Origin: an uncultured Chloroflexia bacterium
GTDB taxonomy: Bacteria; Chloroflexota; Limnocylindria; Limnocylindrales; CSP1-4
Reading direction: 5' to 3'
NCBI GenBank assembly: GCA_963749735.1
Contig: CAVVNZ010000003.1
Span: 96,300 to 160,299, forward strand
Length of the DNA: 64,000 bases
The notes beneath the pieces were generated by a model. It saw nothing but the letters and a program-made list of their open reading frames with translations, was not told where the DNA came from and made no database searches. Within the stretch, counting starts at the first letter, position 1, and each line of letters starts with the position of its first letter. This document shows, piece after piece, positions 1 through 64,000 of this stretch. Both the position numbers and the translations under genes were made by a program.

Positions 1-422
1 AAGACGATCGCCGCGATCCTCCCTCCGCGCCCCGGCGACGACAACGTGCTGGCGGGGGCCAGGTCCCGCCGCCCACCGACGGGCCGGGGATCCGCCTCGC
101 GGCGGCTGTCGTCCCGCCACCGACCGATGGCCCGGCTCCGGCCGCAGCCCCCGGCATCGCCGCCCGGCTCGAGTTCGTCGACGTGGCGACCGGCAAGATC
201 CGCTTCGAGCGGGTCATCCACATGGCCGACCACTTCGTCAACGAGCTGCTCCCCTACTTCGACCAGTACGCCCTGAGCCACAGCCTGTGGTCGCCCGACA
301 GCCGGGCGATCCTCCTGCCGCTGGTCAGCGCGGCCGGCCGGGATCAGCTGGTCGTCGTGCCCGCCGACGGCTCGGACGCGCGGGCGATCGCCGACGGCGA
401 CTCGGGCTTCTGGAGCCACTGA
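1..422 (+). CDS. Partial CDS, 3' end only; C-terminal fragment of a TolB-like PD40 beta-propeller repeat protein
   Basis: The reading frame is open from the window edge and carries the PD40-like motif LWSPDSRAIL; stop TGA at 420-422. The track ORF 183..422 is its in-frame tail. No start codon lies inside the window. Confidence 0.45.
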   Translation, partial: DDRRDPPSAPRRRQRAGGGQVPPPTDGPGIRLAAAVVPPPTDGPAPAAAPGIAARLEFVDVATGKIRFERVIHMADHFVNELLPYFDQYALSHSLWSPDSRAILLPLVSAAGRDQLVVVPADGSDARAIADGDSGFWSH

Positions 423-431
423 CCGAGAGCT

Positions 432-3400
432 CAGCTCGCGAGGCCCAGCCTAACGGCGACGGCGGCGGCCTCGGTCCGGCTGGACGACGCCGAGCTTGGC
501 CAGGATGTTCGAGACGTGGACGCCCGCCGTGCTCGAGCTGATGAACAGCGCCTCGCCGATCTGACGGTTCGTCAGGCCCTGGGCGAGCAGGGCGAGGACC
601 TCCCGCTCGCGGACGGTCAGGCCGAACGGGTCGGGCGGTTCGGAGGCCGAGCCGGTCGCGGAGCCGACGACGATCGAAGCCGACGCGAGCCTGACGACGA
701 CGAAGCCGAAGACGACGACGAGCCGGCCGACCCCGACGACGAAGCCGACGCCGAGGCCGACGGACGAGGCCGACGCAGCCGGCGGCCGACCTCCTGCGCC
801 TCCCCCGCCGGACCCAACTCCACCCGCCCTCGACGCGCCAACCCCTCGATCCGTGCCTGGAGCGGCCGCGCGCCGAGCGCGACCACGACCGCGTGGGCCG
901 CGCGGAGGGCGGTCTCGGCCTCGTGCCGGCGTCCGCCCTCGGCCAGGAGCGCCTCGCCCTCGCGGTACCGGGCATACGCAGCGTCGTAGATCTGACGGAA
1001 CGTCTCCCATCGGCCGGCGGCGGCGGCCCAGGCGCCGGGGTCGGAGTGGCCCTCGAGCCGGGTCAGCTCGGCCTCGGCGGTGGTCAGGTCGGCCTCGAGC
1101 CAGCGGACCGTCGGCGATGCCGGATCGGGGAAGCTCGCGACCTCCGCGCGCGATCGCGCCAGGAGCTCGGCCGCCCGTGCCCTCGCCTCGTCGACCTCGG
1201 CGTCGCGCCGTCGGGCCCGGCCGAGCTCGGCGAGATCCGCCTCGGCCTGCATCCCGAACCGGCAGGCGATCGACACCTCCTGGAATCGAGCGTCACTCCC
1301 GAGAGCTGCCGCCACCTCGCGACGAGCCGCCTCGGGATGGTCTTCGAGCAGCTCCAGCTCGGCGCGAACCGTGTCGAGCCAGGCGGCCCAGCGCGGGTCG
1401 TGGAGCGTCGCTCGAAGCGCCAGCCCCTCGTCGAGCAGGAGACGCGCAGCCACGAACTCCCCGCGGAGCGTCGCAAGCCAGCCCGCCGTGGCGCAGTAGA
1501 GCTGGCGGACGATGCCCTCGGGCGCCAGCGTCGCCGCCTCGTCCATGTACCGGTCGGCCTCGCTCCACCGACCGACGGTGACGAGCGCCCAGGCGTGCTC
1601 GAGCACGTACTTCGGGCTGAACGCCCGGACGCCGAGCGCTCGCGCGCGCTCGTCTCCGCGGGCCGCGACCTCGATCGCACCCTCGACGTCGCCCGACTCA
1701 CGGGTCGCGCCCGCCAGGTGGTCGTAGGCACGGCCGAGCTCCCACACGTCGCCGAGCGTCTCCGCGATCGCGATCGCTTCATGCAGATGCCCGATCGCAC
1801 GGACCGGTTCCCCGACATCGCGGAGGGCACCCGCCAGCGTGATGAGGGCATCGGCCTCGGCGAACTCGGGACCGACCTCCCGGGCCGCCGCGACCGCCCG
1901 CTCGGCCGCCGGGACCGCGTTCTCCAGCCCCCGGATGTAGACGTTCCGGGCGTAGCTCGTCAGGGCGATGACCTTGGCCGGCGACATCGGCGCGGACTCG
2001 AGCCGATCCAGCGCCGAGGCCAGCATCTCCGTCGCCAGCTTGACGTCGCCGTACTCCGTCGCCGCCCAGGCGAGCCGCTCCTCGAGCCGCGCCGCCTGCT
2101 CGGGATCGGCGGACCCATCGAGCCGGTCGACGGCCGACCGTGCCAGCTCGAATGATCGACGCGGATGGCCGGCGACCCCGGAAGCCCACGACGCCTCGGA
2201 CAGGACCACCGAGAGATCCGAGCCGACGAGCGCCTCCGCGTCGGGGACCTGCGCCCACAGCTCGATCGTCCGCTCGAACTGGCGCGCGGCATCGGCGAAC
2301 GCACGCTCGGCCATCGCGCCATGCGCCGCGGCGAGCGACGCGACGAGCGCCCGAGGCAGGTCGGCGGCCGCGGTCCAGTGGTAGGCCAGCTCGGCCATCC
2401 GGCTCGCGCCGCCGCCGTCGCTCGTCGGCCCGCGCCGTTCGAGCGCCTGGGCGAGCGCGACGTGGAGTCGGCGTCGCTGGCTCGGGAGCAGCTCGCCGTA
2501 CGACCGCCTCCTGGACGAGGGCGTGGCGGAAGGCGTATCGCTCGGCCGCCGGCGGCGCCTCGACGACCAGGAGCTGGGCCGCGATCGCCTCGCGCAGGGC
2601 GGCTTCGAGCTCGGGCTCGGTCATCCCGGCGACCTCGGCCAGGAGGTCCGGGTCGACCCGCCGACCGGCGGCCGCCGCCGCGTCGAGGACCGACCGCCCG
2701 CCCGGCGACAGCGCCGCGACCCGCACCAGCAGCACCTCCCGGAGCGTCGCCGGCAGGCCGTCGGTCGCCGACTCACCGCCGGCCGCGACGATCTCCTCGG
2801 CGAAGAACGGATTGCCATCCGACCGACCGAGCACGGAGTCGACCAGGCCCGGCGAGGGCGCACTGCCGAGGATCGCCTCGAGCTGGCTGACGACCTCCGC
2901 GCGGTCGAACCGGGTGAGCGCCAGCCGCTCGACCCGCGGGAGTCGCTCCATCTCGGCCAGCCAGGCCAGGAGCGGGTGACCGCGCTGGAGGTCGTCGGTC
3001 CGGATCGTCGCGACGATCGCCAGCCGTTCGGCCCGCAAGTTGCGCGCGAGGAATGCGAGCAGGTCCCGGGTCGACGGATCCGACCAGTGGAGGTCCTCGA
3101 TCACGAGGACGACCGTCGACGACTCGCCCAGCCGCCCGAGCAGGCCGAGGAAGCCCTCGAAGATCCGCGCCTGGAGCCAGTCGCCCGCCTGGAACGGCGA
3201 GGTCTCGGGCTCGGCGCGGTCCGACAGCTCCGGGACGAGCCGGGCGAGCTCGACCGCCGAGGGCCCGAGCGCGTCGGCCAGCTCCTCGGCGGGGACCTGC
3301 CCGACCAGCGACCGGAGCGCCTCGACGATCGGCGCGAACGGCAGCCCGCTCTCGCCGAGCTGGACGCACCCGCCGGCGAGGACGAGCGCAGCCGGGGGAC

Positions 3401-3636
3401 GCGGCGGACCCGTCGGACGCGGCACGCCCCTCGGTCGCGGCAGGCTCCCCGGCCTGGCCACGATCCCGGACCCCCGCCACCAGCTCGGCGACGAGCCGGC
3501 TCTTGCCGATGCCCGCCTCGCCGTCGATCAGCGTCATCGAAGAGTGGCCGTCCGACGCCGCCTCGACCGCCGCCAGCAGCCCGGCCAGCTCGCCCGCGCG
3601 ACCGACGAAGACCGGGCTCGTGACTCGGCGTGCCAT
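432..3636 (-). CDS. LuxR-family large ATP-binding transcriptional regulator (LAL/MalT-like: AAA ATPase, TPR-like helical region, C-terminal LuxR HTH), frameshifted
   Basis: The N-terminus at 3636 has Walker A ([11 protein letters not shown]). The track ORF 1779..3461 carries [12 protein letters not shown] and [11 protein letters not shown] 617..2398 carries AELAYHW plus TPR-like helices. ORF 450..1010 carries the LuxR HTH ([44 protein letters not shown]). The pieces lie in at least four frames. Reconstructing a 1-nt shift near 475 restores the canonical C-terminus [17 protein letters not shown] with stop at 432-434. Confidence 0.75.
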
Positions 3637-3973
3637 CGGGCGATGGTAGCCCGCCCGAGCGCGTCTAAAGACCCCGACGGCCGTGGTGTCCCAAATCTGA
3701 ACATCTGTCGCGCCACGGATACCCCGACCGCCCGATGTGCCGGACCCTCCCCCGCTCCTAGGTTGTCCTCAGCTCGCCGGACCACCGGCGGCAAGGAAGG
3801 ACAGGTGACGCGATGGATCCAACGACACGGATGTTCGTGGTTCAGGTCCGGATGGCCGAGCGCCATCACGAGGCCGAGCTCAGCCGGTTGGCCGGGCGCA
3901 TCCACGACCGGTCGGACCGGCTCGGTTCGAGCCGTCGACTGGACCCCTCGACGTCCACTGGCAAGGAGAAGGC

Positions 3974-4927
3974 ATGACATCGGCGATCAGCACGACCGGT
4001 CTGACCAAGCACTACCCGGGAGTCCAGGCCCTGACGGACCTCGACCTCGAGGTGCCGACCGGCTCGATCTACGGCTTCCTCGGACCCAACGGGGCCGGGA
4101 AGACCACGGCCCTCAAGATCCTGGCCGGCCTCGCCCAGCCGACCAGCGGCACGGCGACCGTCGCCGGTGTCCCGCTCGAGGCCGGTGAGGCCTACAAGCG
4201 AGCGATCGGCTTCCTCGGGCAGGAGCCGCGCTTCTACGACTGGATGTCGGGTCGCGAGACGCTCCGCTACGCGGCGTCGTTCTACCCGTGGGTCCAGGAT
4301 CCGATCGACGCCCGCGTCGACGGCCTCCTCGAGCTCGTCGGGCTGACCGACGCGGCCGAGCGACGGACGCGGACCTACTCCGGCGGGATGCGCCAGCGGC
4401 TCGGGATCGCCCAGGCCCTGGTCGGCCGGCCGTCGGTCCTCCTCCTCGACGAGCCCGTCAGCGCGCTCGACCCGATCGGCCGCAAGGCCGCCTTCGACCT
4501 GCTCGAGCAGCTCAGGCACGAGACCACGATCTTCTACTCCACCCACATCCTCGAGGACGTCGAGCGCGTGAGCGACTACGTGGCGATCCTCGACCACGGC
4601 CGGCTCGTCCGCGCCGCGCCGACCGCCGAGCTCCTCGGCAGCTTCACCCGCGACCAGCTCCGGGTCACCTTCGTCGGGTCCGGGGCGGACGTCGCCGCCG
4701 GTCTCGCAAGCGTCGCCGGGGTCACCTCGGTCGAAGCCGGGACCGCGGACGGCGAGAGCCGGTCCTACGTCCTCACCGTCGCGCCGGACGCGATCGGCGC
4801 CATCCAGCGAGCCGTGCAGGGCTTCGCCGCCACGAACGACCTGCTGGTCACCGAGAACAGCCCCGTCCACCTGGACCTGGAGGATGTCTTCCTCCGCCTG
4901 ATCGACTCGAAGGAGCATGCGGCATGA
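3974..4927 (+). CDS. ABC transporter ATP-binding protein (ABC-2 exporter type)
   Basis: Intact 317-aa ORF with Walker A GPNGAGKTT, the ABC signature YSGGMRQRLGIAQAL, and Walker B LLLDEP. Its stop overlaps the downstream start as ATGA. Confidence 0.92.
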   Translation: MTSAISTTGLTKHYPGVQALTDLDLEVPTGSIYGFLGPNGAGKTTALKILAGLAQPTSGTATVAGVPLEAGEAYKRAIGFLGQEPRFYDWMSGRETLRYAASFYPWVQDPIDARVDGLLELVGLTDAAERRTRTYSGGMRQRLGIAQALVGRPSVLLLDEPVSALDPIGRKAAFDLLEQLRHETTIFYSTHILEDVERVSDYVAILDHGRLVRAAPTAELLGSFTRDQLRVTFVGSGADVAAGLASVAGVTSVEAGTADGESRSYVLTVAPDAIGAIQRAVQGFAATNDLLVTENSPVHLDLEDVFLRLIDSKEHAA

Positions 4928-5751
4928 ACGCCACCCCGATCGTCGCGGAGCGCGTGACGAACCTCTCCCCGGACGCCGGGTCCGCGACCCTGCTGGGCCT
5001 CGACCCCCTCGTCCGCAAGGACTTCCGCGAGTGGGCCCGCGGCAAGCGAGCCTGGGTCACCACCCTCGTCGTCGCCCCGATCCTGGCCCTGACCGCCGCC
5101 AACGGCGCGATCAACCACTGGATCATCGCCAACGTCCCGACCGAGAGCGGGCAGCAGATCAAGCCGATCTCGATGGACCCGACCACCAACTTCCTGGCCG
5201 CGATCGGCACGCAGTTCGTGATCATGGCCGCGATCTTCGCGACGATGAGCCTGATGGCCTCCGAGCGCGAGTCCGGAACGCTGGCCTGGACCGCGTCCAA
5301 GCCGGTCTCGCGGCTCAGCATCTGGGTCTCGAAGTGGATCACCGCCAGCGCGACGCTGTTCGTCGCCGCCGTCCTCGTCCCGGTCGCCGTGACGGTCGTC
5401 GTGACCGTGGCCCTCTACGGCCCGCTCGATCCGGCGCTGGTCGTCGCGACGATCGTCGGCGCTCGAGGCCACCATCGTCCTGTTCACCGCCATCGGGCTG
5501 GCCGTGGGTGCCTACGCCCGGAGCCAGGCCGTGGTGGTGTCGGTCGGGCTGGGCGTCCTGTTCATCCCGTCGATCCTCGGCGGGCATCTGGGCCCCGCTC
5601 AACGACTTCCTGCCGACGTCGATCTTCCCGTGGGTCCTCCAGCTGGGCGCCGGCCAGGTCGGGTCACCGGTGACGCCGGTGGCGTGGCTGGTCTCGATCG
5701 GCCTCGATCGTCGCCGTCGCGGCGCGGAGGATGCAGCGGATGGAGTTCTAG
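4924..5751 (+). CDS. ABC-2 family transporter permease, frameshifted
   Basis: ATG at 4924 overlaps the ATPase stop. Hydrophobic multi-TM sequence continues through three frames (track ORFs 4288..5673, 5504..6106, 4917..5840). The reconstructed C-terminus is ...SIVAVAARRMQRMEF with stop TAG at 5749-5751. Confidence 0.6.
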
Positions 5752-5817
5752 CTCCCGACGGTCCTGGGCAGACGGCGCACCTTCCGAGGTGCGCCGTCTT
5801 TTCGATTCGTGCGGCTC

Positions 5818-6397
5818 CTACGGCTCGGTACAGGGCGTGAAGTTCTCGCCTCCGAACCCGGTGTCTTTCTCGGACAGCTTGGTGATCTTGGCGTTGCCCG
5901 AACCGTCGTCGACGACCTTCCAGACCATCGTGCCGTACCCCCGGTCCCCGCCTCGGGGGACGTCAGCCCAGTTGACGGCGATCGTCATGTCGCTGTTGAG
6001 CGGCCCGGTGGCGACGTTGTTCCAGTCTCGGCCGAGCTCGCTCGGCAGGCCGGGCTGGCCCGACATGCCGCTCCACCAGATGACCTTGTCGAGCTGGCGG
6101 ATGTAGTAGATGCCGTCGTCATCACCCAGCCAGGCGCCCGTCAGGTCGATCTTCGCCGGATCGAACTTCAACGTCCGCTTGGTGCATGGCGCGGCGATCG
6201 CGACCGATGGGGCGACCGACCGAGCCGCCGACGCACCGACCGAGGCGGCCGGCGCACCGTAGGCCGCCGCCGAGGTAGCAGCCAACGGGGTCGGCGCGTT
6301 CGGGCTGGCGGTCCCCGCGGTCGCCGCGGAACTGCTGCCGCAGGCCGCGAGGATCAGGCAAAGCGCGATGGACGGAACGGAGCTGTCGTCGAGTCAT
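5818..6397 (-). CDS. Lipoprotein of unknown function, 1-nt frame disruption near 6375
   Basis: ATG at 6397 is preceded by a GGAGGAGGGA Shine-Dalgarno. After a frameshift the signal reads MTRRQLRSV|PSIALCLILAACGSS with an L-A-A-C lipobox. The 155-aa body (track ORF 5818..6285) follows. Confidence 0.6.
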
Positions 6398-6602
6398 GGG
6401 TCAGGTCCCTCCTCCTGGGCTGGGAAGGTACCCCTCGACCGTCTCGTGGCCGTCGCCAGACAAATGGCGAAGTACCACGCACCACGACTCTGGCTGATGA
6501 GCGCGGCCTTTCCCGGCCGATCCCGGCCGCCGGATCGAGGAGGTCGACCTGCAGGATCGGTGGGTGGGGTTTCACCCGATCGATCGCGACCCTCGCTCAG
6601 CA

Positions 6603-6633
6603 AACTCCTCCTTCGAACATCGGAGGAGGAGTT
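6603..6633 (+). promoter_or_regulatory. Perfect 9-bp-stem hairpin (AACTCCTCC / GGAGGAGTT) that sequesters an SD-like GGAGGAGGAG, followed 9 nt later by a GTG-initiated 10-codon ORF (6641-6673)
   Basis: The inverted repeat was read directly from the sequence. It lies in a ~550-bp gene-poor interval (6398-6954). Confidence 0.3.
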
Positions 6634-6954
6634 GTTATCAGTGGGTGGAGGCCGCTGGTCTACTGGTTCATAAGCGATTGGAAGAACCCAGCCGTCATGG
6701 CCCGGGGACCGAGCCAGGATGCTCAGTCCGCCGGGCGGAGCTTCGACGGCGGCCTACGCGCCAGCCAATCCCGGCCGTATTCCAGGATCCCTTCCGTCTC
6801 GAGAGGGAGGATCTCGTCCATTCCACGGTCGAGCGTCGAGTCATCACGACCGGTTGGTCCTCGAAAGGTCGATTGCTGACCGTGGTAACGTCGGTCCGCG
6901 ACCGCGAGTCGCCACGGATCATCTCCGCACGGCGCGCCACGAAGCGCGAACGCG

Positions 6955-7317
6955 ATGCGTACGAACGACGACGATGACGTCGAGATCCCTGAGATCCTCG
7001 ACTTCAGCGGCTTCAAGCAGGCCAACGGGCCGCTCTTCCCTGACGGGTTCGAGATCGTGATCGACGACGCCGTCGGGTATCAGATTCGACTGATCCCATC
7101 GAACAAGGTCGTCGGCCGGTTCACGTCCACCATGGAGGCCTGGCCGGTCGTGCAGTCCGAGTTGGCCCGTGGGATCCCGGCGCGTTGTCTGGTGCTCGAC
7201 GCGCTGTTCGCGGACGGCGACCGATACAAGGTCACGTCTGGTCGGATCCTCGAGATCACGGCCCAGGACGGGCTCGGTCAGCACTCGGCGCGCCGAGCGA
7301 CCAAGGCGGCGAGCTGA
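6955..7317 (+). CDS. Hypothetical small protein (120 aa, acidic N-terminus)
   Basis: ATG is the only start after the in-frame stop at 6886. The sequence has a globular-looking hydrophobic periodicity. The RBS is weak. Confidence 0.4.
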   Translation: MRTNDDDDVEIPEILDFSGFKQANGPLFPDGFEIVIDDAVGYQIRLIPSNKVVGRFTSTMEAWPVVQSELARGIPARCLVLDALFADGDRYKVTSGRILEITAQDGLGQHSARRATKAAS

Positions 7318-7397
7318 CTTCGGCATGTTGGCGGGCGCGACCGCACCCGAGGGCCCGATCGCGCCCCCGTTCGCCGCTTCGACACCCGGTACGTGCC

Positions 7398-9152
7398 TCA
7401 CGACGACATCTTGCCGAGTCGTCGTGACAGCTCAGGTGGCGCGATGACGATGAGCTGGGTGGTGGCGCGGGTCAGGCCGACGTAGAGGAGCTGGTCGAGT
7501 CGCTCGCCGGTCTCGGGCAGCTCGCACAGGATGACGACCTCGCGCTCGAGGCCCTTGAACCGGCGGATCGTCTCGAACCGGACGACGTCGCCGGGCTCGT
7601 CGGGGACCTCGTCGGCCGGCAGGCGCAGGGATCGGCCGGCGTCGTCGATCGCGCCGTTCCAGAGGACCTGGTTGCCGAAGGTCCGAGCGCGCCAGACAGC
7701 GCTGTCGGCCGCGGACCGACCGGAAAGCACCACCATCTCCCACGGCCGGACCCCTTCCTCGACCGTCAGGCGATGGAGCTCGAGGCGTACGGCCTCGACC
7801 GTGGCGTCGCCGGGTGCCGCCACGATCAATCGCGGCGCGTGACCGCCCGGTGCGAGGGCGAGCGGCTTGCCGGGGCCGTGGTAGAAGCGGGCCGCGAGCT
7901 CGCTCACGGGCGCCGGGCAGCGGTAGTCGTGGAACAGCTCGAGCTGCGGAAGGCCGAGCTCGGCGACGCGGTCGTCACGGAACAGCGCCTGGCCGGGATC
8001 GTGGAAGACCCACAGGACGTCGTGCTCGGGGTCCTCGAGGAGGAACTGGAGTGACTCGAGCCACGCCAGCTCGAAGTCCTGGCCCTCGTCGACGACGATC
8101 GCGTGGAACCGCTCATCCGGGAGCGCGTCGATGGCGGCATACAGCGCTGCCGGCAGCGTCTCGTCCCACCACTCCCGCGGCGGTTCGTCCGGCCTGGCCG
8201 CCAGGACGCCGGCCCGTTCGCCGAGCGTCTCGCACAGGCGGTGGAAGGTCGAGACGTGCAGACGCTCGGCCGTTCCGGGGTCGCGGGCGGTCGCCTCTTC
8301 GACCTCGTGCAGGATCGACGTCGCCAGCGCCTGGTTGAAACAGACGAACAGGGTCCGAAAGCCCTCGCGGGCGAACCTGAGCGCCTTCTCGACGGCGACG
8401 ATCGACTTGCCGCTGCCGGCCGGCCCGATGACCTCCGCCCGTCGCACGTTCCGAGCGAAGTCGAGCGTTCGCCGCTGCTCCTGGGAGGCCCCGATCAGGC
8501 GGGCGCGGTCATCCTCGACATCGTGGCGGAGGAGTCGGTGCAGCGTGACGGTGGGTGCGAGGTAGTCGTCGACCAGCCGCATGCCCGCTCGGTCCCAGCG
8601 AGTGGCCGCGGCTGCCGTCACCGACCCAGTACCCGTACGCCCGGTCAGTGGCCGCTCGGGCAGCCTCGGCGGTCGCGATCGCGTCGGCGTCGAGCACGAT
8701 CTCGCGCGGGGCGTCCGGTCCGAGGAGGGCGTGCCCGCGCGGGAGACTCGCCAGGTCGACCGTCGGAAACGCGACGGCATGACCAGCTCGCGGCTCGTCG
8801 TGCGCCGGCCAATCCGGGAGCGCCATGAGCGCACGCTTCAGGTCGTGCTTGGCGTCCTCCGCCTGCTTGAAGGGCGAACGCCGAAGGTCGTAGCGGACCG
8901 ATCGACCATCGACCGCTCGCGTCTCGGCTGCGGCTCGCCGTCCTTGACCTCGACGACGAGCAGCCCGAGCTCCGGGTGGACGATGACCAGGTCCGCCTCA
9001 CCGTCGTGAGCGGGCCCGCCGGGCCGGGACTTCGCGCACCAGCGGGCGTTCGGGTAGATCCGGTAGTCGGGCGGGAGGGCCGCTCGGAGCGCGTCGTGGA
9101 CGTGCCGTTCGGCGGCCTGTCCGCGCGTCCCCTCCCCTGGTCCCACTCGCAC
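7398..9152 (-). CDS. NERD (nuclease-related domain) plus UvrD/SF1-like helicase fusion protein, frameshifted in the 8560-8900 region
   Basis: GTG at 9152 has a GGAGG Shine-Dalgarno. The NERD motif is GEADLVIVHPELGLLVVEVKDG. The helicase carries Walker A VIGPAGSGKS, Walker B IVVDEGQDF, and C-terminal UvrD_C-like FKGLEREVVIL and YVGLTRATTQLIVI. The middle segment (track ORF 8509..8826) is in a second frame. Confidence 0.75.
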
Positions 9153-9235
9153 CCCCTAGGTGCCTCCACCATAGCGCGGCCGCGTTGGGGTTTCTCGGTG
9201 TGAACGCGACCCGGAGATGCGAGAGACCGACGGGG

Positions 9236-9676
9236 TCAGGTCCGCCCGAACGCCGCCTTCACGTGCGGCCGATAGAGATACCAGAGGACGATGGCAGCGA
9301 CGACCGCCGTGCCCGTCGAGCCGATGATGGCGCCGACGATCTGGCTCGTGAGCGTGCCGCCCAGCAGCGACAGGCCGGCGCCCACGACGCCGGCGATGAT
9401 GCACAGGCTCGCCCAGAGCCTCGTGATCAGCCACGCCCAGTTGTGCCCACCCCAAAGCCCGTACGCGGTCGCCAGCCCGAGGACGCCAACGGCCACGAGG
9501 GCCAGCCCGACGACGGTCATGATCCCGTCGAGGGTGTCTCCGAACCCGTGGTCGCTGAGGAAGCCTCCCGCGATCCCGATATCGCCCAGCCCGGCGAGGA
9601 CATCCGCCACGCCGGTGATCGCGGCCACCACCGCCAGGAAGATCACACCAGTCGGTCGATCCGTCCGAGTCGTCAT
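9236..9676 (-). CDS. Hypothetical integral membrane protein (4 predicted TM helices)
   Basis: Intact 146-aa ORF that is strongly hydrophobic and G/A/V/L/I-rich. Confidence 0.6.
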   Translation of the reverse strand: MTTRTDRPTGVIFLAVVAAITGVADVLAGLGDIGIAGGFLSDHGFGDTLDGIMTVVGLALVAVGVLGLATAYGLWGGHNWAWLITRLWASLCIIAGVVGAGLSLLGGTLTSQIVGAIIGSTGTAVVAAIVLWYLYRPHVKAAFGRT

Positions 9677-9831
9677 TTTCGAGCTCCCTTCTGGACCGGT
9701 CGCTCAGGCGCGATGCCGGTGACACCTAGAGCGTAGGACTCGCGTTCCTGCCGCGCAGGGCACGTTCTGCCAAGTCTCAGTACCTTGTCAGGTGACGCAG
9801 CCACAGTCAGCCGTTCCATGGGGCACCCTGC

Positions 9832-11025
9832 ATGACGTCTCCGCGCGATCCCGCCGAGCGCTCGGCCCAACGTGGACCGAGCGGCGGCAAGCCCGGCCGG
9901 GACGTCACCCCGTCCCCGAAGCAAGACCGTCGCGGGCTCATCGTCGTGGGGACGATCGGCGCACTGGGGCTCATCGTGGCTGCCCTCGCGCTGTACGTCT
10001 CCGCCACCAAGCAAGCGCCGGCGGCGGACTCGGCCTGTCGGACGATCGCCTGGAACGCGGTCCCGACGAGTGACTCCCTCCCCACGGGCTGGACGATCAA
10101 CGGCAGCGGCTTCTACACGGACGGTTACGGCGCCTCGCTGAGCGGCCCTACCCCGTCGGGGACCCCCACGACCGGCCCGGCGATGAACGTCCGGGTCAGC
10201 TGCTACGGCGCCGACGGCCACGTCGTCGTCAAGCGCTCGCACGACTCGGACCTGGCGGTCGGCGGCACCGACGTCCCGTTCGCCGACGTCGGCGACGAGG
10301 CGCTGGCGACCGAGGACTCGACCGGGACGACGACCTCGGTCTACATCCGGCGCGGCCCGCTCGTCGCCTCGATCGCGGCGCAGAACATGACGCCCGACGA
10401 CCTCACCCAGGCCGCCACGGCGGTCGACGACGCGATGGTCGCGGCCGAGGCGAAGGGCCCGACGATCAGCGGGCCGGCGCCGACGCTGGCCCCGGGGTCT
10501 TCGATCGACCTGGGCGCGATCCCGTCCGAGGAGATCCCGTCGGACATCCCCGAGCCGACGCCCACCGAGGCGCACGCCTTCGCCGACCTCGAGGCGATCA
10601 TGCCCAAGTCCGTCGACGGGACGCCGATGTCGGTCCAGAGCACGACGGGGACCGACGTCCTGGCCGGTGACCCCACGAGCGACGACCTCGTCGCGTGGAT
10701 CGGGACGAAGGGCAAGAAGACGGCCGATCTGGAGGTCGCCGAGGCGTTCGACCCGACCTCCTCGGTCGACGCCGACATCACGGCGCTCAAGCTCAACGGC
10801 GTCGCCCCGAACGAGCTCCGCCAGGAGCTGCTCAAGACGTGGCTAGGCGCCAGCGCATCGGGGATCACGACCAAGACGACGTCGGTCGGTGGCAAGACGG
10901 TCCTGGTCATCGACTACGGCGACCAGGGCGCCCTCGACTACGTCTTCGAGCAGGGCGGCGCCGTCGTCATCCTGTCGACCTCCGACCCGGCGCTGGCCGG
11001 CCGCGTGGTGTCGAGCTTCAAGTAG
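9832..11025 (+). CDS. Membrane-anchored extracytoplasmic protein of unknown function
   Basis: Intact 397-aa ORF. A single N-terminal TM (LIVVGTIGALGLIVAALALYV) is followed by a Thr/Ser/Pro-rich ectodomain. Confidence 0.7.
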   Translation: MTSPRDPAERSAQRGPSGGKPGRDVTPSPKQDRRGLIVVGTIGALGLIVAALALYVSATKQAPAADSACRTIAWNAVPTSDSLPTGWTINGSGFYTDGYGASLSGPTPSGTPTTGPAMNVRVSCYGADGHVVVKRSHDSDLAVGGTDVPFADVGDEALATEDSTGTTTSVYIRRGPLVASIAAQNMTPDDLTQAATAVDDAMVAAEAKGPTISGPAPTLAPGSSIDLGAIPSEEIPSDIPEPTPTEAHAFADLEAIMPKSVDGTPMSVQSTTGTDVLAGDPTSDDLVAWIGTKGKKTADLEVAEAFDPTSSVDADITALKLNGVAPNELRQELLKTWLGASASGITTKTTSVGGKTVLVIDYGDQGALDYVFEQGGAVVILSTSDPALAGRVVSSFK

Positions 11026-11037
11026 GGCGCCAGTCGC

Positions 11038-11786
11038 CTACGGCAGCGTCCAGAGGTCGATGCAGAACATGCAGCCGGCGCCGCCATTGCTCCGGTTCAC
11101 CCAATCGACGAGCGCGCCGATGTCCTTGTCCTTGCCGACGACGCCGATGTAGATACCCTGCCCGTCCAGCTCACCCGGCATCCGAATGCGAAGGTTGGCG
11201 ACGCCGGCCGCGTCGATGTAGCACCCGATCCGCTGGGCATAGGCGTCGACTCCGGGGATGTCCACGCCTTCTCCGGGCTTCCCGTCCTGGCACGCGTTCC
11301 CGCTGTCGAGCTTGACGCCATTGTCGGCCAGGCGAGCGCGGTAGAGCGGGTTCAGCGACGAGTTCTTCGGGAAGCGATAGAAGCCGACCAGGGAGGCAGG
11401 GCCGGCTGGGGTGCATTCGACGCCGGCGTCGGCGCCGTCGGGCAGCTGCGTCGCCGGGACGCAGGACGGCCGGATCTTCTTGTCGATCCCGGACAGGATG
11501 AAGAGCTGCGCGCCGGTCCAAGCGCTGACCGGCGGCTGGGTCGCCGCGGCGGTCGTCGGGGCCGGCGTCTTCGCGGCGGTGCTCGGCCCAGCGCTGGCGG
11601 CCGCCGACTCGGGCGGTGTCGCCGAGGGCGCGGGCGGGAGCGTCTCGGAGGTGATGACCGGCGATCCGGGACCCGACGCCGTCGAGCTCGTGATCGCGCA
11701 TCCGAGCGAGGAGCCCGACGAGGGTACCGGCGAGGAGCGCGCCACGCGCGACTCGTCTCCGTGGCGTGGCACCGGGAGATTGCATG
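11038..11786 (-). CDS. Putative lipoprotein with a Tat-like signal, frame disruption near 11700
   Basis: ATG at 11786 gives MQSPGATPRRRVARGALLAGTLVGLL. The other frame continues ...LGCAITSS (L-L-G-C lipobox) into a Cys-containing secreted body. Confidence 0.5.
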
Positions 11787-11808
11787 TCCCGAGCATACGC
11801 GCCGCCGA

Positions 11809-13308
11809 TCAGCTCGACGTCGAGTCGAGTGCCTCCGATGTGTCGCGCCAGCGACGCAAGGCGCGGTCGAACACGTCGAGCGCCCCGCCGGAGAAGAGCA
11901 CGAAGTCGATGCGCTCGATGGAGGTCGGAACCGACAGGTGCTCCGCGGCGGTCGCGACCGCGATCGTCGCAGCCGCCTCGATCGGGTAGCCATAGATGCC
12001 GGTGCTGATCGCGGCCGCGGCGACGGTCCGGGCGCCGGCCTCGTTCGCGACCTGGAACGCGGTCCGATACGCCGAGGCGAGGAGCTCCGGCTCCCCGGCC
12101 GCGCCGCCGTGCCAGACCGGGCCGACGGCGTGGACGACCCACCTGGCGGGAAGATCGCCGGCGACCGACAGGACGGCCCCGCCGGTCGGGCAGTGGCGGT
12201 CCCGACCGTAGCGGCGCTCGAGGTCGGCCATGATCGCTCGGCCGCCGGCTCGATGGATCGCGCCGTCGACGCCGCCGCCGCCGACAAGCCCGCTGTTCGC
12301 GGCATTGACCAGCGCGTCGGCGCGGACGCGCGTGATGTCGCCCTGGATCGTGCCGATGACCCGGTCCCCGATCGCGATCTCGCTCACGATCGCATTCTGC
12401 GACCGAAGGATCACAGGCGCAGCGACCGACCGACTACGGTGCCGCGGACCCCCACCGGCGGTCGGGACCGTCTGCCCGGCGATGGCCTGCAGGAGGTGCG
12501 CGGTGTCCGCACCCAGCCCCGCGTCGTATCCAAGCCCGACCGGGCTCCGCCCGAGGATCGTCGCGTACATCACGCACGCGGCGAGGTAGGTGCCGGCCAT
12601 CGTGGGATGGCTGCCGTCGGGTTGCCACAGGTCGATCTGCGGGGCCGTCAGCCGCGCGGTCCGCCAGGCGATGCCGACTGGCGCGACCTGTGCGCCGACG
12701 TCGCTCGCCACCTGATCGTAGCCCTGCTCGAGCGCGGCCTCCATCGTCGCGAAGTCGGGCAGGCCGTCGCCGATCGAGCCGTCGCGATGGGCCCATGTCT
12801 CGAACAGGATCGGCCGCGCGCCGATCGCCCGGATCTTGCCCACGAGCGTCCTCGCCGCCGGCTCCATCCGCTGCATCCGGGCTGCGAGGATCGCCGGGAC
12901 CTGGCTCTGCTCCTGGAGGACCACGACATCCCAGCCCGGCGCGGCCAGCGCGGTCTGTGTCTCCGGGAGGCTGACATGCCCGGCCAGCTCCTCGCCGCCC
13001 GGCGCGACCTTGCCCGTCCCGACGTGCTGCCCGCCGGACGCCGCCAGCTCGGCAAATACATGGGGCAGGTCGTTGACGTCCGTGTAGCTATTGCCGATGA
13101 ACAGCACGCGCTCGCACGACGCGCCCTCGAGCGGCCCACAGCCGCCCGCGACCGACCAGCGCCCGGTCAAGATCAACGCGCCCAGGATCGCGATGACGAC
13201 GAACGCCACCGCCCCGAGCAACGCGAACGGCACGCCAGCGCGCCGGGGTCGCGCGATCGCCATCTCGGTCATGGCGGGAGCGTGGTCGTCCCGCACGCGC
13301 GTCGCCAT
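11809..13308 (-). CDS. Membrane-anchored SGNH/GDSL-type hydrolase fused to a macro (ADP-ribose-binding/O-acetyl-ADP-ribose deacetylase-like) domain
   Basis: Intact 499-aa ORF. An N-terminal TM (VPFALLGAVAFVVIAILGALIL) is followed by VLFIGNSYTD...VVVLQEQSQ. The macro domain reads GDITRVRADALVNAANSGLVGGGGVDGAIHRAGG...ISTGIYGYP. There is no stop or start between the domains. Confidence 0.75.
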   Translation of the reverse strand: MATRVRDDHAPAMTEMAIARPRRAGVPFALLGAVAFVVIAILGALILTGRWSVAGGCGPLEGASCERVLFIGNSYTDVNDLPHVFAELAASGGQHVGTGKVAPGGEELAGHVSLPETQTALAAPGWDVVVLQEQSQVPAILAARMQRMEPAARTLVGKIRAIGARPILFETWAHRDGSIGDGLPDFATMEAALEQGYDQVASDVGAQVAPVGIAWRTARLTAPQIDLWQPDGSHPTMAGTYLAACVMYATILGRSPVGLGYDAGLGADTAHLLQAIAGQTVPTAGGGPRHRSRSVAAPVILRSQNAIVSEIAIGDRVIGTIQGDITRVRADALVNAANSGLVGGGGVDGAIHRAGGRAIMADLERRYGRDRHCPTGGAVLSVAGDLPARWVVHAVGPVWHGGAAGEPELLASAYRTAFQVANEAGARTVAAAAISTGIYGYPIEAAATIAVATAAEHLSVPTSIERIDFVLFSGGALDVFDRALRRWRDTSEALDSTSS

Positions 13309-13415
13309 GGCCCGAACGGCCTAGAGCGGGATGCCGGCCGTTCGACAGCCCGACCGAGACGATTGTCGCGCTGACGCGAGGCGCTCATACTCGCCGCCCT
13401 AGCGGGGGCAGGGAC

Positions 13416-15392
13416 ATGTCGGACGGCGTCGAGGTCGCTCGCGCGGCGGTCGAGCGAAGGGATTGGCTGGCGGCCTACACCGCCTACTCGGCCGTGGATC
13501 CCACGACCCTCGTCGATCCGGACGACGTCGCCGGGCTCGGGGACGCGGCGTGGTGGTGCGGCCATCTGGGCGAGGCGATCGCCCTCCGGGAGCGTGCGTT
13601 CGGGGACTATGTCGCGGCCGGGGCTCCCGTGCGCGCCGCCAACATCGCATTGAACCTGGCGTTCGACCACATCCAGAAGGTTTCCGTCGGGCTCGCTCTC
13701 GGGTGGTATACCCGTGCCCAGGAGCTCCTGGCCGATCAACCTCCCTCGGCCGTCCACGGTCGCTTCGCCGTGTACGCCTCCCATCTCGCGCTGGCGCAAG
13801 GCGATCCTGCCGCGGCTCTCGCCGCCGCCGAGGGAGCGGTCGAACTCGGGCGTCAGACGGGCGACCTCGATGTCCAGGCGGAAGGCCTGACGGCCAACGG
13901 CCGGGCGTTGATCGGCCTGTCGCGGGTCAATGACGGGCTCGGGATGCTCGGTCAAGCCGGCATCGCGGCGATCTCGGGCCAGCTTCAGCCACTGACCACG
14001 AACACCGTGTACTGCATGTCGGTCATGGCCGAGAACGATCTCGGCGAATACCGTCGAGCCGGCGAGCTGTCGGACGCGGCCACCCGCTGGTGCGACCGCC
14101 AGTCGCTGGCCTCCGGCTTTCCCGGGACCTGCCGGATCCATCGTGCCGAGGTGCTTCGGCTCCGTGGCGACTGGCCGCAGGCGGAACGCGAAGCCCGCCG
14201 GGGCGTCGCCGAGCTGCGCGACTTCAACACCGGGGTCGCCGCCGAAGGCTGGTACCAGATCGGCGAGATCCTCCAACAGCGCGGCGAGGCGGACGCCGCC
14301 GAGGAGGCATTCGGAACGGCGCATGAGCTCGGACGCGACCCACAACCGGGCCTGGCCCGCCTCATGGCCGCCCGGGGGCAGGTCGGTGAGGCGCTGGCCG
14401 AGCTGCAGGCGCTCCTCCAGGACCCGATGACGCTCCCGATGCAGCCGATGATCGGCTCGCCGTCGCACCCGCTCCGCCGGGCGAAGATCCTGTATCCCCT
14501 GGTCGACATCGCCCTGGCAGCGGGCGACCCGGAGGCGGCGCGGTCCGCGGCATCGGAGCTGGCCGACATCGCGGCAGCCTGGGATACCGCCGCGATGCGA
14601 GGGATGCGGGCCTACGCTCTGGCGATGACCCAGGCGGGGAGCGTACCGGCCGGCCAGACGCGGAACGACCTCAGGGAGGCCGTCCGGGAGTGGATCGAGG
14701 CCGACAGTCCGTACGAAGCCGCACGAGCGCGGGTCGCGCTGGCCGCGATCCAGCGCGAGATGGGCCAGAACGAGGCGGCGGCGGTCGAGCTCCGGTCGGC
14801 ACGCTCTGTCTTCGAGCGGCTCGGGGCAGAGCCCGACCTCGTCGTCGTCGGGCGGATGCTCGCCGACCGCGAGCGCTCCGGAGCAGCGACCCGCGTCACC
14901 CGGACGTTCATGGTCACCGACATCGTCGGCTCGACGGGACTGCTCGAGGCGATCGGCGACGACGCCTGGGACGACCTCCTGCGCTGGCATCGCCAGGCGG
15001 TCCGGACGCTCCTGGCGCGGCATCAGGGCGAGGAGATCGACCACGCGGGCGACGGCTTCTTCCTGGCCTTCGCCTCGCCGGACCGGGCGATCGCCTGTGC
15101 GATCGATCTGCAACGGGACCTCGCCGAGCATCGCCTCCGGACCGGGTTCGCCCCGCGGGTCCGGGTGGGCATCCACCAGGCCGATGCGGTACGCCAGGAC
15201 AAGGGCTACGCGGGGCGAGGCGTCCATGCCGCCGCCCGGATCGGCGGCCATGCCGCGGGCGACGAGATCCTGGCCAGTGTCGAGACGGTCCGGGCGGCGG
15301 GTCGGGAGTTCGCGGACGCGGATGTCGAGACGGTGGAGCTGAAGGGGCTCGCCCAGCCCGTCGAGGTGGTGCGCATGCGCTGGAGCGGCTGA
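13416..15392 (+). CDS. Class III adenylate/guanylate cyclase with N-terminal TPR-like regulatory domain
   Basis: Intact 658-aa ORF. The C-terminal cyclase core reads TFMVTDIVGSTGLLEAIGDDAWDDLLRWH...HAGDGFFLAFASPDRAIACAIDLQRDL...VRVGIHQADAV...GRGVHAAARIGGHAAGDEILAS. Confidence 0.85.
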   Translation: MSDGVEVARAAVERRDWLAAYTAYSAVDPTTLVDPDDVAGLGDAAWWCGHLGEAIALRERAFGDYVAAGAPVRAANIALNLAFDHIQKVSVGLALGWYTRAQELLADQPPSAVHGRFAVYASHLALAQGDPAAALAAAEGAVELGRQTGDLDVQAEGLTANGRALIGLSRVNDGLGMLGQAGIAAISGQLQPLTTNTVYCMSVMAENDLGEYRRAGELSDAATRWCDRQSLASGFPGTCRIHRAEVLRLRGDWPQAEREARRGVAELRDFNTGVAAEGWYQIGEILQQRGEADAAEEAFGTAHELGRDPQPGLARLMAARGQVGEALAELQALLQDPMTLPMQPMIGSPSHPLRRAKILYPLVDIALAAGDPEAARSAASELADIAAAWDTAAMRGMRAYALAMTQAGSVPAGQTRNDLREAVREWIEADSPYEAARARVALAAIQREMGQNEAAAVELRSARSVFERLGAEPDLVVVGRMLADRERSGAATRVTRTFMVTDIVGSTGLLEAIGDDAWDDLLRWHRQAVRTLLARHQGEEIDHAGDGFFLAFASPDRAIACAIDLQRDLAEHRLRTGFAPRVRVGIHQADAVRQDKGYAGRGVHAAARIGGHAAGDEILASVETVRAAGREFADADVETVELKGLAQPVEVVRMRWSG

Positions 15393-15466
15393 CGCGCCGC
15401 GTTCGCGCTCACGGCCCGGCGTAACGTGCCGCGGGCGACGAGCCGCGGTCGGCGCCGGATACCAGA

Positions 15467-15490
15467 AGACCCCGTCCGAAGACGGGGTCT
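15467..15490. terminator. Bidirectional intrinsic-terminator-like hairpin between convergent genes (AGACCCCGTC cgaa GACGGGGTCT)
   Basis: Perfect 10-bp stem with a 4-nt loop, read from the sequence. It lies between the cyclase 3' end and the csp 3' end. Confidence 0.55.
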
Positions 15491-15522
15491 CGAGTGCTCC
15501 CTGAGGGGGAACGGTGCGTCGA

Positions 15523-15726
15523 CTAGGCGCTCTGGACGTTCAGCGCGCGCGGGCCCTTGGGGCTCTGCTCGATGTCGAACGTGACCTTCTCGCCGCCGAC
15601 CAGACGGTCGAAGTCGAGCGAGGAGTCGAGACCGCCACGATGGAAGAAGTAATCCTTCTCGTCATCGGCGGTGATGAAGCCGAAGCCGCGATCGGCGACG
15701 ACCTTCTTGATGGTACCGGTGGCCAC
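15523..15726 (-). CDS. cspA: Cold-shock protein (CspA family, 67 aa)
   Basis: GTG start at 15726 with a GGAGG Shine-Dalgarno 6 nt upstream. The sequence ATGTIKKVVADRGFGFITADDEKDYFFH matches the CSD RNP motifs. The track ORF extends further 5' only because no stop intervenes. A long 5' UTR is expected. Confidence 0.85.
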   Translation of the reverse strand: MATGTIKKVVADRGFGFITADDEKDYFFHRGGLDSSLDFDRLVGGEKVTFDIEQSPKGPRALNVQSA

Positions 15727-15957
15727 AATGACCTCCACATTTTCCCGAACTGGGAACCGCAGGCGCACGGTCTGTTCGAGAAAGGGGTCGACCACGCGTA
15801 GGCTCGCCAAAGGTTGGCGAGTCACAACCCTAGCACATTCGTTCGAATCCGACCAATCCACGCTCACGGGACGGTATCCGCCCCGGAACGACGACGTGCC
15901 CGGCTCCGCGAGGGACCGGGCACGTTCGACTCGACGGGATCCGGGGATCCCCGCGGA

Positions 15958-16308
15958 TCACATCTCGGTGAGGCCGATCACGTGGCCTTCGGGGTCGGCG
16001 AACAGGGCGATGGCGACGCCGGGGGCCGGGCTGAACTTGGGCATGATCGTCTTCCCGCCGAGCTCACTGGCGCGCGCCAGGGTCGCGTCGACGTCGGACA
16101 CGCCGATGTAGCCGGTGACGTGACCGTTCCCGCCGTCCTGGCTCGGCCCGACACCGACGGTGGCTCCCGTCACGGCCGGGTCCGTCATGCCGTAGGCGGT
16201 CGGGTTGTTCGTATCGAATGACCAGTCGAAGAGCTTGCCGTAGAAGCCCTGGAGGGCCTTCTGGTCCTTGCCGACGACTTCGAACTGGATGAACCGTGCA
16301 CCTGCCAT
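15958..16308 (-). CDS. VOC family (glyoxalase/bleomycin-resistance fold) protein
   Basis: Reading from MAGARFIQFEVVGKDQKALQGFYGKLFDWSF, with the C-terminal sequence GVAIALFADPEGHVIGLTE. Confidence 0.7.
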   Translation of the reverse strand: MAGARFIQFEVVGKDQKALQGFYGKLFDWSFDTNNPTAYGMTDPAVTGATVGVGPSQDGGNGHVTGYIGVSDVDATLARASELGGKTIMPKFSPAPGVAIALFADPEGHVIGLTEM

Positions 16309-16426
16309 CGCTCGAACTCCTTCTCCCGGGTCCCTGGCGCTGGAGGCGATCGCCTCGTCGACCCGACACCCCAACGACGAACGCCGGGGTGCCGAATCGA
16401 CATCGGCTGGGATTTCGACCCGAAGA

Positions 16427-17703
16427 TCAGCGCGTCGGCTGGTCCTCGTGGCGGACGGCCCGGCCCTCGACGCTACGCATCCGGGCCACGTTCGAGCTCC
16501 GGAAGTACATCTCCTTGCGGGACATCTCGGCCATCGGCGCGGCGAGGACCTCGCTCTCGCGGTCGAGCTCGGCGACGATCGCCCGCAGCTCTGAGTCGCG
16601 GCCGGCGTAGTCGCGGATCCGTCGGGCGACCGCGGCGATCACCTCTCGGGCCCCGCGGAAATCACCGGCCCGGTTCCGGGCGGTGGCCTCCTGGCGAGCC
16701 CGCGAGGCGAAGATCCGGGCGACGGCCCGATCGACCTCGCGGTCCCGATGGCTGCTCGTCGTTCTGCGTGGTTGTCGGCGTATTCCCAGCCGAGCTTGGC
16801 CATCGCGCGACCGAGCACGCCCTCCCGGTCCGACACGCCGAGGATCGTCCCCGACGTGTGGCCGATCTCGCCGAACGGGAAGTTGAGCCGCAGGACGACC
16901 TGGAGCCGCTGGTCAGCGACGAGGTCCCCGACGCTGATCGTGGTCCGGCTCCCGCGCGTCTCCGCCGGGAACGGGCTGAGCGGATCGACGATGACGCCGT
17001 CGGCCGCGGTCAGCTCGATGGTCACGTCTCGGGCGACGATCTCGAGGGTCTCCCCCACCTCGCTCGTCACGTGGTCGCGGATTCCGGCCGCGTCCCGGAT
17101 GAAGTAGAAGTGGCCGCCGCCGGCGTCGGCCATCGCCTGGAGCAGCGCCTCGTCGAAGTCCTGGCCGACCCCGAACGTCGTCGTGGTCACGCCGCGGATC
17201 CGGAGCTCGCCGGCGTGCCGCGCCAGCTCTTCCGGGTCGGTCATGCCGACGTTGGCGAGCCCGTCGGTCAGCAGCAGGCAGCGATTGACGCCGTCGGCCG
17301 ACAGTGCGAGGGCGACCTGCTCGCACCCGCGCAGCCAGCCCTCGCCGAGGTTCGTGCTGCCACGCGCCTCGATCTCGCGGAGCCGCGCCAGGGCGGAGCG
17401 GCGGGCGTCGTCCGTGGCGGGCGCCGACGGGAAGACCACGTCGATCTGCTCGTCGTAGACGACGATGCTGAACTGGTCCGTCGGGTGGAGCCGCGCCAGC
17501 GACTCCTCGACGGCGAGCTTGGCGAGCCGCAGCTTCTCGCCGCTCATCGACCCGGAACGGTCGATGACGAAGGCGAGGCGGACCGGAGGACGGGCGTACT
17601 CGCGTCGGGCGGGCGGAGCCGTGATCTCTGCGAGGACGAAGCGATCGCTTCGGTAGGTCGGTCGGATGTAGTGGCGGTCTGGGCGAGCGGTGAAGGTCAT
17701 GAC
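16427..17703 (-). CDS. von Willebrand factor type A (vWA) domain protein, frame disruption near 16660
   Basis: ATG at 17703 (MTFTARPDRHY). The MIDAS motif is VIDRSGSMSG, with TNLGEG and LLLTDGLANVG downstream. The C-terminal ~70 aa continue in track ORF 16427..16642. Confidence 0.7.
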
Positions 17704-18341
17704 GGGTCCCCCTCGAGGAGTTCGCGGGCGATCGCGATCAGGCGATCGACCTGTTTGTTCTGCAGGCGGCTGAGTGGTCGCCGGACATGCAGCTCGATGT
17801 CCGGGGTCAGGGCGACGCGGTCCCACTGGGATCGGTCGGCCCCGACGGCTTGCGGGGGCGGTTTGGGCGGCGGAGTGGGTGGGGTGGAGTCGGGTTCGGC
17901 CGCGTCGAACGCCCGGTCCGTCTCCAGGAAGTCCACCCGGCGAAGCATCAGCGGGGCTGCGCTCGGCGCGGGTCTCGATGCCGGCGGCGAGCCGGCGGGC
18001 TCCCCCCGTGTGGTGCCCGTCGACTTCGCCAGCAGGGTTCGGATGTAGTCGATCGCGGGCTCCTCGGCGACGGCGAGCGGCTCGGAGCCCAGGAGCTCCC
18101 GGACCTGGTCATCGTCGAGCGGTTCGAGCCGCGACCGGATCTCGGCGAGCGGCAGATGCTCGCGCTGGAGCCGCCGAATCAGCCGGAGCCGGTCGAGATG
18201 ACCGTCGGTGTAGCGCGCCGCGGGACCGACTTTGTCGGGTGACGGCAGGAGGCCCTGCGCGATGTAGTAGCGCACGGTTCGCGGGGTGACCCCGACCAGG
18301 TCGGCGAGGTCGGTCAGGCTGTATTCGTTGTCGGTGGGCAT
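17697..18341 (-). CDS. MerR-family transcriptional regulator (214 aa)
   Basis: ATG at 18341 begins MPTDNEYSLTDLADLVGVTPRTVRYYIAQGLLPSP (MerR HTH). The stop lies 1 nt before the vWA start. The upstream part of track ORF 17697..19208 is read-through into another gene's antisense or off-frame sequence. Confidence 0.8.
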   Translation of the reverse strand: MPTDNEYSLTDLADLVGVTPRTVRYYIAQGLLPSPDKVGPAARYTDGHLDRLRLIRRLQREHLPLAEIRSRLEPLDDDQVRELLGSEPLAVAEEPAIDYIRTLLAKSTGTTRGEPAGSPPASRPAPSAAPLMLRRVDFLETDRAFDAAEPDSTPPTPPPKPPPQAVGADRSQWDRVALTPDIELHVRRPLSRLQNKQVDRLIAIARELLEGDPS

Positions 18342-18352
18342 AGGCGTTATTA

Positions 18353-18376
18353 TGACAGTGCAACGTGCCACTGTCA
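18353..18376. promoter_or_regulatory. Candidate MerR operator: perfect palindrome TGACAGTG-N8-CACTGTCA, 12 nt upstream of the MerR start
   Basis: Read from the sequence. MerR regulators typically bind long-spacer dyads in their own promoter. Confidence 0.45.
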
Positions 18377-18433
18377 AGAGTCTGCCGCGTGGAATGTGGC
18401 CTCCGCGGCGTCGGCGACGAATTGCTCCCCTGA

Positions 18434-19260
18434 TCAGGCCTCGATGCGGGGTCGATCCACGGGCGCGAGATTGCGCTCGGGCGCCCAGCGCAGCGCGAGC
18501 CGCCGGTCGGCCCGGTCGAGCTCGATATCGGCGGCGACGACGCCCACCCGGCCGTAGTCGAGGCTCGCGACGAGCGTCCCGTCGGGGGCGATGATCCCGG
18601 TCAGCGAGCCCTGGTCCGGCCCGGCCACGTTCGACGCGGCGACGTAGACCGTGTTCTCGAGCGCGCGGCACATGATCGCCTTCTCGTTGTAGGGGTTCGC
18701 GGCGTCGCACCAGCGCGTCGGCAGCGAGCCGTCGTCGGTCGTCACGTAGTGCGGGATGAAGACGACCTGCGCACCCGACGAGGGCGAGCGACCGGGCGAT
18801 CTCCGGGTAGCGGAACGCCTCGTGGCAGATCGCGATCCCGAAGGTCACGCCTTCGGCCGTGAACACGCGGCGACCGGTCCCGGGCGTGTAATCGGCCTCC
18901 TCGGACGGGTCGATCTGGGTCTTTGCCTGGACCCCGAGCCGCGTGCCGCCCGCGTCGATCACGACCGACACGATCTCGCGGCCCGGCGGTCGTCGGGCCG
19001 CTCGGTCCCGACGATCGCCACGACCCCCGCGCGGGCGGCCGCCTCGGCCACGACGTCCAGGGCGGCCTCGAGCGCCTCCGCCGAACGTCGGGCACGGGCC
19101 GCGCCTGGACCCGATGGCCGGGGATCGCGGTCTCGGGCAGGCACACGATCCGGGCGCCGAGCCGGCCGGCCTCCTCGATCGCGGCGACCGCCGCCGGCAC
19201 GGCGTCATCGATCGTCGCCGTCAGCGGCGTCGAGGCGACCGCGATCCGGATCGTGGACAT
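18434..19260 (-). CDS. Carbon-nitrogen hydrolase (nitrilase superfamily), frameshifted across three frames
   Basis: Track ORF 18742..19260 reads IRIAVAS...RIVCLPETAIPG. ORF 17697..19208 reads GVTFGIAICHEAFRYPE. ORF 18434..18745 reads NPYNEKAIMCRALENTVYVAASNVAG...GVVAADIEL. Confidence 0.65.
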
Positions 19261-19482
19261 GCCGCGAATCTACCGCGCCCCGTACCACCTTCGGGCGGGC
19301 GCGGGACCACCTGCGACACCCGCAGGATCGCCCGGGCGTCGTAGGGTTCACGCGACGGGCCCGCGCGGGCCGGGGAGGAACCACTGGACAACGCCGCTGC
19401 CGCCGAACGGCCTCCGAGCCTGATCCGGCGCGGCTGGACGCTGCTGACGTCGGCGCTCTTCCGCGGCGCGATCGTCCTGTCG

Positions 19483-21702
19483 GTGCTCGGGTTCATGGGT
19501 TATGCGATGGGCCTGGTCCGCGACCGGATCTTCGCCCGGACGTTCGGGGCCGGCCCCGAGCTCGACGCCTACAACGCGGCCTTCGTCCTGCCGGAGCTGG
19601 CCCTCGACGTGCTGGTCGCCGGCGGTCTCGTCGCCCCGTTCATCCCCGTGTTCATCGGGCTCCGGACGCAGGCCGACGAGGCCGCCAAGGCGTTCGCCCG
19701 GACGATCCTGACCCTCGCGGTCGTGGTCATGGCGGTCGCGTCGGCGATCCTGTTCGTCCTCGCGCCGCAAACGGTCGCGATCATCGCCCCCGGCTTCTCG
19801 CCGGAGCAGCAGGCGATGTACGTGAACCTGTTCCGGATCATGTGCTTCACGCCCGTGATCTTCGCTGCGTCGATCGTCCTCGGCGAGATCCTCGTGGCCA
19901 ACGGCCGGTTCTTCGCCTATGGTCTTGCGCCGCTGCTCTACAACGGCGGGATCGTCGTGGGAACGGTGCTCCTGTATGGGCAGCTCGGGATCTATGCCGC
20001 GGCGGTCGGCGCCCTCGCCGGAGCCCTGGCCCACCTCGGCGTCCGGCTCGTCGGCATCTACCGGACGCCGTTCCGGCCACGCGTCAGCTTCGCGCTCCGG
20101 GCGAAGGGGGTCGGCGAGTTCATCCGGCTGATGATCCCGAAGATGGTCAGCCATCCGATCGAGCCACTGACCTTCCTGTACTTCACCGCGCTCGCCTCGA
20201 CGCTGGCGCCCGGCTCGGTGAGCTCGGTCAGCTTCGCCCGGAACTTCCAGAGCGTCCCCGTCAGCCTCATCGGCGCGGCGTTCGCGATCTCGGCGTTCCC
20301 GATCATGTCGTCGGCCGCGGCGTCCGGCGATCGGCGTGGCTTTGGCCGGGTCTTCGGGATCAACTTCGCGGTCATCGCGATCCTCACCACGGGCGCGGCC
20401 CTCGTCCTGTTCGTGTTCGGCGGGACCGCGATCCGGATCCTTCTCGGCGGCGGGGCGTTCGAGGAGGACGACATCGCCCGGACGACGACGATCCTGGCCG
20501 TGTTCGCCTTCTCGATCCCGTTCGAGAGCCTGACCCACCTCCTCAGCCGGGCGCTCTACGCGACCCACAACACGATCCTGCCGACGCTCGCCTCGATCGC
20601 GGGCTTCGTGGTCATCGTCATCGCCGGCCAGACGCTGTCCCCGACGATCGGCCTGTCGGCCGTCCCGGCGGCGTTCGCGATCGGGATGGCGGTCAAGGTC
20701 GGGATCCTGGTCGCCGCGCTCGCGCCGCGGATGGCCCGGATCGGCGTCCAGCCGCTGTCGACGCCACGCGACACGCTCGAGGTCCGCGGATCCCCGGTGC
20801 GGCGACGGGCGACGCAGGCGATCGTTGCGGTCGGGCTCGTGCTGCTCGCCGTCGGAACGGTCTACGCGACCGGCAAGGCGCTCAACGACGCGACGCTCGC
20901 GGTCGCGCCGGTGGTGACGCCGTGGGCCCGGGAGCGGCCACCGGCGGCGGTCGTCGCCGTCCCGCCGATCGCCTCGCAGCGGCCGGGGACGTCGGGCTCG
21001 TCCGGTGGTGCGGCCTCGTCGGCCGGTCCGGGCGCGTCGTCGGCCCCGGGCTCTGGCGCCGGTGCTGGTGCGTCATCGGCGCCCGGCGACTCCCCTGCCC
21101 CGACGCCGAGCGGGCCGTTCTCGATGGACCTCTACCAGAAGGGCGACTACGTCGGCGAGTTCCGCGACACGTGGTGCCTCGCGGCGGCGGTCCAGACGTC
21201 GATGAACATCATGGACGACGGCGCCGACACGACGCGGGCGACCCAATCGAAGGTCTTCGACCTCACCCGCTCGCTCGAACCGGCGCCCGACGGCGCGGCC
21301 GAACCCGAGGGGTGGGCACAGGGCCTGACGGAGCTCGGCTACGGGAACTACGAGGTGGACATCCTGCCGTCGATCAAGGCGGCGATCCACACGGCGGCGA
21401 AACAGATCCGGCTGACCAACCGCCCGGCTGGGCTGATGGTCTGGCGCGGCGCCCACTCGTGGGTGATGTCGGGGTTCACCGCCAGCGCGGATCCGGCGTT
21501 GACCGACGACTTCACGGTCTCGACGGTCCGGATCGAGGACGTCTGGTACCCGCGCCTGTCGTCGATCTGGGGCTACTCGCGCGCGCCGGACGCCTCGTAC
21601 AAGGTCAGCGACCTGGACCAGGACTTCCTGCCCTGGAAGCGGCCGCTCGGGACCTACCCCAAGAAGACGGACAACTACGTGATCGTCGTCCCCGTGGAGT
21701 AG
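19483..21702 (+). CDS. murJ: MurJ/MviN-family lipid II flippase with a ~200-aa C-terminal extracytoplasmic domain; true start probably lies upstream near 19380-19430
   Basis: Multi-TM MurJ-like body (RDRIFARTFGAGPELDAYNAAFVLPE...). An extra TM and a Ser/Gly/Ala/Pro-rich linker precede a globular domain containing DTWCLAAAVQTSMNIM. The in-frame sequence upstream of 19483 (PSLIRRGWTLLTSALFRGAIVLSVLGF) looks like TM1, but no canonical start lies after the stop at 19342. Confidence 0.75.
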   Translation: MLGFMGYAMGLVRDRIFARTFGAGPELDAYNAAFVLPELALDVLVAGGLVAPFIPVFIGLRTQADEAAKAFARTILTLAVVVMAVASAILFVLAPQTVAIIAPGFSPEQQAMYVNLFRIMCFTPVIFAASIVLGEILVANGRFFAYGLAPLLYNGGIVVGTVLLYGQLGIYAAAVGALAGALAHLGVRLVGIYRTPFRPRVSFALRAKGVGEFIRLMIPKMVSHPIEPLTFLYFTALASTLAPGSVSSVSFARNFQSVPVSLIGAAFAISAFPIMSSAAASGDRRGFGRVFGINFAVIAILTTGAALVLFVFGGTAIRILLGGGAFEEDDIARTTTILAVFAFSIPFESLTHLLSRALYATHNTILPTLASIAGFVVIVIAGQTLSPTIGLSAVPAAFAIGMAVKVGILVAALAPRMARIGVQPLSTPRDTLEVRGSPVRRRATQAIVAVGLVLLAVGTVYATGKALNDATLAVAPVVTPWARERPPAAVVAVPPIASQRPGTSGSSGGAASSAGPGASSAPGSGAGAGASSAPGDSPAPTPSGPFSMDLYQKGDYVGEFRDTWCLAAAVQTSMNIMDDGADTTRATQSKVFDLTRSLEPAPDGAAEPEGWAQGLTELGYGNYEVDILPSIKAAIHTAAKQIRLTNRPAGLMVWRGAHSWVMSGFTASADPALTDDFTVSTVRIEDVWYPRLSSIWGYSRAPDASYKVSDLDQDFLPWKRPLGTYPKKTDNYVIVVPVE

Positions 21703-21741
21703 GTCGGCCCGGGCGGCCGGATCAGTCGAGCAGGCGCGGGG

Positions 21742-22551
21742 TCAGCCGGCGGTCGACGGCTCGATGGCGGGGTGGTCGGATGCGCCGTTCTTGGCGATGG
21801 TGGTCATCGTCGTCGGGATGGCGGCCTCACCCTCCACCTTGTCGAAATGCGCGCTGCGCTCCACGCGCTGCTTGATGCCGAGCATCTGGCGGCGCTCCAT
21901 GACGAAGACGCCGAAGCCGAGCGTCGGCATGAGCACCTTCGTTCCCGGGTTGCCCTTGCCGAACCAGCCGCGGGTCCGCTCGATCAGGCGGGTCCGTCCG
22001 GGACCGGCCGGCTCGAGCACGAACGCCCAGCTGACCTTGAACTCCTGCGGCGAGGCCGCACCGAGGAAGTTGCCCGACGCCGCCAGGCCGGGGGTCTCCG
22101 TTGCGGAGATCGACTCGGCGGGCTTCTTCTGCCAGCCCTCGACGAGGGCGGTGTCGAGGTAGACGACGAGCGCCTTGTTCGGGTCGAGGACCTTGACCTC
22201 GAAGCCGCCGTCCTCGTGGGTCGGGAGCTGGTCGCCCACCTCGAGCTTCTGCAGCTCGGGCAGGATCCGGTCGGCGCTCAAGCCCTTCATGTCGAGGCGG
22301 TCGTAGCTATACCAGCCGGCGCGGCCGTAGCCCATCTGGACGAGCCAGGGCCAGATGCTCTCGGGCGGAGCGTCGATGGTGATGCCGCGGGTCAGCAGGT
22401 TGGTGCCGTCGGGGACGAGCTCGTCGCCGGGAAGCGCCTTGTCCTGCTCGGCGGGGTCGACACCCCACGTCGATGACCATTCGTTGATCCTGCGATAGGC
22501 GCCCCAGGCCGCGAATGCGAGGGTCGAGCCGACGACGATGCGCTTGAGCAT
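21742..22551 (-). CDS. Membrane-anchored SRPBCC/START-like fold protein (hypothetical)
   Basis: Reading from MLKRIVVGSTLAFAAWGAY (TM) into a ~240-aa soluble domain. Intact ORF. Confidence 0.55.
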   Translation of the reverse strand: MLKRIVVGSTLAFAAWGAYRRINEWSSTWGVDPAEQDKALPGDELVPDGTNLLTRGITIDAPPESIWPWLVQMGYGRAGWYSYDRLDMKGLSADRILPELQKLEVGDQLPTHEDGGFEVKVLDPNKALVVYLDTALVEGWQKKPAESISATETPGLAASGNFLGAASPQEFKVSWAFVLEPAGPGRTRLIERTRGWFGKGNPGTKVLMPTLGFGVFVMERRQMLGIKQRVERSAHFDKVEGEAAIPTTMTTIAKNGASDHPAIEPSTAG

Positions 22552-22620
22552 GGTGAACGTACCTCCACGGTCGAGGGTACCGACGCTCGGCAAGCCGTGG
22601 AAGGGCCGATCGGCCCGATC

Positions 22621-23304
22621 TCAGGCGCCGTCCTCGCCGGTGAGGTCCTTGTCCTCCATCTCCCAGGCATGATCGAGGGTGTGGAAGCCCGAATGGCGGA
22701 TGAGGAACGGGATCGTCCACGACCGCATGGGCTTGGTGTATTCCCCGGCGTTATACGCACGCATCGCCGCGACGTAGCTCTCGCGGTGCTGCTTCAGCCC
22801 TTCCGGGCTGAGCGCGGCCTCCTCCGGGATCCGCAGGCCGACCTGCTTCGCGAAGTCCTCGCTCTCGGTGCGGATGGTGTGGCGGATGATCCGGTCGCGG
22901 TCGCGTCCTCCCCCGCGCGGTCCCTTGCGCATCACCGGCGAGACGCGGGCCGCGACGCCATCGAAGAACGCCCAGCAGGCTCGGAGGAGGGTGATGGCGC
23001 GATCGAAGTCCGGCTCGGCCATCGGCCCGTGCTCGGTCGACGAGGGGGCGAAGGAGATGCCCCAGAAGTCGACCGAACCGGTCCCGACCCTTTCCTCGAC
23101 GATCTCGAGGGGTCCCGCGGCGTCGAACTCAGGTGTCATCCCGGCGAGATCCGCGATCGGCCGGTAGCGCTCGCGATAGGCCTCGAGCGTCTCGACGGCG
23201 AGCTCCCCGCTCTTCGCGCCGCGGCTCCAACCCGGCCAGTCGAGGCTGAACGCCACCGACCGCTTGTCCTTGGGTCCGTGTTCGATGACCGTGCGGACGG
23301 GCAT
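22621..23304 (-). CDS. Hypothetical protein (227 aa; His-rich C-terminal motif HSGFHTLDHAWEMED, possibly a DinB-like helical bundle)
   Basis: Intact ORF. Its promoter region carries three copies of the palindromic motif listed below. Confidence 0.55.
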   Translation of the reverse strand: MPVRTVIEHGPKDKRSVAFSLDWPGWSRGAKSGELAVETLEAYRERYRPIADLAGMTPEFDAAGPLEIVEERVGTGSVDFWGISFAPSSTEHGPMAEPDFDRAITLLRACWAFFDGVAARVSPVMRKGPRGGGRDRDRIIRHTIRTESEDFAKQVGLRIPEEAALSPEGLKQHRESYVAAMRAYNAGEYTKPMRSWTIPFLIRHSGFHTLDHAWEMEDKDLTGEDGA

Positions 23305-23326
23305 GGCTCAGTATCGCATGGGGGTC

Positions 23327-23457
23327 GGTGCGTGATGCGACTCGGTGCATTCGCGTGGGCGTTGCGCTGGCCGCCGGGGTCCTGGTTCCGTGCGTGATGC
23401 GACTCGGTGCATCGCTTGGGCGGGCGTTTGGCGCTCAAGGTGATGCGACGGCCGCAT
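23327..23457. repeat. Three tandem copies of the palindromic motif GTGATGCG-N6-CGCATCAC (23327-23349, 23389-23411, 23439-23457); first two identical over 23 nt (GTGCGTGATGCGACTCGGTGCAT)
   Basis: Read directly from the sequence. Located between the K+ channel 3' end and the 22621..23304 gene start. Confidence 0.7.
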
Positions 23458-23473
23458 CGGCGGTTGGGGGCCC

Positions 23474-24340
23474 TCAGCTCCCTCCGTTACCGAGTGACGC
23501 TCGAAGCGCCGCGATCTCCGCCCGTTGGCCGGCCATCTCGGCCCGAAGGCCCGCCAGCTCCTCGGCGATCGAGCCGGTCGTCGACGTGGCGGCAAGTCCA
23601 GCCTCGGTCTCGGGCTGCAACTCAGGCTGGGACTGGGGCGTCTCCTCGGCCGCAGGCTCGTCGGAGGTCGCCGGCGAAACCAGCAGGCTAGCCAGGATGC
23701 TGGCGAGCGCGCCGATGATCCCGATGCCCGCGAACATGACGAAGACCGCCGTGATCCGCCCGAGCGTGGTCACCGGGTAGTAGTCGCCGTAACCGACGGT
23801 CGTGATCGTGACGATGCCCCACCAGATGGCGTCGCCGCCGGTCGTGATGTTCGCGCCGGGCGAACGGCTCTCCTCCTGAAGGACGAGGATGCTCGCGACC
23901 GACAGCACCATCCCCGCGAGCAGGATCGTGATGAACGTCGCGTACTGGCTGCGGTTCCTGAGCACGTCGAGGACGAGGTCCTTGCCCGCCTGCCCGCCGA
24001 GTAGGCGGGTGATCCGGGTCAGCCGGCTCAGGCGTGCGAGACGCAGCAGGGCCGTGAGCGGGAGGAAGCCAAGGCTCGGGATCGATCCGAGCAGGTCCAG
24101 CCAGCCCCGCTGGGTGATGAAGTACGCACGCCTGGGCTTCGCGCCGCTGAGATTGAAGGCGAAGTCGATCAGGAAGATGACGCAAATGGCGTTGTCGTAC
24201 AGGTTGACCAGGTGATGCGTGTCGTCGTCGAGCGGAAGGATGAGCAGGACCATCAGGGCCAGCGAGTAGATGGTCAGGACCAGGATGAAGATGTTGTAGG
24301 CATTACCGTGCCGACGGAGCACCGGTGCCTTGGCAGTCAT
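23474..24340 (-). CDS. Voltage-gated potassium channel (6TM, KvAP-like)
   Basis: ATG at 24340. The S4 voltage sensor reads RLARLSRLTRITRLL. The pore helix and selectivity filter read TITTVGYGDYYP. Confidence 0.85.
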   Translation of the reverse strand: MTAKAPVLRRHGNAYNIFILVLTIYSLALMVLLILPLDDDTHHLVNLYDNAICVIFLIDFAFNLSGAKPRRAYFITQRGWLDLLGSIPSLGFLPLTALLRLARLSRLTRITRLLGGQAGKDLVLDVLRNRSQYATFITILLAGMVLSVASILVLQEESRSPGANITTGGDAIWWGIVTITTVGYGDYYPVTTLGRITAVFVMFAGIGIIGALASILASLLVSPATSDEPAAEETPQSQPELQPETEAGLAATSTTGSIAEELAGLRAEMAGQRAEIAALRASLGNGGS

Positions 24341-24426
24341 GACCGCTGATCCTCCTCGCGCGACGTGCCCCGGTCGGGACGAGCCCATCCTAGAGACTCG
24401 GCAGACCGCCCACGTCACCGACGCGG

Positions 24427-24550
24427 GTGATGCGCCGAGCCGCATCACGGAGAGGCCGAACCGGCCGGTGCCATCGATGCACCGAGTCGCATCACGGGCA
24501 GAGGTCCACCCGCCGGCGCCACGACCACCCCGATGCGCCGAGTCGCATCA
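24427..24550. repeat. Three further copies of the same palindrome in the K+ channel promoter region (24427-24448 perfect GTGATGCGCCGAGCCGCATCAC; 24476-24495; 24532-24550)
   Basis: Reverse-complement and identical matches to the left-flank copies, read from the sequence. Confidence 0.7.
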
Positions 24551-24588
24551 GCGGGACGCCGGCCCCCGCCGGACGCCGGCCCCGCCCC

Positions 24589-25818
24589 CTAATCCAGCTT
24601 GCCGGCTCGGAAGTCGGTGATCAGCGCCGTGAATTCGGGCACGCCCTGCTCGTAGCCGATCGCCCAGAAGCCGACACCGGCCAGGCCGCGCGCGGTGGCC
24701 AGCCGGACCTTGGGCGTCAGCGTCGCGGGTGAGTCGACGTAGATCGCCAGCCAGCCGGCCGGGCTCGGGTCGGCGGTCGGCGCGCCGCTCTTGTCGACCG
24801 GCATCGTGTAGACCTCGACCTGCTCGATCTCGTCAAGGACCGGCACGATCGTCGGGTCCTGGAGGATGTCGAGGTGGTCGCTCGGGAACCAGGCGACGCC
24901 CTTGCCGGTCTGCGCCGCGGCCACCTCGGGTCCGGTCACCGGCCAGGCCATCCCGTACAGCGGCAGGCCCAGGATCGTCTTCTCCACCGGCACCCCGAGC
25001 GCCTCGTACAGGTCCAGCGACCAGTTGAGGTCCTTCTCGCTCCCGTCGCGGCGGGCGATCGGCGCCGAGGCTCCCGGCGCCGACCCGGAGTAGTGGTAGT
25101 CGTAGCCCATCAGGAAGATGCGGTCGGCCCCGGCCGCACTCGCGGCGGCGGCCATCTCGGCGCCATCGGCGTTGGCGGGCGTGGCGACGGACACCTGGGC
25201 CTCGGGCTGTGCGGCCCGCAGCGCCGTCCGGAGCCGACCGACGAACGCCCCGTAGGCCTGGACGAGGCTGCCGTCGAGCTGCTCGACATCCACATTGACG
25301 CCGTCGGTCTTCGTCTGCCCGACGAGCGTGACCAGGTCCTTGATGACCGCGTCCTGGATCTTGAGCGAGCCGAACAGCCGCTTGTTCTTGGTCGCACCGA
25401 AGCTGCTGAACACCAGCTCGACGCGGGTCCCGCGGTCGTGCGCCTCGGAGATCATCTGCTGACCGAGCGGTCCGGTGATCTTGACGTAGCCCTTCCCAGC
25501 GGTGTCGATCGCCCCGGTCCGCAGGTTCGAGACGGAGAACAGGGCGAGCGTCGTCAGGTTCGTCGCCGCGAGATGGGCGGCGATCCGCTCGTCCATCTCC
25601 CAGTACGGCACGAACCCGAAGACCTCGTGCCCGGGCTTCGGTCGTTGAGTGGCGAAGGGGGTCGGACTGGTGGAGCCGAGTGCCGCCCCGGAGCTCGCGG
25701 AGCCACCCGATGGGGTCCCGGCCGTCGGGCCGATCACGCCGCCGAAAAGCAGCCCACCGAGGACGCCGACGACCGCGAGCGTACCGAGCGCGGCGAGCAG
25801 CCTGCGACGCTGGGTCAT
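24589..25818 (-). CDS. Glycoside hydrolase family 18 (chitinase-like) protein, secreted or membrane-anchored
   Basis: Intact 409-aa ORF with an N-terminal signal/anchor. The GH18 catalytic motif is DGVNVDVEQ (DxxDxDxE). Also present are GFVPYW, MGYDYH, LPLYGMAW and GFWAIG. Confidence 0.85.
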   Translation of the reverse strand: MTQRRRLLAALGTLAVVGVLGGLLFGGVIGPTAGTPSGGSASSGAALGSTSPTPFATQRPKPGHEVFGFVPYWEMDERIAAHLAATNLTTLALFSVSNLRTGAIDTAGKGYVKITGPLGQQMISEAHDRGTRVELVFSSFGATKNKRLFGSLKIQDAVIKDLVTLVGQTKTDGVNVDVEQLDGSLVQAYGAFVGRLRTALRAAQPEAQVSVATPANADGAEMAAAASAAGADRIFLMGYDYHYSGSAPGASAPIARRDGSEKDLNWSLDLYEALGVPVEKTILGLPLYGMAWPVTGPEVAAAQTGKGVAWFPSDHLDILQDPTIVPVLDEIEQVEVYTMPVDKSGAPTADPSPAGWLAIYVDSPATLTPKVRLATARGLAGVGFWAIGYEQGVPEFTALITDFRAGKLD

Positions 25819-25897
25819 CGGCCAAGGGTACCCCGGGGCCGCGAAACGGCCGCGAAACAGCCGCGAGACGCCTCGCGGACGCCGGGAAGACGGCTCC

Positions 25898-27098
25898 TCA
25901 GCGGAGGCGGCGGATCGGGCCGGCCACGGCGACCAGCAGGCTCATCATCACGAGCAGCGCTCCGGCCACGGCCTGCGCCGCCGGCGCGCCGAAGGCCGCC
26001 GCGGCCGCGCCGAGACCGATGAACCCGATCGGCCCGAAGCCGACCCCGAAGACCCAGACACCCATCGACGCTCCGCGCTCATGGTCATCGGTCGCGTGCT
26101 GCAGCAGCGTCTGAGCGAGCGTGTCCACGCCGGCCGCCACCGCGCCGATGACGAACATGAACACGAGCGACACCGGGAACAGCCCGCTCAGGGCGAACCC
26201 GATCAGCAGCAGGCCGAACGCGGCGCCCAGGGCCAGGAGGAGTCGCCCGGACCGGGTGGCGACCCCGACCCGTGTCAGCCGGATGAGCCCGATCACAGCC
26301 CCGATCGATCGCCCGGCGACGAGGACGCCCAGCCCCGCCGCGCCGACGCCGAGCACGTCACGGGCGAAGGTCGGCGTGAGGGTCATGCTCGAGAATCCGA
26401 GCACCTCGGTCACGATGACCATGGCCAGGATCCAGCGGACTTCGCGGTTCCGTCCGAGCAGCGTCAGGGCGGTCCGCGCGCTCGGCGTGAGGCGGTCGAC
26501 GACGAGGCTCCCGGTCGTGCGGGTCCGCACCGAGGACGATCGCGGCGACGAGCCAGCAGGCGGTCGCGACGCCGAACCCGGATCCGAGCCCGCCGGCGGC
26601 GATCAGGATGCCGCCGAGGATCGCCCCGGCCGAGCCGAACAACTGGACCCCGAGGTTGGACATCGCGAGGCCGTTGGTCGCCCGGTCCTTGCCGACCAGG
26701 TCGTAGACGTAGGCCTGCGTCGCGGACGTTCGGGCGGTGTCGATCGTCCCGAACACGAAGCTGAAGAACAGGATCGCCGGGACCCCGAGGTACCCGCCGA
26801 ACGCTAGACCGGCGACGATGAGCCCGGTCGCCGCGGCCGCCAGGTTGACGGCGCGGATGAGGCTCCGGCGGTCGACCCGGTCGCTGGCCGCCCCGAGCGG
26901 GATACCGAGCAGGAGCGAGGGCGCCATGCGGACGGTCATCGTCAGCGCGACCCCGAGCGGCGAGGCGGTGAGCTCGAGCGACGTCCACGACAGGGCGATC
27001 TGGCTGATCGAGGCGGCCAGGCCGGCCAGCGACAGGCTGACCCACAACGCCGGGAACCCGGCGATGCCGAAGATGGCCGGGAGCCTGGCCGCGATCAC
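25898..27098 (-). CDS. MFS transporter, frame disruption near 26500
   Basis: The N-terminal half is track ORF 26358..27098 and the C-terminal half is 25898..26530. There are 12 TM-like hydrophobic segments. Confidence 0.7.
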
Positions 27099-27128
27099 CG
27101 CGAAACGATAGCCCGCCGCGGATGTGGA

Positions 27129-28427
27129 CTACGCGGTGTCGGCGACGTCCGGCACGGCGGTCAACGGGGCGATGAGCTCGACCCGGTTCCGACCGCGGTC
27201 CTTGGCCCGGTAGAGCGCCTCGTCGATCCGATGGAGCCACTGCTCGTCGGTCAGCGCCAGGTCCGGCTGGCCGATCAGGCAGCCGCCCATGCTCACGGTG
27301 ATCCGCCCGTGTGGCGGGTTGCCCGGATGGTCCATCTCGAGGGCCATGACCGCGATCCGCAGGCGCTCCGTGGCGGCGGCGAGTCCCTCGATCGTCGGGA
27401 CCGACAGGACCACGAGGAACTCCTCTCCCCCGAGGCGGTAGACCGCGTCGTTGGCCCGGAGGGTGGTCTGGATCGCCTCGACGACCCGGCACAGGACGGC
27501 GTCCCCGGCCCCGTGCCCGAGCAGGTCGTTGACCTGCTTGAACCGGTCGAGATCGATCTCGACCAGCCCGTAGGTGAAGTTGGAGCGGTTGATGTGGGCG
27601 CGGACGGCGCGCAGGTCCTCGTCGAGCCGGCGCCGGTTGCCCGCGCCGGTGAGCGGGTCGGTCCGGGCGGTCAGCTCGAGCGCGTGATGGACCCGTTCGA
27701 GCTCGACCATGTCGTCGGCGGCCCGGCGCTGCAGGACGCGGATGCTCTCGAGCTGGGCGAAGCTCCGGATCTGCGAGCGCTGGAGCAGGACGTGGCCGGC
27801 CAGGCTGGCCCCGAGCGCGACCAGCAACACGACCACGAGGTCGCTCCGCTCCGATGCCGTGAAGGCGCCGTTCGGATCGAGGACGAAGTAGCCCACGGCC
27901 ACGAAGGTGTAGGCGAACAGCCACAGGACGTGGGTCGCGGTCCGCCACGGCAGGACGAGCGCGACGAGGCCCGGCAGGACGAGCAGGTAGCCGGCGGTCT
28001 GGACGGCAAGCGACGGGACAGCGACCCCGGTCGCGGCGGTCGACGCGGCGACTCCCATCGTCACGATCCAGGCGGCGATCTCGGGATAGCGCCGGAGGCG
28101 CCGGGGCAGGAGCCACCAGCAGACCAGCGACAGGACGATCGTCCCGATGCTGAAGACCATCGCGACGGTCGTCTGCCCGCCCTCGAGGCCGAACAGCGCG
28201 ACGAGATCGAACGTGACCGCCGCCGCCACGACGAGGAACCCGACCCGGCAGGCCGCCCGGACCCGGCGTCGCTGGATGGCGCGGAACCGCGGGCTCAGCC
28301 CGACCCGCTGGTACTCGGAGTCGCGGACGCGGGCCGGCAGCGCCCGGATGGTGTGGAGCAGGGCGACGAAGCGAGACGCGGCGGTGCGGTCCGGCCGGCT
28401 CTCGATCGCGTTCTCACGCGAACTCAT
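27129..28427 (-). CDS. Membrane sensor diguanylate cyclase (GGDEF domain, active-site GGEEF)
   Basis: Intact 432-aa ORF with ~6 TM helices. The motifs are RTDPLTGAGNRR, the DLDRFKQVND region, and YRLGGEEFLVVL. Confidence 0.88.
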   Translation of the reverse strand: MSSRENAIESRPDRTAASRFVALLHTIRALPARVRDSEYQRVGLSPRFRAIQRRRVRAACRVGFLVVAAAVTFDLVALFGLEGGQTTVAMVFSIGTIVLSLVCWWLLPRRLRRYPEIAAWIVTMGVAASTAATGVAVPSLAVQTAGYLLVLPGLVALVLPWRTATHVLWLFAYTFVAVGYFVLDPNGAFTASERSDLVVVLLVALGASLAGHVLLQRSQIRSFAQLESIRVLQRRAADDMVELERVHHALELTARTDPLTGAGNRRRLDEDLRAVRAHINRSNFTYGLVEIDLDRFKQVNDLLGHGAGDAVLCRVVEAIQTTLRANDAVYRLGGEEFLVVLSVPTIEGLAAATERLRIAVMALEMDHPGNPPHGRITVSMGGCLIGQPDLALTDEQWLHRIDEALYRAKDRGRNRVELIAPLTAVPDVADTA

Positions 28428-28517
28428 GGACGGACGCTAGGCCGTTCGCCTCAGCGGGTCCGTGGCCCGTTGGTCCCGAGTCGATGGCCCTATCGGGGCG
28501 CGCCGACGCAGGACCCG

Positions 28518-29348
28518 TCAGGCGTGGGCGGCGCTTGTGTGGGCATGGCGCTGGCCGGCCGGGAGCACCCCGACCACGACCATGGCGACCTCGATCAGTC
28601 CGACGATCAGGAACACGCCGAGGACGACCGGGTCGGCGGCCGTGCCCGCCGCGGCCTGCCGCACGAACAGCCCGACGATCCCGAGGATGATCAGGATCGT
28701 GAACGTCAGCGCGGCCAGCGACAGGGCCGGACCGCGATGGTCGCGTCGGAACAGGAGCACGCCGGCGAGCCCGGTGACCGGCAGCGAGAAGGCCAGGTCG
28801 AGGCCATACACCGGGCTGGTCGGCAGACCGAGCACGGTGACGCTCGCGGGCAGGACCCCGCTGGTGATCGCCCCGGCGATCTGGCCGAGCCACAGCGCCG
28901 CGAAGGCGAGCGCGCTGGCGATGAGGATCGCGGCGGTCGATCGGCGCGGCAGCCGCTCACCGACGTCGAGGTCGAACCCGTCCTCGACGAACGCGATGAT
29001 CGCCAGGAGCAGGGACCACGTGGCGAGCCCGAGGATCGCGATGTAGACCGGCGTGAGCGGGTTGATCGTGACCGAGAACGAGAAGATCGCGTAGGTGTAC
29101 GCCAGGTAGCCGACGACGCCGAGCGCGACGAACCGCCCGCCCGCCCAGCCGCTCCGCTCGAGCCACAAGCCCAGCAGCAGCGCGGGGACGCCGACCGCGA
29201 GGGTCGCCAGATCGGTCGGCTGGGCCTGGTCGACCATCGCCGGCACGTCGCGGTAGATGCCGGTCAGTAGCCCCGTCGCGGCTGCGAACGCGGCGAGCGC
29301 GGCGGCGCCGAGCGCGAATCGGTCACTGAGCTGGATCCTGCCACGCAT
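28518..29348 (-). CDS. Hypothetical polytopic membrane protein (276 aa), paralog of the gene at 61823-62656
   Basis: ATG at 29348 with a GGGAGGG Shine-Dalgarno. A shared block with the second copy reads DLATLAVGVPALLLGLWL...YLAYTYAIFSFSVTINPLTPVYIAILGLATWSLLLA. The upstream part of the track ORF is off-frame noise. Confidence 0.7.
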   Translation of the reverse strand: MRGRIQLSDRFALGAAALAAFAAATGLLTGIYRDVPAMVDQAQPTDLATLAVGVPALLLGLWLERSGWAGGRFVALGVVGYLAYTYAIFSFSVTINPLTPVYIAILGLATWSLLLAIIAFVEDGFDLDVGERLPRRSTAAILIASALAFAALWLGQIAGAITSGVLPASVTVLGLPTSPVYGLDLAFSLPVTGLAGVLLFRRDHRGPALSLAALTFTILIILGIVGLFVRQAAAGTAADPVVLGVFLIVGLIEVAMVVVGVLPAGQRHAHTSAAHA

Positions 29349-29686
29349 GGCGGCCCTCCCATCGTCCGGTGCTGTCCGTCCCGTATCACGGGCCACGTCC
29401 AGTAGGCCGCAGGAAGGTCTGCGAATCCGAGTGCCATCCGTCACGATGCCGTCGGGCCGTTCGAAAGGTGCCGGCGGTCGGCGGGATCCCCGGGTCAGCG
29501 ACCCCAGGTGCGTTCGTCGGAGACGGCGGACCGGGCGACCCGGGCCGAGGCAGGGGCGGCGAACGATGCCAGGCCCGCGACGGTCGCGCCGGTGCGGATC
29601 GACCGGAGCCGCCGGACGGCGACGTCGCGTTCGCGTGGTCGGAGGGGTGACGGATCGCTCATGCGCGCAGTCTCCCGGGGCGCGCC

Positions 29687-30931
29687 TTGCGATCCGATGA
29701 CGGGGTCGCCGCCGAACGGCGGCTCCGCTACCGTGACATCGTGCGACGGATCGACACCGGAGAGCGACGTGCGCGACTGGGACGCAGGCATCACCTCGCG
29801 CCGGGTTCGCACGCGGCCGGCATCGTCGAGGCGGCGGGCGACCTGGTCGGCCTCCACGGCACCGATCCGGCCTCGGTCTATCTCGGGGCGCGGGCCCGGA
29901 TCGCGCCCGGTGCGCCGGAGGGTCGCCCGGAGGCGTTCGGGCGCGCCCTGTACGACGACCGGAGCGTCGTCCGCCTCCTCGGGATGCGCCGCACGATGTT
30001 CGTCGAGCCACTCGACCTCGCCCCGGTCATCCACGCCGCGAGCGGACGGGCGAACGCGGCCCAGCAGCACCGCAACACCATCCAGATGCTCGCCAGGGCG
30101 GGCATCGCCGACGATCCGGAGGCCTGGCTGACGGAGACAAAGGACGCGGCACTGGCCGCCCTCATCCGGCTCGGCGAGGCCACCGCGACCGAGTTGACGG
30201 CGGAGGTCCCGCGACTCCGCGAGCAGATCCCCGTGGGCGAAGGCAAGAGGTGGCAGGGCACGATCGGCGTCTCGACGCGCGTCCTGTTCCTGCTCGCCGC
30301 GGAGGGGCGGATCGTCCGGGGACGCCCGCGCGGGACCTGGATCAGCAGCCAGTACCGCTGGGCACCGATGGACGCCTGGCTCCCGGGAGGCCTGGTCGAG
30401 CTGCCGACCGAGGCCGCCCGTGTCGAGCTCATCCGCCGCTGGCTGCGGGCGTTCGGTCCGGGCACCGAGGCCGACATCAAGTGGTGGACGGGTTGGACGC
30501 TCGGGGTGACGCGCCGGGCCGTCGCCGAGCTGGGGGCCGTCGAGGTCGCGCTCGACGAGGGCGTCGGGCTCGTCCTGCCCGACGACGACGGTCCCGAGGG
30601 CGAGGCGCCCGATCCGTGGGTCGCGCTGCTGCCGGCCCTGGATACGACGACCATGGGTTGGGCGTCGCGCGACTGGTACCTCGCGCCGCACCGTCCGGCG
30701 CTGTTCGACACGAACGGGAACGCCGGTCCGACGGTCTGGTCGGACGGCCGGGTCGTCGGCGGCTGGCTGCAGCGATCCGACGGCGAGGTCATCGTCCGCC
30801 TGCTCGAAGACGTCGGGTCGGAGGCCACGGCGGCGATCGACCTCGAGGCCGCCCGGCTGGCCGAGTGGCTCGGGCCGACCCGGATCACCCCGCGGTTCCG
30901 GACGCCGCTCGAGCAGGAGCTCAGCCGGTGA
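29687..30931 (+). CDS. Winged-helix DNA-binding domain protein (AlkZ/YcaQ-like putative DNA glycosylase family)
   Basis: Intact 414-aa ORF with a family-typical length and motifs. Confidence 0.7.
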   Translation: MRSDDGVAAERRLRYRDIVRRIDTGERRARLGRRHHLAPGSHAAGIVEAAGDLVGLHGTDPASVYLGARARIAPGAPEGRPEAFGRALYDDRSVVRLLGMRRTMFVEPLDLAPVIHAASGRANAAQQHRNTIQMLARAGIADDPEAWLTETKDAALAALIRLGEATATELTAEVPRLREQIPVGEGKRWQGTIGVSTRVLFLLAAEGRIVRGRPRGTWISSQYRWAPMDAWLPGGLVELPTEAARVELIRRWLRAFGPGTEADIKWWTGWTLGVTRRAVAELGAVEVALDEGVGLVLPDDDGPEGEAPDPWVALLPALDTTTMGWASRDWYLAPHRPALFDTNGNAGPTVWSDGRVVGGWLQRSDGEVIVRLLEDVGSEATAAIDLEAARLAEWLGPTRITPRFRTPLEQELSR

Positions 30932-30980
30932 GCGCACCTCGATCGACGACGGCCGGCGCCGCCGCGCCCGGCGGGCCGCG

Positions 30981-32001
30981 ATGAACCGCTACCTCGTCCG
31001 GAGCAGCGACGCGAGCACGTTCTTCGAGAGCTTCCTCGTGGCCGCCGTGTCGTCGTTCCTGGCCATCCGCTTCTTCCTGGCGGTGACCGGCTATCCGCAG
31101 CTCGGCGGCAACGGGCTGCACATCGCGCACATGCTGTGGGGCGGGCTGCTGATGCTCGTCGGCATCCTCCTGCTGATCAGCTACCTGGATCGCGGGGTCC
31201 ATCACATCGCGGCGGTGATCGGCGGGATCGGCTTCGGGATCTTCATCGACGAGATCGGCAAGTTCCTGACCTCGGACAACGACTACTTCTTCCAGCCTGC
31301 CGTCGCGCTCATCTACGTCCTGTTCATCGTCTTGTTCCTCGTGGTCCGGACCCTCGTCGGGCGTCACGGCCTGACGCCGACCGAGTCGCTGGCCAACGCG
31401 CTCGATCTCGTCCAGAGCACGATCGGCCGGGCGATCGAGCCGGACGACCGGACGCGGATCCGGAGGCTGCTCGACGCGGCGGACCCCGAGTCGCCGCTCG
31501 TCCGCGACCTCGGCCGCTACCTCGACGGGCTGCCCCGGATACCCGAGGTCCAGTCTCCGATCGAGCGGATCGTAAGCCGGCTCGGCCACGTGTATCGGCG
31601 CCTGGTCGAGAACGACTGGTTCGAGCGCGGGCTGGTGGCGTTCGTGATCGCCTACACCGTGGCGGCGATCGTCGGAGTGCTAGCGGTGACCTTCGCGATC
31701 GGCGAGCGCGAGACCTCGACGGTCGTCATCGCCCAGGCGGTCTCGACGGGGATCGGGGTCGCGCTGATCCTGCGGGGTGGTCGCCCTCCGGACGTCACGC
31801 GTCGAGGCCTACCACTGGTTCATGCGCGGGCTGCTCGTCTGGATCCTGGTCAGCCAGGTCTTCGTGTTCTACAGCTCGCAGCTGGCGGGGCTGACCGGCC
31901 TGGCGATCGACCTGGCGGCCTACGGCACGCTTCGCTTCGCCATCCGGCACGAGGGCGAAGGCGACGAGGAGGGGGAGGTCCCGGCGCCGGCCGGACGCTG
32001 A
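30981..32001 (+). CDS. Hypothetical integral membrane protein, frame disruption near 31790
   Basis: Track ORF 30981..32114 is hydrophobic up to about 31790. It continues in ORF 31777..32001 (…LVWILVSQVFVFYSSQLAGL…). Confidence 0.5.
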
Positions 32002-32026
32002 GAGGCCCTGGCGGGCTCGGGTCGGG

Positions 32027-33742
32027 TCAGTGGACGCGGAAGGTGTGGGAGCTCGTCTTGGACGCGACGACGTGGCCGTCGGTCGCGCTGAGGATCCGGA
32101 CCTTGACCGTATAGACCCCGAGGCGACGCGTCGACGACACGTGGAAGACCGGCGTGACCGAGATCGTCGCGCCGGTCCCGAACGTCCTGGCCGCGTAGGT
32201 CTTGCGGAAGGCGAGGTGGCCGGCCGGATCCCACACGTCTACGCTCACCTTGCCCCGCGTGGCCGCGGATGCCTTGGCGCGCGCCGTGATCCGGACGTCG
32301 TGGTTCCGGGTCAGGCTGGTCGGACTCACCGAGGCGCTGAGGGTCCAGGTCGCCGCGGTCGAACCGCCTCCCCCACCACCACCGCCTCCGCCGCCTCCGC
32401 CGCTCCCGGGGTCGAGGGTGAGGGAGCCCGCGGTGTAGTACGCGGCCGCCTGCTCGTGGAAGTAGCCGCCGTCATCGTCGGCATCGAGCGACGCGCGGGT
32501 GTTCCCATTGATGGCGGGCGGGTTGGTCGTCCCGTCGTTCTGGCCGTCGCAGGCGCAGGTCGTGCCGTCGGCGCCGCCGCCGAACATCAGCCCGATCACC
32601 CCGGCATCGCGCCAGATCGCCAGGTGCGTCCCGCCCGGATCGTCGAGGAACCATTGGACCCGGTTGTCCTGGTAGTGACCCCAGGTGTTGTCCTGCGCGC
32701 GCATCTTCGTGTTCCCGAGCGGGATCTGCCAGACGACGACCCGCTGTCCCGCGCCGGCCACATACCCGGCCACGAACCGGGCGTACCGGACGAAGTCGGC
32801 GTCGTCCCAGCGGGACGCGCCGCCGTCGCCGTAGACGATCTCCTTGAAGCTGGCGTCCCGGTCGGCGATGTCGGTGAACGTCACGTCGAAGTGGGCGCCG
32901 AGCGACTGATAGAACGCCGCCGCGCGGGCGGCGAGTGCGTCGACCGCCGCATCCGAGCTGTTCGAGTAGCTGATGTCCGTGTTCGTGCCCCAGACCGACA
33001 GGTGGTAGGCGAGGATCACGTTCGGGGCGAGCTGATCGCGGAGCTTGACCACGGCCTGGGCGAACCCGGCGGCCGTGTTCGGCAGACCGGTCAGCGACGC
33101 ATCGCCCGAGCTCGCGACCGAGGCCGGGATGGTGGTGGCGTCGTCGCTCGTCCCACTGGCCTGCTCGATGTAGCCCCACAGGTCGGGTTCGAGGTGCAGG
33201 ACGACGGGTGTCGCCCCGGCGGCCCTCGTAAAGAACAGCCGCAGATCGTTGTAATACGCTGCCATGGTGGTGTGGTTGGCCAGGTTGGACAGGTCCTTGG
33301 CCGATTCGGTCGAACCGGTGGCCGGGTTCGACTGGAGCAACATGTAGTACGGGAAGACCGGCGTGACCTGGTTCGCCGCGGAGTCGGCGACGTAGTACGT
33401 CACGAACTGGCCGTTCGTATTCCAGGTGGACCACCCGCTGCCGGTGTTCACCCCGCCGGCGAGGTATTGGTAGCGGAAGCCGAAGGCCGCCGAGGCGTGG
33501 AGCGCGGCGGCGCCGCCCGGGGCGTCGGCCAGCCCGAGCTCGAAGTGACTCGACGGCCAGGTCGCCGGCATCGCCGGGAGCGCGGCGAGCGCCCTGGGCT
33601 TCGGGGCATCGATCGTGCTCCCACGAACCGACGGCGCGCCGAACACCAGTGCGGCCGTCGGCGTCAACAGCCAGGCGCCGATCGCGACAGCGATCAGGGC
33701 GACCAGAAGGCGACGGCTCGAGTGGAGGGTCGTGGGCAACAT
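32027..33742 (-). CDS. Secreted protein, probable glycoside hydrolase-like catalytic domain plus a Gly13 linker and a C-terminal beta-sandwich domain
   Basis: ATG at 33742 begins the signal MLPTTLHSSRRLLVALIAVAIGAWLL. The linker GGGGGGGGGGGGG is encoded by a GGN-codon repeat (minus strand) at 32377-32415. The C-terminal ~110 aa are beta-rich. Confidence 0.7.
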   Translation of the reverse strand: MLPTTLHSSRRLLVALIAVAIGAWLLTPTAALVFGAPSVRGSTIDAPKPRALAALPAMPATWPSSHFELGLADAPGGAAALHASAAFGFRYQYLAGGVNTGSGWSTWNTNGQFVTYYVADSAANQVTPVFPYYMLLQSNPATGSTESAKDLSNLANHTTMAAYYNDLRLFFTRAAGATPVVLHLEPDLWGYIEQASGTSDDATTIPASVASSGDASLTGLPNTAAGFAQAVVKLRDQLAPNVILAYHLSVWGTNTDISYSNSSDAAVDALAARAAAFYQSLGAHFDVTFTDIADRDASFKEIVYGDGGASRWDDADFVRYARFVAGYVAGAGQRVVVWQIPLGNTKMRAQDNTWGHYQDNRVQWFLDDPGGTHLAIWRDAGVIGLMFGGGADGTTCACDGQNDGTTNPPAINGNTRASLDADDDGGYFHEQAAAYYTAGSLTLDPGSGGGGGGGGGGGGGSTAATWTLSASVSPTSLTRNHDVRITARAKASAATRGKVSVDVWDPAGHLAFRKTYAARTFGTGATISVTPVFHVSSTRRLGVYTVKVRILSATDGHVVASKTSSHTFRVH

Positions 33743-33831
33743 CGGTGTGCCCCCGATCGTCCCCCGCCCCGCCCGCCGAGTCACTCCCTCGCTCGTCCGG
33801 CGAGCGACCGTACCTTGGTCGGTGCCCGGCG

Positions 33832-36800
33832 TCACCGTCGCCGGCGACGCCCTCGCTTGTGGCTCCGGCGGTTGCGCCGAGGGCGGCGCGGGTACGCTGG
33901 GCGTGCCAGGCCAGCCCGAACTCGTCGAACCGAGCCGCGGCCGCCTCGATCAGGTCGTCATCCCCCCGGGCGATGCCGAGGGCGCGCCAGCCGAACGGCT
34001 CGACCAGGGTGGTCGGCACCAGGAGCGCCGGCGCCTCGGCCTCGACCGTCGCCATCTCCCCGAGGGCGAGCAGGATGTCGAGCCGGGCGGTCGTGGTCGT
34101 GATCCGGTAGTAGTTCTTGGTCGGCGGCGGGATCGTCGTCGGGATGAGGCGACGGGCGGCGTCGAGGTCGCCCCGCCGGAGTGCGAGCCGTGCTCGGATC
34201 GGGTCGAACACCGCTTCGTAGCCCTCCATCGCCAGCGCCTCGGCCACGCCTTCCAGCCGCCGGGACTCCTCGTCGTATCCGAGCTCGGCGGCGGCCAGCG
34301 CACAGGCCAGCAGGGAACGCTGGTTGCGCACGCAGGGGGTCGCCAGGTTGTCGACGACCGCCCGTTCGGTCCGCTCGGCGAGCGACAGGAGGTCCGCCCA
34401 CTCGCCGCACAGCTCGGCCAGCTCGACGAGCATCGCCACGGCGTGGAGCCGGTGGTGCGGCGAGAGCTGGATCGCGACCTCGTCGTGGAGCCGGGCGAAC
34501 CGCCGCGCCTCGGGCAGCATCCCCAGCGCCACGTTGCCGGTGATCGCCGCGCCGTACAGGTCCTCGAGATGATCGAGGTCGTGGATCCGGTCGGCGAGGC
34601 TCGTCCGCCGCTCCCACCATCCGTGCGCGGCGACATCGTCGCCGGAGGCGAAAGCGCTCAGGGCGCAGGCATCGAACGAGTACGACAGCAGGGCCGGGTC
34701 GTCGAGCCGCTCGGCGATGGCGATCGCCTCCTCCGGTGCGTCGCCGGCATCGAGGGGATGCCAGTCGGCCGAGGCGATCAGCGCGACGGCCCGGGCGCGC
34801 GAGCCCGACTCGGCGAGGGCGAGCGCCTGCTCGATCCAGCCGTCGACGAGCTCGCGGCTCGGCATCCGCTTCCAGATCGCCCAACGGAACGCGGTCTCGA
34901 AGGCGAGCTCGGCGTAGATCGCCCCGCGCGCCGCATCCGACGACGCGGTCGCGATGGCCTGCTCCATCGCCGTCCAGAAGCCGACCCCGTCGTAGCGCAG
35001 GACGTTCGCCCGACCGATCGCCAGCCAGATCGCCGACCGTTCCTCGATCGTCGGCTCGAGGGTCAGCGCCCGCTCGAGGAGCTTCACAGCCTCGTCGATG
35101 GCGTATCGCGCGACGGCGAGCTGGGCGGCCCGGACCGACCAGTCCCTGGCCTTTCGGCGGAGGGCGGTGAGGCGCTCCGGCTCGCTCGCCCAGGCGAGAT
35201 CGACGTCCTCCGGTCGGACCGCCTCGGCGTAGTGATGGGCGAGCGTGGCCGCGTGCTCGTCGCGCCCGTCGCCGTCATGCTCGACGCGCTCCGCATAGGC
35301 GGCGTGGAGCCGGGTCCGCCGCGTCGTCGGCAGGCTGTCATAGGCCACATCCCGGGTGAGGGCGTGCTTGAAGGCGTACCCCCCGGCCGCCCCGTCGGTC
35401 GGGCGAGAGACACGGCGGATGAAGTCCCGGCTCCGCAACGTCACGAAGTCCGGCTCGGCACCGCCCAGCAGCTCGACGATCGCCTCGGGTTCGAACCGGC
35501 GGCCGATCGACGGCCCCGGCCTGGAGCGCCGTCTTGTCGAGCGGGGCGAGCAGATCGAGCCTTGCGGCGAGGAGCGCCCTGGACCGAGTCGGGGACGGCC
35601 AACGAGCCTGCCGTCTCGTCGAGCCGCCACACCCTCGGCCCCGTGGGTCAGGACCCCGCGCTCCGTCAGGGTCACGATGAGCTCCTCCAGGAAGAAGGGG
35701 TTCCCCTCCGCCCGGTCGACGACGAGATCGCCCAGGACCGGCGGTGCCGGACCATCGAGGAGCGCCGCGACCATAGCGTCGGCCTCGGCGCTCGACAGCG
35801 GATCGAGCCAGATCGTGGCGGCGCGACGGTGGGTCGCGACCCAGCCGGGGCGACTCCGGGCGATCTCCGGTCGGGCCGTCGTCAGGACGAGGAGCGGTCC
35901 GTCGACCTCACGTCCGATCCGCTCGAGCAGGTCGAGGAGCGGCGGCTCGGCCCAGTGGATGTCCTCGACGAGGAGGATCGACGGGCGTTCGGCGACGACC
36001 TCGTCGAGCAGCGCGACCCAGGCGTCGTGCAGACGGGTCTGCGCGGCCATCGGGTGGAGGTCGCCGGCCGTGTCGAGACCCATGGTCAGCCCGAGGATCG
36101 TCCGGGTCGCCGAGCAGCTCGAGCACCCGCTCCGGGGGGTCTGACTCCGGATCCCGAGCTGCCCGCGAAGGACCTCGGCGAGCGGCCAGTAGGTGATCCC
36201 CTGGCCGTACGCGGGACAGCGGCCGATCCGGACGATCGGTGGCGGCGTGCCGCCGCGAACCGACCCGAGCCAGCGCCGGACGAGGGTCGACTTGCCGACC
36301 CGGGATCACCGACGACGCGTGATGGTCCGCGGCTCGGCTTCGTCGACGGCCCGCCGGAATGCGCCGTCGAGGGCAGCCAGCTCGTCCCCGCGGCCGACGA
36401 AGGTCCGGCCACGCCGGCGGGGTCGGGTGTCGGTCGACTCGGTCGGATGCAGGCGCGTCGCTCCGTTCTCCCCTCGCGAAGGTGAACGTCCCGCGGACCG
36501 ACGCCAGCGCCCGCGGTCCGACGAGGATCTCCCCGGGTGCGGCGGCGCGAGCCAATGCGGCGGCCGCGTCGACCGCGGCACCGGCGATCGTAGGCCCGTC
36601 GGCGGGATCCGCCGCGGCGATCACCTCGCCGGCCTCGATGCCCACCCCGACCGCCGGCTCGTCGCCGCCGGGATCCGCCGGCCCGACGGCGGATCGCGAG
36701 GGCCGCCCTGAGCGCGCGATCGGCGTGGTCCTCCTGGGCGCTCGGCGACCCGAATGCCGCCATGACCGTCCCGTCGGCCAGTCCCGATGACGCGGGCCCT

Positions 36801-37737
36801 GCTCGGACGTACCTCCGCCGCGATGTCGGCGAGGAAGCGCCGCTGGAGATCGTGGCGGCGTTCAGGATCGGTCGACGCGAGGCGGGTCGCCGCGAGGGCG
36901 GCGAACAGGACCGTGACGAGCTTGAGCTCGGGACGCCGCCGGAGGCTCCGGTCCGTCCTCCAGGGAGCCCGACCCGGTCCGGCGCATCGAGGCTCGGCTC
37001 CTGGCGCAGGATCGCCTGCTCAAGGTGCTGGAGCTCGGGGCTCGGCTCGAGACCCAGCTCGTCGACCAGCGTCGTCCGCAGGTCCTGGTACGCGCGCAGC
37101 GCGTCGGCCTGGCGACCGGCCCGATACAGGGCGAGCATCAGCTGTGCATGGGGTCGCTCGTGGAGCGGCTCGGCGGCGATGAGCGCCTCGATGTCGCCGA
37201 TCAGCGCAGCATGCTGCCCGAGGGCCATCTCGGCGCTCGATCCGGTCCCCGATGACCGCCAGCCTCGCCTCCTCGAGCCGGGCGATCGCCGCGGGGGCGA
37301 AGGGCTCGCGGGCGAGGTCGGCCAGTGGGGCGCCGGTCGACAGCGCCTCGGCAGCGCGGAGGAGCCTGGCCGCGCCGGCTGGGTCGCCGCCGTTGAGCGC
37401 CCGTCGGCCACGCCCCGCGAGACGGTCGAATCGCGTGAGGTCGAGCTCGTCGGGCTCGACCCGAAGGAGGTAGCCGCCGGGGCGGGTGAGCAGTCGGGGC
37501 TCGCGCTCCCACGGCTCCATGACGCGGCGGAGGCCCGAGACGTAGACCTCCAGCGCGTGCTCGGCCGTCGCCGGCGGCGACTCGCCCCAGAGCGAGTCGA
37601 CGAGCCGGTCGATCGAGACGAGCTCGTTGGCATGGAGGAGCAGGACGGCGAGCATCGCACGTTGCTTGCCGCGCTGGAGCGGCAGCTCCGTGTCGCCGTC
37701 GCGGATCGCGAGCGGTCCAAGGACCCTGAACTCCATC
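33832..37737 (-). CDS. Giant multidomain regulator: SARP (OmpR/PhoB-type winged helix plus BTAD), class III nucleotide cyclase domain, AAA (STAND-like) ATPase, and TPR-like helical C-terminus; several frame disruptions
   Basis: ATG at 37737 with a GGAGG Shine-Dalgarno. The SARP DNA-binding domain reads MEFRVLGPLAIRDGDTELPLQRGKQRAMLAVLLL...LWGE. The BTAD reads AEMALGQHAALIGDIEAL...ELQHLEQAILRQEP. The cyclase is RRPELKLVTVLFA (another frame), DGTVMAAFGSPSAQEDHADRALRAALAI, and GIEAGEVIAAADPADGPTIAGAAVDAAAALARAAAPGEILVGP. The ATPase is FVGRGDELAAL, Walker A VVGDPG(V)GKSTLV after a 1-nt correction, and LLVEDIHWAEPP...GNPFFLEEL. No in-frame stop or start separates the domains. The C-terminal end is approximate. 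Confidence 0.6.
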
Positions 37738-37868
37738 CCTTGAGGGACCTCCGGCGGGAAGGTAGCACCTGTCCGTTGAGCCGTCATTGAGCATTCGTTG
37801 AGCCGCCCCCGATGTAGTGGCCGGGGGGCGACGCTCGCTCGTCCCGAGGATGGACAGGAGGCACAGCG

Positions 37869-39167
37869 ATGTTCAGGCCCAAGCTCCGCGCCGCGCCGTT
37901 GCTCCTGGGACTCGGCATGGCCGTCCAGCTCGCGACGGGGGTCGCCCCGGTCGCGGCTCACGCGCCGGTCTCGGCTGCAGGCGGCCCTCGACTGGAACCT
38001 CATCGCCGTCACGACCGTGCGCAGCGTGGCCCCGGCGAAGTTCCAGACCGAGGGGCATGATCTACATGTCGTACACGCAGGCGGCGGTCTACGACGCGGT
38101 GACCAAGATCGACGGCCGCTACCAGCCCTACCACCACTTCCACGCGCCTGTCAGCACGCGCCACGCGTCGTCGACGGCGGCGACCGCAGCGGCGGCCTAC
38201 ACGACCCTCGCCTACTACTTCCCGGCGCAGGCCGCGACCCTGACGACCACGTACGACGGTTACATCGCCGGGCTGCCGACCGCGGGCCGGGCGGCCGGAG
38301 TCGCCATCGGAACCGCGGCGGCCTGGGATGTCATCCACCTCCGGATGACCGACGGACGTGACGCGCCGACCGCCGTCTACGGCCTGGACCGTTGGCCCCG
38401 GGCTCGTGGCAGGTCGTCCCGCCGGCGACCTCGGCCCAGACCCCGTGGGTCGCGTTCATGAAGCCGTTCATGCTCAAGCGCTCGTCGCAGTTCCGAGCGG
38501 CCCTGCCGCCGGCGCTGTCGAGCGGGGCGTGGGCCCGCGAGTTCCAGGAGACCAAGGACTTCGGGTCGGCGACGAGCTCGGTCCGGACCCCGGACGAGAC
38601 GGCGATCGCGTACTTCTGGAACGCGAACGTCATCAACCAGTACAACCAGGCCTTCCGCGACCTCGCCGAAAAGAAGGGCTTCGACCTGGTCCAGGCCGCT
38701 CGCCTGCTGGCGATGGGCGATCTCGTCGGCACCGACGCCCTGATCGCCTGCTTCGACACCAAATACCACGACCTGTTCTGGCGGCCGTACACGGCCATCC
38801 GGAACGCCGACATCGACGGCAACGCCGCGACGACCGCCGACCCGACCTGGACGCCGTTGCTGGCGACGCCGAACCATCCCGAGTACGCGGCCGCCGACGG
38901 CTGCATCACCGGCGCCGAGGCCGAGGTCTTCGCGGCGGTCCTCCACACCCGTCACGTCGACCTCGACATCCCGGGCGCGACGCTCGGCGGCACCACGCTG
39001 ACCACGTCCCGCCACTTCGCCACAACGGGCGCGCTCGTGCGCGAGATCGTCAACGCCCGGGTCTGGGCCGGCCTGCACTATCGCGGCTCGGGCCTCGCCG
39101 GGGTCAGATCGGGCGCCAAGTGGCGCATTGGACCCTCGATCGGTTCTTCGCCCCGACGCACGGCTGA
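37869..39167 (+). CDS. Secreted PAP2-superfamily / vanadium-dependent haloperoxidase-like protein, frameshifted across three frames
   Basis: ATG at 37869 has a GGAGG Shine-Dalgarno and a signal peptide. The motifs are WRPYTAIR, NHPEY, the GAEAE region, and WAGLHYRGS (PAP2 motif 3). The C-terminus reads ...HWTLDRFFAPTHG with stop at 39165-39167. Confidence 0.65.
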
Positions 39168-39392
39168 CACGCCGACGATCGGGCCAGGGTCCGACGGCCG
39201 TTTGCCTGGGGGCACGGCCGTCGGACCACGTCCGGGGCCCCCGGGCGATCGGTGGGCCGGGCATGGGCCGGCCGGTCCGCCTCGGACTCCACGTCCCTCG
39301 CCGGCCCGGCTACCATGGGCAGCGCGAACATGGGCGACCGGCCCGTGTCCGTCGGACGAGCCGACCTCGGACGGGATGGAGACGACAGCGCG

Positions 39393-40625
39393 ATGAGTGG
39401 CACGGGCGATCCGCGGACCGACGCTCCCGACGGGACCGGCACACCTGCCGTCGCCGGATCGGTCGGGGACGCCGCGTCGTCCGCGGATGCCTCGACGACC
39501 GGCGCGGCGCCGGCCGGGGTCGCCGAGACCAAACCGCCGAGCCGGCGGGACGCGATCCTCCGGATCGGGATCGTCGTCGGCGTCCTGGTCGTGGTCTTCG
39601 GGATCATCCTTCCGCGCTACATCGACTACCAGGACGTCATCGCGACGCTGCAGGGCCTGACCTTCCAGCAGTTCCTCGTCGTCGGGGTCTTCGGCCTGAT
39701 CGCCTGGGTCCTGACCGGAGCGATCTTCGCCGAGCTCATCCCCGGGCTCGGGTTCATCCGTGGGACGCAGGCCTACCTGATCCTGACCGGGATCGGCGCG
39801 AGCATCCCGCTCGGACCGTGGAACATGGCCGTGCTGTGGGTGGTCATCCGCGGTTGGGGCCTGCCGCTCCAGACGACGACCGGCGGGATCCTCCTCTACG
39901 GGATCTTCGATCAGCTGAGCCGATTCGGGCTGATGGCGATCGCCGGCGTCTTCCTGTTCATCGCCGAGGGTCTCAACCGCGGAGTCTCCGTCGAGACGGG
40001 GCTGATCACGACCTTCATGGTCATCGGGCTCGGCCTGTTCATCCTCCTCGGCGGCGGGCTCGTCCTCGTCGTCCGATCCGAGCGGCTCGCCCGCAAGATC
40101 GGCCGGATCGCGGAGCGTGTCGTCGGCGCCGTCCTCCGCCGGATCGAGCGGACCGTCCCCGACATCGAGGGCAGCCTGGTCAAGTTCCGGGTCACGCTCG
40201 GCGATACGGTCCAGCAGCGCGGCGTCGCGTCGTTCATCACCGCGATGCTGTCGAAGTTCGCCTGGGCGCTGCTGATGATCGTGTCGATGCGGGTCGTGGG
40301 CGTGACCGAGCAGGAGCTGCCCGCCTCGATCATCTTCGCGGGCGTGGCGGCCGTCTTCGTCATCACCGTGTTGCCGATCTCGCCGGGCGGCGCGGGCGTC
40401 CCCGACCTGCTCTACATCTCGTTCTACACCACGTACACCGGCGGCGCCGAGAGCTCGGCGATCAGCGCCGCGGTCATGCTCTTCCGCGCCTTCCAGTGGT
40501 TCCTGCCGATCCCGATCAGCTGGGTGCTCCTGGGGATCTCCCGCCGGGGCAAGTCGCTCCTGCCGACGAAGGCGGAGTTCAGCGGGTCCGAGCCCATCCC
40601 GAACGTCGCTCCCGTCAGCGGCTGA
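39393..40625 (+). CDS. Lysylphosphatidylglycerol-synthase-TM-domain-like (flippase-like, YbhN family) membrane protein
   Basis: Intact ORF (track 39252..40625; ATG 39393 chosen for its RBS). It has 8 or more TM helices and an architecture typical of PF03706. Confidence 0.65.
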   Translation: MSGTGDPRTDAPDGTGTPAVAGSVGDAASSADASTTGAAPAGVAETKPPSRRDAILRIGIVVGVLVVVFGIILPRYIDYQDVIATLQGLTFQQFLVVGVFGLIAWVLTGAIFAELIPGLGFIRGTQAYLILTGIGASIPLGPWNMAVLWVVIRGWGLPLQTTTGGILLYGIFDQLSRFGLMAIAGVFLFIAEGLNRGVSVETGLITTFMVIGLGLFILLGGGLVLVVRSERLARKIGRIAERVVGAVLRRIERTVPDIEGSLVKFRVTLGDTVQQRGVASFITAMLSKFAWALLMIVSMRVVGVTEQELPASIIFAGVAAVFVITVLPISPGGAGVPDLLYISFYTTYTGGAESSAISAAVMLFRAFQWFLPIPISWVLLGISRRGKSLLPTKAEFSGSEPIPNVAPVSG

Positions 40626-40713
40626 CCGTCAGCCCGGGGCCTGCGGCGCCTGCCGTGGGTCTGGCGCGTCGGGACCGAGCGATCTCGCACGGACCGGCTG
40701 CTACCCTGCCCCG

Positions 40714-41540
40714 ATGGAACGACACGTCGACGTCCCGGGCGGTCAGCTGTTCGCGGTGAGCGACGGAGACGGGCCGCCGATCGTCCTCATCCACGCGGCC
40801 ATCGTCGATCACCGAGCCTGGGACGCGGTCGTCCTGCCGCTGGTCGCCGCGGGCTATCGGGGCCATCCGGTACGACCTTCGGGGGTTCGGCCGGTCGGCG
40901 ACCGACGACGTCGAGTTCAGCAACCGGGCGGACGTCATCGCGGTGCTCGACGCCTTCGGGATCGGTCGGGCGGTCCTCGTCGGCAACAGCCGCGGTGGGC
41001 AGATCGCCCTTGACACGGCGATCGAGTTCCCCGACCGGATCGCCGCGGTGGTCGGGGTCGGCGGCGGGGCTCGGTGGGTTCGAGGGCGAGCCGACCGCCG
41101 ACGAGGACGCCGCCTTCGACGAGATGGATCGGCTCGAGAGCGCCGAGCCGATCGACGTCGACGCGATGGTCGAGCTCGACCTGCGGATGTGGGTGTACGG
41201 GCTCGGTCAACCCGCCGATCGCGTCCCTGCATCGATCGCCGAGGCAGTCCGGACGATGGATCGGCCGCAGTACGCCGCCGGCCACGTCGACGGCCGGCCC
41301 ATCCGACTCTTGCCGCCGGCCGCCGAGCGGCTCGCCGAGCTGCGCTGTCCGGTCCTGGCGGTGGTCGGTGCGCTCGACATCTCCCACCTCGCCCAGACGG
41401 CCGCCCACCTCGAGACGCACGCGCCGGATGCCCGCGCGGTGCTCATCCCGGACGTCGCTCATCTGGTCGGGATGGAGGTCCCCGAGGAGCTGGCGGCGCT
41501 CATCGTCGGGTTCGTGGCACCGCTCGAGCGGTGGGGCTGA
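40714..41540 (+). CDS. Alpha/beta-fold hydrolase, two frame disruptions
   Basis: PPIVLIHAAIV, the nucleophile elbow GNSRGG, and C-terminal PDVAHLVGMEVPEE are spread over track ORFs 40714.., 40943.. and 40995..41540. Confidence 0.7.
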
Positions 41541-41547
41541 CGGTCGG

Positions 41548-43772
41548 TCAGACCGCCTCGAGCACGAACAATCGCGCCCAGAAGTCGCCCCAACGAGCCG
41601 CTGCGTGGCGTTCCGCCGCGAGGAGCAGACCGGTCGCCATGAGATCGTCGCCGCCGCGGACGAGCGCGTTCGCACGTTCGACGCCGTCGCCGGTGGAGGG
41701 CCACAGCGCGACCTGGTACGCGGCCGCGGGGTCGAGTCCGCGGAGCGGCACCCGGTCGGGTCCCGGAACGGGCCGGTTCAGTGCCCGGTAGACCCCGACG
41801 ATGGCCTGCCGCCGATCGGGCGAGACCACCATCCAGGCCGTCGCGTTGCCGTCGCCCTCGAACGGGCTCTCCAGCCGGACGAACCGTCCGCGCTGGAGCA
41901 GCTCGCGGTGCGCCTTGTAGAACGCGATCTGCTCGATGACCTCGTGACGCTCCGCTGCGGAGAAGCGGGTCGGATCCAGCTCGTAGCCGAAGACCCCGAA
42001 GAAGGCGACCGCCGCCCGGGTCGCCAGCGGCGTGATCCGCCCGGTCTGGTGGTTCGGGACGGCGGCGACGTGCGCTCCCATCGAGCTGAGCGGGTAGACC
42101 AGCGAGGTCCCCCACTGGATGCGCAGCCGCTCGACGGCGTCCGTGTCGTCGCTCGTCCAGGTCTGCGGCGCGAAGGCCAGCATCCCCGGATCGAACCGGC
42201 CGCCACCGCTGGCACATGACTCGAACAGGATCTCGGGGAACGCCGCCGACAGGCGCCGGTACAGGTCGTACACGCCGAGGATGTAGCGGTGGAAGAACTC
42301 GCCCTGTCGATCCGCCGGCAGGGCGAGGCTGTACGGCTCGGTGATGTTCCGGTTCATGTCCCACTTCACGTAGGACACCGGCGCGTCGGTCAGGACAGCC
42401 GACAGCGCGCCGAACAGGTGATCCACCACCTCCGGGCGGGACATGTCGAGGACGAGCTGCTGGCGGGACTCGGTCCGGGCGCGTCCGGGCACGCCGATCG
42501 CCCAGTCGGGATGGTCGGCGAACAGCCGGCTGCGCTCGCTGACCATCTCGGGCTCGATCCACAGCCCGAACCGGAGCCCGAGCGCCTCGACCTTGGTCGC
42601 GAGGCCGTCGATCCCGTCCGGGAGCTTCCGCCGGTCGACGACCCAGTCGCCGAGCGACGTCGTGTCGTCGTCTCGCCGTCCGAACCAGCCGTCGTCGAGG
42701 ACGAACAGCTCGATGCCGAGATCACGGGAGGCGGCGGCCATCTCGAGCAGCTTCGTCTCGTCGAAGTCGAAGTAGGTGCCCTCCCAGTTGTTGATCAGCA
42801 CGGGTCGCGGCCGGTCGCGCCACGTCCCCCGGGCCAGGCGTTCGCGATAGAGGACGTGGTAGGCGTCGCTCAGGCCGCCGAGGCCCGCGTCGGAGTAGGC
42901 GAGGACGGCCTCCGGCAGCTCGAGCTCCGTCCCCGGGATCGAGCCGCCAGCGGAACGCCTCGGGGGCGATCCCCAGGCGGACCCGGGTCGTCCCCTGGGC
43001 GTCGACGTCCGCCTCGGCCAGGAAGTTGCCCGAGTAGACCAGGCTGAACCCGTACGCCTCTCCCCGATCCTCCGTGGTCGTCGCTCTGCGGAGCGCGATG
43101 AACGGGTTGTGCTGGGCGCCGGAGGCCCCGCGGAGGCTGCCGACCGACTGGCGGCCGGGCACGAGCGGGCGCTCGACGAGATGCCGCTCGCGAGCCCACG
43201 TCCCGCTGAGCTGGACGAACCGCCAGTCCGAGTCGGCAAGGTCCAGCGACGCGCTCATCGCGCAGGTCAGGTGGAGCGGGGCCGCTCCCCCGTTGCGCAC
43301 GACCATGCTCCGGGTGACGATCGGCAGGTCACGGAAGACCGAGTAGGCGAGGCGGACCTCGGTGCCGGTCGGTCCGTCCGCCAGGACGATCTCGACGGTG
43401 TCGGCCTCCGCGTCGGCCTCGACGTAGGTGCACGGCAGCGTGGCAAGGCTCGGCTTTCCCGCCACGATCCGATGGCTGACGTAGGTCAGGTCGAGGACCG
43501 TCGAGCCGTCGGGGCCCTCGAGCGTCAATGCCGGGCACCCGGAAGTCCCCGACGCCGGCGATCGGGAGCTCGAGGGCGACCGGATCGTCGAGCCGGTTGG
43601 TGAACCCGTGGAACGGACCGAGTCCGAGGTGGGCGTACGACCGCTCCGCGCTCAGCCGGGGCCCGAAATGGAGGTGGCCGAGGGCGTCGTTCTCGAGGAC
43701 CCGCATGACGTAGCTGATCGTCGCGTTGTGGAGGTGGAGCTGGCGCGCATCCGGATCCCAGCCGATCGGCAT
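41548..43772 (-). CDS. Alpha-galactosidase (GH36), frameshifted near 43100-43500
   Basis: The N-terminus reads MPIGWDPDARQLHLHNATISYVMRVLENDALGHLHFG. The catalytic region reads NNWEGTYFDF, LFVLDDGWFGRRDDD, KWDMNR and CASGGGR. The start lies 2 nt after the lacZ stop. Confidence 0.8.
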
Positions 43773-43773
43773 G

Positions 43774-46700
43774 TCAGCTGCCGGTCGTGGGTCGCAGGGT
43801 CCAGGACCAGCGGTACGTCCCGGGACCGACCAGGTACTCGGGCAGCGTGTCCGGCCCGCAGCTCGCGGTCCCCAGGCCGCGGTGGACCGCGTCGATGTGG
43901 ACGACCGTCTCGGCCCTCGGGGTCAGCTCGACATCGTGCAGCGCCGCGTCGAGGTCCTCGGCGCGGAAGTGCGTCGCCGACACCTGGCGCGGCCGGTCGA
44001 GCGTCACCCGAAGGCCGCGGCCGTCCGCGTCACGAAGCTCGAACCACCGGACGTCGGCGCGCCCACCGCTCTCCTGGGGCCGGACGTACGGCGTGTAGAG
44101 GTCGCCGACCGTCGACCGCCACCGACCGACGAGGCCGCCGCGCCGGCGGTCCGGGTACGTCTCGTGCGGTCCGGTCCCGAACCATTCGGCCTGCTCCATG
44201 CCGGGGATGACCTCGAAGACCGTCCCGACGCGCGGCAGGTCCGGCAATCCGTCCGGGATCACCGCGACCTCGTCCACCAGGACGGCGCCGTCACCGAGCC
44301 CCTGAATGGTCTGGACGTGCTCCACCACGATGCCGGTCGCCGTGCGGTGCTCGCTGGTGACGACGACCGCGCCGGCGGTCCGCTCGACCGACACGAGCCG
44401 GCGGGTGACGCGGTCGAGCCCGACCGCCGTCCAGCCGGCGACGATCCCGCCGTATCGATCGTTCTCGGTCGGCGCGCGCCACAACGCGAGGGTGGGTGGG
44501 GCGGCCAGCAGTGGGTGGACGAGCCGACCCTCGGCGTCGACCTCGACCTCGCCCTTCTGGCCCTCGGCCGGCTCGGCAGCGACCCGCGCCGTGTCGACCC
44601 CGCTCCCGACGGCGATCTGGGCCGACGCGACCTCGAACCCCTCGGGGGCCCACGACTCGGCGCCGGCCGTCTCGAACCGGATCGTCAGCCAGGCCTCGGT
44701 CCCGGGTGGGAGCGAGGGATCGGTCCAGCCGGACAGGAGCGCGGCGCCGCGGTCCCCCGGCCCGACGTCCGGGAGGACGACCGCGCCGGACCCGGCGGGC
44801 TCGCCGTCGATGGCGAGCTCCCAGTGCGCGCGCAACCAGCCGAGATCGCGGAACGCCTGGCGATTGACCACCTCGACGATCCCGGCCCGCCGGTCGTGCA
44901 GCCCGGTCGGGCGCACCGGCGCCGCCAGGTGCTTGTGCTCCCACATCGCCGGCTTCGGACGGCGGTCGGGCCAGACCAGGCCGTCCAGGCAGAAGCTGCC
45001 GTCGTTGGGCCGGTCCCCGAAATCGCCGCCGTAGGCCCAGCGCTTCGTCCCGTCGGGCAACGTCTGGACCAGCCCGTGATCCCAGAACTCCCAGATGAAC
45101 CCGCCCTGGAGGCCCGGGGTCGACTCGATCGCGTCCCAGTACTCGGCGAGCGTCCCGTTGCTGTTGCCCATCGCGTGCTGGAACTCGCACATGATCAGGG
45201 GGTGGCGCTGGAGCCCCGACCGAGCGTGCCCCACGATGGCCGAGATCGGCGGGTACATCGGGCAGGTCACGTCGCTGATGCCCTGGTCGCTCGACCAGTC
45301 GTAGCGGATCGCGCCCTCGTAGTGCAGCGGGCGGGACGGATCGTAGCGTCGGAGCCAGCCGGCCGCCGCCTCGTGGTTCAGGCCGTGGCCCGACTCGTTG
45401 CCGAGCGACCACAGGATCACCGAGGGGTGGTTCTTGTCGCGGGTCGCCATCCGCGACACGCGGTCGACCCACGCTCCGAGGTAGCGCGGATCGTCGGACA
45501 ACGTGCTCTGGAACGCGTGCGACTCGATGTCGGCCTCGTCGACGACATACAGCCCGAGCTCATCGGTCAGCTCGAGGAACGCGGGGTCGTTCGGGTAGTG
45601 CGAGGTGCGGACGGCATTGAAGCCGAACTGCTTCATCAGGACGAGCTCGGCGCGCATCTGGTCGCGGGTCACGGTCCGGCCGGTGTGCTGGTCGAAGTCG
45701 TGGCGGTTGACCCCGCGGATGAACACGCGCTCGCCGTTGACGAGCAGGTCGAGCCCGTCGATCTCGACCCGGCGGAACCCGATCCGGAGGGTGGTCTCCT
45801 CGGCGACGGCGCCGTCCGGTGCGCGCAGCCGTACGGTCAGCGCATGGAGGTGCGGCTCCTCGGCCGACCAGCGGGCGACCTCGGGCAGCTCGACCCGCCA
45901 GGTCACGGCCCCGTCGAGCCCGGGGGTCATCCGCGGATGGAGGTCCGACCACGCGGCGGCATCGTCGTCCGTGAGCGGCAGTCGGGCCGCGGCCCGGAAC
46001 ATCAGGTCCTGGACGCCTCGGGTCCAGGCCCGCAGCCCGGCCCGGTCGACGACCGGCGCGTCGGCCCGCAGATCGGCGAGGCCGTCCCCGAGACGCGCCT
46101 CGACGACCCAGCCGGCCTCGAGCGCATCGCCCGGGAACCCCAGCGCGACCGTCAGCGCGAGCGATCCGGTCGCCAGGTCGTCGGCCAGCCCCGCATCCGC
46201 CCGGACATCGGCGAGATGGACGGGCCCGGTGACGTAGAGGTACACGGACCGGGTCAAGCCGCCGTGCCACCACTGGTCCTGGTCCTCGATGAACGTCGCG
46301 TCGGACCACTTCACGACCCGCAGGGTGAGGGTGTTCGTCCCCGGCCGGACGAGGTCGGTCACGTCGAACTCGGCCGCCAGGTGCGAGTCCTTGCTGATCC
46401 CGACCTCGAGATCGTTGAGCCGGGCGATGAGCACGCTCTCGGCCGCCCCGACATGGAGGACCGTCCGCCGCCCGACCCAATCGGCCGGCAGCTCGAAGGT
46501 CCGCTCGTAGAGTCCCGTGGGGTTCGCCTCGGGAACGGCCGGGGGAAGGCCGTCGAACGGCATCTGGACGTTGGTGTAGTGGGGCAGATCGGCGAAGCCC
46601 TGCATCGTCCAGGCGCCCGGGACGACGATCTCGGCCCAGGTCGGCCCCGGATCGAGGTCCGGTCGGCCGAGGAGCTGGAACCGCCATCGGCCGTCGAGCT

Positions 46701-46785
46701 CCAGCCGGTCCGCGTGCACCAGGCTGTGCATCGGGAGCCGCCCGAGCTGGACCAGCTCGGGGGCGATCCAGGGGTCTCGGTCCAT
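43774..46785 (-). CDS. lacZ: Beta-galactosidase (GH2, LacZ-like), intact 1003 aa
   Basis: Motifs include the RTSHYPN region, ILWSLGNESG, CEFQHAMGNS and C-terminal domain 5. It is co-directional and contiguous with the GH36 gene. Confidence 0.9.
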   Translation of the reverse strand: MDRDPWIAPELVQLGRLPMHSLVHADRLELDGRWRFQLLGRPDLDPGPTWAEIVVPGAWTMQGFADLPHYTNVQMPFDGLPPAVPEANPTGLYERTFELPADWVGRRTVLHVGAAESVLIARLNDLEVGISKDSHLAAEFDVTDLVRPGTNTLTLRVVKWSDATFIEDQDQWWHGGLTRSVYLYVTGPVHLADVRADAGLADDLATGSLALTVALGFPGDALEAGWVVEARLGDGLADLRADAPVVDRAGLRAWTRGVQDLMFRAAARLPLTDDDAAAWSDLHPRMTPGLDGAVTWRVELPEVARWSAEEPHLHALTVRLRAPDGAVAEETTLRIGFRRVEIDGLDLLVNGERVFIRGVNRHDFDQHTGRTVTRDQMRAELVLMKQFGFNAVRTSHYPNDPAFLELTDELGLYVVDEADIESHAFQSTLSDDPRYLGAWVDRVSRMATRDKNHPSVILWSLGNESGHGLNHEAAAGWLRRYDPSRPLHYEGAIRYDWSSDQGISDVTCPMYPPISAIVGHARSGLQRHPLIMCEFQHAMGNSNGTLAEYWDAIESTPGLQGGFIWEFWDHGLVQTLPDGTKRWAYGGDFGDRPNDGSFCLDGLVWPDRRPKPAMWEHKHLAAPVRPTGLHDRRAGIVEVVNRQAFRDLGWLRAHWELAIDGEPAGSGAVVLPDVGPGDRGAALLSGWTDPSLPPGTEAWLTIRFETAGAESWAPEGFEVASAQIAVGSGVDTARVAAEPAEGQKGEVEVDAEGRLVHPLLAAPPTLALWRAPTENDRYGGIVAGWTAVGLDRVTRRLVSVERTAGAVVVTSEHRTATGIVVEHVQTIQGLGDGAVLVDEVAVIPDGLPDLPRVGTVFEVIPGMEQAEWFGTGPHETYPDRRRGGLVGRWRSTVGDLYTPYVRPQESGGRADVRWFELRDADGRGLRVTLDRPRQVSATHFRAEDLDAALHDVELTPRAETVVHIDAVHRGLGTASCGPDTLPEYLVGPGTYRWSWTLRPTTGS

Positions 46786-46880
46786 CGCTCGAAGTCTAGC
46801 CGACGAGGGCTGCCGGCTCGAGGGTCACGGGCCCACGGACCGGCTCCCGACTTGCGTCATCCGGGGACTCCCGGCACCCT

Positions 46881-48503
46881 GTGTCGATGCGCAAGCGTCA
46901 GATCGCCGCCCTGTTCCTCGCCCTGCTGTTCCTGTTCGGCCTGCTGGCCGAGGCGGCCGATGCAGCCTCCCCGGCCGAAGCGAACTTCCCGCCGAGCGAC
47001 TCCCGGTACCACAACTATCCCGAGATGGTCGCCGAGATCATGGCCGCGCAGGCCGCCTATCCCGACCTGGTCTCGGTCTTCTCGATCGGCAAGAGCTACC
47101 AGGGCCGCGATATCTGGGTGGCCAAGGTGTCCGACCACGTCGCGACCGACGAGGCCGAGCCAGAGGTCCTGATCGACGCCCTCCACCACGCCCGGGAGCA
47201 CCTGACGACGGAGCAGGCGCTCTACCTGCTCAAGGTCCTGACGACGGGCTACGCGACCGACAGCCTGGTCAAGCGACTGGTCGACAGCCGCGAGATCTTC
47301 ATCGTCTTCGCGCTCAATCCGGACGGCATGCAGTACGACCTGACCGGCTCCCCGTTCCGGGCCTGGCGCAAGAACCGTCAGCCGAATGTCGGGACGGGCA
47401 CCGTCGGCACCGATCTCAACCGGAACTACGCCTACGACTGGGGCTGCTGTCGCGGGTCGTCCGGGTCGCCCGGCTCGCTCACCTATCGCGGCAAGAAGGC
47501 GTTCTCCGCACCCGAGACCCAGGCGCTGCGCGATTTCGTCCAGAGCCGGGTGATCGACGGTCGCCAGCAGATCGTGATGCACATCACCCTGCACACCAAC
47601 GGCGAGCTGGTCCTCTGGCCGTACGGCCACACGCGGACCGATGTCCCGGCGGACATGACCCGGACCGACCACGCGGCGTTCGTCGCGCTCGGCAAGCGGA
47701 TGGCCCAGCGCAACGGCTATAAGCCCGAGCAGTCGAGCGACCTGTACATCACCGACGGCGACCAGATCGACTGGATGTACGGCCGGTATCGGATCTTCTC
47801 GTTCACCTGGGAGCTGTACCCGACCGAGCACCACCGGACCTCCGACTTCTACCCGCCCGACGAGCGGATCGCGGCCGCGGTCGCCAACAACCGAACGGCG
47901 CTGCTGTACGCGATCGACAAGGCGGACTGCCCGTATTCGCCGATCTACCTGGCGAAGGCGGATTGCGGACCGCTGTACGACGACTTCGAGATCAATCGCG
48001 GTTGGACCCGCGATCCGGACGGGACCGACACCGCGACCGACGGGCTGTGGCAGATCGGCAACCCGACGGCGACCTCGATCCTGGGTCCCAAGCAGCTCGG
48101 AACGACCCGCTCCGGGCGAGCGGCGCTGGTGACCGGGCTGGCCGGGGTCAAGGGCACCGACGCCAACGACGTCGACGGTGGCACCACGACCATCCGGTCC
48201 GCGCCGATCTCGTTGCCCGATCCGGTCGGGGACCTGACCTTCTCCTACTACTTCTCCCACCGCTCGAACGCCACGTCGGCCGACTGGTTCCGGGTCTGGG
48301 TCGAGGCCGAGGATGGGACCCGGACGGTCGTCCGGGAGGAGCTCGGCAGGGCGACCGACGACGATGCGCGCTGGATCAGCGTCCGCGTGCCGATGACGCC
48401 GTGGGCCGGGCAGAAGGTCCGGATCGTCATCGGGGCCGCCGACGGAGGCGTCGACAGCCGGATCGAGGCCGCCGTCGACGACCTGCGGATCGAGCGGCCG
48501 TAG
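46881..48503 (+). CDS. Secreted M14-family zinc carboxypeptidase with a C-terminal beta-rich domain
   Basis: Signal peptide present. Zn ligands are HHAREH and DLNRNY; the NPDG motif is also present. Intact 540-aa ORF. Confidence 0.85.
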   Translation: MSMRKRQIAALFLALLFLFGLLAEAADAASPAEANFPPSDSRYHNYPEMVAEIMAAQAAYPDLVSVFSIGKSYQGRDIWVAKVSDHVATDEAEPEVLIDALHHAREHLTTEQALYLLKVLTTGYATDSLVKRLVDSREIFIVFALNPDGMQYDLTGSPFRAWRKNRQPNVGTGTVGTDLNRNYAYDWGCCRGSSGSPGSLTYRGKKAFSAPETQALRDFVQSRVIDGRQQIVMHITLHTNGELVLWPYGHTRTDVPADMTRTDHAAFVALGKRMAQRNGYKPEQSSDLYITDGDQIDWMYGRYRIFSFTWELYPTEHHRTSDFYPPDERIAAAVANNRTALLYAIDKADCPYSPIYLAKADCGPLYDDFEINRGWTRDPDGTDTATDGLWQIGNPTATSILGPKQLGTTRSGRAALVTGLAGVKGTDANDVDGGTTTIRSAPISLPDPVGDLTFSYYFSHRSNATSADWFRVWVEAEDGTRTVVREELGRATDDDARWISVRVPMTPWAGQKVRIVIGAADGGVDSRIEAAVDDLRIERP

Positions 48504-48564
48504 GCGCTCCGCTCGAGCCGGCGACGCCCCACAACGTCACGGGAGGGGCAGGACCGACGTCGGG

Positions 48565-50283
48565 GTGTCAGCGCGACGCGACGTCGCTACCATTCACGCC
48601 GGCCGCCCGATGCGGCAGATCGAGGAATCGACCACGAGCGACGACGAGCCCCCGCACCCCCTCCCCGAAGCCGATGGGCCTCCGCCAGGAGACGACGAGC
48701 CTCCGCCCGCACCGGGGCCGAAGTCCTCGCCCGAGCCTGTCGGCCGGGGCGTCGGGCCGACCTGGGCGTCGATCGTCGCCGGGGCGCTGATCCCCGGCCT
48801 CGGCCACCTGCTGCTCGGCCGGAGGCGGCTGGCCGCCCTCCTGTTCCTGCCCATCGCGGTCCTGGCCGGGGTGATCGCCGTCATCCTGGCCGTCTCGCCG
48901 GATCGGGCCGGCCTGGTCGGCGAGGCGCTGAGCCCGGACGTGCTGCTGGCGATCGTGGTCGTCGTCGCCGCGGTCGCCGTCTATCGGTTGATCGTGCTCG
49001 CGGCCACGGTCCGCCTGGCCGCCCGGGTCCGGCCGACGAACGCGATCGGCCGGCTCGGCCGGACGTTCCTGGCGACGCTCCTCGCGATCCTCGTCATCGC
49101 CCCGCACATCATCATCGGGGCCACGATCGAGGACACCAGGGAGACGGTCATCGCCGTGTTCGACCCGTCCGATCTCGGGGCGGGTCCGGCGGACGGCAGC
49201 GATCCGGGCGGCGCCGACGCGGTCCTTCCCCCGGTCGAGCCCGACGACACCGACGCCCCGAGCCCGACGCCCGGCCTGATCGGCGGACCGGTCGGGTCCA
49301 TCCCGCCGACGGCGAGCCCGACGCCGACCGCGAGCCCGAGCCCGACGCCGACGCCCGGCCCCGCCTGGGCGGCGAACGGCCGGCTCGACCTGCTCCTGAT
49401 CGGCGCGGACGCCGGCCCCGATCGTTGGAGCCTGCGGACCGACACGATGATCCTGCTGTCCGTGGACGTGGCCACCGGGCGCGCGGCGATGTTCGGGTTC
49501 CCGCGGAACATGACCGGAGCGCCGCTCCCGAAGGAGAGCGCCGGCGCGGTCCCGGGCGGTCGCTACCCGGGCCTGCTCAACTCGATCTATGTCTATGCCA
49601 ACGCGCACCCGGCCCAGTTCCCGGGCGGCAAGAACCGCGGCTTCCGGGCGATCGGCGGGACGATCCAGAAGCTCGCGGGCGTCCAGCTCGACGGCATCGC
49701 GGTGGTCAACCTGAACGGGTTCGTCCGGCTGGTCGATGCGGTCGGCGGCGTGACGATCACCATCCCGAACGCGCTCCACGACGACCGCTACCCGCTCGAG
49801 GACGGCAGCGGCGTCATCCCGATCGATTTCAAGGCTGGCAAGCAGCACCTCGACGGACACCGTGCACTGATGTACGCCCGATCCCGCCACCAGGACTCGG
49901 ACTACGGCCGGATGCGACGTCAGCAGGCGGTCCTGCTCGCCCTCCGGGCCAAGCTCAAGCCGTGCCGCTTGATCGACAAGATCCCGTCCCTGCTCAAGAT
50001 CGCGCGCGATGACGCGTGGACCAGTCTGTCGGTCCGCGACCTGCCCAGCCTGATGAGCCTCGCCACGCGGGTCGATGCCCGTCGGGTCAAGTCGCTGACG
50101 TTCGCCCCACCGAGCTACGGCGAGGCGATCACCGACGACGAGATCCGCCAGATCCACAAGACGGTGCGTGGGATCTTCCCGAGCCAGACACCGGACCCGA
50201 CCGCGACCCCGCCGCCGGTCCTTGCGCCGGATCCGGAGGATCCGACGCTGGCGCCGACCGAGGAAGCCGACCCCTGCGGGTAA
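48565..50283 (+). CDS. LCP-family (LytR-CpsA-Psr) cell-wall glycopolymer phosphotransferase, membrane-anchored
   Basis: TM helices and a Pro/Thr/Ser linker precede TDTMILLSVD, GHRALMYARSRHQDSDYGRMRRQQ and related motifs. Confidence 0.85.
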   Translation: MSARRDVATIHAGRPMRQIEESTTSDDEPPHPLPEADGPPPGDDEPPPAPGPKSSPEPVGRGVGPTWASIVAGALIPGLGHLLLGRRRLAALLFLPIAVLAGVIAVILAVSPDRAGLVGEALSPDVLLAIVVVVAAVAVYRLIVLAATVRLAARVRPTNAIGRLGRTFLATLLAILVIAPHIIIGATIEDTRETVIAVFDPSDLGAGPADGSDPGGADAVLPPVEPDDTDAPSPTPGLIGGPVGSIPPTASPTPTASPSPTPTPGPAWAANGRLDLLLIGADAGPDRWSLRTDTMILLSVDVATGRAAMFGFPRNMTGAPLPKESAGAVPGGRYPGLLNSIYVYANAHPAQFPGGKNRGFRAIGGTIQKLAGVQLDGIAVVNLNGFVRLVDAVGGVTITIPNALHDDRYPLEDGSGVIPIDFKAGKQHLDGHRALMYARSRHQDSDYGRMRRQQAVLLALRAKLKPCRLIDKIPSLLKIARDDAWTSLSVRDLPSLMSLATRVDARRVKSLTFAPPSYGEAITDDEIRQIHKTVRGIFPSQTPDPTATPPPVLAPDPEDPTLAPTEEADPCG

Positions 50284-50301
50284 GCGCGCCGGTGCCGCGG
50301 G

Positions 50302-51676
50302 TCAGGCCGTGCGCAGCTGGCGGGCGGCGTCGGCGAACAGGCCGTTGAAGATCCGCGACGTCGACGGGAAGGCATGGATCGTGTCCGCCAGGACGTCGAC
50401 CGGGACGTGCGCCTTGATCGCCAGGACGCACTCGTGGATCGCCGCCGAGGCGTCCGGGCAGGCCATCGCCGCGCCGATCAGCTCGCGCGTGCCGCGATCG
50501 ACGACGATCGTGACGTGCCCGAGCTCGGCCTCGACGGCGTACCCCTTGGCGCTCGTCGCGAACGGTGTCGTGACCTCGAACGCGTCCCGACCCTCGGCCA
50601 GGGCCTGGTCCAGGGTCAGCCCGACGGACGACGCCTCAGGCTCGGTGTAGGTCGACCGCGGCAATGCGCGGTAGTCGGGCTTGACCCACTCACCCAGCGC
50701 CATCCGGACGGCCATCTCGCCCTGGTAGTGGCCCTGATGGGTGTGCAGCTCGGGACCGGCCGGATCGCCGACGATCCACAGCCCGTCGGCGATCTTGAGC
50801 CGCCCGTCGCGAGGGAACGGCGCCCGACCCGAGGCGTCGATGCCGTAGTGCTCCAGCCCGAGGTCGTCGAGCGGGAAGGACCGGCCGACCGCGAGCAGGA
50901 TCGCCTCGCCCTCGGCCGTCGTGCCGTCGTCCAGGTCGATCACGTGGGCGCCCGCCGTCCCTTCGCCCGCCCTCGCCCGGACGGCGCGGACACCGAGCCG
51001 GACGGTGACTCCGTCGGCGACCAGCGCCGCGCGGACCGCCTCGGAGTTGCGGGGGTGGTCCGTCGGCATCAGCCGGGGGCCGGACTGGACGATCGTGGTC
51101 GGCACGCCGAACCGGGCATAGACCTGCGCCAGCTCGCAGCCGGTCGGGCCGCCGCCAAGGACCAGCAGGCTGGCGGGCAGCTCCCTGGCGAGGGTCGCGT
51201 CGCGGTTCGTCCAGAACGGGACCCGATCGATCCCCTCGAGCGGCGGGACCTTCGACGACGATCCGATCGCGACGACGACGTTCCGGCCGGCCAGCTCGTG
51301 GCTGGCATCCTCGTGACGGACGTCCACCCGGCCGGTCCCGACGATCCGCGCCGAGCCATGCGACGACGACCGCCCCCGCCTCCTCGAGCGATCGGACGTG
51401 GCTCGCGTCGTCCGGCTCGGCCGACTCCGCGCGCCGGTTGATCATGTAGTCGCGATGGGCCGACGCCCGCGCCCAGTCGTATGTGGCCGGGTTGGCCGCA
51501 TGACGGGCGGCGGAGAACAGCAATGCCTTCGAGGGGAGGCAGCCGATGAACGGGCAGCTCCCGCCGAACCAGCGCCGGTCGACGATCGCGGCGGTCGCGC
51601 CGAGCTCACGGGCCTTGTGGGCGGCCGCTTCGCCGGCCGGGCCGGCCCCGATGATCACGAAGTCGAAGGTATCCAT
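50302..51676 (-). CDS. Class I pyridine nucleotide-disulfide oxidoreductase (FAD/NAD(P)-binding), frame disruption near 51330
   Basis: The N-terminus reads MDTFDFVIIGAGPAGE...GGSCPFIGCLPSK (redox-active CxxxxC). The second Rossmann fold reads NVVVAIGS...LLVLGGGPTGCELAQ. The C-terminal dimerisation domain is present. Confidence 0.75.
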
Positions 51677-51883
51677 TGGCTCCCTGCCCCGTCGCTGGCG
51701 GTCCCGTTGATGGGCCGGCTCCGACGCTCATCGTACCGGCGCCGGCGTGGCCATGGACCTGCTCGATGGCTGATGACCTCCGCCGATCCTCCGCGCCGCC
51801 TCCACACCCCGTCCACAAGTCGGATCGACGATGGGGTCACGCAAGGCGGTCCGAGGCGACCGCCGGATAAGGGAGATCGTTTC

Positions 51884-52426
51884 ATGCGACGCATCATCGG
51901 CCCGATCCTGGCCCTCTTCGGGATCCTGGCCGTCATCGGGGTGGCCACCGGGGTCGCCTACACCGCCGGGCTCAACGCCGGCACCGTCGCGGTCAGCGCG
52001 ACGACCGCGACCGGCGCGACGACCACCGTCATCCCGGTCGCCGGCTACGGCTGGTACGGGGTCCCGTGGTTCGGCTTCGGGTTCGGCGGGTTCCTGTTCG
52101 TGCTCGTCGGGTTCTTCCTGATCGTCGCGCTGCTCAGGGTGGCGTTCGGCGCCGGTCGTCACCACGGTCGCGGGTACGGCTACGGCTGGGGCTCCGGCTA
52201 CGGTCGCGGTCCGGGCGGCTGGGATGCCCACGGCCCGGCCGACGGTCCCGGTGGACCGGGTGGCAGCGGCGATCCGCGCGAGGCGTGGATCCGCGGCCGG
52301 CTCGACGAGTGGCATCGGGCGGCGCACGCGGGCGGCGGCGCGGCTCCGGACGGCGGGCAGACCGCATCGGCCGGGACGCCCGATCCGACCTCGGGCGGCC
52401 CGACCGTGCCGCCGGCGGCCGGCTGA
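51884..52426 (+). CDS. Small Gly-rich membrane protein (180 aa) upstream of the two-component system
   Basis: ATG at 51884 with an AAGGGAG Shine-Dalgarno. It has two TM helices and a Gly/Tyr/Arg-rich tail (GRGYGYGWGSGYGRGPGGW). Confidence 0.6.
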   Translation: MRRIIGPILALFGILAVIGVATGVAYTAGLNAGTVAVSATTATGATTTVIPVAGYGWYGVPWFGFGFGGFLFVLVGFFLIVALLRVAFGAGRHHGRGYGYGWGSGYGRGPGGWDAHGPADGPGGPGGSGDPREAWIRGRLDEWHRAAHAGGGAAPDGGQTASAGTPDPTSGGPTVPPAAG

Positions 52427-52513
52427 GGATCGGCCTTCCACGACGCCGACGGCGTCGGAGCCCGACCGGGGTTCCGGCGCCGTCGGTCGTCTGGCGCGCC
52501 GTACGATGCCGAG

Positions 52514-53203
52514 ATGAAGACCGTCCTGCTCGTCGACGACGAGCCCAAGATCCGCGAGCTCGCCCGGGACTATCTCGAGCACGCCGGGTTCGCGGTGGTC
52601 CTGGCCGGCGACGGCCGCTCCGCGCTCGACCAGGCCCGGCTCCGCTCGCCGGACCTCGTCGTCCTGGACCTGGGTCTGCCCGAGGTCGATGGCCTCGAGG
52701 TCATCCGGACGCTGCGCCGCGACTCGTCGATCCCGATCGTCGTCCTGACCGCGCGCGACGACGAGCTCGACAAGCTGCTCGGCCTCGAGCTGGGCGCCGA
52801 CGACTACGTCACCAAGCCGTTCAGTCCGCGCGAGCTCGTCGCGCGGGTCAAGGCGGTCCTCCGGCGCTCGGAACGCGCCGACGAGCCGAGCGACGTCATC
52901 CGGGCGGGCGGCGTGAGCCTCGACGTCCCGCGGATGCGGGTCGAGGTCGAGGGACACGCGGTCGAGCTGACACCGACCGAGTTCGCCCTCCTCGCGACCC
53001 TCGCCCGTCGGCCCGGCCGGATCTTCACCCGGAGCCAGCTCCTCGACGCGCTGCGCGGCGTGGCGTTCGAGTCCTACGAGCGGGCGATCGACACCCACGT
53101 CAAGAACCTGCGGCGGAAGATCGAGCCGGACCCGCGGACCCCGCGCTACATCCTCACGGTCTACGGTGTGGGGTATCGCTTCGCCGACGAGCGACCGACG
53201 TGA
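52514..53203 (+). CDS. OmpR-family two-component response regulator
   Basis: Intact 229-aa ORF. The receiver region reads LLVDDEP...DLVVLDLGLP. The winged-helix C-terminus reads YGVGYRF. Confidence 0.92.
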   Translation: MKTVLLVDDEPKIRELARDYLEHAGFAVVLAGDGRSALDQARLRSPDLVVLDLGLPEVDGLEVIRTLRRDSSIPIVVLTARDDELDKLLGLELGADDYVTKPFSPRELVARVKAVLRRSERADEPSDVIRAGGVSLDVPRMRVEVEGHAVELTPTEFALLATLARRPGRIFTRSQLLDALRGVAFESYERAIDTHVKNLRRKIEPDPRTPRYILTVYGVGYRFADERPT

Positions 53204-54531
53204 CCGACGCGGGTCGGGACCCGGGCTCGCCGCAGCCGAAGACCCCGCCGGATGGGCGGCCGGCGTCCGACGCGCGCGACGACGGAAGCGACCGAAGCCG
53301 GCGCGAGGATACGGCCCGGCGACGTCGCGAGCGGGAGGAGGCATGGCTCCGACGGCAGACCGTCTGGTTCGCCCGACGGCAGTCCCAGTGGGAGCGGCGC
53401 CACGGCCCGATGGCGGAGGGCGATCTGCGGCGCCACGGCCCGCCCTGGGGCCGCGGCCGCCCCGACGGGGTGTCGGTCGGGCGGCTGGCCGGGATCGTCG
53501 TGTTCATCCTCGTCGTGCTCGTCGTCGTCACCGCGGTCGCCGGGTGGGTGATCGCGTCGATCTTCGGGCTCATCGGGCCGGACCCGGCGAGCGGCGGCCC
53601 GCTCCTGCTCCTCGCGCGGCTGGCGGGCGTCGCGCTCGTCGTCGTCGGACTGTGGTCGATCACCCGGCGGGTCCGGCGGCTGACCGGCCCGATCTACGAG
53701 CTCGTCGGGGCCACCCGGCGGATCGAGGACGGCGACTTCGGCGTACGGGTCAGCGAACCCGTCCGGGCTCCGCGCGAGCTGCGCGAGCTGAGCCGCGGCT
53801 TCAACACCATGGCGGCGCGGCTGGAGGCCGACGAGATCCAGCGACGGTCGCTGATGGCCGACGTCAGCCACGAGCTGCGGACCCCGCTCGCCGTCGTCCA
53901 GGGCAACATCGAGGCGCTCGTCGACGGCGTCCATCCGGCCGATCCCGCCCATCTCGGGGCGATCCTCGAGGAGACCCGCGTGCTCGGGCGGCTGGTCGAC
54001 GACCTGCGCACGGTCACGCTGTCGGAGTCCGGGACGCTCCCGCTCCACCCGGAGCCGACCGACCTCGGTCTGCTCATCGCGGACGTGGCGCGGTCATTCC
54101 AGGCGGTGGCGTCCGCCGGCGACGCGACAGTCGTCGTGCTGGACCCGCCGCCGACGAGGGGTCCGACCGGGGACGATGTCCCCCTCCTCGACGTCGATCC
54201 GATCCGGATCCGGGAGGTCCTGTCGAACCTTGTCGCGAACGCGCTCCGCTATACGCCGGCCGGCGGCACCGTGACGATCTCGGCCGCGGTGGAGTCGGCC
54301 GGTGGCTGGCTCCGGGTGGAGGTCCGCGACACCGGGCCGGGGCTCGCCCCGGAGGTCGCGGAGCACATCTTCGACCGCTTCGCCAAGTCGGACGACTCCC
54401 GCGGCTCCGGCCTCGGGCTGGCCATCGCCCGGTACCTGGTCGAGGCGCACGGGGGCGAGATCGGGCTGGACAGCCGGCCCGGCGGCGGCACGACCGCCTG
54501 GTTCCGGCTGCCGATCGTCGCCGCGGACTGA
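53200..54531 (+). CDS. Sensor histidine kinase (HAMP, HisKA, HATPase)
   Basis: GTG at 53200 overlaps the response-regulator stop as GTGA. Motifs are the H-box SHELRTPL, the N-box VLSNLVANALRYT, and the G boxes DTGPGL and GSGLGLAI. Confidence 0.88.
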   Translation: MTDAGRDPGSPQPKTPPDGRPASDARDDGSDRSRREDTARRRREREEAWLRRQTVWFARRQSQWERRHGPMAEGDLRRHGPPWGRGRPDGVSVGRLAGIVVFILVVLVVVTAVAGWVIASIFGLIGPDPASGGPLLLLARLAGVALVVVGLWSITRRVRRLTGPIYELVGATRRIEDGDFGVRVSEPVRAPRELRELSRGFNTMAARLEADEIQRRSLMADVSHELRTPLAVVQGNIEALVDGVHPADPAHLGAILEETRVLGRLVDDLRTVTLSESGTLPLHPEPTDLGLLIADVARSFQAVASAGDATVVVLDPPPTRGPTGDDVPLLDVDPIRIREVLSNLVANALRYTPAGGTVTISAAVESAGGWLRVEVRDTGPGLAPEVAEHIFDRFAKSDDSRGSGLGLAIARYLVEAHGGEIGLDSRPGGGTTAWFRLPIVAAD

Positions 54532-54573
54532 TCCGCCGGGCGCGGGCCACGACCGAGGCGCTACGCTCCACCG

Positions 54574-55150
54574 ATGTTCAACCCGCGAGGCTCGATCACG
54601 GTCATCACCGGCCCGATGTTCTCGGGCAAGACCGCGGAGCTCATCCGCCAGTGCGAGCGAGCCCGGATCGCCCGGCGCAAGGTCGTCCTGATCCGCCCGG
54701 CGCTGGACGACCGGACCGAGCCGGAGACCGTCCGGAGTCGGTTCGGCGTCGCCTTCCCGGCTCGGCCGGTCGCCGATTTCGAGCGCGATCGAAGCCGTCG
54801 TCGCCGAGACCCGGGCAGACGTCGTGGCTATCGAGGAGGGCCAGTTCTTCGACGACGGGTTGATCGACGTGTGCGAGCGCCTGGCCGATCGCGATCGGAT
54901 GGTCATCGTCGACGGCCTGAATCGCGACTTCCTCGGCCGGCCGTTCGGTCCGATGCCCGAGCTCCTGGCGATCGCCGAGGAGGTCGTCATGCTGTCGGCG
55001 ATCTGCATGGTCTGCGGCGAGGAGGCGAGCCGGACCCAGCGGCTCGTGGACGGCCGGCCGGCGACCGCCGACGACCCGCTGGTCGTCATCGGCGGGATGG
55101 GCGACGAGCGGTACGAGGCGCGCTGCCGGACCCACCACGAGATCGGCTAG
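54574..55150 (+). CDS. tdk: Thymidine kinase, frame disruption near 54790
   Basis: P-loop [11 protein letters not shown]; IEEGQFFDD; C-terminal zinc ribbon CMVCGEEAS...C. Confidence 0.8.
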
Positions 55151-55182
55151 TCCGAGCGTCGGCCCGGGCGGCCCGGGAATCG

Positions 55183-55210
55183 GATGACCCCGGCTCGGGC
55201 CGGGGTCATC
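55183..55210. terminator. Perfect 12-bp-stem hairpin (GATGACCCCGGC tcgg GCCGGGGTCATC) between the convergent tdk and RDD genes
   Basis: Read from the sequence. A second GC palindrome CCCGGGCGGCCCGGG lies at 55162-55176. Confidence 0.55.
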
Positions 55211-55226
55211 GCTGGGACGAGGTCGG

Positions 55227-55832
55227 TCAGGCGACGGTGCGCTTGACGACGACGGTGTCCGCCTGGTGGTCGTGGTACCCCTGTCGCTTGGGGTCCTGGT
55301 AGGTCGTGTAGAGCAGGTACACGAAGTACCCGAAGCTGATCAGCCCGAACAGGCCGCCGAGCGTCGCGCCGACGACCAGCTGGAGCGCCGACAGGAGGAT
55401 GAAGGGACCGAACAGGAACAGCCAGCGCCGGATGGCCTGCGGCTGGGTGACCGTCCGGCCGTCGGCGGCGTTGACCGTCTCGAGGCCGAGGACCTTCTGG
55501 CCGGGCGACGCCCGCAGTGACGTCCAGCTGTAGATGAAGTAGATCGCGCTGAACGCGGCCTCGAAGGCGATGATGAAGATCACCGACAGGATCGCGCCGA
55601 CGGCGCCCGAGATCGAGGCCACGATCCCGATGATGATGCCCCCGATGATCGCGAACAGGATCACCTGGACGATGATGTCGATGATGTAGGCGCCGATGCG
55701 GATCCCGAGGTCGGCGTAGGCCACACCCGGCGCTGGTCCGGCGGCCTTCGCGGGACCGGGAGGCGGTGCCTGCCATGCGCTCGGCTGTGGCGCCTCCGGT
55801 GTCGGGCTGCCCCCTGGCTCAGGTCCGGACAT
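55227..55832 (-). CDS. RDD-family membrane protein with a Pro-rich N-terminus
   Basis: Reading from MSGPEPGGSPTPEAP. Three TM helices and an RDD-type topology. Confidence 0.65.
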   Translation of the reverse strand: MSGPEPGGSPTPEAPQPSAWQAPPPGPAKAAGPAPGVAYADLGIRIGAYIIDIIVQVILFAIIGGIIIGIVASISGAVGAILSVIFIIAFEAAFSAIYFIYSWTSLRASPGQKVLGLETVNAADGRTVTQPQAIRRWLFLFGPFILLSALQLVVGATLGGLFGLISFGYFVYLLYTTYQDPKRQGYHDHQADTVVVKRTVA

Positions 55833-55984
55833 CGCTACCTCCCATGACGTCGGTCTCGCTGCCGCGCACCCACCGGCAGTCGGGTCCCGTGGGGGGAGCA
55901 TACGCGCCGGAGGCAAGCGCCGAACCACCTGCGCGCGCCGCGGCGTCCGGGAAGTGGCGCGTCGACGCGCCGTAGACTCCGTTC

Positions 55985-57097
55985 GTGCGTGCCGTCGTGC
56001 TCCCCCGCCCGGGCGTCGCCAGCGCCGTCGAGGACCTCGCGCTCGACCCGCCCGCCGAGGGCGAGGTCCGGGTCCGGATGCTGGCGAGCGGCGTCTGCCA
56101 CTCGGACCTCCACGTCCGCGACGGGGAGTGGCAGCGACCCGGACCCGTGGTCATGGGCCACGAGGGCGCCGGGCTCATCGATGCGCTCGGACCGGGCGTC
56201 GACCCCGCGACGACCGGCCTCGACCGGGGGCAGCTGGTCGCCCTCTCGTGGGTGGTCCCGTGCGGGACCTGCCGATCGTGTCGAGCCGGCCGGTCGTGGG
56301 AGTGCCCCGACTCACCGTCGTTCCGCCACGGACGGGACGCGGCCGGGCGGACCCGGGCCCATCGCGCCGACGGGACGGCGGTCCTGGCCTATCTGTCGAT
56401 CGGGACGATGGCCGAGGAGCAGATCGTCCCGGCGGCGGCCGCCATCCCGATGCCAGTGGGGACGCCGGCGGAGGTCGCGGCGCTGATCGGGTGCTGTGTC
56501 GCGACCGGGGTGGGGGCCGTGACGAAGTCGGCGGCGGTCCCGGCCGGGGCGAGCGTCGCCGTGATCGGTCTCGGCGGGGTCGGCCTGTCGGCCGTCATGG
56601 GGGCGCGGCTGGCCGGCGCCGGACGGATCGTCGCCGTGGATCGGGTCGCGGCCAAGCTCGACCTCGCCGCCGAGCTCGGGGCGACCGACCTCGTCCTGGC
56701 CGGCGACGACGCCGTCGCCACGGCGCGGGCCATCCGCGACGTCACCGAAGGAGGCCCCGACTACGCGATCGAGGCGATCGGCCGAACGGCGACCGTCGAG
56801 CTGGCGATCGAGGTCACGCCCGCCGGTGGGACGGCGGTCCTCGTCGGGATGACCCCGCAGAGCGAGCGGGCCGGCTTCGACGTCTATCGCTTCGTCGACG
56901 GCGGGCGGCGGATCATCGGCTCGAACTACGGTTCGGCGGTCGCCGCGGTCGACTTCCCGCGCTACGCCGCGCTCCACCTCGAGGGTCGCCTGCCGGTCGA
57001 GCGGCTCATCGACCGGCGGATCGGACCGGACGACGTCGAGGGCGCGTTCGATCGCCTGCGACGAGGCGAGGGACTCCGCTCGATCGTGACGTTCTGA
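55985..57097 (+). CDS. Zinc-dependent alcohol dehydrogenase (MDR family; S-(hydroxymethyl)mycothiol/glutathione-dependent formaldehyde dehydrogenase-like)
   Basis: Intact 370-aa ORF with GHEGAG, the structural-Zn Cys cluster CGTCRSC, and the GLGGVG Rossmann motif. Confidence 0.9.
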   Translation: MRAVVLPRPGVASAVEDLALDPPAEGEVRVRMLASGVCHSDLHVRDGEWQRPGPVVMGHEGAGLIDALGPGVDPATTGLDRGQLVALSWVVPCGTCRSCRAGRSWECPDSPSFRHGRDAAGRTRAHRADGTAVLAYLSIGTMAEEQIVPAAAAIPMPVGTPAEVAALIGCCVATGVGAVTKSAAVPAGASVAVIGLGGVGLSAVMGARLAGAGRIVAVDRVAAKLDLAAELGATDLVLAGDDAVATARAIRDVTEGGPDYAIEAIGRTATVELAIEVTPAGGTAVLVGMTPQSERAGFDVYRFVDGGRRIIGSNYGSAVAAVDFPRYAALHLEGRLPVERLIDRRIGPDDVEGAFDRLRRGEGLRSIVTF

Positions 57098-57116
57098 GGC
57101 GTCGCGAGGGCCGCGC

Positions 57117-57662
57117 TCAGGGCGACGGGCTGGCGAACGGCGCACACAGCTTGGTGTCGCCGATGATGTCCGAATCGTCGTCGCACAGGCCGGCCACGAA
57201 CCAGCCGATCTCGTAGGCGATGTACGGCGCGGGCGGTTCACCCGAGTCGAGCAGGACGGGGTGGGCCGCGTTGGCGGCGCCGAGCTCGGTCAGGGTGCAC
57301 GTGTCGAAGACGGTGTGCTCGAGCTTGTCCGGGTCGCCGGACGGCTCCGGCGGGGCCGCGTTCGGGTCGTAGCTGGGGTCCTCCGAAGCGTCCGGGCTGG
57401 TGAACGCGACCCACCAGTCGACCCAGGCCTTGAAGGCCGCGTCGCATTTGGCCCCGGCCTTGACCCCGGGCGCCACCGGGGCGAGGGTCGGCGGATCCTC
57501 GACGTCGCCGGACGTGTCGTCGGACGGTGCCGCGTCGCCCGTTCCGGCGCTCTCGAGGACGGTCGGCGTCTCGGAGCCGAGCTGGCCCGTATCGCAGGCG
57601 ACGGCCACGATCGCGATCAGCCCGACCGCCAGGAGGATCGCGGCCATCCGGCGCAGGATCAT
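57117..57662 (-). CDS. Lipoprotein of unknown function (181 aa)
   Basis: ATG at 57662 with a GGGAGGAG Shine-Dalgarno. The signal MILRRMAAILLAVGLIAIVAVAC ends in a lipobox. Confidence 0.6.
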   Translation of the reverse strand: MILRRMAAILLAVGLIAIVAVACDTGQLGSETPTVLESAGTGDAAPSDDTSGDVEDPPTLAPVAPGVKAGAKCDAAFKAWVDWWVAFTSPDASEDPSYDPNAAPPEPSGDPDKLEHTVFDTCTLTELGAANAAHPVLLDSGEPPAPYIAYEIGWFVAGLCDDDSDIIGDTKLCAPFASPSP

Positions 57663-57685
57663 CGGATCGCTCCTCCCGGTCGGAT

Positions 57686-60484
57686 CTACTTGTCTCGCTC
57701 GGCGGCGTTGACCAGGGCCGCCTGCGCGGCGGCGAGCCGGGCCACCGGGACGCGGAACGGCGAGCAGGACACGTAGTCCAGCCCGATCTTCTCGCACTTG
57801 TGGATCGATTCGGGGTCGCCGCCGTGCTCGCCGCAGATCCCGAGCTCGATGTCCGGGCGGACCGAGCGGCCCTTGTCGACGGCGATCTTCATCAGCCCGG
57901 CGACCGCATCGTCGAGGGTCTGGAACGGGTTCGCCGGGAGGATGTGATCCTCGACGTACTTGAGCAGGAAGCCGCCCTCGGCATCGTCCCGGCTGTAGCC
58001 GAAGGTCATCTGGGTCAGGTCGTTCGTCCCGAAGCTGAAGAAGGCCGCGTCGCGGGCGATCTCATCGGCGGTCAGCGCCCCGCGCGGGACCTCGATCATC
58101 GTCCCGAACTTGTAGTCGACCTCGACGCCCGCCTTGGCCTCGACCGCCTTGGCCTCGGTCTCGAGGAGCGCCTTCGTGGCGGACAGCTCGTTCACGTGGC
58201 CGACGAGCGGGATCATGATCTTGGCGATCGGGTGGCCGCCCGACGTCTTGACCGCGATCTGGGCGTTGAGGATGGCCCGGGTCTGGATCTTGACGAAGTC
58301 CGGGATCATCAGCCCGAGCCGGCAGCCGCGCAGCCCGAGCATCGGGTTCTGCTCGCGCATCGACTCGACGACCGCCAGCACCTCGCGCGCCCTGGCGTAC
58401 CCCGGATCGCTCTCGGGCGTGCCCTTGACCCGGTACTCGGTCACCTCGACGAGGAGCTCGTCGTGGTTCGGCAGGAACTCGTGGAGCGGCGGGTCGATCA
58501 GGCGGACGACGACCGGCAGGCCGTCCATCGCCCGGAAGATCCCCTCGAAGTCGCCCTGCTGGAGGACCTCGAGCTTGCCCATCGCCGCATCGAACCGGGC
58601 GACCGCCGCGGCGTCGTCCGCGCCGAGCGTCTCGCCGGCGGCCAGGCGCACCTTGGCGCGGGTGGCCACGTTGGCGACGAGGATCGCGTCGCGGACGATG
58701 TCCAGCCGCTCGCCCTCGCGGAACATGTGCTCGGTCCGGCACAGCCCGATGCCCTGCGCCCCGTAGCTCCGGGCCAGGGCCGCCTCTTCCGGCTTGTCGG
58801 CGTTCGTCCAGACGCCCATCCGGCGGACCTCATCGGCATAGCCGAGGATGGTCTGCAGCTCCGGCTGGTCCTCGAACCGGGCGCTCACCGTCGGCAGCGC
58901 TCCGGCGTAGACCTCCCCGGTCGACCCGTCGACGCTGATCCAGTCGCCCTCGGCGAAGCCCGCGCCCGACTCGGTGCTGCGCGCTGACTTGGTGGCGTAG
59001 TCGACGACGAGCTCCGCACATCCGGCGACGCACGGCTTGCCGATCTGGCGGGCGACGACCGCGGCGTGGGACGTCGCGCCGCCCCGCGCCGTCAGGATGC
59101 CCTGGGCGACGGCCATCCCGTGGAAGTCGTCCGGCGACGTCTCGACCCGGACCAGGACGACCTTCTCGCCGCGCCCGACCCAGGCGACGGCGTCGTCGGC
59201 CGAGAAGACGGCTCGACCGACGGCCGCGCCGGGCGAGGCGTTGAGGCCCTTGGCGACGCGGGTCGCGGTCTTGAGGGCGGCCGGGTCGTACTGGTCGCGC
59301 AGGAGCTGGTCGACGTGGGCGGGCTCGATCCGGGCGAGCGCCTCCTCCTTGGTGATGACCCCCTCGGCGACCATGTCCGTCGCGATCTTCACCGCCGCCG
59401 CGGCGGTCCGCTTGGCGCTCCGCGTCTGGAGCATGTAGAGCCGCCCGCGCTCGATCGTGAACTCGAGGTCCTGGACGTCGCGATAGTGCCCTTCCAGGCG
59501 CTCGGCGATCCGCTGGAACTCGTCATAGGCGCTCGGCAGATCGAGGGCCAGGTGGCTGATCTTCTGGGGCGTCCGGATCCCGGCGACCACGTCCTCACCC
59601 TGGGCGTTGGTCAGGTACTCGCCGTAGAGGACCTTCTCGCCGGTGTTCGGATCGCGGGTGAAGGCGACCCCGGTCCCGGAGTCGTCGCCCATGTTGCCGA
59701 AGACCATCGTCACGACGTTCACGGCGGTCCCGAGGTCGTGGGCGATCTTCTGGTTGTCGCGATAGTCGCGGGCGCGCTTGCCGAACCAGCTGGCGAACAC
59801 GGCCTTGATCGCCAGGTCGAGCTGGTCGTACGGGTCCGACGGGAACTCGCGGCCGGTGTCCTCGCGGACGATCGCCTTGTACGCCTCGGCGACGTCGCGC
59901 AGCGCCCCGGCGTCCAGGTCGGTGTCCTGCGCCGCGCCACGGTCGTGCTTGGCGGCGTCGAGGGCATGGTCGAACCGTTCGCCGTCGACGCCCATCACGA
60001 TCCGGCCGAACATCTGGATGAACCGACGGTAGGCGTCCCAGCCGAAGCGCTCGTTGCCGGTCAGCGCCACGAGGCCGTTCAGCGTCTGCTCGTTGAGACC
60101 CAGGTTGAGGACCGTGTCCATCATCCCCGGCATCGAGAACTTGGCGCCGGAACGAACGCTCACCAGGAGCGGGTTGGCGACGTCGCCGAAGCCCTTGCCG
60201 GTCTCTCGCTCGACCTCGCGGACCGCCTCGAGGACGTCCTCCCAGAGCCCGGCCGGGAGCTGCTCGCCGGCGGCGAAGTAGTCGTTGCAGGCCTCGGTGG
60301 TGATCGTGAAGCCCGCCGGGACCGGGAGGCCGGCGATCGTCATCTCGGCCAGCCCGGCGCCCTTCCCGCCGAGCAGGTCGCGCATCGAGGCGTCACCCTC
60401 CGCACGCCCGCCGCCCCAGGCGTAGATGTAGCGCTTGGCGGCCTGGTGCGTGCGGTCGCCGGCGGTCGAGGTCGAGGTGGCCAT
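57686..60484 (-). CDS. ppdK: Pyruvate, phosphate dikinase
   Basis: ATG at 60484 with a GGAGGA Shine-Dalgarno. The PEP-utilising and PPDK domains are present (catalytic-His region GGATSHAAVVARQIGKPCVAG; C-terminal CGEHGGDP). The 5' part of the 1244-aa track ORF is antisense noise. Confidence 0.92.
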   Translation of the reverse strand: MATSTSTAGDRTHQAAKRYIYAWGGGRAEGDASMRDLLGGKGAGLAEMTIAGLPVPAGFTITTEACNDYFAAGEQLPAGLWEDVLEAVREVERETGKGFGDVANPLLVSVRSGAKFSMPGMMDTVLNLGLNEQTLNGLVALTGNERFGWDAYRRFIQMFGRIVMGVDGERFDHALDAAKHDRGAAQDTDLDAGALRDVAEAYKAIVREDTGREFPSDPYDQLDLAIKAVFASWFGKRARDYRDNQKIAHDLGTAVNVVTMVFGNMGDDSGTGVAFTRDPNTGEKVLYGEYLTNAQGEDVVAGIRTPQKISHLALDLPSAYDEFQRIAERLEGHYRDVQDLEFTIERGRLYMLQTRSAKRTAAAAVKIATDMVAEGVITKEEALARIEPAHVDQLLRDQYDPAALKTATRVAKGLNASPGAAVGRAVFSADDAVAWVGRGEKVVLVRVETSPDDFHGMAVAQGILTARGGATSHAAVVARQIGKPCVAGCAELVVDYATKSARSTESGAGFAEGDWISVDGSTGEVYAGALPTVSARFEDQPELQTILGYADEVRRMGVWTNADKPEEAALARSYGAQGIGLCRTEHMFREGERLDIVRDAILVANVATRAKVRLAAGETLGADDAAAVARFDAAMGKLEVLQQGDFEGIFRAMDGLPVVVRLIDPPLHEFLPNHDELLVEVTEYRVKGTPESDPGYARAREVLAVVESMREQNPMLGLRGCRLGLMIPDFVKIQTRAILNAQIAVKTSGGHPIAKIMIPLVGHVNELSATKALLETEAKAVEAKAGVEVDYKFGTMIEVPRGALTADEIARDAAFFSFGTNDLTQMTFGYSRDDAEGGFLLKYVEDHILPANPFQTLDDAVAGLMKIAVDKGRSVRPDIELGICGEHGGDPESIHKCEKIGLDYVSCSPFRVPVARLAAAQAALVNAAERDK

Positions 60485-60670
60485 GGACGGGGATCCTCCG
60501 GACGGGACGGCGGCCGACGGTCGGGCCGCGAGTGGTCTTCGTTGCGCGCTGATTGTACTGTCGCGGGCGCGGCGGCTCGCGGGGCGGCCTGGTCGCGGAC
60601 GGTCCGACGAGCGGTCGGGGCGGGTACCATCCGGTGGACGAGCCAACGATCCCGACGGAGACCGACCGGC

Positions 60671-61468
60671 ATGACCCTTCCCGACGACGACCGCGTCATC
60701 GACCCCGGTGCGCCGCAGTACAACGCGACGCTCGTCCGGCGGGTCGACCACACGGACGATCTCGCCACCTTCTGGGTCCGCTACGACGAGGAGCCGGTCC
60801 CGTTCGAACCCGGTCAGTACATGACCACCGGCGTGTTCGCCGACGGCAAGCTCTGGCAGCGGCCCTACTCGGTCGCATCCGCGCCGCGGGAGTCGGGCAA
60901 CGGCGGGTACGAGTTCTACGTCCGGCTCGTCCCGATCATCCGGTTCACGACGCTGCTGTGGCGGCTGCCCCTCGGCCACCGGATGCGGATGATCGGCCCG
61001 AAGGGCAAGTTCCTGCTCGAGCCGGATGACCACCGGACCCACCTGTTCATCTCGACGGGGACCGGGATCGCGCCGTTCATGTCGATGATGCGCGAGACCC
61101 TGGCCGAAGGACGGCCGCGCAAGACCGTCGTCCTGCACGGCTGCTCGTACGTCGACGAGCTCGGCTACCGCGCCGAGCTCGAGGCGTGGCAGCGCGACGG
61201 CACCTATCCGCTGACCTACGTCCCGACGATCAGCCGTCCGGGCGATCCCCGCAACGCCGGCTGGACCGGGCGGGGAGGGCGGGCCGAGCACGTGGTCCGG
61301 GACGTCTGCCGGGACCTCCACCTGCGGCCGGATCGGACCGTCGTCTACATCTGCGGCAACCCCGACATGATCCTCAACGCCGAGTCCGTCCTGATGGACG
61401 GCGGTTTCCCCGAGTTCCACGTCAAGAAGGAGCTCTACTGGCCGAAGGGCAAAACAGTCACGGTGTAG
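60671..61468 (+). CDS. Ferredoxin--NADP(+) reductase-type FAD/NAD(P)-binding oxidoreductase
   Basis: The FAD-binding region reads RPYSVAS; the NAD-binding region reads LFISTGTGIAPF; the C-terminus reads YICGNPDM. Confidence 0.85.
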   Translation: MTLPDDDRVIDPGAPQYNATLVRRVDHTDDLATFWVRYDEEPVPFEPGQYMTTGVFADGKLWQRPYSVASAPRESGNGGYEFYVRLVPIIRFTTLLWRLPLGHRMRMIGPKGKFLLEPDDHRTHLFISTGTGIAPFMSMMRETLAEGRPRKTVVLHGCSYVDELGYRAELEAWQRDGTYPLTYVPTISRPGDPRNAGWTGRGGRAEHVVRDVCRDLHLRPDRTVVYICGNPDMILNAESVLMDGGFPEFHVKKELYWPKGKTVTV

Positions 61469-61822
61469 GGCAAATGCGGGCTGCCGAAGGTCACGATCGC
61501 CGGGCCGCCCGGCACAGTCCCAGCCGAGTCCTAGAGTTCGGCCCGCCGCGCAATGCGACCTCGAGCTTTGCGCGCCTCCGGCATCGACCGCTGGTTCGCG
61601 GAGTGGAACGGCGCCAGAATGCCCATCGAGGCTGTACCAGTCTCAGCTCGGGCCAGCCGGTTGCCGCGCAGTCGGCACTCGCCGAGGCCATCTGTCGCTC
61701 GTCGATGCCGCAACTCGCCGACTCGACGCTGGCCGCCGACAAGGTGTTGGCGTGCTGGCGAGCGTCTCGCGCATCCGGACGAGGGCGACGAGTCACGAGC
61801 CGCCGTCAGCCGCGTAGGTCTT

Positions 61823-62656
61823 TCATCCCCCTTGGTGTGCCGCGCGTGTGGCGGTACGGGCGAGTCCGGGATCCGAATGCGGCCGGAGGATGGCAGCTGC
61901 AGCCAGGATCGCTGACGCGACACCGATGATCGTGATGGCGACCGCCACGGGCACCGCGGTCTGATCACCAGCCGCCGCCATCAGGATGATGCCGCCCACC
62001 ACGCCACCACCCATGAGGGGAACCCATACCAGCATCGGAAACGCGAAGGTGGCCGCGCTGCTCCGGCGCAGCAGGCCGACTCCGGCGGCCGCGCAGAGTG
62101 GCAGGAAGAACGCGAGGTCGAGGGCGTAGACCGGATTGCTGGAGACGCCCGCCTTGATGAGGTCTGCCGGCAAGGTCCCGGTGATGCTCGTCGCGACGAT
62201 CTGCGCGAGCCAGAGCAGGCCGAACAACAGGCCGACGGCGAGCAGGAGCCCGCCCGCAGCGCGCCGATTGAGCCGGTCGGCCAGGTCCTCAGTCCCCTCG
62301 ACGGCTTCGCTACCGCCAAGGAGCAGGCTCCACAGCGCCAAACCGAGGATGGCGATGTGCATGAGCGTCAGTGGGTTCATCGCCACCGAGAAGGCGAAGA
62401 TCGCGTAGTTGTAGACGAGGTACAGGAGCCCGGCCACCATCGCCAGCCGGCCCGCCGCAGAGCCCCGTCCGGCCAGCCACTGGCCGATGGCCAGCACGGG
62501 AACAGCCAAAAAGAGCGTCGCGAGATCTGTGCCACGTGCCTGCTGGACCCAGTTCGGCGAGTCGACGTACAGGCCGGTGATGAGGAGGCCACCCATCGCT
62601 GCGACCCCGGCGAGGATCGTGGCGACGGCGGCGAATCGCTTCGAGATCGCGTTCAC
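61823..62656 (-). CDS. Hypothetical polytopic membrane protein (277 aa), paralog of 28518-29348
   Basis: GTG at 62656 with an excellent RBS (GAAGGAGGACATACC GTG). A conserved block reads DLATLFLAVPVLAIGQWL...YLVYNYAIFAFSVAMNPLTLMHIAILGLALWSLLL. Confidence 0.7.
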   Translation of the reverse strand: MNAISKRFAAVATILAGVAAMGGLLITGLYVDSPNWVQQARGTDLATLFLAVPVLAIGQWLAGRGSAAGRLAMVAGLLYLVYNYAIFAFSVAMNPLTLMHIAILGLALWSLLLGGSEAVEGTEDLADRLNRRAAGGLLLAVGLLFGLLWLAQIVATSITGTLPADLIKAGVSSNPVYALDLAFFLPLCAAAGVGLLRRSSAATFAFPMLVWVPLMGGGVVGGIILMAAAGDQTAVPVAVAITIIGVASAILAAAAILRPHSDPGLARTATRAAHQGG

Positions 62657-63020
62657 GGTATGTCCTCCTTCGTTCGATCGAGACACCTGATGCCCCATGA
62701 ACAGCTTCGGCTCGCAAACCCATCCGGCCATAGGGCCATAACGCCCGATTGCCATCTAGGCCCCGCTGCCGCACCCGATCCCGTCGTCGTGTCCATTCCC
62801 GGCCGCGCTCTAGACCTGTTGTATCCCGATGGGGCATTCAGCACCGAGCCGGTGTGGTCGGGTCGTTGGAACTCGGACAATCCTCGCCGCCCGCCGGGGG
62901 CAGGCTTGGATCATGTCGCCGGGTGATCCAGTTGACTGGTTCTTGATGCCCGCCGCCGAAGCAACTGAGCCATGCCCAACTCGCGGACGTCCTCGGGCGA
63001 CCGCCGGTCCGATGGCCGAG

Positions 63021-64000
63021 TCAGCGCTTCGACCACCGGCGAACGACGATGGCCCAGGCGCGGGCCGGGATGCCAAGCCGCAGCAGGGCGATGACGGTGG
63101 CCATCCAGGCGAGGGCGAACGCGAAGAGTGCCGCCAGCGTCTCCACCGGCAGTGGCTCCAGCTCGAAGATGGACCGTCCGAATGGCGTGGCCAGGATCGC
63201 GCCATACAGGATCACCATCCCGCCCGCGAGGAGCAGCGGCCGCCGGTCACCGCCGCGCCCGACCGGGCCAGATCGATCCGGCACCGCTGGAAAGAGGATG
63301 GGGATGAGGGCGATCCCGGTGAACACGGTCAGGGTCGTGATGATGGACCGTCCGATCGCCGGGTCCTCCGCCGCGAAGGCGACCACCAGGACCGGGACGG
63401 CGAGGATGGCGACCGCGATCCCCGACGGGACAGCAAACGCGAGGATCCGCGAGACGACGCTGCGGGGCGACCGGATGGGCGGCACCCAGAGCGCCAGAAC
63501 GAGGGTCGGCAATCCGACGGTGACCAGGGCGAGCACCGCGTTGTTCCGCGGCGTGAACGGGAACGGGACCCCCAGGAGGGCCGCCGCCACGACGATGAAC
63601 AGCATGTAGATCGTGCGAGCCAGCAGCAGGCTCGCGACCGCGATCATCGACGACACGACCCGTTGGCCCTCCACGATCGCCCGGGGCAGGACGTCGAACC
63701 GGTCGCCCAGGAGGATCAGGCCGGCCACCGCGCGTGCCGCGGGACTGCCGCTCTCCATAGCGATGCCGAGGTTGGCTGCCCGCAGCGCCAGCACGTCGTT
63801 GACGCCGTCGCCCGTCATCCCGACGTAGTGGCCGGCGGTCCGGAGCGCGGCGACCAGGCGGCGCTTGTCCTCCGGCCCGATCCGCCCGAAGACGCGGGCG
63901 CGGTCCGCCGAGACGGCCAGCTCCTCGTCGTCCATCGCTTCGATCTGCAGGCCGGACAGGACAGTCCCCGGCGCGATGCCGACGGTCGAGGCGATCGCGG
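63021..64000 (-). CDS. P-type (HAD-superfamily) cation-transporting ATPase, C-terminal portion; 5' end lies beyond the window
   Basis: The hinge motif MTGDGVNDVLAL is followed by 4-5 C-terminal TM helices. The ORF remains open to the window edge. Confidence 0.8.
   Translation of the reverse strand, partial: AIASTVGIAPGTVLSGLQIEAMDDEELAVSADRARVFGRIGPEDKRRLVAALRTAGHYVGMTGDGVNDVLALRAANLGIAMESGSPAARAVAGLILLGDRFDVLPRAIVEGQRVVSSMIAVASLLLARTIYMLFIVVAAALLGVPFPFTPRNNAVLALVTVGLPTLVLALWVPPIRSPRSVVSRILAFAVPSGIAVAILAVPVLVVAFAAEDPAIGRSIITTLTVFTGIALIPILFPAVPDRSGPVGRGGDRRPLLLAGGMVILYGAILATPFGRSIFELEPLPVETLAALFAFALAWMATVIALLRLGIPARAWAIVVRRWSKR

Follow-up and report, generated by a model that had tools for sequence, protein, structure and literature searches.

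The question raised by this locus is whether a single-chain nuclease-helicase, encoded by a seemingly broken gene of an uncultured Chloroflexia bacterium, belongs to phage and plasmid defence or to the DNA processing of its host. The gene lies in a stretch of 64,000 nt (hereafter the window; positions 96,300 to 160,299 of contig CAVVNZ010000003.1), and the initial annotation had presented it as an Nhi-like defence candidate without DNA-repair partners. It occupies positions 9152..7398 of the minus strand, from a GTG start codon (9150-9152) preceded by a GGAGG motif to a TGA stop codon (7398-7400), and its product comprises 583 aa after the deletion of three surplus bases. The corrected protein can be aligned over its full length with 96 homologues, and it shares 82% identity, over 99% of its length, with P0001, an intact metagenomic orthologue of 582 aa.

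The product is almost certainly an N-terminal NERD nuclease of the PD-(D/E)xK type fused to a compact SF1 helicase in one polypeptide. Three Pfam domains exceed their curated cut-offs in the frame-corrected protein, which bears out the original claim of a NERD domain and a complete SF1 helicase on one chain: NERD (PF08378; aa 10-111; E 3e-10; 41 bits vs. 22.1), UvrD-helicase (33.7 bits vs. 23), and UvrD_C_2 (38.7 bits vs. 27.4). The NERD domain is recovered also in P0001 (E 2.2e-10), and AAA_19 was matched in the helicase core; the same Pfam search gave no match to PDDEXK_1 in the frame-corrected protein. The catalytic site of the nuclease (GEAD...EVK; D54, E68, and K70) is intact in the window, and neither these three residues nor E52 vary across 97 sequences. 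The NERD domain is joined to the helicase motor by a conserved linker of about 100 aa.

All SF1 motifs (I, Ia, II, III, V, and VI) are present and conserved in the helicase core (GPAGSGKS, VCFNQ, DEGQDF, FHDPGQ, RFKGLE, and YVGLTRA). On the minus strand of the window, they are located at 8403-8426 (motif I or Walker A, GPAGSGKS), 8331-8345 (motif Ia, VCFNQ), 8073-8096 (Walker B, VVDEGQDF), 7983-8012 (motif III, WVFHDPGQAL), 7533-7577 (motif V, FETIRRFKGLEREVV), and 7461-7490 (motif VI, LLYVGLTRAT); the places given earlier for the two Walker motifs and for the nuclease motif GEADLVIVHPELGLLVVEVKDG (8937-9002) were correct. In a Foldseek search with an AlphaFold2 model of the intact orthologue P0001 (pLDDT 87.6), the matches included SLFN11/14, UvrD, PcrA, Upf1, and Dna2, and the closest solved folds were SF1 helicases; SLFN11 ranked first in both the fold search and a sequence search of the PDB. 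The NCBIfam search returned nothing near its cut-off, with a weak NERD-type match to MAD6 as the sole match, and an Rfam scan of the whole window gave no match.

The reading frame of the gene is disrupted, although not in the manner described in the initial annotation, which had placed two compensating breaks between 8560 and 8900. A DNA alignment with the orthologues at loci L002 and L001 reveals three breaks on the minus strand, each an insertion of 1 nt, and the first lies outside that range. Break 1 is an extra A at 8929 (CCGC[A]GCCG), whose deletion restores GEPRRDASGRW; break 2 is one surplus base at 8893/8894, either the G or the C of GTCC[GC]TAC; and break 3 is one surplus base at 8589/8590 (GACC[GA]GCG), after which the gene is back in its starting frame. 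The frame therefore passes from 0 through +1 and +2 back to 0, with a net change in length of exactly +3. None of the three insertions falls in a homopolymer; all shift the frame the same way and lie within 340 nt of one another, a pattern not predicted by random error. Programmed frameshifting was rejected as an explanation, since each of the three sites has a different sequence and is private to the window, and relatives are in frame there.

The breaks divide the gene into four segments, all on the minus strand. The first (8930..9152; aa 1-74) encodes the N-terminal part of the NERD domain with D54, E68, and K70 in GEADLVIVHPELGLLVVEVKDG, and the short second segment (8895-8928) holds the family-invariant residues W82 and G85. 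In the third (8591..8892; aa 87-187), the NERD domain is completed (SPFKQAEDAKHDLKRAL) and followed by the conserved linker domain (GHAVAFP..DLASLPRGHALLGPDAP), and the fourth (7398..8588; aa 188-583) encodes the SF1 helicase core. If read from its start codon without correction, the gene ends at a stop codon at 8838-8840 and yields a product of 104 aa.

The three frame breaks are very probably single-base insertion errors of the assembly, and the enzyme is in reality most likely intact, because the shifted segment is under purifying selection and frameshifts occur also elsewhere in the window and in related long-read MAGs. Purifying selection persists between the breaks, with a dN/dS of 0.13-0.14 over aa 75-187 in the restored frame, no higher than in the remainder of the gene (0.18-0.31). 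The corrected protein retains all 83 residues that are invariant in the family; 11 of them lie between the breaks, nine in the third segment and two (W82 and G85) in the second. Broken genes for a VWA protein (break at about 16,800) and an MFS protein (breaks at about 26,400-26,600) are present in the same window, and seven related loci from long-read-type MAGs each carry one or two frameshifts in the NERD-helicase gene, at different sites and accompanied by frameshifts in the flanking genes. Of 84 loci, 76 have an intact copy of the gene.

A real pseudogene of recent origin would look similar in some respects. The insertions would then be genuine, the products would be limited to a NERD fragment of 104 aa and, possibly, a helicase initiated internally, and the gene would have decayed after the loss of its neighbours, an AddA-like gene and a small zinc-ribbon-like ORF. 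Such a course would agree with the stop codon downstream of break 1, with the close spacing of insertions that are not homopolymeric, and with the fact that, compared with L002, the same locus has lost the AddA-like gene along with the greater part of the 76-aa ORF. It is nevertheless improbable in view of the complete set of invariant residues, the low dN/dS between the breaks, the exact restoration of the frame, the frameshifts scattered over other genes of the window, and those found throughout related MAG loci at sites that differ each time.

A genome scan yielded 256 confirmed stretches, and all 80 loci that were kept belong to Chloroflexota MAGs; those with orthologues are labelled as uncultured Chloroflexia or Candidatus Limnocylindrales. 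The family already bears a name at NCBI (“NERD domain-containing protein/DEAD/DEAH box helicase”), is represented by two candidate models in PADLOC, and matches 2,468 cluster representatives with its profile at E<=1e-30. The designation as an uncharacterised variant was therefore overstated; the NERD-helicase is conserved in one group of Chloroflexota and is a further member of a protein family that has already been catalogued.

Across the clade, NERD-helicases are about 60% identical. Their pairwise identities track those of the neighbouring SIMPL, AddA-like, and YccF-like proteins (Spearman 0.61-0.73), and the mean identities of helicase and neighbour are nearly equal (e.g., 67.5% vs. 68.0%). 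No clade member was found on plasmids, in phages, or on viral contigs, which carry only relatives at 24-33% identity (24-31% in the viral contigs and the phage collection). From this we infer that the NERD-helicase gene of the Chloroflexota clade resides stably on the chromosome and diverges at the pace of its neighbours.

The kinship with Nhi, which had been proposed from the layout, holds for the layout itself. Nhi of Staphylococcus epidermidis was reportedly the subject of work by Bari and colleagues in 2022; the features of Nhi used here were taken from the preprint of Millman and colleagues and from a review table. Nhi and Nhi-like proteins consist of an N-terminal nuclease and a DUF2075 helicase (Millman et al. 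2022), and the review table lists NERD (PF08378) for Nhi-like proteins and for Mokosh type I. Like them, the window protein combines an N-terminal PD-(D/E)xK-type nuclease and a C-terminal SF1 helicase in a single polypeptide, and the nearest solved relatives of its helicase are group III Schlafens, which fall into the same Pfam family as DUF2075. Membership in Nhi, by contrast, was not supported by the profile searches. The PADLOC model for Nhi (PDLC02372) gave no match to the window protein at E<=0.01, and it must have been present in the PADLOC set searched because 34 of 80 distant relatives match it weakly. The Pfam family DUF2075/SLFN-g3_helicase (PF09848) likewise had no match at E<=0.01 in the window protein and reached only 12.5 bits against a cut-off of 24 in P0001 (E 0.09). 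A remote kinship to the DUF2075/SLFN-g3_helicase type is possible because SLFN11 came first in the fold and PDB searches. The NERD-helicase differs from Nhi and Nhi-like proteins in exceeding the cut-offs for UvrD-helicase and UvrD_C_2 and staying below that for DUF2075, and in being encoded by a chromosomally stable gene.

Resemblance to the group III Schlafens (SLFN11 and SLFN14), the top matches among solved structures by sequence and by fold, extends to the order of an N-terminal nuclease and a C-terminal SF1 helicase. These proteins are eukaryotic, match at only 14-16% identity and a TM-score of about 0.38, and carry a nuclease domain unrelated to NERD. The combination of an SF1 motor with a PD-(D/E)xK nuclease is shared also with Dna2 and with enzymes of the AddAB/AdnAB/RecBCD type. 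In AddAB, AdnAB, and RecBCD, however, the nuclease is a C-terminal RecB-type PDDEXK_1 domain of proteins with about 1,000 aa or more, whereas the window protein has an N-terminal NERD domain and, with 583 aa, about half that size.

The best PADLOC matches of the window protein are two candidate models with the same architecture of NERD and SF1 helicase, RTasNERD-Hel (E 2e-41) and C3a187 “NERD+UvrD” (E 5e-29). RTasNERD-Hel stands for the NERD-helicase that accompanies UG34 reverse transcriptases (cluster 485 of Mestre et al. 2022). More distant full-length relatives of the window protein match this model at up to 4e-128, whereas the match of the window protein is partial, with the best stretch covering profile positions 15-343 of 519, and no reverse transcriptase was found among the identified neighbours within about 0.6-20 kb in the window. 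Full-length homologues with the same domain order and 27-32% identity occur in DISARM-like cassettes on proteobacterial plasmids, which consist of a UvrD-like protein, an SF2 helicase, an MZB-DUF1998 protein, and a terminal NERD-helicase. No cassette partner was found in the window or in the Chloroflexota loci examined; a DrmA-like SF2 helicase and a DrmB-like MZB/DUF1998 protein are missing from the neighbours in the window and from the neighbour clusters of 82 loci. An equivalence between the UvrD-like partner in the plasmid cassettes and the pairing with an AddA-like protein in Chloroflexota was rejected; the cassette protein has no PDDEXK_1 domain.

These relationships bear on the possibility that the protein is a stand-alone, Nhi-like defence enzyme, whose helicase would recognise and unwind replication intermediates of phages or plasmids and whose NERD nuclease would degrade them, an immune function retained by a chromosomally fixed gene. 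Besides the shared layout, the listing of NERD for Nhi-like proteins and Mokosh type I, and the Schlafen-type fold of the helicase with its link to the DUF2075 family, the two best PADLOC matches are defence candidates. Distant homologues (27-33% identity) not only end DISARM-like cassettes but also lie beside DarT, a type III-B CRISPR locus, and a pair of AAA ATPase and helicase, which may be Gabija-like to judge by its appearance, and several clade members are flanked by toxin-antitoxin, Z1, HsdR, and Fic genes. We consider this reading rather unlikely. The Nhi model and DUF2075 fall short as described, both PADLOC matches are to candidate models, one of them covered in part, and the neighbours examined include neither a reverse transcriptase nor a DrmA/DrmB-like gene. 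Moreover, the gene co-diverges at the same rate as housekeeping-type neighbours and keeps about 60% identity across the clade, it is absent at clade-level similarity from the plasmid, phage, and viral collections, and its surroundings in the window do not resemble a defence island.

The neighbours identified within about 0.6-20 kb in the window encode a TPR protein, an ABC transporter, BrnT, a 120-aa ORF, a 4-TM ORF, a 397-aa ORF, and a Macro/DUF4886 protein, as well as cyclase-like, CSD, glyoxalase, VWA, MerR, and MurJ proteins. Surroundings of this kind (ABC transporter, MurJ, cold-shock protein, glyoxalase, VWA, and MerR) look ordinary and unlike a defence island. Relatives of the 397-aa neighbour were found at four metagenome loci, one of which ends at the gene; the other three carry relatives with 46-59% identity without an adjacent helicase.

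Both short ORFs next to the helicase gene exist as annotated, on the plus strand at 6955-7317 (120 aa, acidic) and on the minus strand at 9236..9676 (146 aa); the comparison with related loci speaks against their suggested role as accessories. The 120-aa ORF overlaps by 23 nt with the end of a BrnT-like toxin gene (6771..6977, plus strand, transcribed towards the helicase gene; Pfam BrnT_toxin, E 5e-13, profile positions 21-77 of 77), whose N-terminus is missing or frame-shifted in the window, where tblastn covers aa 28-90 of the BrnT of L002. ORF and toxin gene are conserved together in L002 and L039, and the ORF lies beside a partial BrnT match in L072. The 120-aa ORF has no match in Pfam, PADLOC, or NCBIfam and is probably the antitoxin of BrnT rather than an accessory of the helicase; the BrnT gene is outside the helicase unit. 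The 4-TM ORF, which shares its strand with the helicase gene and lies 83 nt upstream of it, has neither a family match in Pfam, PADLOC, or NCBIfam nor a tblastn counterpart in 84 related loci. Around it, about 540-600 nt are private to this genome; window positions 9221-9759 correspond to 14 nt in L062, and positions 9181-9776 are missing from L002.

A further local change affects a small ORF with the pattern CxxC...CxxC, which in relatives has a length of 76 aa and an overlap with the helicase stop codon. In the window, a remnant of about 34 codons is left (7300..7401, minus strand), and only aa 1-34 of the 76-aa ORF of L002 were matched by tblastn. The truncation results from a deletion of about 480 nt, with window positions 7318-7329 standing in place of positions 11818-12310 of L002; the ORF is kept in L001, L045, L062, and L072.

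The absence of a DNA-repair partner, noted in the initial annotation, is correct for this window, where the AddA-like gene is missing as it is in L072 and L082, but does not extend to many relatives. Under a strict criterion, 16 of 59 loci have an AddA-like gene encoding UvrD and PDDEXK_1 downstream on the helicase strand, and UvrD-family proteins of any kind form the commonest neighbour cluster (34 of 82 loci). Such neighbouring proteins in relatives have 1,219-1,323 aa, with a UvrD-type motor ahead of a C-terminal PDDEXK_1 nuclease. The gene order in L021 is NERD-helicase, UvrD+PDDEXK_1, a 590-aa ORF, and UvrD+HRDC; in five loci, a TM0106-type nuclease-helicase comes directly after the NERD-helicase, in L055 with Ku two genes further. 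Many homologues thus come close to the repair-operon setting that had been named at the outset as evidence against a defence role. Toxin-antitoxin pairs (BrnT, PIN/Phd, ParE, and PemK) often surround the loci and restriction- or defence-type genes (Z1, HsdR, Fic, and type I methylase) are sometimes nearby; about half of the loci are without any of the conserved neighbours.

The adjacency might mean that the NERD-helicase has its dedicated partner in the AddA/AdnB-like (or TM0106-type) helicase-nuclease encoded downstream, and that the two form a machine for DNA-end resection or restriction, in which the NERD-helicase would provide the second motor and nuclease, the part played elsewhere by AddB or AdnA. 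The arrangement recurs on the same strand and with short gaps in three sub-branches (47%, 57-67%, and 76-86% identity to the window protein), another sub-branch has a different helicase-nuclease at the same position, and no AddB-like gene lies beside the AddA-like gene in the annotated loci. Yet a YccF-like membrane protein often sits between both genes, about half of the loci have no partner within 6-10 kb, and vertical conservation of gene order accounts equally well for the adjacency, which makes such a partnership highly improbable. It is also distinctly improbable that the NERD-helicase is the missing second subunit or dedicated partner of an AddA/AdnB-like enzyme (of TM0106-type in one sub-branch), that the two form an undescribed two-protein machine for DNA-end processing or restriction, and that the lineage of the window has lost the partner together with the zinc-ribbon-like ORF.

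Judged by its domains, the SF1 motor would be driven by ATP, either translocating on single-stranded DNA or opening up a DNA end or branch, and would pass the strand to the N-terminal NERD nuclease for cutting. Nhi, Dna2, and AddAB are single-chain or heteromeric nuclease-helicases that work by motor-fed cutting, and by analogy, translocase and nuclease are likely coupled also in the NERD-helicase. A role in genome maintenance, as an enzyme that processes DNA ends or intermediates, is tentatively and slightly favoured over that of a mobile, island-borne defence gene, because the gene is a stable chromosomal resident and frequently located just upstream of an AddA/AdnB-like helicase-nuclease; such a role could include the degradation of foreign linear DNA. 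The best explanation overall, in which our confidence is evenly balanced, is an intact nuclease-helicase of Chloroflexota, represented in the window by its local orthologue, with frame breaks that stem from assembly errors and a role in DNA processing.

On present evidence, the locus mainly calls for caution. The unusual appearance of the gene came from frame breaks that are probably errors typical of long-read MAGs, and the impression of an orphan defence gene stems from local deletions and from toxin-antitoxin genes inserted beside a conserved chromosomal gene. If the protein were a nuclease-helicase that functions on its own, the Nhi-type class of compact DNA-degrading enzymes would gain a high-GC branch from Chloroflexota. 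Its repeated adjacency to AddA-like proteins would in that case lead one to ask if DNA-end resection machinery is assembled from different parts in some bacteria.

The gene on the minus strand at 9152..7398 encodes, as the initial annotation had recognized, a NERD nuclease and an SF1 helicase on one chain. In its corrected form, the protein matches three Pfam domains above their curated cut-offs, namely NERD (aa 10-111, E 3e-10), UvrD-helicase, and UvrD_C_2. The nuclease residues D54, E68, and K70 are present and conserved, as are the helicase motifs Walker A (GPAGSGKS), Ia (VCFNQ), Walker B (DEGQDF), III, V, and VI, which include all those quoted initially. A search of 5.8 billion proteins recovered full-length homologues (565-600 aa) in the hundreds. 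The best of them is intact and 82% identical, and the homologue at rank 120 still shares about 60% identity. The AlphaFold2 model of this best homologue is confident (pLDDT 87.6), and among solved structures the helicase halves of SLFN11/SLFN14 come closest in sequence as well as in fold, followed by UvrD/PcrA/Rep, Upf1, Dna2, and RecD2. These results make the NERD-helicase a compact SF1 motor that bears a PD-(D/E)xK nuclease at its N-terminus and also contains a conserved linker domain (approximately 100 residues).

In the window, this single gene is spread over three frames. It starts with a GTG (9150-9152) preceded by GGAGG, and the first frame reads MRVGPGEG...GEADLVIVHPELGLLVVEVKDGEP; the second frame contributes the short segment RDASGRWSIGP (8894-8926) and the third frame the part at 8590-8892 (YDLRRSPFKQAEDAKHDLKRAL...YGYWVGDGSRGHSLGP). 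At 8588 the first frame is taken up again (AGMRLVDDYLAP) and covers the entire helicase to the TGA at 7398-7400. When the DNA is aligned with two orthologous loci, the frame changes trace to three single surplus bases. Removal of one base each at 8929, 8893 or 8894, and 8589 or 8590 yields an uninterrupted ORF of 583 codons, whereas translation of the uncorrected sequence ends at 8838-8840 after 104 residues. The initial observation is real, but the two compensating breaks first placed between 8560 and 8900 are therefore three +1 insertions, the first of which lies just outside that range.

That these insertions reflect a very recent, genuine inactivation of the gene is improbable. Although they lie outside homopolymers and are bunched within 340 nt, four observations argue for assembly errors. 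All 83 family-invariant residues are kept in the corrected protein, including 11 between the breaks. In the restored frame, dN/dS between the breaks (0.13-0.14 against two orthologues) is as low as in the remainder of the gene (0.18-0.31) and as between the orthologues themselves. Frameshifts are also found elsewhere, both in relatives and in the window. The names of the closest relatives in the genome collection suggest that they are MAGs from a long-read soil survey, and seven of their loci (L039, L045, L062, L064, L072, L073, and L082, all from public MAGs) carry a NERD-helicase gene with one or two frameshifts at differing positions, together with several more in flanking genes (AddA-like in four to six pieces, VWA in five). 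Within the window, a VWA gene (16430-17700, minus strand) is split near 16,800, an MFS transporter (25898-27128, minus strand) is spread over two overlapping ORFs, and an ABC-2-type permease (4288-6106, plus strand) occupies three frames as judged by eye, which fits a general indel noise of the assembly. Finally, the gene is intact in L002, a syntenic contig from a different sequencing source. Because frameshifts are frequent in the public assemblies of the closest relatives, protein predictions from those MAGs will be fragmented.

The gene had been proposed as an Nhi-like defence candidate. Nhi and Nhi-like proteins consist of an N-terminal nuclease and DUF2075, without sequence identity between the two (Millman et al.), and a review table gives NERD for Nhi-like and Mokosh type I. 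The NERD-helicase shares their layout of an N-terminal nuclease and a helicase, but membership in Nhi finds no support: the PADLOC Nhi model does not match the window protein at E<=0.01 (it weakly matches 34 of 80 distant relatives), and DUF2075 remains below its cut-off (12.5 bits vs 24). The top PADLOC matches are two candidate models, one for a NERD-helicase that accompanies some UG34 reverse transcriptases (a partial match, 2e-41) and C3a187 ('NERD+UvrD'); unlike in the UG34 system, there is no reverse transcriptase near the window gene.

This architecture occurs widely and has been catalogued before, so that its description as an uncharacterised variant was overstated. Distant full-length homologues (27-33% identity) carry the NCBI name 'NERD domain-containing protein/DEAD/DEAH box helicase', and 12,945 cluster representatives match the family profile at E<=1e-3, of which 2,468 reach E<=1e-30. 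Parts of this wider family are plausibly defensive. On plasmids of Azospirillum and Rhizobium (NZ_CP029836, NZ_MK318970; loci L086, 1-8626, and L087, 15-8560), a homologue closes a DISARM-like cassette of four genes (UvrD-like, SF2 helicase, MZB/DUF1998, NERD-helicase), in which the NERD-helicase takes the place of the nuclease. In one plasmid the cassette adjoins DarT; its neighbours in the other are a toxin-antitoxin pair and a pair formed by an AAA ATPase and a helicase. In Thermomicrobium, a homologue and a type III-B CRISPR module are 5 kb apart.

A genome scan with one genome per species yielded 256 confirmed stretches, the best 80 of which are all from Chloroflexota MAGs (labelled uncultured Chloroflexia, Candidatus Limnocylindrales, and a few Anaerolineae); none of these 80 is identical to the window, whose DNA is 85-93% identical to L062 and L072. 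When neighbours were clustered without prior assumptions in 82 loci, UvrD-family genes proved the most common (34 loci; in most cases downstream and in the orientation of the NERD-helicase), followed by SIMPL (18; upstream and divergent), formylglutamate amidohydrolase (13), and a YccF-like membrane protein (12; immediately downstream). By a strict criterion (start within 6 kb downstream, same strand), an AddA-like gene (UvrD+UvrD_C+PDDEXK_1, 1,200-1,320 aa) is present in 16 of 59 loci. In L021 (11865-20713), the NERD-helicase is followed by an AddA-like UvrD+PDDEXK_1 protein (1,219 aa), a 590-aa ORF, and a UvrD that includes an HRDC domain, an arrangement that we take to resemble actinobacterial adnAB-uvrD2 regions. 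In another sub-branch (L055, L058, L059, L071, and L074), a 1,187-aa TM0106-type nuclease/RNase_H_2/AAA_11-AAA_12 helicase comes directly after the NERD-helicase, and in L055 (11788-17729), Ku is located two genes beyond it. Approximately half of the loci have none of the common neighbours. Dispersed around the gene are also toxin-antitoxin pairs and, occasionally, genes for Z1, HsdR, Fic, or a type I methylase. Pairwise identities of the NERD-helicase correlate with those of its SIMPL, AddA-like, and YccF-like neighbours (Spearman 0.61-0.73), and their mean identities are nearly equal, which indicates that the gene is co-inherited with its neighbourhood and evolves at an equal pace.

The window itself differs from L002 by the complete absence of the AddA-like gene and by the loss of approximately 480 nt at 7318-7329 (L002 11818-12310), and with them most of a 76-aa CxxC...CxxC ORF, which in L001, L002, L045, L062, and L072 overlaps the NERD-helicase stop codon. 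Sequence similar to this ORF occurs at or beside YccF-like genes in distant loci. A further insert (11038-13320, minus strand) encodes a 503-aa DUF4886 protein with a C-terminal Macro domain and a 252-aa ORF. The two adjacent ORFs considered as possible accessory genes do not appear to serve as such. The acidic 120-aa ORF, into which the end of a BrnT toxin gene (6771-6977) extends, recurs beside BrnT in L002 and L039 and beside a partial BrnT match in L072, and probably encodes the antitoxin to this toxin; the region (6564-7317, plus strand) is a lower-GC patch (~0.66), and the N-terminus of BrnT is missing or shifted in the window. The 146-aa 4-TM ORF (9236-9676) is carried by an extra segment of ~540-600 nt (within 9181-9776) seen in this genome alone among the sampled relatives, and has no homologue in 84 related loci and no family match. 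The other neighbours (TPR protein, ABC transporter, cyclase-like protein, cold-shock protein, glyoxalase, VWA, MerR, and MurJ) make up no defence island. A search of the entire window (1-64000) against Rfam gave no family, whether rRNA, tRNA-like element, or riboswitch, at its gathering score.

We slightly, and tentatively, favour a role in the processing of chromosomal DNA ends or intermediates, because the gene diverges together with its neighbours, AddA-like, TM0106-type, and Ku genes recur beside it, and the Chloroflexota clade is missing from the mobile-element collections searched; a dedicated Nhi-like defence function seems somewhat less likely. The two roles are compatible with each other. 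In this Chloroflexota clade, the gene shows stable inheritance and purifying selection. Its product combines an intact-looking NERD active site with a complete SF1 motor on one chain; ATP would drive the motor along one DNA strand and so feed DNA into the nuclease, which is how other nuclease-helicases work.

Follow-up and report, generated by a model that had tools for sequence, protein, structure and literature searches.

The six palindromic sites that surround a voltage-gated-type K+ channel gene in a 64-kb stretch of DNA (the whole stretch analysed, hereafter the window) probably make up two blocks of a lineage-restricted family of REP-type (repetitive extragenic palindrome) repeats, confined to a subclade of Limnocylindrales, a lineage abundant in soil but uncultured. 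The channel gene is a neighbour of this repeat family, not part of it. The case is built on the form and orientation of the units in the window, on the dispersal of the same unit through related genomes and on the properties of its hairpin.

Two inverted blocks at the channel locus

The channel gene (288 aa; positions 23474-24340, minus strand; Pfam Ion_trans/Ion_trans_2) is enclosed by both blocks, and an identical protein (P0121, 100%) is encoded on a 167,897-bp contig. The repeated unit has 20 nt, GTGATGCG-RCTCGG-YGCATC, and occurs six times around the channel gene, five copies being strong and one a variant, with the three units 3' of the gene on the plus strand and the three 5' of it on the minus strand. 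The centre of the unit, RCTCGG, is conserved and asymmetric, so that every unit has an orientation; left units point right and right units point left, and the two blocks are therefore mutually inverted.

In the left block, unit L1 (23332-23351, plus strand; GTGATGCGACTCGGTGCATT; profile E 1e-5) covers the expected −35 position of the putative promoter of a conserved 227-aa gene of unknown function (22621-23304, minus strand), whose start lies 27 nt away. Unit L2 (23394-23413, plus strand; GTGATGCGACTCGGTGCATC; profile E 1.1e-8) matches the consensus 20-mer exactly and repeats L1 in tandem at a period of 62 nt; its orthologous copy is found in loci L017, L023, L049, and L074. The variant unit (23440-23458, plus strand; GTGATGCGACGGCCGCATC) is separated from the channel stop codon by 16 nt and is kept in all five orthologous loci; it has the GT tag and the GATGC/GCATC arms of the family, but a different loop, of 5 nt, and its profile match is marginal (E 1.3). 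The tag stands on the 5' side in four of five orthologues, which indicates a direct orientation of the variant unit, and the proposal that variant hairpins are degenerate inverted partners was rejected at this locus.

The right block begins with R1, the unit closest to the channel (24429-24448, minus strand; profile E 2.4e-8), which together with 24427-24428 forms a perfect 8-6-8 dyad (24427-24448 on the plus strand), stops about 36 nt short of the putative channel −10 element, on the upstream side, and is kept as an orthologous copy in five loci. R2 (24476-24495, minus strand; profile E 1.8e-9) is again an exact consensus 20-mer and the reverse complement of the left units at 20 of 20 positions. 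R3 (24532-24551, minus strand; CTGATGCGACTCGGCGCATC; profile E 6e-7) lies 38 nt from the stop codon of a GH18 glycosidase gene (24589-25818, minus strand; assigned by Pfam), whose 3' end abuts the block. A degenerate rightward unit at about 24390-24408 was considered but not retained, since the profile has no match there and the position coincides in part with the conserved −10 region.

These matches exceed expectation by a wide margin: five 20-mers with up to three mismatches in the 64-kb window against 0.01 expected, and six GATGC-N6-10-GCATC hairpins, five of them at the channel locus, against 0.74. An nhmmer profile built solely from copies of other genomes and then run on the window recovered the five strong copies (E 1e-5 to 2e-9), gave a marginal match to the sixth, and had no further match anywhere in the 64 kb. 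The six sites of the sequence-only reading are all present (five strong, one variant), the two left 23-mers that it called identical are identical, and that it did not find the motif elsewhere in the window agrees with the profile search. The right copy that it described as an exact reverse complement is one over 20 nt (23331-23350 vs. 24477-24496) but not over 23, and the 8-6-8 dyad that it noted is perfect at 24427-24448, while the unit in general is asymmetric, with its conserved RCTCGG centre.

Between block R and the channel gene lies a putative −10 hexamer, TAGGAT (24387-24392, minus strand), inferred from conservation: TAGGAT, TACCAT, or TACGAT stands at the same place in REP-bearing orthologues and in the REP-free relatives L081-L083. 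The Shine-Dalgarno sequence of the channel gene, GAGGAGGA (24350-24357), follows downstream of it; a consensus promoter scan found no σ70 site. In front of the 227-aa gene, GATACT occupies 23310-23315, 5 nt before the ATG, a position that suggests a leaderless transcript, and the GATACTGAGCC-ATG leader is also kept in relatives without repeats. No terminator-like site was found in 22400-25000; an Rfam search of 22000-26000 at E ≤ 10 gave just three chance-level matches (E 2.7-9.5), and RNA folds of the whole spacers were not significantly better than those of shuffled sequences (z −1.7 and −1.2).

Dispersal and arrangement of the repeat in related genomes

A scan of genome contigs returned 69 loci, of which about 40 came from at least 11 species-level Chloroflexota (Limnocylindrales) MAGs, many of them multi-copy. 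In those MAGs the core stands at about 6-10 unrelated loci per genome, against a chance expectation of about 2e-4 per genome (our calculation from base composition), and the Chloroflexota loci examined hold 114 copies at three mismatches or fewer. Single matches in other phyla were at chance level, as were the two single matches in a scan of viral contigs; a metagenome scan for tandem pairs gave four loci only, all of the same clade, and a literature search for the repeat sequence returned unrelated primers only. The sequence-only reading had reserved the label of a generic REP-like element for a motif scattered hundreds of times irrespective of promoters: the scatter irrespective of promoters is observed, but a genome has tens of copies and not hundreds.

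Copies are mostly intergenic and occupy divergent, convergent, and co-directional spacers, next to genes for Ku/LigD, an XRE protein beside DinB, aldehyde dehydrogenases, an ECF sigma factor, M20/AzlC, and ABC transporters. Copies also lie within real coding sequences, namely those of LigD, Mfd, a CoxM-like protein, a PLP enzyme, and an RsmI-like tail, where the domains carrying them include CO_deh_flav_C and PALP; all six verified coding copies are in sense orientation. In LigD, three species have an in-frame insert of 45-65 aa relative to homologues of 70-77% identity, and the left unit, placed behind the conserved N-terminal KRDFxKTPEP, is part of the reading frame, which runs on through it. 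Several other coding copies replace native residues with no change in length, which simple insertion does not explain and which counts against the REP reading.

Some units are singletons; others form head-to-head dimers, with GT ends outward and 1 nt to 1.8 kb between them, or tandem blocks in which 2-4 units recur with a period of 44-75 nt. Switches from plus to minus outnumber those from minus to plus by 23 to 3, and all three of the latter are junctions between complete dimers; the head-to-head arrangement holds in 10 of 10 independent locus groups, and tail-to-tail dimers do not occur. Locus L036 has an abutting dimer. REPIN-like doublets, about 90-110 nt long, occur in L040 (three copies) and in L046; their 33-nt spacer is conserved and their outer flanks are complementary. 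The blocks of the window do not share this form. Spacers are near identical within a block and unrelated between loci, and copy number differs between orthologous loci, the channel locus having 1 to 4 units per side across its five orthologues; units are added to blocks and lost from them through tandem duplication of 44-75-nt periods.

The channel, LigD, and XRE genes (the last in L032, L054, and L075) are all bracketed head to head over 0.4-1.8 kb, for which the probability with independent blocks is about 1/64, and this shared geometry hints at a constraint beyond the REP label. It could be functional, if a hairpin-specific protein or the transcript itself paired the inward blocks as a loop, cruciform, or RNA panhandle and so linked genes of NHEJ, TLS, and TCR with the channel, a proposal that we regard as improbable. 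The same geometry, with 1-4 units per end in three independent groups (channel, XRE, and the LigD PE-Lig domain), would fit inverted blocks that were the ends of a non-autonomous element mobilised by a transposase in trans, with the channel as its cargo, an architecture like that of multi-site transposon ends or of a cargo-bearing REPtron. Channel orthologues do occupy different neighbourhoods across the order, and a one-gene indel, a GH1 gene present between GH18 and block R in four relatives, stops exactly at the outer edge of that block. Yet the LigD units bracket part of a continuous frame, so that the bracketed DNA is no captured cassette; the five REP-bearing genomes all have the channel unit at the same position; unit numbers vary through local tandem duplication; and many dimers and blocks have no cargo. 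Nor was an empty site or target duplication found among the loci of 227-aa and channel homologues, where all neighbourhoods differ and no junction is informative. A cargo element is thus highly improbable, and a MITE or other non-autonomous transposon was rejected on the same observations (no target duplication or empty site recovered, and the continuous LigD frame). The fallback proposal of the sequence-only reading, repeats of a mobile-element type that captured the channel gene, is right in kind, given the REP/REPIN-like organisation, but unsupported as to the capture. Conservation of positions across species with no empty site recovered also weighs against the REP reading itself, in which mobility is a supposition.

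The hairpin and its possible ligands

The 20-nt core consists of GT, a 6-7-bp stem (GATGCG/YGCATC), and the conserved hexaloop RCTCGG; on its 5' side the sequence is rich in C/T, on its 3' side in G. The consensus structure has a 7-bp stem, in which the outer pair is U-G in 43, U-A in 18, and C-G in 5 of 70 copies and the inner pair G-C in 54 and G-U in 13 of 70; in variant units the arms are N7-N9 apart. At the 5' end, position frequencies of G 0.84, T 0.89, G 0.99, and A 1.00 define a tag GTGA, whose GA lies within the stem. Because of the G-T pairs, one strand folds better than its complement: the motif strand is more stable by 3.75 kcal/mol (p 5e-12; 44 of 55 arrays). Pairing between the flanks exceeds that of flanks drawn at random from the genome (p 1e-15). 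A test for specific covariation, which set the upstream flank of one copy against the downstream flank of a different copy, did not reach significance (p 0.06); since the flanks are generically complementary (C/T-rich vs. G-rich), this cross-copy control cannot separate specific from generic pairing. The core varies less than 4-fold sites do: among orthologues, 17 of its 20 positions are invariant, against 43% of such sites (Fisher p 5e-4). The spacers are not so constrained (13 of 26 positions invariant, not significant).

The sequence-only reading had proposed that the sites form an operator array bound by a dimeric repressor or activator. In a more specific version a dimeric transcription factor, for which a small XRE-type HTH protein is one candidate, would regulate the channel and 227-aa genes within a small stress or DNA-damage regulon. 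The modest copy number, the constrained core, the sites kept at orthologous loci in several species, and the positions of R1 near the putative −10 and of L1 across the −35 position of the 227-aa gene all fit such a regulator, as do the presence of LigD/Ku, DinB, and Mfd among the loci and the bracketing of an XRE-HTH gene by the repeat blocks themselves. Palindromic operator arrays likewise have inverted half-sites (here GATGC/GCATC), several per promoter region, and a regulator gene nearby, as in some relatives. The Limnocylindrales repeats differ from them in that the centre is conserved and asymmetric while arm spacing ranges over N7-N9 in variant units, and in that G-T pairs favour one strand, a combination that misfits a symmetric double-stranded operator. 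They are, moreover, dispersed irrespective of promoters, in 3' flanks, in promoter-less convergent spacers (M20/AzlC and XRE/DinB), and inside protein domains; the adjoining genes are functionally unrelated and form no coherent regulon, and unit number shifts fast between species.

Absence from orthologous promoters had been named in advance as a ground for abandoning the operator proposal, and the motif is indeed missing from the promoters of the same genes in wider Limnocylindrales relatives: L081-L083 encode channels of 75-82% identity, and L076-L080 and L084-L085 encode 227-aa proteins of 83-86% identity, all with different neighbours and no motif, although motif-free relatives retain the −10/Shine-Dalgarno region of the channel promoter. 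An operator array is accordingly unlikely.

Selection of the hairpins mainly as RNA, whether as 3'-end stabilisers or terminators, as 5'-UTR structures, or through pairing of transcript 5' and 3' ends, is rather unlikely but would agree with several observations: the stems are G-U-compatible on one strand, both blocks of the window lie just downstream of a stop codon (of GH18 and of the channel), upstream units are sense and downstream units antisense in three of three bracketed genes, the verified coding copies are without exception sense, and published REPs have been proposed to act as RNA (PMC3733652). Against it, blocks just 3' of a gene are about evenly divided (5 sense vs. 4 antisense in our tally), the whole spacers fold no better than shuffled ones, blocks also occur in divergent spacers (L029, L036, and L040), and neither a U-tract nor an Rfam family match is present. 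An intrinsic terminator was rejected separately, there being no terminator-like site and the 3' flank being G-rich. ANTAR two-hairpin targets have hexaloops with A at position 1 and G at position 4; an ANTAR target was also rejected, as the loop RCUCGG has C at position 4 and no Rfam match in 22000-26000 rises above chance level.

It is very unlikely that the sites bind a chromosome-organising or structural protein (as in parS/ParB, matS/MatP, or gyrase and IHF at BIMEs) and are not relics of mobile elements. The parS and matS sites can be embedded in native coding sequence, and sopC is a plasmid centromere of tandem units with a palindromic core; what recalls such systems here is the number of sites (tens per genome), their conservation between species, the presence of some within native coding sequences of unchanged length, and the tandem 44-75-nt units with a palindromic core. 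An asymmetric loop, a favoured strand, variable arm spacing, rapid turnover of unit number, and a head-to-head geometry without counterpart in those systems argue against this, as does the lack of clear regional clustering on long contigs (two matches within 120 kb on a 1.97-Mb contig, p ~ 0.12).

Relation to known repeat systems and meaning of the family

Judged by sequence and arrangement, the Limnocylindrales repeats match the organisation of REP, BIME, and REPIN elements but lack the GTAG/CGTC tag. A 20-nt core with a 7-bp stem and dispersed, mostly intergenic copies place them among REPs in the broad sense, with a copy number low for the class, as do their singletons, head-to-head dimers, and clusters, with tail-to-tail dimers absent. 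REPs form head-to-head, tail-to-tail, and head-to-tail dimers and clusters reiterated with flanking DNA, their stems carry G-T pairs, and intragenic REPs are enriched in repair genes; in Thermomicrobium roseum, of the same phylum, REPs are clustered in blocks at few loci within small GC-rich palindromes (PMC3733652; PMC6006769). With REP/BIME elements (Di Nocera et al., 2013; Quentin et al., 2018) the family shares a 6-9-bp stem-loop with a conserved tag at one foot, G-T stem pairs, singletons, head-to-head dimers 1-100 bp apart, clusters reiterated with their flanks, and a mostly intergenic location in all types of spacer with a minority in frame inside genes, notably repair genes. It differs in its strongly conserved hexaloop, in having tens of copies rather than hundreds, in that head-to-tail tandem blocks, rare in published families, are its commonest form, and in that its head-to-head relation spans 0.4-1.8 kb around whole genes. 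Its tag, GTGA, is near the variants listed for the GTAG superfamily (GYAG, GYRG, GTRG, GTMG, and GTGG; the other superfamily has CGTC; PMC3733652) but is none of them, and the family was assigned to neither superfamily. The tag, the copy number, and the prevalence of tandem blocks weigh against the REP reading.

Like REPIN-RAYT systems (Bertels and Rainey, 2011, PMC3116915), the family has inverted doublets that may fold into one long hairpin (L040/L046), vertical persistence at orthologous positions, and a repeat conserved despite neutral divergence around it; unlike them, its population is far smaller and most copies are not short-spacer doublets. The Rickettsia palindromic elements (RPE, cited in PMC3733652) are likewise palindromes translated in frame, as in the 45-65 additional residues of LigD, but are 100-150 bp long and CGTC-tagged, whereas the Limnocylindrales copies are mostly intergenic and some coding copies add no length.

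Several other classes were rejected. In a CRISPR array the spacers would not be, as they are within a block here, near-identical tandem duplicates, and an integron attC site was rejected on orientation. The Limnocylindrales blocks resemble MIRUs in being tandem intergenic units of varying copy number. MIRU/VNTR loci (mycobacterial interspersed repetitive units) are reportedly tandem intergenic units of 40-100 bp at a few dozen loci with strain-variable copy number, some arrays being readable in frame with flanking genes; MIRUs are also said to have a single orientation relative to the operon, unit lengths that keep the frame, and no conserved hairpin core. A MIRU-type VNTR was rejected here: the arrangement is head-to-head and not operon-directed, and 18 of 37 tandem periods are multiples of three.

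For a REP-type family, a genome-encoded protein acting in trans, by analogy a RAYT-like HUH/Y1 enzyme, would recognise the core in the form of a single-stranded hairpin (of ssDNA or possibly RNA), and it may have seeded the copies and may still maintain them; tblastn with three approximate Y1 transposase queries gave no match in about 0.75 Mb. The blocks at the channel locus would then be by-standers in both spacers around the gene, block R in the 3' flank of GH18, upstream of what appears to be a conserved channel promoter, and the left block in the 3' flank of the channel, abutting the putative promoter of the next gene. They may serve as 3'-end hairpins or mild promoter modifiers rather than as a dedicated channel switch.

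A false lead is thereby removed, there being no evidence for a channel-specific regulator at this locus. If the head-to-head geometry were functional after all, a loop or panhandle would insulate or co-regulate the K+ channel, the LigD PE-ligase, and the XRE regulator; Ku-LigD, DinB, Mfd, and the channel would belong to one lineage-specific stress circuit, and the presence of the core within native coding sequence, always in sense, would follow from the same recognition. In practice, the blocks are VNTR-like markers and likely hot spots of assembly or rearrangement in these MAGs. The family itself would be a compact REP-like one of the Limnocylindrales with several unusual features: it is without a canonical tag, low in copy number yet constant across species, tandem-amplified, and always head-to-head; it has a copy in Mfd and is translated in frame inside LigD. 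Were a cognate enzyme that binds the hairpin to be found, so small a family would offer a tractable case for the persistence of REPs and their association with repair genes.

Sites flanking the channel gene and the form of the unit

The voltage-gated-type K+ channel gene of the window (23474–24340, minus strand; 288 aa, Ion_trans/Ion_trans_2 by Pfam) lies between genes for a GH18 enzyme and for a conserved 227-aa protein without a Pfam family (22621–23304, minus strand). Two REP-like units of 20 nt (REP, repetitive extragenic palindrome; 23332–23351 and 23394–23413) and a variant unit (23440–23458), all on the plus strand, form a left block in the spacer that runs from the channel stop codon to the 227-aa gene start; three REP-like units on the minus strand (24429–24448, 24476–24495, and 24532–24551) form block R, in the spacer that separates the channel start from the stop codon of GH18. 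At up to three mismatches the 20-mer GTGATGCGACTCGGTGCATC has five matches in the 64-kb window, where 0.01 are expected, and none beyond these five sites. An nhmmer profile built exclusively from copies in other genomes recovered the same five (E 1e-5 to 2e-9), scored the variant at E 1.3 and found nothing further in the window. The six sites described in a sequence-only reading, and their absence from the rest of the window, are borne out by direct reading and by these searches, in which the sixth site is marginal. The two left 23-mers are identical, as that reading held; the right copy that it called their exact reverse complement is so over 20 nt and not over the full 23, and its symmetric pattern as written has one perfect match, at 24427–24448.

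In a stack of 101 copies, taken from the window and from related loci in other genomes and metagenomes (designated L with three digits), unit positions 1–8 read GTGATGCG, followed by the centre R-C-T-C-G-G, in which every position except R is 92–99% conserved, and the right arm Y-G-C-A-T-C. A perfect dyad would also require A21 and C22; just ~1/3 of copies have these bases, and the unit, with its conserved centre, is therefore asymmetric and directional. RNAalifold folded 70 non-redundant copies into a 7-bp stem with a hexaloop, the outer pair being U-G in 43, U-A in 18 and C-G in 5 copies and the innermost G-C in 54 and G-U in 13. Folding of the complementary strand would turn these wobbles into A-C mismatches; in agreement, the fold of the motif strand is 3.75 kcal/mol more stable than that of its reverse complement (p 5e-12; 44/55 arrays). 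Over 12 nt on either side of the unit, the upstream flank is C/T-rich (A 5%) and the downstream flank G-rich, and flank pairing is stronger in units than with random genomic flanks (−20.5 vs −16.3 kcal/mol; p 1e-15). Variant units keep the GATGC/GCATC arms around other loops, with 7–9 nt between the arms. The conserved asymmetric loop, the variable arm spacing and the strand preference all point to a unit that would act as a single-stranded hairpin, and are at odds with a symmetric duplex operator.

Other features of the window were observed. A 16-nt direct repeat with a 17-nt period (GCGGGACGCCGGCCCC / GCCGGACGCCGGCCCC; 24551–24583) lies between the last unit and the GH18 stop codon, and three copies of a 21-nt tandem repeat in the C-terminal coding region of the channel (23498–23561) encode the heptad-like segments AEIAALR/AEMAGQR/AEELAGLR, probably a coiled-coil tail. 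Two overlapping minus-strand ORFs in different frames (25901–26602 and 26361–27128) encode the C-terminal and the N-terminal half, respectively, of a single MFS_3/MFS_1 transporter, a sign of a frameshift in the gene or of misassembly. A NERD-domain ORF directly upstream of a UvrD-like helicase ORF (7401–9155, minus strand) may form with it one split gene or a defence-type pair.

Distribution and organisation of the units

The pattern TGATGCGRCTCGGYGCATC was found at 69 loci in a collection of 185,579 species, each represented by one genome. Base composition predicts ~2.7e-11 matches per position (~2e-4 per 4-Mb high-GC genome), or some tens over the whole collection, which accounts for the ~30 single matches in unrelated phyla. 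The remaining loci lie in at least 11 Chloroflexota MAGs, often with 2–7 copies per locus, and the names of homologues assign the motif-bearing clade to Candidatus Limnocylindrales. The long-read MAG CAVUSI01 (at least 3.25 Mb) has exact-pattern matches on all three of its contigs, at six loci that together hold ~22 copies at up to three mismatches. Viral contigs gave two single matches, and tandem pairs, sought in metagenomes, turned up at four loci of the same clade, including a further channel orthologue (L074). The literature, searched for the unit sequence, held unrelated primers only.

Units occur as singletons, as inverted pairs, and as tandem blocks of 2–4 with periods of 44–75 nt, the spacers of which are nearly identical within a block and unrelated between loci. 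Inverted pairs are spaced by 1 nt (L036, where the abutting pair is a perfect 40-nt palindrome), by 33 nt (L040/L046), or by 0.4–1.8 kb with a gene between. Among adjacent opposite units, the plus unit lies left of the minus unit, GT ends outward, at 23 switches; the reverse order occurs at 3, each a junction between two complete dimers. The outward arrangement recurs in 10/10 independent locus groups and corresponds to what Di Nocera et al. (PMC3733652) term head-to-head (HH) dimers. Doublets found in three copies in one MAG (L040 419–588 and 2734–2806) and in one copy at the orthologous ECF-sigma locus of another (L046 363–435) span ~90–110 nt, and resemble REPINs (inverted REP doublets) in flanking a conserved 33-nt spacer (ATCTCGGGATCTSAGC...) with two inverted units and in their complementary, GC-rich outer flanks. 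The units are a dispersed, lineage-restricted family of short hairpins with REP-type organisation, amplified locally as tandem units, with a constrained core and one preferentially folding strand.

Gene context and copies within coding sequences

The family bears no relation to a coherent gene set. Pfam assigns unrelated functions to the ORFs that flank units: K+ channel/GH1/GH18, Ku and LigD, a small XRE-HTH gene convergent with DinB, aldehyde dehydrogenases adjoining NMT1, MMPL or a membrane protein, an ECF sigma factor with a response regulator, M20 peptidase/AzlC, ABC transporters, and a PaaD-like protein. Blocks occupy divergent, convergent and co-directional spacers alike. The 18–20-nt core also occurs, in sense orientation and far above chance, in four types of native CDS without obvious length change: in a CO_deh_flav_C domain (CoxM-like; L015 1672, L041 1691, L050 3149), in a PALP domain (L042 6472, L057 2204), between the UvrB-interaction and RID domains of Mfd (L039 181, L068 521), and in the tail of an RsmI-like methylase (L006 7361, L016 6541). 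All six verified CDS copies are sense, five sharing the frame D-A-T/A-R-R-I, and some replace native residues at constant length, which simple insertion does not explain.

In LigD of three species, a sense unit and a variant hairpin lie between the conserved motifs KRDFxKTPEP and FVVGRHRATRLHYD, in an insert of 45–65 residues (GDATRRIEG...DADGRIGG) in the N-terminal loop of the phosphoesterase domain (L031 3650–3900; L037 4370–4640; L060 6950–6640, minus strand); the frame is kept although insert length differs among the three, and homologues of 70–77% identity lack the insert. The ligase-polymerase linker carries three antisense units, fused in frame in L060 and broken by a stop or frame change in L031 and L037. 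This head-to-head bracketing cannot stem from cassette insertion, and the parallel with the channel argues against the earlier proposal that the channel gene is a captured cassette. Bracketing of a gene is head-to-head in 3/3 cases (p ~1/64 if the blocks are independent). Together with the pattern of the CDS copies, this keeps alive a minority reading, in which blocks that point inward would be functionally coupled across the gene they enclose.

Evolution at the channel locus and relation to REPs

Five orthologous loci (the window, L017, L023, L049, and L074) share the arrangement, with 1–4 units per side. At 4-fold sites their channel genes are 64–78% identical in pairs and 43% invariant across all five, against 17/20 invariant positions in the orthologous left core (Fisher p 5e-4) and 13/26 in the adjacent spacer (not significant); the core has therefore been held constant, by selection or homogenisation. 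An ACTCGGT variant specific to the window is present in both of its blocks, which suggests exchange between their copies. At the outer edge of block R lies the breakpoint of an indel: a GH1 gene of ~1.4 kb, which separates GH18 from block R at each of the other four loci, is missing from the window (24552–24592 vs L017 1784–3194, L023 452–1918, and L049 4493–5882). The nearest unit, a downstream TAGGAT/TACCAT hexamer and GAGGAGG are conserved at the channel; since the hexamer and Shine-Dalgarno sequence are also kept in relatives without any repeats, we infer that the channel promoter lies between block R and the gene. In the 227-aa gene, which has no Shine-Dalgarno sequence, only 5 nt separate GATACT from the ATG (23305–23315), and the GATACTGAGCC-ATG leader is conserved, repeat-free relatives included. 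These features suggest a leaderless transcript. The motif is absent from relatives with a 75–82% identical channel (L081–L083) or an 83–86% identical 227-aa protein (L076–L080, L084, and L085), in which the neighbouring genes differ. On this comparison the blocks were gained in a single subclade and are not a control region that either gene had ancestrally. Their absence from these relatives, the asymmetric loop, the sites in CDS and convergent spacers, and the lack of a coherent gene set leave the proposed operator for a dimeric regulator unsupported. The alternative also raised, a mobile repeat, was right in kind, given the REP-type organisation, and unsupported in its "captured gene" form.

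Tandem blocks of units resemble MIRU/VNTR loci, and the unit-with-palindrome design resembles plasmid centromeres such as sopC; neither is known to have an asymmetric hairpin of this kind or to follow the HH rule. The units are, in our judgment, quite probably a REP-type repeat family and not a dedicated operator. Published REPs match them in having stems of 6–9 bp with G-T pairs, HH/TT/HT dimers 1–100 bp apart, and clusters of units reiterated with flanking DNA (PMC3733652); the present family differs in its tag (GTGA, not GTAG/CGTC), conserved hexaloop, tens rather than hundreds of copies, predominance of head-to-tail blocks, HH relation spanning whole genes, and lack of a known RAYT (the Y1 enzyme linked to REPs). 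The core would be the recognition site of a trans-acting protein acting on single-stranded hairpins, by analogy with REP/RAYT systems, where the Y1 enzyme is guided by a tag at the hairpin foot (PMC6006769). That a RAYT-like enzyme is responsible is proposed with considerably less confidence than the REP-type identity. Blocks just 3′ of a gene are about evenly oriented to the flanking transcript (5 sense, 4 antisense), which argues slightly for ssDNA over mRNA as the selected form.

At the channel locus the blocks probably have side effects only: they would give the GH18 and channel transcripts hairpins at their 3′ ends. One unit is situated just upstream of the putative channel promoter, and another overlaps the −35 position expected for the 227-aa gene, which is putatively leaderless. 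REP-like repeats are a known kind of element, to which these units would add another family.

Follow-up and report, generated by a model that had tools for sequence, protein, structure and literature searches.

Three protein modules follow one another on the minus strand of a 64,000-nucleotide stretch of DNA from an uncultured Chloroflexia bacterium (GCA_963749735.1, CAVVNZ010000003.1:96300-160299; hereafter the window), next to a divergent haloperoxidase-like gene. The locus raises the questions of whether the modules form one regulator, whether its cyclase-like center is active, and which promoter it serves. An earlier interpretation of the DNA without database searches, the sequence-only reading, described an unprecedented fusion of a SARP head to a cyclase, a STAND-like ATPase, and a TPR-like region. 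We consider it likely that the locus encodes one large one-component activator of ~1298 aa, consisting of a SARP module, a dead cyclase-homology domain (CHD), an AAA_16 STAND NTPase whose Walker A and B motifs are intact, and a TPR-like tail. In this interpretation the indels in the gene are artefactual, and the protein acts on the divergent haloperoxidase-like gene.

The regulator is a single gene in shifted reading frames

The three modules were found on the minus strand at the coordinates proposed for them, and all of the quoted peptides were located there, but the modules are split across reading frames without one open frame. In the ORF listing the locus appears as three ORFs distributed over two frames (37020..38012, 36086..37768, and 32472..36083). 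The DNA was aligned to the intact orthologue (L001:10001-13894), which identified 14 single-base indels, 11 insertions and 3 deletions. The coding signal hops among all three minus-strand frames because of these indels, and the locus is not the uninterrupted coding run that had been claimed. The insertions are at 37235, ~36965, ~36932, ~36781, ~36673, 36475, 36317, ~36106, 35630, 35580, and 35508, and the deletions are at 36299, ~36147, and 33837. Three-frame translation, the ORF list, and the alignment define the following features.

33832..37736, minus strand: frame-corrected regulator gene
35508..37235 (1.7 kb), minus strand: indel cluster, holding 13 of the 14 single-base indels that break the frame in comparison with the intact orthologue
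33832..33837, minus strand: stop-codon frameshift, a 1-base deletion at 33837 (L001 GGCGAGCGGTGA, window GGCGA-CGGTGA)

The frame-corrected gene begins with the ATG at 37736, ends with the TGA at 33834-33832, and has ~1298 codons. Its 15 frame segments total 3894 nt, a multiple of 3, and its extent agrees almost exactly with the proposed span of 33832-37737. The sequence-only reading had suspected that the frames needed correction, and the 14 indels relative to L001 bear this out. Between 35507 and 33838 the frame stays unbroken. The deletion at 33837 then shifts the native TGA out of frame, and therefore the long C-terminal ORF reads through to 32472.

The separate ORFs could represent two or more genes, a small SARP followed by a separate cyclase-AAA-TPR protein, and SARP-less stand-alone cyclase-AAA_16 proteins do exist (e.g. 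P0037 and P0040-P0056). However, the ORF boundaries in the window fall at single-base indels relative to L001 and not at stop/start pairs. The intact orthologue P0001 (1297 aa, 84% identity, conserved colinear synteny) comes from a soil MAG, and tblastn placed its residues 1-1296 colinear with 37736-33837. Each orthologue at L001, L002/L003, and L004 occupies one ORF, and so do about 100 homologues, in intact ORFs of ~1250-1400 aa. These data uphold the proposal that the fusion is a single gene and make a division into separate genes extremely improbable.

Domain organization of the regulator

The order of the modules from the amino to the carboxy terminus is SARP (winged helix and BTAD), CHD, AAA_16 STAND NTPase, and a helical, TPR-like tail.

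37470..37670, minus strand: Trans_reg_C (PF00486), OmpR-type winged-helix DNA-binding domain, residues 23-89
37007..37445, minus strand: BTAD (PF03704), residues 98-243, broken by the +1 indel at 37235
36460..36926, minus strand: class III cyclase-homology domain, degenerate, starting LKLVTVLFAAL (profile, AF2/Foldseek, and alignment)
35879..36404, minus strand: AAA_16/STAND P-loop NTPase core (PF13191)
33832..35878, minus strand: STAND arm and long helical TPR-like C-terminal region (family-invariant motifs and family profile)

The domain families expected from the sequence-only reading were recovered in part when the stitched protein was scanned with Pfam. Trans_reg_C, BTAD, and AAA_16 scored above their cut-offs, whereas Guanylate_cyc and TPR had no match at E<=0.01. 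The winged helix (E=2.9e-9, 37.3 bits, cut-off 26.2) is followed directly by the BTAD (E=1.2e-42, 146.2 bits, profile positions 1-146 of 146), which is matched over its full length. The family profile aligns with the SARP domains of AfsR (E~1e-73) and EmbR, and by analogy the SARP module is predicted to bind DNA and activate transcription. The N-terminal alignment reveals that the recognition helix of the winged helix, AEHALEVYVSGLRR, is specific to the VCPO-linked clade.

The AAA_16 domain was identified with E=5e-19 (69.8 bits, cut-off 32.6). Walker A (GDPGVGKST, 36316-36279) is split by the indel pair 36317/36299, and Walker B (LLVEDIHWAE) is at 35975-35946. Residues G481, G483, K484, E593, and H596 are invariant across the family alignment of 39 sequences, and the GNPFFLEE motif at 35705-35679 is also family-invariant. 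The C-terminal region contains the +1 indels at 35630, 35580, and 35508. The STAND-like AAA assignment thus stands with its Walker motifs. A TPR-like character of the tail shows at the level of the family profile, in which positions 1003-1096 match the TPR proteins LGN/Pins (E~6e-8), and no Pfam TPR family matched the window protein at E<=0.01. Some distant relatives carry TPR_12 or TPR_MalT. The Pfam scan did not detect a LuxR/GerE helix-turn-helix in the window protein, which ends ~20 residues past the conserved GLAWHAQRTRA motif, as does P0001.

The cyclase-homology domain has lost its catalytic residues

The family profile matches solved class III cyclases in the PDB with E=1.5e-32, and the window CHD alone matches the CHD of Rv1900c (2.6e-5). 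The AF2 model of the CHD (pLDDT 84, pTM 0.82) was compared with known structures using Foldseek, which returned RhGC, Rv1625c, CyaC, and Rv1900c with a probability of 1.00 and TM scores of 0.75-0.81. These data support the proposed class III nucleotide cyclase domain in its fold and homology, but not in its catalytic residues or its Pfam assignment. Guanylate_cyc (PF00211) is also absent from the precomputed annotation of P0001-P0003 and P0005. The +1 indels at ~36781, ~36673, and 36475 fall within the CHD, and those at ~36965 and ~36932 are just upstream in the BTAD-CHD linker.

The catalytic signature D-K-D-N-R reads A-G-G-D-A in the window protein. Metal site 1 (FxDxxGST motif) is FAALAAT, with the Asp replaced by Ala. 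Metal site 2 (xGDxxMA motif) is ADGTVMAAFG, where 'GD' has become 'DG', leaving a Gly at the site and the Asp displaced by one position. The transition-state motif (GDxVNxAARxE) is GAAVDAAAALARA, in which Asp replaces Asn and the Arg position has Ala or Leu. The catalytic columns were taken from MAFFT and HMMER alignments, which place the Arg site one position apart. The window protein, P0001-P0003, and P0005 carry substitutions at both metal-binding Asp positions and at the transition-state Asn and Arg. Judged by these residues, the window protein and its closest relatives contain a pseudo-cyclase that retains the cyclase fold and has lost all canonical catalytic residues. cNMP synthesis is not expected here because the metal-binding Asp and transition-state Asn/Arg residues are replaced. 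In the window CHD an Asp adjoins the second metal site, and there is an Arg two residues from the canonical Arg position. Given their proximity, there is a small chance of a non-canonical activity.

A predicted SARP box faces the haloperoxidase-like gene

The divergent gene has the coordinates assigned to it in the sequence-only reading, and the intergenic region that it shares with the regulator contains a candidate binding site.

37869-39167, plus strand: secreted vanadium-haloperoxidase/PAP2-like gene, ~432 aa after frame correction (precomputed PF22778 and 4CIT match)
37776..37804, plus strand: predicted SARP box, TTGAGCC gtca TTGAGCA ttcg TTGAGCC, facing the haloperoxidase-like gene (sequence and conservation)
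37813..37818, plus strand: -10-like element TGTAGT, separated by 8 bp from the 3' heptamer upstream of it (sequence and comparison across loci)

The haloperoxidase-like gene has four frameshifts (37976 +1, 38052 +1, 38385 -1, and 39105 -1). VCPO_2nd (PF22778) is a precomputed assignment on its orthologues, and fresh Pfam and NCBIfam scans of an orthologue gave no match. The nearest solved structure is 4CIT, a vanadium-dependent iodoperoxidase (E=1.1e-19). The vanadate/phosphate motifs K-x6-RP and R-x5-H are present as KYHDLFWRP and RVWAGLH. Motif 2, (P)SGH, reads AAHG in the orthologues (Ser-Gly to Ala-Ala) and AADG in the window copy. In L001, L002/L003, and L004 (L004 at 52% identity) the regulator again has a divergent VCPO_2nd gene beside it, and the other neighbors change.

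The predicted box consists of three direct TTGAGCN heptamers with an 11-bp period. It is unique in the window even at 3 mismatches (0.00 expected), and it is absent upstream of family members without a VCPO neighbor. The heptamers are conserved and the spacers are variable in L001, L002/L003, and L004. The published geometry of SARP sites, which the predicted box shares, is a repeat every 11 bp and a distance of 8 bp between the 3' repeat and the -10 element (PMC10936776). The -10-like element is TTTAGT in L001, TGTAGT in L002, and CCTACT in L004. The window element, TGTAGT, is missing the usual A at position 2, and a simple sigma-70 scan found no consensus promoter. A ribosome-binding site, AGGAGG, is at 37857-37862. 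The haloperoxidase-like gene had been named as a plausible target, and the conservation of both the regulator-VCPO pair and the SARP box between them strengthens that proposal. These comparisons suggest that the regulator probably turns on its haloperoxidase-like neighbor.

Alternative explanations

The frameshifts could be real, in which case the regulator and its target would be genuine recent pseudogenes and the regulon would be decaying in this lineage. Both genes are affected, with 14 indels in the regulator and 4 in the predicted target, while the flanking genes (LPG synthase, a 602-aa ORF, and GH2) and several neighbors of 2-4 kb are intact. Most of the regulator indels lie outside homopolymers and do not change homopolymer length, and the window haloperoxidase-like copy has an Asp in place of the catalytic motif-2 His that is kept in L001, L002, and L004. 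The substitution data argue against decay. The dN/dS of the regulator is 0.18, compared to 0.10-0.19 in intact neighbors, and there are zero nonsense codons after frame correction. A relative-rate test with L002 as the outgroup found 46 amino acid changes unique to the window and 48 unique to the intact L001 copy, and the lineage-specific first- and second-position nucleotide changes were 64 for the window and 81 for L001. Residues conserved across the family are kept, with the window protein deviating at 29 of 248 such positions compared to 23-24 in intact relatives. The indels are tightly clustered in the region of highest local GC (0.73-0.765) instead of being spread along the gene. Bacterial pseudogenes are usually deletion-biased, and the excess of insertions (11 vs 3) runs against this bias. 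Five other genes inside the window are frameshifted, and unrelated ones include a LAL regulator (450-3636), GH36, and an abhydrolase. The 14 regulator frameshifts are most likely assembly or sequencing errors because the selection tests give no sign of decay in the window copy; purifying selection is ordinary, without lineage-specific acceleration. Pseudogenes are a rather unlikely explanation.

With the regulator read as an intact activator, its output could still differ in two respects. The sequence-only reading held that the central cyclase is active and couples cAMP or cGMP production to SARP-type promoter activation. In its favor, the domain is clearly related to class III cyclases in fold and homology. 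The D-K-D-N-R signature is complete in 31 SARP-headed relatives (~1/3; e.g. P0007-P0010, P0014, and P0019), which also score on PF00211, and the idea is therefore plausible for part of the family. However, the A-G-G-D-A signature of the window protein and the failure of the Pfam cyclase model to score contradict such coupling here, and the dN/dS of the CHD, 0.26, is the highest of the regulator domains. We regard an active cyclase in this protein as very unlikely. The heptamer array could also be an autoregulatory operator that acts on the regulator's own promoter and does not activate the haloperoxidase-like gene. Only 40 nt separate the box from the regulator ATG, and it could therefore mediate autoregulation as well or instead. 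Minus-strand -10-like (TACCTT) and -35-like (ATGACG) sequences overlap the repeats and are both conserved in L001, and the box of PimR is likewise in a shared divergent region. The classical SARP repeat consensus is TCGAGXX, and TTGAGCN resembles it when read toward the haloperoxidase-like gene. In that direction the 3' repeat is exactly 8 bp from the -10-like element in all four loci, and the box occurs only where the haloperoxidase-like gene is the neighbor. An operator role is compatible with an activator role, and we judge a purely autoregulatory array unlikely. Activation of the haloperoxidase-like gene is the interpretation developed below.

Proposed mechanism of activation

The interpretation draws on the domain homologies, the loss of catalytic residues, the single-ORF orthologues, the conserved gene pair, and the conserved box geometry, and for the proposed mechanism AfsR and the SARP-LAL regulators serve as analogues. 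The regulator would be kept autoinhibited by its NTPase and C-terminal region until ATP binds and/or the C-terminal region senses a signal. Adjacent SARP protomers would then line up along the TTGAGCN array, whose three heptamers would take the place of a -35 element and stop 8 bp short of the divergent gene's -10. RNA polymerase would be recruited and the secreted vanadium-haloperoxidase/PAP2-like protein switched on. The dead cyclase domain would serve as a structural or dimerizing spacer between the head and the switch and not as a source of cAMP or cGMP. We infer both the autoinhibition and this role of the cyclase-like domain.

Distribution of the family

The architecture had been thought to lack precedent, but it is common in public sequence databases. 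Of the best 120 homologues, 103 are SARP-CHD-AAA_16-tail proteins, all encoded in MAGs or metagenomes, and all of these SARP-headed homologues have a segment of 145-207 aa between the BTAD and AAA_16. PF00486, PF03704, PF00211, and PF13191 occur together in the precomputed annotation of 54 of the best 120 matches. JGI names some members 'SARP family transcriptional activator/class 3 adenylate cyclase', and a literature search found no paper describing the SARP-cyclase-AAA_16 architecture. The regulator family is widespread in uncultured soil bacteria yet unstudied. We tentatively suggest, as a possibility short of an even chance, that the family comprises undescribed one-component activators of uncultured soil Actinomycetota and Chloroflexota with a class III cyclase domain wired between the head and the switch. 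This domain may be active in the roughly one-third of members with an intact D-K-D-N-R signature. Elsewhere, including here, it may have decayed repeatedly to a structural pseudo-enzyme in a regulator dedicated to a single neighbor gene. If this is true, one switch would control both second-messenger synthesis and promoter activation in the D-K-D-N-R members.

Comparison with known systems

The mycobacterial proteins Rv0386, Rv1358, and Rv2488c share the order of the body, a class III CHD followed by an AAA_16 P-loop and a helical/TPR region. Their DNA-binding part is a LuxR helix-turn-helix at the C terminus, whereas the window protein has a SARP at the N terminus and no LuxR/GerE match. Cyclase activity is reported for the Rv0386 domain, whereas the catalytic residues are lost in the window CHD. 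The TOMM system kinase/cyclase fusion protein (NCBIfam TIGR03903) also has a cyclase-AAA-helical body, with a protein kinase head instead of a SARP. P0001 residues 290-868 align with model positions 311-914 (E=2e-60), but P0001 is not a member because its 205 bits are far below the family cut-off of 706. EmbR of Mycobacterium tuberculosis shares the SARP head (family profile E=2e-68) and has a C-terminal FHA domain in place of the cyclase-like, NTPase, and TPR-like parts.

AfsR (SARP, NOD, TPR) likewise fuses a SARP head to a STAND NTPase and a TPR-type sensor. It is released from autoinhibition in an ATP-dependent manner and binds side by side to 11-bp direct repeats overlapping the -35 region (PMC10936776). 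The family profile aligns only with the SARP part of AfsR, residues 25-278, and the NCBIfam AfsR model gives 195 bits compared to a cut-off of 1430. The AfsR NTPase is NB-ARC, whereas the one here is AAA_16 (LAL/MalT-like), and AfsR has no cyclase-homology domain.

The SARP-LAL regulators of Streptomyces (PimR, PteR, SanG, and PolR) start with a SARP, continue with an AAA_16-type P-loop, and have a long C-terminal half that lacks a LuxR helix-turn-helix. The class is defined by a SARP head and an AAA_16 region without the C-terminal LuxR helix-turn-helix (PMC12224297), and the window protein has this combination, with no GerE/LuxR match. Published members such as PimR are stated to be without a guanylate-cyclase signature (PMC3367932), whereas the window protein has a ~190-aa cyclase-homology domain between the BTAD and the P-loop. 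It also differs in having no biosynthetic gene cluster around it and in the hosts of its family, uncultured soil bacteria and not Streptomyces. PimR recognizes three direct heptamer repeats, set apart by 4-bp spacers, in the intergenic region that it shares with its divergent target (PMC3367932), and the predicted box here resembles this arrangement. The PimR heptamer is CGGCAAG compared to TTGAGCN, and the canonical 8-bp distance to the -10 is absent from the PimR box and present in the window box.

Frameshifts split a single regulator gene
The window has a GC content of ~72%. Positions 37736-33832 of the minus strand carry a strong coding signal, yet this signal is divided among several ORFs instead of one:

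37020..38012, ORF in the regulator region
36086..37768, ORF in the regulator region
32472..36083, ORF in the regulator region

The GC3 frame plot revealed repeated frame switches across the region, and the peptides quoted in the sequence-only reading were all found, scattered over the three minus-strand frames. Joining the frames gave a protein of ~1300 aa. The top database homologue, P0001, is intact, contains 1297 aa, and is 84% identical to the window regulator. It is encoded on L001, a contig from a soil metagenome-assembled genome (MAG) labelled 'uncultured Chloroflexia bacterium MFD02134.bin.2.85'. Nucleotide alignment with the L001 gene identified 14 single-base indels in the window regulator, 11 insertions and 3 deletions. 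Thirteen of these lie between 37235 and 35508, and the remaining one, at 33837, shifts the TGA stop (33834-33832) out of place. The corrected gene occupies 33832-37736. The sequence-only reading had described a single uninterrupted run at 33832-37737; its modules, its coordinates, and its assignment to one fusion gene hold, but the 14 indels contradict the uninterrupted frame. For annotation, the locus shows how a gene of 3.9 kb can fall apart into several spurious ORFs through indel errors.

The joined protein contains Trans_reg_C (residues 23-89), BTAD (98-243), and AAA_16 (447-619) domains, and the same Pfam search (E≤0.01) detected no Guanylate_cyc and no TPR family. The Walker A (GDPGVGKST), Walker B (LLVEDIHW), and GNPFFLEE motifs are invariant in the family and intact in the window regulator. 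With the full-length family profile, alignments were obtained to the SARP domain of AfsR (E~1e-73) and to EmbR; profile positions ~263-449 match class III cyclases, and positions 1003-1096 match the TPR proteins LGN/Pins. The AfsR NOD did not align with this profile, consistent with an AAA_16 (LAL/MalT-like) switch and not NB-ARC.

L001 and the window are colinear over ~20 kb at 87-88% DNA identity. The common gene order is M14 peptidase, GH2, GH36, abhydrolase, LPG synthase, VCPO_2nd, and the regulator, followed by genes for a 588-aa, a 348-aa, and an AlkZ-like protein. An extra ~3.7 kb block in L001 (18222-21954; ApbE, ferric-reductase/NADH-dehydrogenase-like, and ferredoxin genes) has no aligned counterpart in the window (~28500-29554), so the two genomes differ by the gain or loss of a small gene cluster. 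Immediately downstream of the regulator is:

32027-33835 (-), gene for a conserved secreted protein of ~572-602 aa

This protein contains a poly-Gly linker of 13 residues and matched neither Pfam nor NCBIfam. Its gene is syntenic in L001 and lies behind an inserted PNPOx gene in L002, the locus of a more distant relative.

Origin of the frameshifts
The indels could be assembly or sequencing errors, or the regulator could be a pseudogene. The frame-corrected gene has 0 nonsense codons. Its dN/dS against L001 is 0.18, compared to 0.10-0.19 for intact neighbour genes, a ratio that by itself cannot tell recent decay from error. The relative-rate test with L002 as outgroup is more decisive. Amino-acid changes unique to each lineage number 46 in the window and 48 in the intact L001 gene, and at codon positions 1+2 the lineage-unique changes number 64 and 81, respectively. 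All family-invariant residues are kept, and 29 of 248 conserved positions deviate in the window regulator compared to 23-24 in intact relatives. Fourteen real frameshifts without an excess of substitutions would be very unusual. The indels are also concentrated in the most GC-rich stretch and skewed towards insertions, and unrelated genes are frameshifted too:

43536 and 42938 (-), indels in the GH36 alpha-galactosidase gene, versus L001
41064 and 40865 (-), indels in the abhydrolase gene, versus L001
31774 and 30955 (+), indels in the 348-aa membrane-protein gene, versus L001
37869-39167 (+), haloperoxidase-like gene with 4 frameshifts (37976, 38052, 38385, and 39105)
450-3636 (-), second large STAND regulator, LAL type, with an AAA_16 N-terminus from ATG 3636

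Because its coding sequence occupies four or more reading frames, the LAL regulator must be frameshifted at least three times. Besides the AAA_16 N-terminus it has [17 protein letters not shown], a middle part of TPR-like character, and, at the C-terminus, a LuxR helix-turn-helix ([25 protein letters not shown]...).

Three observations run against error. The regulator indels are mostly not in homopolymers, and several long genes nearby are intact; the GH2, LPG synthase, 602-aa, AlkZ-like, and GGDEF genes are all unbroken in the window. The third is a His to Asp change at a conserved catalytic residue of the haloperoxidase-like gene, where motif 2 (~38950) reads PEYAAADG compared to PEY[AP]AAHG in L001, L002, and L004 (the locus of another relative, P0005). 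This Asp could itself stem from a substitution error or be a genuine, inactivating mutation. The lack of substitution excess, the clustering at high GC, the insertion bias, and the damage to other genes make assembly or sequencing error the likely source of the regulator frameshifts.

The cyclase-like domain appears catalytically dead
A segment of 145-207 aa separates BTAD from AAA_16 in 120 of the 120 best homologues (P0001-P0120). The segment profile matches solved class III cyclases (E=1.5e-32), and the window segment by itself matches the cyclase-homology domain of Rv1900c (2.6e-5). The AF2 model of the domain (pLDDT 84, pTM 0.82) superimposes on cyclase catalytic domains with TM scores of 0.75-0.81. 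The cyclase homology of the central segment stands.

Canonical members carry the catalytic signature D-K-D-N-R within FADLVGST, EKFIGDAVMA, and GDAVNxAARLE. At these positions the window has A-G-G-D-A instead, P0001 has AGGDG, and the relatives P0002/P0003 have AGGER; the HMMER alignment of the window domain to Rv1900c leads to the same conclusion. Judged by its signature, the window domain belongs to a degenerate group and is predicted to be catalytically dead, which removes the proposed coupling to cNMP synthesis at this locus. D-D-N-R is retained in 44 of the 120 best homologues, 31 of them SARP-headed, so some cyclase domains of the family are probably active and others clearly degenerate. 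Across the P0001-P0120 alignment, loss of the signature seems to have occurred separately in several lineages. Intact and dead domains within one architecture form a natural series on the role of a cyclase domain inside a STAND transcription factor. At the P0005 locus (L004 10347-12097), two genes located ~4 kb downstream of the regulator gene encode a cNMP-binding transcription factor of the Crp type and an anti-Pycsar Apyc1-like protein with a metallo-beta-lactamase fold; their presence may be coincidental, though both relate to cyclic nucleotides.

A predicted operator and target
The protein encoded divergently at 37869-39167 bears a signal peptide. Its orthologues carry the precomputed annotation PF22778 (VCPO_2nd), although Pfam and NCBIfam scans of an orthologue returned no match, and among solved structures it is closest to 4CIT, the vanadium-dependent iodoperoxidase of Zobellia (E=1.1e-19). 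Other neighbours differ between loci, but the regulator-VCPO pair is kept in L001, L002/L003 (where the regulator is 68% identical), and L004 (52% identical); it was not found in more distant family members. The intergenic region of 133 bp is conserved more than coding DNA, with a mean column identity of 95% over a 304-column alignment spanning it. It contains:

37776-37804 (+), predicted box TTGAGCC-gtca-TTGAGCA-ttcg-TTGAGCC, then 8 bp, then TGTAGT

The arrangement recurs in L001, L002, and L004 with conserved heptamers and variable spacers, and it is not present upstream of family members that lack a VCPO neighbour. Within the 64-kb window no second copy of the pattern occurs, even when three mismatches are allowed (0.00 expected by chance). 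Its geometry equals the published SARP rule, under which repeats lie 11 bp from one another and 8 bp separate the 3' repeat from the -10 (PMC10936776), and parallels the three heptamers with 4-bp spacers of the PimR box (PMC3367932). Only the VCPO-linked clade has the recognition helix AEHALEVYVSxLRR. Conservation of both the pair and the box in L001, L002, and L004 supports the earlier proposal that the haloperoxidase-like gene is the target. Since 40 nt separate the box from the start codon of the regulator itself, it may also mediate autoregulation. No heptamer box was found upstream of the secreted ~572-602-aa protein gene, and scans for consensus promoters and terminators, which covered the intergenic region and the 3' end, gave no match.

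The degenerate box TTGAGC-N5-TTGAGC-N5-TTGAGC occurs in at least 120 metagenome stretches. Among those listed, which do not include L002-L004, a single one has a weak regulator match (29% identity over residues 269-896, lacking a SARP head), and a haloperoxidase-like gene is nearby in none. These matches appear to be chance occurrences and tandem repeats.

Relation to known regulators
The sequence-only reading knew of no precedent for the architecture, but it is frequent in sequence databases. Among the best 120 clusters at 90% identity, 103 have a SARP head and 54 have all four Pfam families, and JGI labels some homologues SARP/class 3 adenylate cyclase. A full-text literature search that did not include the 2004 actinobacterial cyclase survey (PMC2447327) found no paper on a SARP/BTAD fusion to an adenylate/guanylate cyclase. 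The relatives among the GTDB species-genome matches listed are all MAGs of Actinomycetes, Gaiellaceae, Thermoleophilia, and Chloroflexota. The cyclase-AAA_16-helical body otherwise carries a zinc ribbon (PF13240; e.g. P0040, P0049) or no head. Proteins of ~2200 aa (P0062-P0068, P0077) seemingly have extra modules. The cyclase-AAA body also gave a below-threshold NCBIfam match to the TOMM kinase/cyclase fusion family, which suggests that a shared body is joined to exchangeable heads (SARP, kinase, zinc ribbon) or to no head at all.

By sequence comparison, the regulator is a predicted STAND activator of the SARP-LAL type. It has kept a cyclase-homology domain, dead here, and comes with a predicted operator and target. 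If this model holds, never-cultured bacteria offer a compact, directly testable regulator-operator-target triplet, in which a defined SARP head would act through a defined box of 29 bp on one secreted haloperoxidase-like target. Among named classes, SARP-LAL (PimR, PteR, SanG, PolR) is closest; it combines SARP with AAA_16 and lacks the LuxR helix-turn-helix (PMC12224297). PimR is explicitly described as lacking a cyclase signature (PMC3367932), whereas the window regulator retains the cyclase-homology domain. The mycobacterial cyclase-AAA-TPR-LuxR proteins of the Rv0386 type have the body in common with the regulator, but their DNA-binding domain is of another type and in another position. 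The model would extend the SARP-LAL class beyond Streptomyces gene clusters and, because the cyclase, AAA_16, and helical body occurs in both, would link this class by descent to the mycobacterial cyclase-LuxR regulators.
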